Source: a virus
Lineage: Duplodnaviria; Heunggongvirae; Uroviricota; Caudoviricetes
Virus record (IMG/VR): IMGVR_UViG_648276671_000008
Strand: one strand, 5' to 3'
DNA: 9,553 nucleotides
Shown here in pieces: positions 1 through 9,553 of the stretch. The notes beneath the pieces were generated by a model. It saw only the letters and a list, made by a program, of their open reading frames with translations. It had not been told where the DNA came from and did not search any database. The position numbers and the translations under genes are program-made. Numbering within the stretch: position 1 is the stretch's first letter; each line of letters begins with the position of its first letter.

Positions 1-1
1 A

Positions 2-214
2 AGGGTGATTATTCCGGATGCGGCAATCAGCACCGGTAATACGGTGCAGATAGTGGCGAACAATGCGGGAACCATCACGATAGAGCCAGCGAGCAACAAT
101 GTGCTCATCACCCCAAAAGGTGAAAGCGAAGGACTGCCGTCATCCACGGTCACAGAAAGCAGCGTAACGCTGGTACAGACCGGGGCGGACGGAAAGAGCT
201 GGGTGATCACATAA
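2..214 (+). CDS. 3' end of an unidentified protein (partial; reading frame is open to the 5' window edge, stop TAA 212-214)
   Basis: Six-frame track ORF 5..214 has no in-frame stop back to position 2, so it is most likely the C-terminal ~70 aa of a longer upstream gene. The peptide is Ser/Thr/Val-rich (…GLPSSTVTESSVTLVQTGADGKSWVIT) and I do not recognise it. It sits just upstream of cos, where lambdoid phages carry lysis-distal accessory genes. Confidence 0.3.
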   Translation, partial: RVIIPDAAISTGNTVQIVANNAGTITIEPASNNVLITPKGESEGLPSSTVTESSVTLVQTGADGKSWVIT

Positions 215-456
215 AATCGGTTGTCCTTTCCTGATTTATTTCTGTGCGCCGTATTGTCGCCGTATTCCCCCATTAACAGAGACTGTAGCCTGACGGGAAC
301 ACCTTCTGCGCGAGTGTGCGGGAATAATCAAAAACGATACACACCAGGACTTGCTGCGTAAACAAAGCACGGAGTTGTCCCTTCATGGTCGCCTGTCCGG
401 TGCGATGGTGGAAGAAACCGGGCTTTACTTCAATTGATAATTGTTATCATTTTTAT

Positions 457-469
457 GGGTCCTTTCCGG
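457..469 (+). other. cosQ-like element (packaging termination signal) upstream of cosN
   Basis: GGGTCCTTTCCGG followed by CGATCCGACAGGTTACG runs directly into cosN; this matches the right-end sequence of phage lambda as I recall it (…GGGTCCTTTCCGGTGATCCGACAGGTTACG) with one or two mismatches. Exact cosQ limits are approximate. Confidence 0.55.
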
Positions 470-486
470 CGATCCGACAGGTTACG

Positions 487-498
487 GGGCGGCGACCT
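487..498 (+). other. cosN: 12-nt cohesive-end sequence GGGCGGCGACCT (terminase nicking site)
   Basis: Exact GGGCGGCGACCT followed by CGCGGGTTTTCGCTATTTATGAAAATTTTCCGG, the same as the lambda left end as I recall it. Location ~185 bp upstream of the nu1 start is as expected. Expected nicks are between 486/487 (top strand) and 498/499 (bottom strand). Confidence 0.85.
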
Positions 499-535
499 CG
501 CGGGTTTTCGCTATTTATGAAAATTTTCCGGGAAC

Positions 536-546
536 CATGTCCGGTT
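536..546 (-). repeat. cosB R3-like Nu1 binding repeat (inverted copy, CATGTCCGGTT)
   Basis: Exact reverse complement of the 11-mer AACCGGACATG found twice downstream. Position and inverted orientation relative to R2 mirror the lambda cosB layout. Confidence 0.5.
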
Positions 547-548
547 TC

Positions 549-590
549 TCTTCAAGTTAACTATATGAAAAATATAAAAACAGGTCTTCT
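549..590. promoter_or_regulatory. AT-rich spacer between R3 and R2; candidate IHF/bend site (I1-like)
   Basis: ttcaagttaactatatgaaaaatataaaaacagg is strongly AT-rich and lies between inverted R elements as I1 does in lambda. I could not find an exact WATCAANNNNTTR match by eye. Confidence 0.3.
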
Positions 591-593
591 GCG

Positions 594-604
594 AACCGGA
601 CATG
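594..604 (+). repeat. cosB R2-like Nu1 binding repeat (AACCGGACATG)
   Basis: Exact 11-bp direct repeat with the copy at 624-634 (30-bp spacing, about three helical turns). Confidence 0.5.
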
Positions 605-623
605 CACAAAAAATAGACATGTA

Positions 624-634
624 AACCGGACATG
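624..634 (+). repeat. cosB R1-like Nu1 binding repeat (AACCGGACATG)
   Basis: Exact 11-bp direct repeat of 594-604, ~50 bp upstream of the nu1 start codon. Confidence 0.5.
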
Positions 635-681
635 ACCTGTTTTGTTGTGATTGTGAGGTGAGAGTTTTTGCGAGGTGAGGA

Positions 682-1191
682 GTGGCTACGCAGACTGAAG
701 TTGCCAGGCATTTAAGTCTGACCGATCGCCAGCTTCGCAGATTGCAGAAATTGCCGGGTGCCCCGATATCGAATAAGCGAGGGCAACTGGATCTGGATGC
801 CTGGCGTGATTTTTACATATCGTATCTGAGGAGAAGTAAAAACGATGTGCCTGATGGCGATAGCGAAGACGACTATGAGGAAAAATTGCTTATTGCCAGA
901 TGGGAACTGACAGCAGAACAGGCTGTTACACAGCAGTTAAAAAATGAGGTGTCAAAAGGAAAACTTATTGACACCGGGTTCTGTATTTTTGCCCTCAGTA
1001 AGCTGGCAATGGCGTTATCCAGTACGCTTGATTCCATCCCTTTATCCATGCAACGACAGTTTCCTGATTTAACACCGCGCCATCTTGACCATCTGAAAAC
1101 CCTTATTGCGAAGGGGGCAAATCAGTGTGCGCGGGCGGGGGATAAATTACCGGATTTACTCGATGAATATATCAGAGCAACAACTGAATAA
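682..1191 (+). CDS. nu1: Terminase small subunit (gpNu1-like)
   Basis: 169 aa. The C-terminal half (…DTGFCIFALSKLAMALSSTLDSIPLSMQRQFPDLTPRHLDHLK…LPDLLDEYI…) closely parallels lambda gpNu1. The N-terminus (TQTEVARHLSLTDRQLRRLQK) looks like a helix-turn-helix but differs from lambda. GTG start at 682 is preceded by GAGGTGAGGAG; the 3' end overlaps the A start as in lambda. Confidence 0.85.
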   Translation: MATQTEVARHLSLTDRQLRRLQKLPGAPISNKRGQLDLDAWRDFYISYLRRSKNDVPDGDSEDDYEEKLLIARWELTAEQAVTQQLKNEVSKGKLIDTGFCIFALSKLAMALSSTLDSIPLSMQRQFPDLTPRHLDHLKTLIAKGANQCARAGDKLPDLLDEYIRATTE

Positions 1192-3091
1192 TATGATGAG
1201 CGCTGTCACAACAGCATTACAGCCCCTGATAAGGGCATTGCCGGTGACGCCAGTTGAATGGGCTGATCAAAATTATTATCTGCCGAAAGAATCTTCATAT
1301 GGTGAGGGAGAATGGAAAACGCTGCCATTCCAGATCGCCATTATGAACTGTATGGGTAACGACCAGGTTCGCACGGTTAACCTGATTAAATCTGCCCGTG
1401 TTGGCTATACAAAGATGTTGCTGGGGGTGGTCGGGTATTTTATTGAGCATAAATCCCGAAACAGTCTGCTTTTTCAGCCCACGGATTCTGCCGCTGAAGA
1501 TTTTATGAAGTCTCACGTGGAGGCGACGATTAGGGACGTGCCATGCCTGAAAGACCTTTCCCCATGGCTGGGTCGTAAACATCGTGATAATACCCTCACG
1601 CTGAAACGCTTTTCATCGGGCGTCGGTTTCTGGTGCCTGGGCGGCGCTGCCGCCAAAAACTACCGTGAAAAATCCGTGGATGTGGTCTGTTATGACGAGC
1701 TTTCCTCGTTCGAACCGGATGTTGAAAAAGAGGGTTCGCCAACCCTGCTGGGGGATAAACGTATTGAGGGCTCTGTATGGCCAAAATCCATTCGCGGCTC
1801 GACGCCTAAAATCAAAGGCTCCTGTCAGATCGAAAAAGCCGCTAACGAGTCGGCACATTTCATGCGTTTTTATGTGCCCTGTCCGCACTGTGGGGAGGAG
1901 CAGTATCTGAAATTTGGCGATGATGCCTCGCCTTTCGGTCTTAAGTGGGAGAAGAATAAGCCAGAAAGTGTTTTCTACCTTTGTGAGCATCATGGCTGTG
2001 TGATCCATCAGTCTGAGCTTGACCAGAGTAACGGGCGGTGGATCTGTGAAAACACGGGCATGTGGACTCGTGACGGTCTGACATTTTTCAGCGCCCGGGG
2101 TGATGAAATTCCGCCGCCGCGCTCCATCACTTTCCATATCTGGACGGCATACAGTCCGTTCACCACCTGGGTACAGATAGTCTATGACTGGCTGGATGCA
2201 CTGAAAGATCCCAACGGCCTGAAAACTTTTGTGAACACCACGCTGGGCGAGACCTACGAAGAGGCCGTGGGCGAAAAACTCGATCACCAGGTACTGATGG
2301 ATAAGGTTGTTCATTACACGGCGGCGGTGCCTGCCCGGGTGGTTTATCTGACGGCGGGTATTGACTCGCAGCGAAACCGTTTTGAGATGTATGTCTGGGG
2401 ATGGGCTCCGGGAGAGGAAGCCTTTCTGGTGGATAAAATCATCATTATGGGGCGTCCCGATGAGGAAGAGACGCTGTTACGTGTGGACGCGGCGATCAAC
2501 AAAAAATACCGCCATGCAGACGGAACCGAAATGACCATTTCCCGTGTCTGCTGGGACATCGGGGGGATCGATGGCGAAATCGTTTATCAGAGGTCAAAAA
2601 AACACGGTGTTTTCCGGGTGCTGCCGGTAAAAGGCGCATCTGTCTATGGCAAGCCGGTGATCACCATGCCAAAAACCCGCAATCAGCGGGGCGTGTATCT
2701 GTGTGAAGTGGGGACGGACACCGCAAAAGAAATTCTCTATGCCCGTATGAAAGCCGATCCCACGCCTGCGGATGAAGCCACGTCGTATGCCATCCGTTTT
2801 CCTGATGATCCGGAGATTTTTTCGCAGACAGAGGCGCAGCAACTGGTGGCGGAAGAGCTTGTGGAGAAGTGGGAAAAAGGAAAGATGCGTCTGCTGTGGG
2901 ATAACAAAAAGCGGCGTAACGAAGCGCTGGACTGCCTGGTGTATGCCTACGCGGCATTACGTGTGTCCGTGCAACGCTGGCAGCTTGATCTGGCTGTACT
3001 GGCAAAATCCCGGGAAGAAGAGACGACCCGGCCAACCCTTAAAGAACTGGCAGCGAAGCTGTCCGGAGGAGTGAATGGTTACAGTCGCTGA
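1163..3091 (+). CDS. A: Terminase large subunit (gpA-like; ATPase/endonuclease)
   Basis: Starts MNISEQQL… at ATG 1163 (lambda gpA starts MNISNSQ…). Collinear similarity throughout: VEWADQNYYLPKESSYGEGEWKTLPFQ, the KSARVGYTK ATP-reactive motif, GSPTLLGDKRIEGSVWPKSIRGSTPK, CPHCGEEQYLKFGD, WTAYSPFTTWVQIV, KKRRNEALDC. The track's 1106 start is an in-frame upstream extension inside nu1. Confidence 0.93.
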   Translation: MNISEQQLNNMMSAVTTALQPLIRALPVTPVEWADQNYYLPKESSYGEGEWKTLPFQIAIMNCMGNDQVRTVNLIKSARVGYTKMLLGVVGYFIEHKSRNSLLFQPTDSAAEDFMKSHVEATIRDVPCLKDLSPWLGRKHRDNTLTLKRFSSGVGFWCLGGAAAKNYREKSVDVVCYDELSSFEPDVEKEGSPTLLGDKRIEGSVWPKSIRGSTPKIKGSCQIEKAANESAHFMRFYVPCPHCGEEQYLKFGDDASPFGLKWEKNKPESVFYLCEHHGCVIHQSELDQSNGRWICENTGMWTRDGLTFFSARGDEIPPPRSITFHIWTAYSPFTTWVQIVYDWLDALKDPNGLKTFVNTTLGETYEEAVGEKLDHQVLMDKVVHYTAAVPARVVYLTAGIDSQRNRFEMYVWGWAPGEEAFLVDKIIIMGRPDEEETLLRVDAAINKKYRHADGTEMTISRVCWDIGGIDGEIVYQRSKKHGVFRVLPVKGASVYGKPVITMPKTRNQRGVYLCEVGTDTAKEILYARMKADPTPADEATSYAIRFPDDPEIFSQTEAQQLVAEELVEKWEKGKMRLLWDNKKRRNEALDCLVYAYAALRVSVQRWQLDLAVLAKSREEETTRPTLKELAAKLSGGVNGYSR

Positions 3092-3281
3092 ACTGCAGGC
3101 GCTGCGTCAGGCGCGCCTTGATTTATTAACCGGTAAACGGGTGGTGTCTGTCCAGAAAGATGGTCGCAGAATTGAATATACGGCGGCTTCTCTGGATGAG
3201 CTTAACCGGGCGATCAATGATGCGGAGTCGGTACTGGGGACAACCCGGCGTCGCCGTCGTCCGCTGGGAGTGAGGTTATGA
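3075..3281 (+). CDS. W: Head-tail joining / head completion protein gpW-like
   Basis: 68 aa; …LLTGKRVVSVQKDGRRIEYTAASLDEL…TRRRRRP matches lambda gpW (68 aa, …[21 protein letters not shown]…). GGAGGA lies 5 nt upstream of ATG 3075. Overlaps the A 3' end and the B start (ATGA). Confidence 0.8.
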   Translation: MVTVAELQALRQARLDLLTGKRVVSVQKDGRRIEYTAASLDELNRAINDAESVLGTTRRRRRPLGVRL

Positions 3282-4870
3282 AACGAACGCCTGTCCTGAT
3301 TGATGTGAACGGCGTTCCGCTTCGGGAGAGCCTCAGCTACAACGGGGGCTGCGCAGGATTTGGTGGGCAAATGGCGGAGTGGTTGCCACCGGCGCAGAGT
3401 GCCGATGCAGCTCTGTTGCCCGCGTTGCGTCTGGGGAATGCCCGTGCAGATGATCTGGTACGCAATAACGGGATAGCGGCCAATGCGGTGGCACTGCATA
3501 AGGATCATATTGTCGGGCATATGTTTCTTATCAGCTACCGTCCGAACTGGCGCTGGCTGGGGATGCGGGAGACCGCGGCAAAAAGTTTTGTCGATGAGGT
3601 GGAGGCGGCCTGGTCGGAATACGCAGAAGGGATGTTTGGCGAGATCGACGTGGAAGGGAAACGCACGTTTACGGAATTTATCCGTGAAGGTGTGGGCGTT
3701 CATGCGTTTAACGGCGAAATCTTTGTGCAGCCGGTCTGGGATGCGGAGACCACGCAGTTATTCCGTACGCGTTTTAAAGCCGTGAGTCCGAAACGGGTGG
3801 ACACGCCAGGACACGGTATGGGGAACCGCTTTCTGCGGGCCGGTGTGGAGGTCGATCGATATGGCCGTGCCGTTGCGTACCATATCTGTGAGGATGATTT
3901 TCCGTTCTCTGGTAGTGGACGATGGGAACGGATCCCGCGTGAACTTCCCACCGGGCGTCAGGCCATGCTGCATATTTTCGAGCCGGTGGAGGACGGGCAG
4001 ACCCGTGGGGCTAATCAGTTTTACAGCGTCATGGAACGGCTGAAGATGCTGGATTCCCTGCAGGCAACACAGCTTCAGTCAGCCATAGTGAAGGCAATGT
4101 ATGCAGCGACAATTGAAAGTGAACTTGATACCGAAAAGGCCTTTGAATATATCGCCGGCGCGCCGCAGGGGCAGAAGGATAATCCGCTTATTAATATTCT
4201 GGAGAAGTTCTCCAGCTGGTATGACACGAATAACGTGACGCTGGGCGGTGTCAAAATTCCGCACCTTTTCCCCGGGGATGATCTGAAACTGCAGACTGCG
4301 CAGGATTCAGACAATGGATTTTCGGCACTTGAACAGGCGCTGCTGCGGTATATCGCCGCCGGTCTTGGCGTTTCCTACGAACAGTTGTCCCGTGATTACT
4401 CGAAGGTCAGTTATTCAAGTGCCCGCGCATCCGCCAATGAGTCGTGGCGCTATTTTATGGGGCGGCGAAAATTTATTGCGGCCCGGCTGGCCACGCAGAT
4501 GTTTTCCTGCTGGCTGGAAGAGGCACTTCTTCGGGGGATTATTCGTCCGCCACGGGCGCGTTTTGATTTTTATCAGGCGCGATCAGCCTGGTCACGGGCA
4601 GAGTGGATTGGTGCCGGAAGAATGGCCATTGACGGGCTCAAGGAGGTTCAGGAATCAGTGATGCGCATTGAGGCCGGACTGAGCACGTATGAGAAAGAGC
4701 TGGCGCTGATGGGCGAGGATTATCAGGACATTTTCCGCCAGCAGGTCAGGGAATCTGCAGAGCGGCAAAAAGCCGGACTCTCACGTCCGGTGTGGATAGC
4801 GCAGGCGTATCAGCAGCAGATAGCGGAGAGTCGCAGGCCGGAAGAGGAGACAACACCACGTGAGACGTAA
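3278..4870 (+). CDS. B: Portal protein (gpB-like)
   Basis: 530 aa. Long collinear matches to lambda gpB: GFGGQ, GNARADDLVRNNG, KRTFTEFIREGVGVHAFNGEIFVQ, FEPVEDGQTRGANQFYSVMERLKMLD, LQSAIVKAMYAATIESELDT, LLRYIAAGLGVSYEQLSRDY, SARASANESW, GRMAIDGLKEVQESVMRIEAGLSTYEKE. Confidence 0.93.
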   Translation: MKRTPVLIDVNGVPLRESLSYNGGCAGFGGQMAEWLPPAQSADAALLPALRLGNARADDLVRNNGIAANAVALHKDHIVGHMFLISYRPNWRWLGMRETAAKSFVDEVEAAWSEYAEGMFGEIDVEGKRTFTEFIREGVGVHAFNGEIFVQPVWDAETTQLFRTRFKAVSPKRVDTPGHGMGNRFLRAGVEVDRYGRAVAYHICEDDFPFSGSGRWERIPRELPTGRQAMLHIFEPVEDGQTRGANQFYSVMERLKMLDSLQATQLQSAIVKAMYAATIESELDTEKAFEYIAGAPQGQKDNPLINILEKFSSWYDTNNVTLGGVKIPHLFPGDDLKLQTAQDSDNGFSALEQALLRYIAAGLGVSYEQLSRDYSKVSYSSARASANESWRYFMGRRKFIAARLATQMFSCWLEEALLRGIIRPPRARFDFYQARSAWSRAEWIGAGRMAIDGLKEVQESVMRIEAGLSTYEKELALMGEDYQDIFRQQVRESAERQKAGLSRPVWIAQAYQQQIAESRRPEEETTPRET

Positions 4871-6365
4871 TCTTTCACACATTATTGCCGCAGCATTCAA
4901 TGAACCGCTGCTTCTGGAGCCCGCCTATGCGCGGGTTTTCTTTTGCGCGCTCGGGCGCGAGATGGGGGCAGCAAGTCTTTCGGTACCACAGCAGCAGGTA
5001 CAGCTTGATGCTCCCGGAATGCTGGCTGAAACGGACGAGTACATGGCCGGAGGTAAACGACCGGCCCGTGTTTACCGGGTGGTGAACGGTATTGCCGTAC
5101 TGCCGGTGACCGGCACGCTGGTGCACCGGCTGGGTGGTATGCGGCCATTTTCCGGAATGACAGGCTATGACGGTATTGTCGCCTGTCTTCAGCAGGCAAT
5201 GGCGGATAGCCAGGTGCGGGGCGTACTGCTGGACATTGACAGTCCGGGCGGGCAGGCCGCCGGCGCGTTTGACTGCGCTGACATGATTTACCGCCTCCGT
5301 CAGCAGAAGCCGGTCTGGGCACTGTGCAATGACACGGCCTGTTCTGCAGCCATGCTGCTGGCGTCGGCCTGCTCCCGACGGCTGGTTACCCAGACATCCC
5401 GTATCGGCTCCATTGGCGTGATGATGAGCCATGTCAGCTATGCCGGTCATCTGGCGCAGGCCGGTGTGGATATCACGCTGATTTACTCAGGGGCGCACAA
5501 GGTGGATGGCAATCAGTTTGAAGCGTTGCCGGAAGAGGTTCGCCAGGACATGCAGCAGCGGATTGATGCGGCGCGCCGGATGTTTGCCGAAAAAGTGGCG
5601 ATGTATACCGGTCTGTCTGTTGATGCCGTCACGGGAACAGAGGCCGCCGTTTTTGAAGGTCAGTCCGGCATTGAGGCCGGGCTGGCGGATGAATTAATCA
5701 ATGCGTCGGATGCCATCAGTGTGATGGCCACGGCGCTGAACAGTAATGTCAGAGGAGGCACTATGCCGCAATTAACTGCAACGGAAGCCGCCGCGCAGGA
5801 GAACCAGCGAGTGATGGGGATCCTGACGAGTCAGGAAGCGAAAGGACGTGAACAGCTTGCCACGATGCTGGCAGGACAACAGGGCATGAGCGTTGAACAG
5901 GCCCGGGCGATTCTGGCCGCGGCGGCACCGCAGCAGCCGGTGGCATCCACGCAGAGTGAAGCCGATCGCATTATGGCGTGTGAAGAAGCGAAAGGTCGTG
6001 AACAACTGGCGGCAACGCTGGCGGCGATGCCGGAGATGACGGTGGAAAAAGCCCGCCCGATCCTGGCTGCTTCACCGCAGGCGGATGCCGGACCCTCACT
6101 CCGTGATCAGATCATGGCACTGGATGAGGCAAAAGGGGCTGAGGCGCAGGCTGAACAGCTGGCTGCCTGCCCGGGAATGACTGTGGAGAGCGCCCGGGCT
6201 GTGCTGGCTGCGGGATCAGATAAGGCAGAACCGGTCTCTGCATCCACAACCGCCATGTTTGAACATTTCATGGCGAACCATTCACCGGCAGTGGTACAGG
6301 GTGGCGTGCCACAGACGTCAGCAGACGGTGATGCGGACGTAAAAATGCTCATGGCCATGCCATGA
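4860..6365 (+). CDS. C: Prohead protease / minor capsid protein gpC-like (S49 SppA-type serine protease domain fused to scaffold-like C-terminal region)
   Basis: 501 aa. The N-terminal region (AFNEPLLLEPAYARVFFCAL) and the protease core (GYDGIVACLQQA…GAFDCADMI…PVWALCNDTACSAAMLLASACSRRLVTQTSRIGSIGVMM…ITLIYSGAHKVDGN) track lambda gpC. Start inferred as GTG 4860, overlapping the B stop; the exact start is uncertain. Confidence 0.88.
   Translation: MRRNLSHIIAAAFNEPLLLEPAYARVFFCALGREMGAASLSVPQQQVQLDAPGMLAETDEYMAGGKRPARVYRVVNGIAVLPVTGTLVHRLGGMRPFSGMTGYDGIVACLQQAMADSQVRGVLLDIDSPGGQAAGAFDCADMIYRLRQQKPVWALCNDTACSAAMLLASACSRRLVTQTSRIGSIGVMMSHVSYAGHLAQAGVDITLIYSGAHKVDGNQFEALPEEVRQDMQQRIDAARRMFAEKVAMYTGLSVDAVTGTEAAVFEGQSGIEAGLADELINASDAISVMATALNSNVRGGTMPQLTATEAAAQENQRVMGILTSQEAKGREQLATMLAGQQGMSVEQARAILAAAAPQQPVASTQSEADRIMACEEAKGREQLAATLAAMPEMTVEKARPILAASPQADAGPSLRDQIMALDEAKGAEAQAEQLAACPGMTVESARAVLAAGSDKAEPVSASTTAMFEHFMANHSPAVVQGGVPQTSADGDADVKMLMAMP
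5763..6365 (+). CDS. nu3: Scaffolding protein Nu3-like, in-frame internal start within C
   Basis: ATG 5763 is in the C frame and preceded by AGAGGAGG 5 nt upstream (5751-5758). Lambda Nu3 is translated from an internal in-frame start in the 3' part of C. The product contains the three tandem repeats described in findings. Confidence 0.5.
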   Translation: MPQLTATEAAAQENQRVMGILTSQEAKGREQLATMLAGQQGMSVEQARAILAAAAPQQPVASTQSEADRIMACEEAKGREQLAATLAAMPEMTVEKARPILAASPQADAGPSLRDQIMALDEAKGAEAQAEQLAACPGMTVESARAVLAAGSDKAEPVSASTTAMFEHFMANHSPAVVQGGVPQTSADGDADVKMLMAMP

Positions 6366-6401
6366 AGTCAGTGCTGACCATCAATAGGAGGTTTTTACAA
6401 T

Positions 6402-6749
6402 ATGGTGACGAAAACCATCACTGAACAGCGTGCGGAAGTACGTATTTTTGCCGGTAATGATCCGGCTCATACCGCCACAGGCAGCAGCGGGATTTCCTCG
6501 CCAACACCGGCACTGACGCCCCTGATGCTGGATGAAGCCACCGGGAAACTGGTGGTCTGGGACGGACAGAAAGCCGGTAGTGCGGTTGGCATACTGGTAC
6601 TGCCGCTTGAAGGCACAGAGACGGCGCTGACGTATTACAAGTCGGGAACCTTTGCGACGGAGGCAATCCGCTGGCCTGAAAGTGTGGATGAACACAAAAA
6701 GGCCAACGCCTTTGCCGGCAGTGCCCTGAGTCACGCGGCGCTGCCGTAA
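6402..6749 (+). CDS. D: Head decoration / capsid stabilisation protein gpD-like
   Basis: 115 aa; NDPAHTAT…TPLMLD…KLVVWDG…AVGIL…YYKSGTF…WPE…AFAG matches lambda gpD (110 aa). AGGAGG lies upstream of ATG 6402. Confidence 0.85.
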   Translation: MVTKTITEQRAEVRIFAGNDPAHTATGSSGISSPTPALTPLMLDEATGKLVVWDGQKAGSAVGILVLPLEGTETALTYYKSGTFATEAIRWPESVDEHKKANAFAGSALSHAALP

Positions 6750-6758
6750 CACGTTATC

Positions 6759-6776
6759 AGGCCACCGCGGTGGCCT
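6759..6776. promoter_or_regulatory. Perfect 18-bp palindrome AGGCCACCGCGGTGGCCT in the D-E intergenic region
   Basis: Seen directly in the sequence, 10 nt after the D stop and ~30 nt before the E start. No strong T-tract follows, so it is more likely an RNA stability/processing hairpin or protein-binding palindrome than a terminator. Confidence 0.35.
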
Positions 6777-6806
6777 GACTGATTTCTGAATGAAAGGAAC
6801 TGATTT

Positions 6807-7835
6807 ATGGGATTGTTTACGACCCGCCAGTTACTCGGTTATACCGAACAAAAAGTGAAATTTCGTGCGCTGTTTCTGGAGCTGTTTTTCCGCCGTACAG
6901 TGAATTTCCATACCGAAGAGGTGATGCTGGACAAAATTACCGGAAAAACGCCGGTGGCGGCCTATGTCTCCCCGGTTGTTGAAGGAAAAGTGCTGCGTCA
7001 TCGTGGTGGTGAAACCCGCGTGTTGCGTCCGGGCTACGTCAAGCCGAAACACGAATTTAATTACCAGCAGGCGGTTGAGCGCCTTCCTGGTGAAGATCCA
7101 TCTCAACTGAATGATCCGGCTTACCGCCGTCTGCGTATCATTACCGATAACCTCAAACAGGAAGAGCACGCGATTGTCCAGGTGGAAGAAATGCAGGCGG
7201 TAAATGCTGTGTTGTATGGCAAATACACCATGGAAGGAGACCAGTTCGAGAAAATTGAGGTCGATTTTGGCAGGTCGACGAAGAATAACATCACTCAGGG
7301 TAGTGGTAAGGAGTGGTCAAAACAGGATCGTGACACGTTCGATCCTACACATGATCTTGACCTCTACTGCGACCAGGCCAGCGGTCTTGTGAATATTGCC
7401 ATTATGGACGGTACCGTCTGGCGTCTTCTGAATGGTTTTAAGCTGTTCCGCGAAAAACTGGATACCCGTCGCGGTTCAAATTCTCAACTCGAAACGGCAG
7501 TGAAAGATCTGGGCGCAGTGGTGTCCTTCAAGGGGTATTACGGCGATCTGGCCATTGTTGTGGCGAAAACGTCTTATATAGCAGAAGACGGTATCGAAAA
7601 ACGTTATCTTCCAGATAGCATGCTGGTTCTGGGGAATACTGCTGCAGATGGGATCCGTTGTTACGGTGCCATTCAGGATGCTCAGGCGTTGTCCGAAGGT
7701 GTGGTGGCCTCTTCCCGTTATCCGAAACACTGGCTGACGGTGGGGGATCCCGCCCGTGAATTTACCATGACGCAGTCCGCGCCGCTGATGGTGTTGCCGG
7801 ACCCGGATGAGTTTGTGGTGGTACAGGTGAAATAA
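6807..7835 (+). CDS. E: Major capsid protein gpE-like
   Basis: 342 aa (lambda gpE is 341 aa). Matches throughout: TTRQLL…EQKVKF, PGYVKPKHE, DPAYRRLRII, VEEMQAV, GKYTM, KLDTRRGSNSQLETAVKDLG, LPDSMLVLGNT, ARYPKHW, GDPAREFTMTQSAPLMVLPDPDEFV. AAAGGAA RBS before ATG 6807. Confidence 0.95.
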   Translation: MGLFTTRQLLGYTEQKVKFRALFLELFFRRTVNFHTEEVMLDKITGKTPVAAYVSPVVEGKVLRHRGGETRVLRPGYVKPKHEFNYQQAVERLPGEDPSQLNDPAYRRLRIITDNLKQEEHAIVQVEEMQAVNAVLYGKYTMEGDQFEKIEVDFGRSTKNNITQGSGKEWSKQDRDTFDPTHDLDLYCDQASGLVNIAIMDGTVWRLLNGFKLFREKLDTRRGSNSQLETAVKDLGAVVSFKGYYGDLAIVVAKTSYIAEDGIEKRYLPDSMLVLGNTAADGIRCYGAIQDAQALSEGVVASSRYPKHWLTVGDPAREFTMTQSAPLMVLPDPDEFVVVQVK

Positions 7836-7842
7836 TCCGTGA

Positions 7843-7872
7843 GCGGGGGCGAAATGCCCCCGTGTCTTTTTT
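7843..7872 (+). terminator. Rho-independent terminator-like hairpin immediately downstream of E
   Basis: GCGGGGGC-GAAAT-GCCCCCG forms a GC-rich stem (perfect 6-bp GGGGGC/GCCCCC core, 5-nt loop) followed by GTCTTTTTT. It starts 8 nt after the E stop codon and ends 15 nt before the FI start. Confidence 0.5.
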
Positions 7873-7886
7873 CACAGGGGGCTGAT

Positions 7887-8261
7887 ATGGCAACGAAAGA
7901 GCAAAATCTGAAACGGCTTGATGAACTGGCCCTGATTCTGGGGCGTGAGCCGGATATATCCGGGAGTGCCGCAGAGATAGCGCAGCGGGTGGCGGAATGG
8001 GAAGAGGAAATGCAGTCATCCGGCGATGATGTACAGGTTATGAATATGGATATCCGGGAGCGGGAAACTGCGGCTCATGATGTTCGTGAGGATACATCCG
8101 GTGCGTTAACGCGCATCAGAGTTCTGACCTGCCTCCATCTCTGTGGCATTGATGGTGAAACAGGAGAATCCGTTGAGCTTGCGGATGTTGGTCGCGTGAT
8201 TCTGATTATGTCCTCAGATGCAAAAACACACGTTGATGGCGGAATGGCTGTTTATGCGTGA
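7887..8261 (+). CDS. FI: DNA-packaging / head assembly protein gpFI-like
   Basis: 124 aa starting MATKEQNLKRL…, with AGGGGG 6 nt upstream. Position between E and FII, size and acidic central region fit lambda FI (132 aa), but sequence similarity is weaker than for neighbours. The track's 7839 GTG start would run through the hairpin and is rejected. Confidence 0.65.
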   Translation: MATKEQNLKRLDELALILGREPDISGSAAEIAQRVAEWEEEMQSSGDDVQVMNMDIRERETAAHDVREDTSGALTRIRVLTCLHLCGIDGETGESVELADVGRVILIMSSDAKTHVDGGMAVYA

Positions 8262-8607
8262 TTTTCAGAATGCCTTTGATGCTGCCCTTGCCGGGGTGGA
8301 CAGCGCGATTGTTGAAGTGATGGGGCTCTGTGCACAGTTCACCTCGGGGGCACAGTGTGGCGGAGAAGTTCAGGGGGTTTTTGACGATCCGGAGTCGCTG
8401 GGATTTGCCGGTAGCGGGGTCCGTATTGAAGGAAGCAGCCCGTCATTATTTGTGCGGACGGATACGGTTCGTGCTGTGCGGCGTGGTGACACGCTGACCA
8501 TTAATGGTGAGACGTTCTGGGTGGATCGTGTTTCTCCGGATGACGGGGGCAGCTGTTATCTCTGTCTCAACCGTGGGCAACCACCCGCAGTTAACCGGCG
8601 ACGATAA
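8254..8607 (+). CDS. FII: Head-tail connector protein gpFII-like
   Basis: From ATG 8254 (MRDFQNAFDAAL…; lambda FII starts MADFDNLFDAA…). C-terminal region GVFDDPESLGFAGSGVRIEGSSPSLFVRTDTVRAVRRGDTLTINGETFWVDRVSPDDGGSCYLCLNRGQPPAVNRRR is nearly collinear with lambda FII. Start overlaps the FI stop (ATGCGTGA). Confidence 0.85.
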   Translation: MRDFQNAFDAALAGVDSAIVEVMGLCAQFTSGAQCGGEVQGVFDDPESLGFAGSGVRIEGSSPSLFVRTDTVRAVRRGDTLTINGETFWVDRVSPDDGGSCYLCLNRGQPPAVNRRR

Positions 8608-8621
8608 ACACAGGGTGAATT

Positions 8622-9155
8622 ATGGCGATAAAAGGGCTTGATCAGGCGATTGAAAATCTGAGCAGGGTTCGTAAAAACGCCATTCCGGCGGCTTCATCAA
8701 TGGCTATTAACCGCGTGGCTACAACAGCGATTAATCAGTCTTCATCACAGGTTGCCCGGGAGACCAGGGTGAGCCGGAAACTGGTAAAGGAACGGTCCAG
8801 ACTGAAACGGGCGACGGTCAGAAATCCGAATGCCAAAATTATCGTTAACCGCGGTGATCTCCCAGTGATTAAGCTGGGGATCAGGATGCTGGGCCGTCGT
8901 CCGAACAGCATACTTAAAGCTGGTCAGCATCGGTATCAGCGGGCATTTATTCAGCGATTAAAAAATGGTCGCTGGCATGTCATGCAGCGTGTGGCCGGGA
9001 AAAACCGTTACCCCATTGATGTGGTGAAAATCCCGATGGCGGCCCCACTGAAACAGGCGTTTGATGAAAATGTTGACCGTATCCGTCGTGAACGCCTGTC
9101 CAAAGAACTGGCATATGCGCTGAAACAACAACTGAGGATTGCGATAAAGCGATGA
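8622..9155 (+). CDS. Z: Tail completion protein gpZ-like
   Basis: 177 aa; MAIKGLDQAIENLSR…AINRVA…SQVARETRVSRKLVKERSRLKRATV…NRGDLPVIKLG…LKNGRWHVMQRVAGKNRYPIDVVKIPMA…RIRRERL matches lambda gpZ, with a shorter central basic region. Confidence 0.9.
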   Translation: MAIKGLDQAIENLSRVRKNAIPAASSMAINRVATTAINQSSSQVARETRVSRKLVKERSRLKRATVRNPNAKIIVNRGDLPVIKLGIRMLGRRPNSILKAGQHRYQRAFIQRLKNGRWHVMQRVAGKNRYPIDVVKIPMAAPLKQAFDENVDRIRRERLSKELAYALKQQLRIAIKR

Positions 9156-9547
9156 AACATACTGAACTCCGTGCAGCCGTACTGGATGCACTGGAGAAGC
9201 ATGACACCGGGGCGACGTTTTTTGATGGTCGCCCCGTTGTTTTTGATGAGGCGGATTTTCCGGCAGTTGCCGTTTATCTCACCGGCGCTGAATACACGGG
9301 CGAAGAGCTGGACAGCGATACCTGGCAGGCAGAACTGCATATTGAAGTTTTCCTGCCTGCTCAGGTGCCGGATTCAGAGCTGGATGCGTGGATGGAGTCC
9401 CGGATTTATCCGGTGATGAGCGATATCCCGGCACTGTCAGATTTGATCACCAGTATGGTGGCCAGTGGCTATGACTACCGGCGCGACGATGATGTGGGCC
9501 TGTGGAGTTCAGCCGATCTGACTTATGTCATTACCTATGAAATGTGA
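9152..9547 (+). CDS. U: Tail terminator protein gpU-like
   Basis: 131 aa; MKHTELRAAVLDALEKHDTGATFFDGRP…AVYLTGAEYTGEELDSDTWQAELHIEVFLPAQVPDSELDAWMESRIYPVMSDIPALSDLITSMVASGYDYRRDD…LWSSADLTYVITYEM is essentially the lambda gpU sequence as I recall it. Start overlaps the Z stop (ATGA). Confidence 0.93.
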   Translation: MKHTELRAAVLDALEKHDTGATFFDGRPVVFDEADFPAVAVYLTGAEYTGEELDSDTWQAELHIEVFLPAQVPDSELDAWMESRIYPVMSDIPALSDLITSMVASGYDYRRDDDVGLWSSADLTYVITYEM

Positions 9548-9553
9548 GGACGA

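Follow-up and report, generated by a model that had tools for sequence, protein, structure and literature searches.

The window, by which we mean the whole 9.5-kb stretch of viral DNA analyzed (9,553 nucleotides), covers the left end of the head region of a lambdoid phage, as judged from the listing of its open reading frames (Table 1). The gene considered here lies between a lambda-type portal gene, which its start overlaps by 11 nt, and the genes for the decoration and major capsid (E) proteins. Its product matches the head maturation protease family phrog_53 (E = 8e-228) and Pfam PF01343 (E = 1.4e-35; 123 bits, cutoff 24.9); a match to the NCBIfam model SppA_dom falls below threshold, as expected for a phage homolog. 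Downstream of the protease domain, we predict from sequence a second, in-frame start preceded by the strong Shine-Dalgarno sequence AGAGGAGG, which is supplied by conserved Gly-Gly codons of the long frame. A gene 6 or scaffolding protein is annotated at equivalent coordinates in the phage 21 records M81255.1 and OL657228.1, and the Shine-Dalgarno/ATG pair is kept at the corresponding site of six relatives, among them lambda, Gifsy-1, N15, phi80, and the four-copy E. coli allele described below. In RefSeq, the lambda nu3 gene begins farther upstream, within the protease domain, at a site not homologous with the phage 21 start; an apparent conservation of scaffold length (200 residues in phage 21, 201 in lambda) was rejected for this reason. 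From its N-terminus, the nested protein comprises 12 residues, unit 1, a 5-residue linker, unit 2, a 2-residue linker, unit 3, and a tail of ~45 residues, the short linkers between units being flexible and composed of Pro, Ala, and Gln.

Table 1 Features of the window and of the protease/scaffold gene.
Feature	Coordinates	Strand	Remarks
Small and large terminase genes, W-like gene			In window (open reading frame listing)
Portal gene	3278-4870		Identity to lambda B within 58-61%
Gene 5/lambda C homolog, S49 prohead protease with C-terminal scaffold region	4860-6365	+	501 aa; GTG start
Peptidase_S49 domain	5295-5738	+	aa 146-293; Pfam PF01343
Shine-Dalgarno of nested scaffold gene, AGAGGAGG	5751-5758	+	From sequence; ribosome-binding site at equivalent place in M81255.1
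Nested in-frame gene 6, Nu3 analog, scaffold protein	5763-6365	+	ATG at 5763; 200 aa
Repeat unit 1	5799-5936	+	aa 314-359; holds Tri1 box (5830-5933)
Repeat unit 2	5952-6086	+	aa 365-409; holds "Tri box" (5970-6080)
Repeat unit 3	6093-6227	+	aa 412-456; holds Tri3 box (6111-6224)
C-terminal tail	6228-6362	+	aa 457-501; variable, two conserved islands
Decoration protein gene, D/shp-like	6402-6749		Identity to lambda D within 58-61%
Major capsid protein gene, E-like	6807-7835		Identity to lambda E within 58-61%
FI-, FII-, Z-, and U-like genes			Also in window (open reading frame listing)

The C-like frame contains three tandem units of 45-46 residues. An earlier sequence-only reading of this DNA had placed such repeats in a C/Nu3-type protease-scaffold gene, which is where they lie, and the three peptides it quoted are present in the translation at residues 314-359, 369-409, and 415-456 (nucleotides 5799-5936, 5964-6086, and 6102-6227). 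It was also right that GAAGCGAAAGG occurs at 5835 and 5985, giving a period of 150 nt; GAGGCAAAAGG begins at 6126 and not at 6127, and the second period is 141 nt and not ~142 nt. Smith-Waterman scores between the units range from 85 to 102 against a shuffled mean of ~26 (SD ~5; z = 12-15), and none of 2000 shuffles equalled the observed score. Aligned with one another, the three units share 17 invariant columns; each module scores 85-89 bits against the unit profile, and the single-copy PHROG scaffold profiles phrog_8399, phrog_8940, and phrog_17040 each align to the protein at three distinct places. The internal repeat is therefore significant at the protein level, even though Tandem Repeats Finder reported no repeat on the DNA. 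A further repeat search returned a weak DNA-level signal, namely one 97-nt pair with 70% identity at a spacing of 150 and a 12-nt family of three copies at spacings of 150 and 153. Identity between units reaches 68-82% at codon positions 1 and 2 and only 38-47% at position 3, so the similarity is maintained in the protein and not in the DNA.

Gene 5 of phage 21 shares 98.9% DNA identity with the C-like gene, and several phage-21-like isolates also matched. The phage 21 gene 5/6 pair, encoding the head-tail preconnector gp5 and the scaffold gp6, displays the same gene order, the same nested start, and three repeat regions; it differs from the window by only a few substitutions, some of which fall within the units (ILTCQEAKG in phage 21 reads ILTSQEAKG in the window, and EEANG reads EEAKG). 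Within gene 6, GenBank record M81255.1 ("Bacteriophage 21 head gene operon") carries three repeat_region features, the Tri1 box, Tri box, and Tri3 box, each labeled "function unknown; putative". These boxes coincide with the core of the three units, and the repeats are the Tri-box triplication already known and annotated in phage 21 gene 6. We take the entry and its Tri boxes to be those of Smith and Feiss (Gene 1993). The phage 21 sequence entry has documented the triplication for decades, and finding it here changes little in itself. The newer phage 21 genome record OL657228.1 names the same open reading frames capsid protease/scaffolding protein and scaffolding protein. It also annotates two TTGYN6TTGY CII-binding sites on the minus strand in this region, candidates that we rejected because the pattern is present at chance frequency.

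Because most hits of a homolog search seeded with the scaffold region were truncated fragments, copy-number statistics were drawn from a profile search of a representative protein library and from complete genomes. A profile built from 21 units retrieved 1,130 proteins at E ≤ 0.001 from 1.84 billion representative sequences. Among the best-scoring 150 of these 1,130, a set biased towards multi-copy proteins, 138 carry one copy, nine carry two (mostly fragments), and three carry three. The same 150 include 55 full-length proteins, 53 of which have a single copy and 54 of which have a Peptidase_S49 domain; over all 1,130 related protein clusters, ~99% are single-copy. The sequence-only reading had allowed that three copies might be an ordinary feature of every lambdoid C/Nu3 protein. 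The triplication is not family-wide: lambda C, N15 gp5, phi80 C, 2B8 C, and Aeromonas phiARM81ld C contain one module each, and phage 21 gp5 and Salmonella Gifsy-1 gpC contain three. In all five of five distant members, the genes run in the order gpA terminase, W, Phage_portal_2, S49, HDPD, and Phage_cap_E, with siphovirus or myovirus tail genes downstream. Co-occurrence with the S49 protease and the constant order of the cassette argue that the module is a fixed component of lambda-type head cassettes, with a single copy evidently the rule.

Departures from that rule are well represented in E. coli, where the three-copy allele of the window is found in 1,870 of 5,426 complete genomes (34%) and a four-copy allele in ~105 of the 5,426 (about 2%). 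One prophage S49 peptidase of the same family, WP_096934546.1 (NZ_CP076279.1), has four modules in 538 residues, and its prophage encodes a capsid protein 82% identical to that of the window. Units 2-4 of the four-copy E. coli allele share 82-89% identity, which indicates a recent separate amplification or homogenization. Among further database variants, P0020 has lost unit 2 cleanly, P0022 carries an in-register hybrid of units 1 and 2, P0010, P0012, and P0016 have partial deletions of unit 2, and P0031 is a four-copy form; separate duplications are present in the unrelated members P0138, P0107, P0102, and P0174. Natural alleles with two, three, and four copies exist, and by these comparisons the copy number is labile and its expansion recurrent and independent. 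A 482-residue allele with a broken unit 2 belongs to a prophage with apparently intact head and tail genes; some copies may be dispensable, or the prophage itself could be defective. Between the protease domain and the first module, multi-copy proteins have a linker of ~40 residues versus a median of 80 (range 53-136) in single-copy proteins, which suggests a trade between linker length and module number, with only two independent lineages behind the pattern. The total distance between the protease domain and the C-terminus is variable (140-304 residues).

Comparison with the gpC homolog of Salmonella prophage Gifsy-1 (STM2605) bears on the age of the repeats. Gifsy-1 gpC has three modules in the same order, orthologous position by position: units 1, 2, and 3 of the window are 72, 79, and 63% identical to their Gifsy-1 counterparts, versus 44-53% between units of one protein. 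This positional orthology indicates that the triplication predates the split between phage 21 and Gifsy-1, phages of E. coli and Salmonella, and bears out the claim of the sequence-only reading that the copies are old. Lambda's only copy clusters with the unit-1 sequences, and two traits of that copy, a long first helix and the ENxRxMGIL signature, are kept in unit 1. The capsid proteins of the two phages are 84% identical and the scaffold regions 58% identical, with diverged linkers and tail. Synonymous sites are saturated between the window and Gifsy-1; the non-synonymous divergence (pN) is 0.17, 0.19, and 0.26 for units 1, 2, and 3, 0.21 for the protease domain, 0.33 for the linkers, and 0.50 for the tail, the fastest-evolving part. 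By this measure all three copies are evidently under purifying selection at the protein level.

The sequence-only reading had suggested a helix-turn-helix unit. AlphaFold2 modeling of one unit, based on an alignment of 69 units drawn from diverse proteins, gives three helices instead (pLDDT 92.9, pTM 0.75). A long first helix is followed by a short turn containing EAK, a second helix that begins at REQLA, and a third helix after GMS/T. The model of the whole 200-residue chain has a pTM of 0.25; confidence is moderate in the units and low in the linkers and tail, and the units are given no fixed placement relative to one another. Each unit is thus predicted with high confidence to form an independent three-helix bundle, joined to its neighbors by flexible linkers in the manner of beads on a string. 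The most conserved residues (the EAKGRE turn, LA..LA, GMT, and A..L) are all explicable as determinants of the fold, which counts against a binding role for the module. Because the whole-chain model lacks a fixed arrangement between units, a Foldseek search with it against the PDB was blank (best E = 2.6). The fold matches include no scaffold protein, a sequence search of the PDB with the module yielded no relative, and similarity to solved scaffold coat-binding domains of the P22 gp8 type was detected in neither sequence nor fold. No Pfam or NCBIfam model covers the module. The Pfam helix-hairpin-helix model (PF00633, HHH) matches unit 3 weakly (E = 0.02-0.09), under its gathering threshold, and was rejected. 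Lambda gpNu3 is reportedly called "intrinsically disordered" in the title of a paper; the description fits poorly with a confidently folded module, which makes up a minority of the lambda chain.

Behind unit 3, the window has the C-terminal arrangement of the lambda-type family, in which an EAKGRE...LA..LA...GMT...A..L module is followed by a tail. The tail of 45-46 residues lies within the family-typical range of 38-62, and receives low pLDDT in the whole-chain model. Two islands in it are conserved, AMFEHFMANHSP and LMAMP at the terminus, and both are also found after lambda's single module. The extreme C-terminus is occupied by this tail and not by a module. Capsid-binding elements sit at the extreme C-terminus in other scaffold/protease systems, and by analogy this placement counts against capsid contact through the modules.

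Because the module sequence is common to the full-length protease and the nested scaffold protein, we infer that the modules are protein-contact units of both. The reading we prefer, with a confidence slightly above even, is that these three-helix modules anchor scaffold and protease to the inside of the capsid-protein shell and that their triplication makes the chain trivalent. Yeast two-hybrid analysis of lambda detected Nu3-E, Nu3-Nu3, and Nu3-C interactions, none of which was mapped to the module (PMC3224144). An ancestral single module was triplicated in frame in the lineage of phage 21 and Gifsy-1, with unit 1 keeping the ancestral N-terminal flank and the tail behind unit 3 keeping the ancestral C-terminal flank, and selection on the protein has maintained all three copies since. 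In the mechanism we propose, the modules would hold the protease and the scaffold protein inside the assembling shell, most likely by contacting the major capsid protein on its inner face, possibly aided by the C-terminal tail, until the protease destroys them at maturation. Triplication would render the chain trivalent versus lambda's monovalent form, at the price of a shorter disordered linker. The analysis shows the repeat with its age, predicted fold, distribution, selection pattern, and earlier annotation; what we infer is a binding role for the modules, the identity of their partner, and an effect on valency. That copy number tunes scaffold valency, as the sequence-only reading had proposed, is plausible, and the natural two-, three-, and four-copy alleles are in its favor.

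The main rival is that the modules are self-association domains that build the core of the scaffold, with the C-terminal tail binding the capsid protein and three copies producing a cross-linked network. In the herpesvirus UL26/UL26.5 system, the extreme C-terminus binds the capsid protein and the central region self-associates, a layout that favors this alternative by analogy. The two short conserved islands of the tail in a variable background are typical of a linear binding motif and point the same way, as do the Nu3-Nu3 and Nu3-C interactions (PMC3224144). Against it, the reported Nu3-Nu3 contact was not mapped to the module, and the tail diverges at a pN of 0.50 although the capsid proteins of phage 21 and Gifsy-1 are 84% identical. 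We consider self-association a serious contender but clearly less probable than capsid contact. Under either reading, more copies would mean higher valency.

Spacer, portal-binding, and DNA-level roles are less likely. The shortest protease-to-module linkers belong to the multi-copy proteins (~40 versus 53-136 residues), and two-, three-, four-copy, and broken-unit alleles all occur beside closely related capsid proteins, as would fit modules that act mainly as a structured spacer, replacing part of the long disordered linker and setting the reach from the protease or scaffold body to the tail. For a spacer, 17 positions invariant across paralogous copies would be unexpected, as would the rank of the module as the best-conserved element in 1,130 clusters, and the distance from the protease domain to the C-terminus varies from 140 to 304 residues; we regard a spacer role as improbable. 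Scaffold copies far outnumber portal subunits in the lambda prohead, which counts against modules that bind and recruit the portal protein. Lambda Nu3 is genetically required for incorporation of the portal protein B, but the yeast two-hybrid study of lambda did not find a Nu3-B contact (PMC3224144). Likewise, the module always co-occurs with a Phage_portal_2 gene in the five distant members, but Phage_cap_E and HDPD genes co-occur equally, and portal recruitment seems to us more doubtful still than a spacer. A role at the nucleic-acid level, with the Tri boxes as DNA sites or the units as a helix-hairpin-helix DNA-binding peptide, might be read from the annotated CII-binding sites and the weak HHH match but is effectively refuted by the codon-position pattern, and we give it almost no credence.

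No part of the lambda-family scaffold is more conserved than the module, which is predicted to fold alone and is unnamed in family databases. A broader proposal, which we offer as speculative and rather unlikely, is that this EAKGRE module of ~40 residues, present in at least 1,130 sequence clusters, is a widespread autonomous domain that targets S49 proteases and scaffolds to the lambda-type shell, with copy number as an evolutionary dial. If true, the dial would swap disordered linker for valency along a natural series of one copy (lambda), two, three (phage 21 and Gifsy-1), and four (other E. coli prophages), with independent duplications elsewhere, and would provide a ready-made system for asking how scaffold multivalency drives capsid assembly. 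Alleles of one to four copies beside nearly identical capsid proteins offer a clean genetic and biochemical handle on scaffold valency.

Among known systems, lambda C/Nu3 is a close single-copy counterpart. Lambda shares the same head cassette, with B, C-protease, D, and E proteins ~60% identical to those of the window; its module is 52-56% identical to unit 1 and is followed by a similar tail, and a Shine-Dalgarno sequence and ATG stand at the homologous place. Lambda differs in having one module after an 80-residue low-complexity linker, versus three modules after a 40-residue linker in the window. Functional analogies extend to other scaffolds: the P22 scaffolding protein has a coat-binding helical domain at its C-terminus, and in herpesvirus UL26/UL26.5 the C-terminal part of the protease is also encoded by a nested scaffold gene. 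As tandem three-helix-bundle binding modules, the domains of staphylococcal protein A, the GA albumin-binding modules, and UBA domains can be compared with the predicted units of the phage 21 scaffold.

The EAKGRE three-helix module of about 40 residues, whose copies span window positions 5799-6227, is without a model in either Pfam-A or NCBIfam. It is nevertheless present in at least 1,130 protein clusters defined at 50% identity, where it is nearly always joined to Peptidase_S49. One allele carries a broken second copy and is matched by a database protein cluster (P0012) with 53 members. In the E. coli prophage that encodes this allele, every head and tail ORF is intact, though the early and lysis genes include several pseudogenes.

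Features of the module region and a related allele
Feature	Location	Strand	Description
Scaffold-part amino acids that differ from phage 21 gp5	window 5826-5831, 5976-5990, 6219-6224		
TTGYN6TTGY matches	window 5768-5781, 6002-6015	minus	CII binding sites according to the annotation of OL657228.1
482-aa allele	L010 (E. coli prophage, NZ_CP163448.1), 11161-12609		unit 2 lacks 19 residues, which breaks the module

The Shine-Dalgarno sequence and ATG of the nested scaffold gene (window 5751-5765) are kept at a homologous position in lambda, Gifsy-1, N15, phi80, and an allele with four modules, and a conserved Gly-Gly codes for the Shine-Dalgarno sequence itself. The lambda equivalent lies at C residue M309, caggagggcgaATG, around 2530-2546 of the lambda locus (L009, NC_001416.1 2800-7200). 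The RefSeq start of lambda nu3 differs from this conserved start, being placed at 5132, which corresponds to C residue 239, within the protease domain. The two annotated CII sites match a pattern that occurs in the window at the chance level, with 2 matches observed against 1.79 expected.

In one locus (L011), a lambda-type head cassette is followed by the baseplate W and J genes of a contractile tail, so this head module forms mosaics with tails of different types. Subtilase AB5 toxin genes adjoin the prophage with the four-module allele (L013, E. coli SA53-3, NZ_CP076279.1; 1-900 and 8098-9714).

At its left edge, the window may differ from phage 21 itself, as judged by sequence comparison: a near match to positions 1-237, including the end of ORF 5..214, was sought in the phage collection and not found, and for positions 238-700 the match, which is to sequence upstream of Nu1 in phage-21-like phages, reaches only about 87%. 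Within the scaffold part, the window and phage 21 gp5 differ at few amino acids, all in or beside the units. The window has Ser where gp5 has Cys in ILT(S/C)QEAKG, Ala and Lys where gp5 has Val and Asn in IM(A/V)CEEA(K/N)G, and Asp where gp5 has Gly in GS(D/G)KA.

What the first reader, a model, noticed from the sequence alone, without database searches (positions are those of the whole stretch)
7836..7886. Strong terminator-like hairpin between the major capsid gene and FI
A GC-rich stem-loop (GCGGGGGC/GAAAT/GCCCCCG) followed by a T6 run sits 8 nt after the E stop and is followed by the FI ribosome-binding site. The late operon is normally read through under antitermination, so a hairpin here more plausibly acts as a 3' stability element or partial terminator that raises E stoichiometry relative to FI, FII, Z and U. 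The ORF finder's extended FI reading frame runs through this structure, which argues for the downstream ATG 7887 start.
Basis: seen in the sequence. Interest (0 to 1): 0.4.

Follow-up and report, generated by a model that had tools for sequence, protein, structure and literature searches.

The report
Terminator-like hairpin after capsid gene
A strong RNA hairpin followed by a run of T sits just after the major capsid gene of this phage 21-like prophage; related phages keep an equivalent hairpin at the same spot, so it is a real, selected example of a known kind of signal whose exact role is still untested.

Summary
GCGGGGGC/GAAAT/GCCCCCGT (7843-7863, -16.8 kcal/mol) lies 7 nt after the E stop codon. 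It is followed by GTC, T6 (7867-7872), a GGGGG ribosome-binding site and the FI ATG at 7887.

The window is a phage 21-type head module, and the identical element occurs in 1526 of 5426 complete E. coli genomes, always between the capsid gene and FI.

- **Stem conservation:** across 18 sequence variants, every stem substitution keeps pairing. Five are C-to-U changes giving G-U pairs, and one is a compensatory G:C-to-A:U change.
- **Wider conservation:** across E-family capsid genes down to 44% identity, 17 unrelated stem sequences occupy the same position. Fourteen of them have a T-rich tail.
- **Companion hairpin:** a second hairpin follows gene D (6757-6778).

It is best read as a sub-canonical intrinsic terminator inside the late operon. 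Late polymerases probably read through it, because of Q antitermination and because the stop codon is only 7 nt from the stem. The hairpin would then cap and stabilise the upstream capsid mRNA and stop unmodified polymerase.

The choice between stabiliser, partial terminator and safeguard is not settled by any data here. This is a known kind of feature, so interest is low to moderate.

The parts
6402..6749 (+). Head decoration gene (lambda D / phage 21 shp)
   Evidence: Pfam HDPD, E = 2e-24. Annotated in the phage 21 records.
6757..6778 (+). Companion hairpin between D and E: TCAGGCCAC/CGCG/GTGGCCTGA, -16.8 kcal/mol, with a poor T tail (CTGATTTCTG)
   Evidence: Second-best + strand hit. Energy. 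Equivalent hairpins occur upstream of E in lambda, Gifsy-1 and other lineages with at least 60% identity.
6807..7835 (+). Major capsid protein gene (lambda E / phage 21 gene 7), stop codon TAA at 7833-7835
   Evidence: Pfam Phage_cap_E, E = 1.8e-63. 98.6% DNA identity to phage 21. Annotation.
7843..7850 (+). 5' arm of the hairpin, GCGGGGGC
   Evidence: All 8 pairs are kept in all 18 variants.
7851..7855 (+). Loop, GAAAT
   Evidence: The loop varies freely among variants (GATAT, GGAAT, TAAAT).
7856..7863 (+). 3' arm of the hairpin, GCCCCCGT
7867..7872 (+). T6 run (U-tract), separated from the stem by GTC
   Evidence: Largely conserved in the 21-type variants. 14 of 17 unrelated stem types have at least 5 T in the 10 nt after the stem.
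7877..7881 (+). Ribosome-binding site of FI, GGGGG (GGAGG, GAGGG and others in variants)
   Evidence: Annotated as a ribosome-binding site in the phage 21 records. Variants.
7887..8261 (+). FI (DNA-packaging protein; phage 21 ORF1), true start ATG 7887
   Evidence: Pfam Packaging_FI, E = 1.1e-16, matching residues 3-120. Annotation. The upstream GTG extension is not conserved.

Best explanation
This is an intrinsic-terminator-type element (a GC-rich hairpin plus a U-run) embedded in the phage late operon directly after the major capsid gene.

**Shown here**
- The hairpin exists and is the strongest terminator-like site in the operon.
- Selection maintains it.
- Unrelated hairpins, mostly with U-rich tails, occupy the same position in E-family capsid modules from phage 21, lambda and Gifsy-1 out to relatives at 44% identity.

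**Inferred**
- During late growth, most polymerases pass it. They carry the Q antiterminator, and a ribosome finishing E, only 7 nt upstream, hinders closure of the stem.
- Once the polymerase has gone, the hairpin folds in the mRNA. Whenever a transcript ends there, or is cut in the U-rich single strand just downstream, the hairpin blocks 3'-to-5' exonucleases.
- The E segment (and, with the companion hairpin, the D segment) would then outlive the FI-FII-Z-U part. This adds to the high yield of capsid protein.
- The same element terminates polymerases that are neither Q-modified nor followed by ribosomes.
For: - **Strength:** the core folds at -16.8 kcal/mol. It is the top hit in the window and in the 20-kb phage 21 late region.
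- **Selection on the stem:** in 18 variants, 100% of core cells stay paired. All 5 single changes are C-to-U giving G-U, and there is one compensatory G:C-to-A:U change. The loop and the ribosome-binding site vary freely.
- **Conservation by position:** 254 loci give 62 distinct downstream sequences, which I grouped into 17 non-homologous stem types, including lambda's ATGGCCC/TTCG/GGGCCAT. The post-capsid site ranks among the few most stable 30-nt windows in 19 lineages (Fisher p about 8e-8, an approximation that treats lineages as independent).
- **Tails:** they are T-rich, not A-rich (mean 5.9 T against 1.4 A in 10 nt, p = 0.0007).
- **Hairpins without a usable U-tract:** they persist in L006, L175 and the L190 group, and in this window's own D-E hairpin. 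This points to a role for the stem itself.
- **Stop-to-stem gap:** 7-8 nt here, with a median of 9 nt across types. A 5-bp gap reduced tR2 termination from about 90% to under 10% when the upstream gene was translated.
- **Effect of terminator hairpins on upstream mRNA:** a study of a library of terminator variants found transcript abundance on average 2.2 times greater with strong terminators than with weak ones (abstract).
Against: - No transcript 3'-end, half-life or read-through data for this phage or for lambda could be reached.
- From my own recollection of Sampson et al. 1988 (not checked here), lambda late-gene output is set mainly by translation initiation, with roughly uniform transcription. 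If so, any stability effect is a modest add-on.
- The widespread U-rich tails (14 of 17 types) are not needed for a pure exonuclease barrier. They fit real termination at least as well.
- Other intergenic gaps of the same operon (I-J and J-stf in phage 21) also carry terminators. The capsid position is therefore not unique.
Confidence: 0.5

Rival explanations
1. It is a working partial terminator even in late infection. A fixed fraction of Q-modified polymerases stop at the U-run, so fewer transcripts reach FI, FII, Z and U. This sets the capsid-to-accessory stoichiometry at the level of transcription.
For: - A hairpin plus U-rich tail recurs in 14 of 17 stem types.
- It is the strongest terminator-like site of the operon.
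- Partial termination is one of the options named for the analogous site in P22-like phage L.
- Weak terminators that tune phage gene dosage are documented in LUZ7 and cited for T7.
Against: - The late operon of lambdoid phages is transcribed by antiterminated polymerase.
- The stop codon lies 7 nt from the stem, a spacing that nearly abolished tR2 termination on a translated gene.
- The U-run is displaced by GTC, and the classical discriminant score is borderline (-5 to +6, against +41 for the J-stf terminator).
- Some lineages have no U-tract at all.
Confidence: 0.15
2. It is a safeguard terminator. Its selected role is to stop polymerases that are not Q-modified from running into the downstream head-completion and tail genes. 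Such polymerases could start at spurious promoters or read through in the prophage state. It would have no role in late mRNA.
For: - Terminator-type anatomy is conserved.
- Phage 21 has further terminators between I and J and after J, so the operon is punctuated wherever there is intergenic space.
- This option is also named in the phage L paper.
- Untranslated transcripts would terminate efficiently.
Against: - It does not explain why the hairpin is kept where the U-tract is absent (L006, L175, the L190 group, and the window's D-E hairpin).
- It does not explain why hairpins bracket exactly the two most abundant virion proteins.
- The element is sub-canonical compared with the real terminators of the same genome.
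Confidence: 0.25
3. It is a translational device for FI. An extended helix (7836-7842 with 7872-7880) would occlude part of the FI ribosome-binding site and hold FI translation low or uncouple it from E.
For: The minimum-free-energy fold of the spacer extends the stem and pairs three G of the GGGGG site.
Against: - The outer helix is not conserved. Only 91% of cells are paired, 4 of 7 pairs depart only by broken cells, and there are no compensatory changes.
- It is absent from the L164 type and from other lineages.
- The 121-nt context fold is no better than shuffles (z = -0.19).
Confidence: 0.05
4. It is a chance or neutral palindrome with no function.
For: Within the close 21-type family the formal covariation statistics are weak (58 of 500 shuffles reach the observed value), because the sequences are very similar.
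Against: - About 5% chance of any such site anywhere in the window.
- All six stem changes preserve pairing.
- Non-homologous hairpins occupy the same position in 17 stem types.
Confidence: 0.03

Closest known systems
Intra-late-operon terminator after the procapsid (coat) gene module of P22-like phages (phage L, P22)
   Same: A predicted Rho-independent terminator inside a single-promoter, antiterminated late operon, at the end of the capsid gene block. [quoted passage not shown]
   Different: A different capsid family (P22 coat, not lambda E) and no sequence relation. That one follows a module, whereas this one follows the capsid gene itself and has a partner hairpin after D.
Lambda's own E-FI and D-E intergenic hairpins
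   Same: Same genes and same positions: ATGGCCC/TTCG/GGGCCAT 2 nt after the E stop, and a hairpin with a T7 run after D. They are not annotated in J02459.
   Different: The stems are unrelated in sequence. In lambda the canonical U-run is on the D-E hairpin and the E-FI tail is weak (TGTTTCTCTG). In the phage 21 type it is the other way round.
T7 terminator T-phi after capsid gene 10, and the terminator after coat gene VIII of f1/M13 (my own knowledge, not checked here)
   Same: A hairpin terminator directly after the most abundant coat protein gene. It is leaky, and is thought both to reduce downstream transcription and to stabilise the coat mRNA.
   Different: T7 uses its own polymerase and no processive antiterminator. 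The filamentous phages use nested transcripts from several promoters.
Intercistronic stabilising hairpins in operons (malE-malF REP, Rhodobacter puf) (my own knowledge, not checked here)
   Same: A stable stem-loop between cistrons protects the upstream segment from 3' exonucleases and gives unequal expression from one transcript.
   Different: REP elements are dispersed repeats with a consensus. This element occurs only between the capsid gene and FI and has a terminator-like U-run.
Annotated phage 21 late-operon terminators (I-J at 15649-15673, J-stf at 19195-19222)
   Same: Same operon and same strand, intergenic, GC stem with a 4-nt loop.
   Different: Their U-tracts abut the stem (discriminant +41 for J-stf), whereas here the U6 is displaced (score -5 to +6). 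This probably explains why the annotators did not mark it.

Membership tests
Intrinsic (Rho-independent) terminator | GC-rich stem of about 5-14 bp with a short loop (3-8 nt) | tested here: met
   8 pairs (7 G:C/C:G plus 1 G-U), 5-nt loop, -16.8 kcal/mol.
Intrinsic (Rho-independent) terminator | U-tract of about 7-9 nt immediately 3' of the stem | tested here: inconclusive
   U6 is present but separated from the stem by GUC (UGUC from the last G:C pair). 8 of 10 nt are T after the core. The discriminant score (formula recalled from d'Aubenton Carafa 1990) is -5 to +6, against +41 for the J-stf terminator.
Intrinsic (Rho-independent) terminator | Lies downstream of a stop codon on the transcribed strand | tested here: met
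   7 nt after the E stop on the + strand. There is no hit on the - strand at this site.
Intrinsic (Rho-independent) terminator | Releases transcripts at the U-tract, in vitro or in vivo | not testable with these tools
   No transcript data were available. The lambda expression papers are not held.
3' stabilising (exonuclease-barrier) hairpin | Stable stem-loop at the 3' edge of the protected cistron, maintained by selection on pairing | tested here: met
   100% pairing over 18 variants, with G-U and compensatory changes. The position is conserved with unrelated stems, including ones without a U-tract.
3' stabilising (exonuclease-barrier) hairpin | Upstream segment has a longer half-life, and decay intermediates end at the hairpin | not testable with these tools
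   Needs a rifampicin chase or 3'-end mapping.
Any curated RNA family (Rfam 15) | Match to a covariance model | tested here: not met
   No match with E-value up to 1 anywhere in the window.
REP/BIME-type dispersed palindromes | Many dispersed copies per genome in varied intergenic contexts | tested here: not met
   Median of 1 place per E. coli genome (maximum 5). All listed places lie between the major capsid gene and FI.

The most novel reading that the evidence does not exclude
The hairpins after D and after E would be a general, selected rule of lambda-E-type head modules. They would carve a long-lived capsid-protein mRNA segment out of a single antiterminated late transcript. The 7-9-nt stop-to-stem spacing would make the element a ribosome-gated terminator that fires only on untranslated RNA. 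Capsid stoichiometry would then be set partly after transcription. This would give a concrete, testable answer to the stated unknown role of intra-late-operon terminators.
Probability: 0.3. Interest if true: 0.5.

Novelty: new member of a known kind. Interest (0 to 1): 0.28.

Why it matters
Late operons of lambdoid phages are textbook single-promoter, antiterminated units. They nevertheless contain terminator-like hairpins whose roles the phage L paper describes as not known.

This analysis shows three things:
- The hairpin after the capsid gene is maintained by selection.
- It recurs with unrelated sequences across the whole lambda-E capsid family.
- It sits within a ribosome footprint of the stop codon.

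Together these narrow the possible roles and give a simple mutational test. In practical terms, the result supports the ATG 7887 start for FI, and it flags an unannotated regulatory feature present in about 28% of complete E. coli genomes. It does not reveal a new mechanism.

Tried and rejected
**Explanations tested and set aside**
- **Rfam:** the scan at E-value up to 1 found nothing in the window.
- **Extended outer helix covering the FI ribosome-binding site:** predicted by minimum free energy but not conserved.
- **Terminator on the minus strand or a bidirectional terminator:** no - strand hit and no A-tract upstream of the stem.
- **REP-like dispersed repeat:** rejected, because the element occurs only between the capsid gene and FI.
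- **RNase III site:** an 8-bp stem is too short for the roughly 20 bp of double-stranded RNA that the enzyme needs (established knowledge).
- **Internal promoter making a D-E unit:** there is a promoter-like site at 6374-6401. The window has fewer such sites than its shuffles, and the -10 element lies between the annotated D ribosome-binding site and the D start codon, so a transcript from it would lack that site.
- **E-FI read-through fusion:** E and FI are in the same frame, with 17 sense codons between them. Other variants have in-frame stops, so this is not conserved.
- **Small RNA derived from the E 3' end:** the lambda Hfq RIL-seq study reports only three phage sRNAs, and the passages read place none at E-FI.

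**Literature that could not be used**
- Liu et al. 2013, Casjens and Hendrix 2015 and Sampson et al. 1988 are not held.
- Several full-text searches found no paper on this hairpin.

Full report
**What the window is**

The 901 bases around the finding are 98.6% identical to phage 21 (M81255, OL657228) and to several lambda-like coliphages. Pfam confirms the gene order:
- portal and protease/scaffold
- D/shp (6402-6749)
- E (6807-7835)
- FI (7887-8261)
- FII, Z and U

Both phage 21 records start FI (ORF1) at the ATG that corresponds to 7887, with a ribosome-binding site just upstream. Neither record marks any terminator or stem-loop between the capsid gene and FI.

**The observation**

The sequence reads as follows:
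- TAA at 7833-7835
- GCGGGGGC (7843-7850), GAAAT (7851-7855), GCCCCCGT (7856-7863)
- GTC, then T6 (7867-7872)
- GGGGG (7877-7881), then ATG at 7887

How strong and how unlikely it is:
- It is the first-ranked terminator-like site in the window and in the first 20 kb of phage 21.
- The core hairpin is worth -16.8 kcal/mol. The 51-nt spacer folds at -22 kcal/mol, z = -2.1.
- A hairpin plus T-run of this quality occurs once in the window. Only 5% of 300 dinucleotide shuffles produced one anywhere on either strand.
- There is no Rfam match.

The gap from the stop codon is 7 nt (8 nt to the first Watson-Crick pair). The T-run is separated from the stem by 3-4 nt.

**Variation among close relatives**

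The exact element is in 1526 of 5426 complete E. coli genomes. In every listed place it lies between the major capsid gene and FI.

Among loci whose capsid protein is 93-100% identical, there are 18 distinct spacer sequences. Counted on the alignment:
- The 8 core pairs are paired in 100% of cells.
- Four pairs vary on one side only. The five changes involved are all C-to-U, and each gives a G-U pair.
- One pair shows a double, compensatory G:C-to-A:U change (L164, L004, L005).
- No variant breaks a pair.
- The loop (GAAAT, GATAT, GGAAT, TAAAT) and the ribosome-binding site vary freely.

The formal shuffle statistics are weak, because the sequences are so alike (58 of 500 shuffles reach the observed value). 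Still, a run of six pair-preserving changes is what selection on pairing predicts.

The longer outer helix seen in the minimum-free-energy fold would cover part of the FI ribosome-binding site. It is not conserved: only 91% of cells are paired, and 4 of its 7 pairs depart only through broken cells.

**Variation among distant relatives**

I collected 254 loci that encode E-family capsid proteins 44-100% identical to the window's. They give 62 distinct downstream sequences. I grouped these into 17 stem types with unrelated sequences. Examples:

| Locus or phage | 5' arm / loop / 3' arm |
|---|---|
| lambda | ATGGCCC / TTCG / GGGCCAT |
| Gifsy-1 | AAAGGCCTG / ATT / CAGGCCTTT |
| L140 | GAAGGGCC / GCAA / GGCCCTTC |
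| L238 | GGCCC / GTAA / GGGCC |
| L182 | TGGCGAGC / TGTGTGT / GCTCGCCA |
| L201 | GAGGGGC / TAAC / GCCCCTC |

Only one sequence (L195) lacks a hairpin.

Position and tails:
- In 19 representative loci, the site after the capsid gene is among the few most stable 30-nt windows of the locus, and it is the most stable in four of them. A rough Fisher combination gives p about 8e-8. This treats the lineages as independent, which is only approximately true.
- The 10 nt after the core stem hold on average 5.9 T against 1.4 A (p = 0.0007). Fourteen of 17 types have at least 5 T.
- L006 (Trabulsiella) has a -21.7 kcal/mol hairpin but only 1 T, L175 has 3 T, and the L190 group is followed by TAAAGG.

Both the hairpin and, usually, a U-rich tail are therefore recurrent. 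The hairpin is the more constant of the two.

**A companion hairpin**

A second hairpin sits between D and E (6757-6778, -16.8 kcal/mol) and lacks a good T tail. Lambda, Gifsy-1 and the other lineages with at least 60% identity also have a hairpin there. In lambda that one carries the canonical T7 run, while lambda's E-FI tail is weak. Hairpins thus bracket the genes for the two most abundant head proteins.

Phage 21 also has annotated terminators between I and J and after J. Their U-tracts abut the stem. The J-stf terminator has a discriminant score of +41, against -5 to +6 for the capsid hairpin (the formula is recalled from d'Aubenton Carafa 1990). That difference probably explains why the capsid hairpin was not annotated.

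**How it most likely works**

What the anatomy shows directly:
- The element has the anatomy of a terminator.
- It lies in an operon that, in the phage 21 and lambda relatives, is transcribed by Q-modified, terminator-resistant polymerase (and established knowledge).
- The stop codon of a very heavily translated gene lies 7 nt from the stem.

An E. coli experiment is directly relevant. Moving a stop codon from 28 bp to 5 bp upstream of terminator tR2 cut termination from about 90% to under 10%. The effect vanished when the upstream gene was not translated.

I therefore infer the following:
- Little termination occurs here on translated, Q-driven late RNA.
- The hairpin folds behind the polymerase and acts as a 3' exonuclease barrier for the E segment. 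The barrier works either after the occasional termination event or after cleavage in the U-rich single strand downstream.
- The same element stops polymerases that are neither Q-modified nor followed by ribosomes.
- A study of a library of terminator variants found transcript abundance on average 2.2 times greater with strong terminators than with weak ones (abstract).

I could not separate the rivals without transcript data:
- **Genuine partial termination:** disfavoured by the spacing, the displaced U-run and antitermination.
- **Pure safeguard terminator:** does not explain the hairpins that lack U-tracts.
- **Translational control of FI:** the required outer helix is not conserved.
- **Chance:** excluded by the comparative data.

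From memory, Sampson et al. 1988 attributed lambda late-gene ratios mainly to translation initiation. If that is right, any mRNA-level effect is a secondary one. I could not check this paper.

**Comparison with what is known**

- Predicted terminators inside late operons, at the end of the procapsid module, are described for P22-like phage L. The paper says explicitly that their roles are not known.
- Leaky terminators that tune phage expression are documented in LUZ7 and cited for T7.
- T7's T-phi after gene 10, the f1 terminator after gene VIII, and intercistronic stabilisers (mal REP, puf) are functional analogues recalled from my own knowledge.

This is a further member of a known kind, in a very common prophage module.

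**The FI start**

The 140-aa GTG ORF (7839-8261) runs through the hairpin only because the spacer happens to be open and in frame with both E and FI. The evidence favours ATG 7887:
- In the L164/L005 variant, an in-frame TAA sits in the loop.
- In Gifsy-1 the spacer has an in-frame TGA.
- Pfam coverage of FI starts at residue 3 of the ATG form.

**Verdict**

The mechanism is ordinary in kind. The comparative rule (a hairpin after the capsid gene across the E family, close to the stop codon, with a partner after D) is the useful addition.

Noticed in passing
window 6757-6778: A second strong hairpin (TCAGGCCAC/CGCG/GTGGCCTGA, -16.8 kcal/mol) lies between the decoration gene D and the capsid gene E. 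It has no good T-run here, but lambda has a canonical T7 run at the equivalent site. Hairpins therefore bracket the capsid gene.
   Followed up: partly
window 7833-7889: E and FI are in the same reading frame, separated only by the TAA stop and 17 sense codons. This is why the ORF finder extends FI to GTG 7839. The open spacer is not conserved in other variants.
   Followed up: yes
proteins P0002 (21-type) and P0098 (lambda-type): Database proteins that join the C-terminus of E directly to an internal part of FI, in frame. They lack the stop codon, the hairpin and the start of FI. They could be natural deletions, decayed prophages or assembly artefacts. P0104 and P0107 have the same two Pfam domains.
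   Followed up: partly
window 7890-7950 compared with loci L071, L082, L162 and L164: Downstream of an almost invariant E gene and hairpin, the 5' part of FI occurs in at least three clearly different allelic forms. In the PhiR12-type phages the match to the window covers only 74% of the 901-base query, in two pieces. The E-FI junction may therefore be a mosaic boundary.
   Followed up: no
window 6374-6401: A sigma-70 promoter-like site (CTGACC, 16-nt spacer, TACAAT) lies in the short gap between the protease/scaffold gene and D. Its -10 element lies between the annotated D ribosome-binding site and the D start codon, and the window has fewer such sites than its shuffles. It is probably not functional.
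   Followed up: partly
window about 5102-5131 and 5659-5688: The most stable 30-nt folds of the whole window (-21 and -22 kcal/mol) lie inside the protease/scaffold gene. The phage 21 record annotates three Tri box repeats of unknown function in the scaffold-coding part of the same gene, at about window 5830-6224. No T-runs follow the two folds.
   Followed up: no
locus L195 (IMGVR_UViG_3300028892_000253), just after the capsid gene stop: This is the only relative in which the hairpin is missing. The 5' arm GGGCGGG is kept, but it is followed by an A-rich stretch and a longer spacer in place of the 3' arm, as if an insertion or replacement had occurred.
   Followed up: no
locus L255 (phage 21 OL657228) 15649-15673 and 19195-19222: The curated phage 21 record annotates canonical terminators inside the late operon between I and J and after J. 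Terminator-like elements therefore punctuate the operon at most of its few intergenic gaps.
   Followed up: partly
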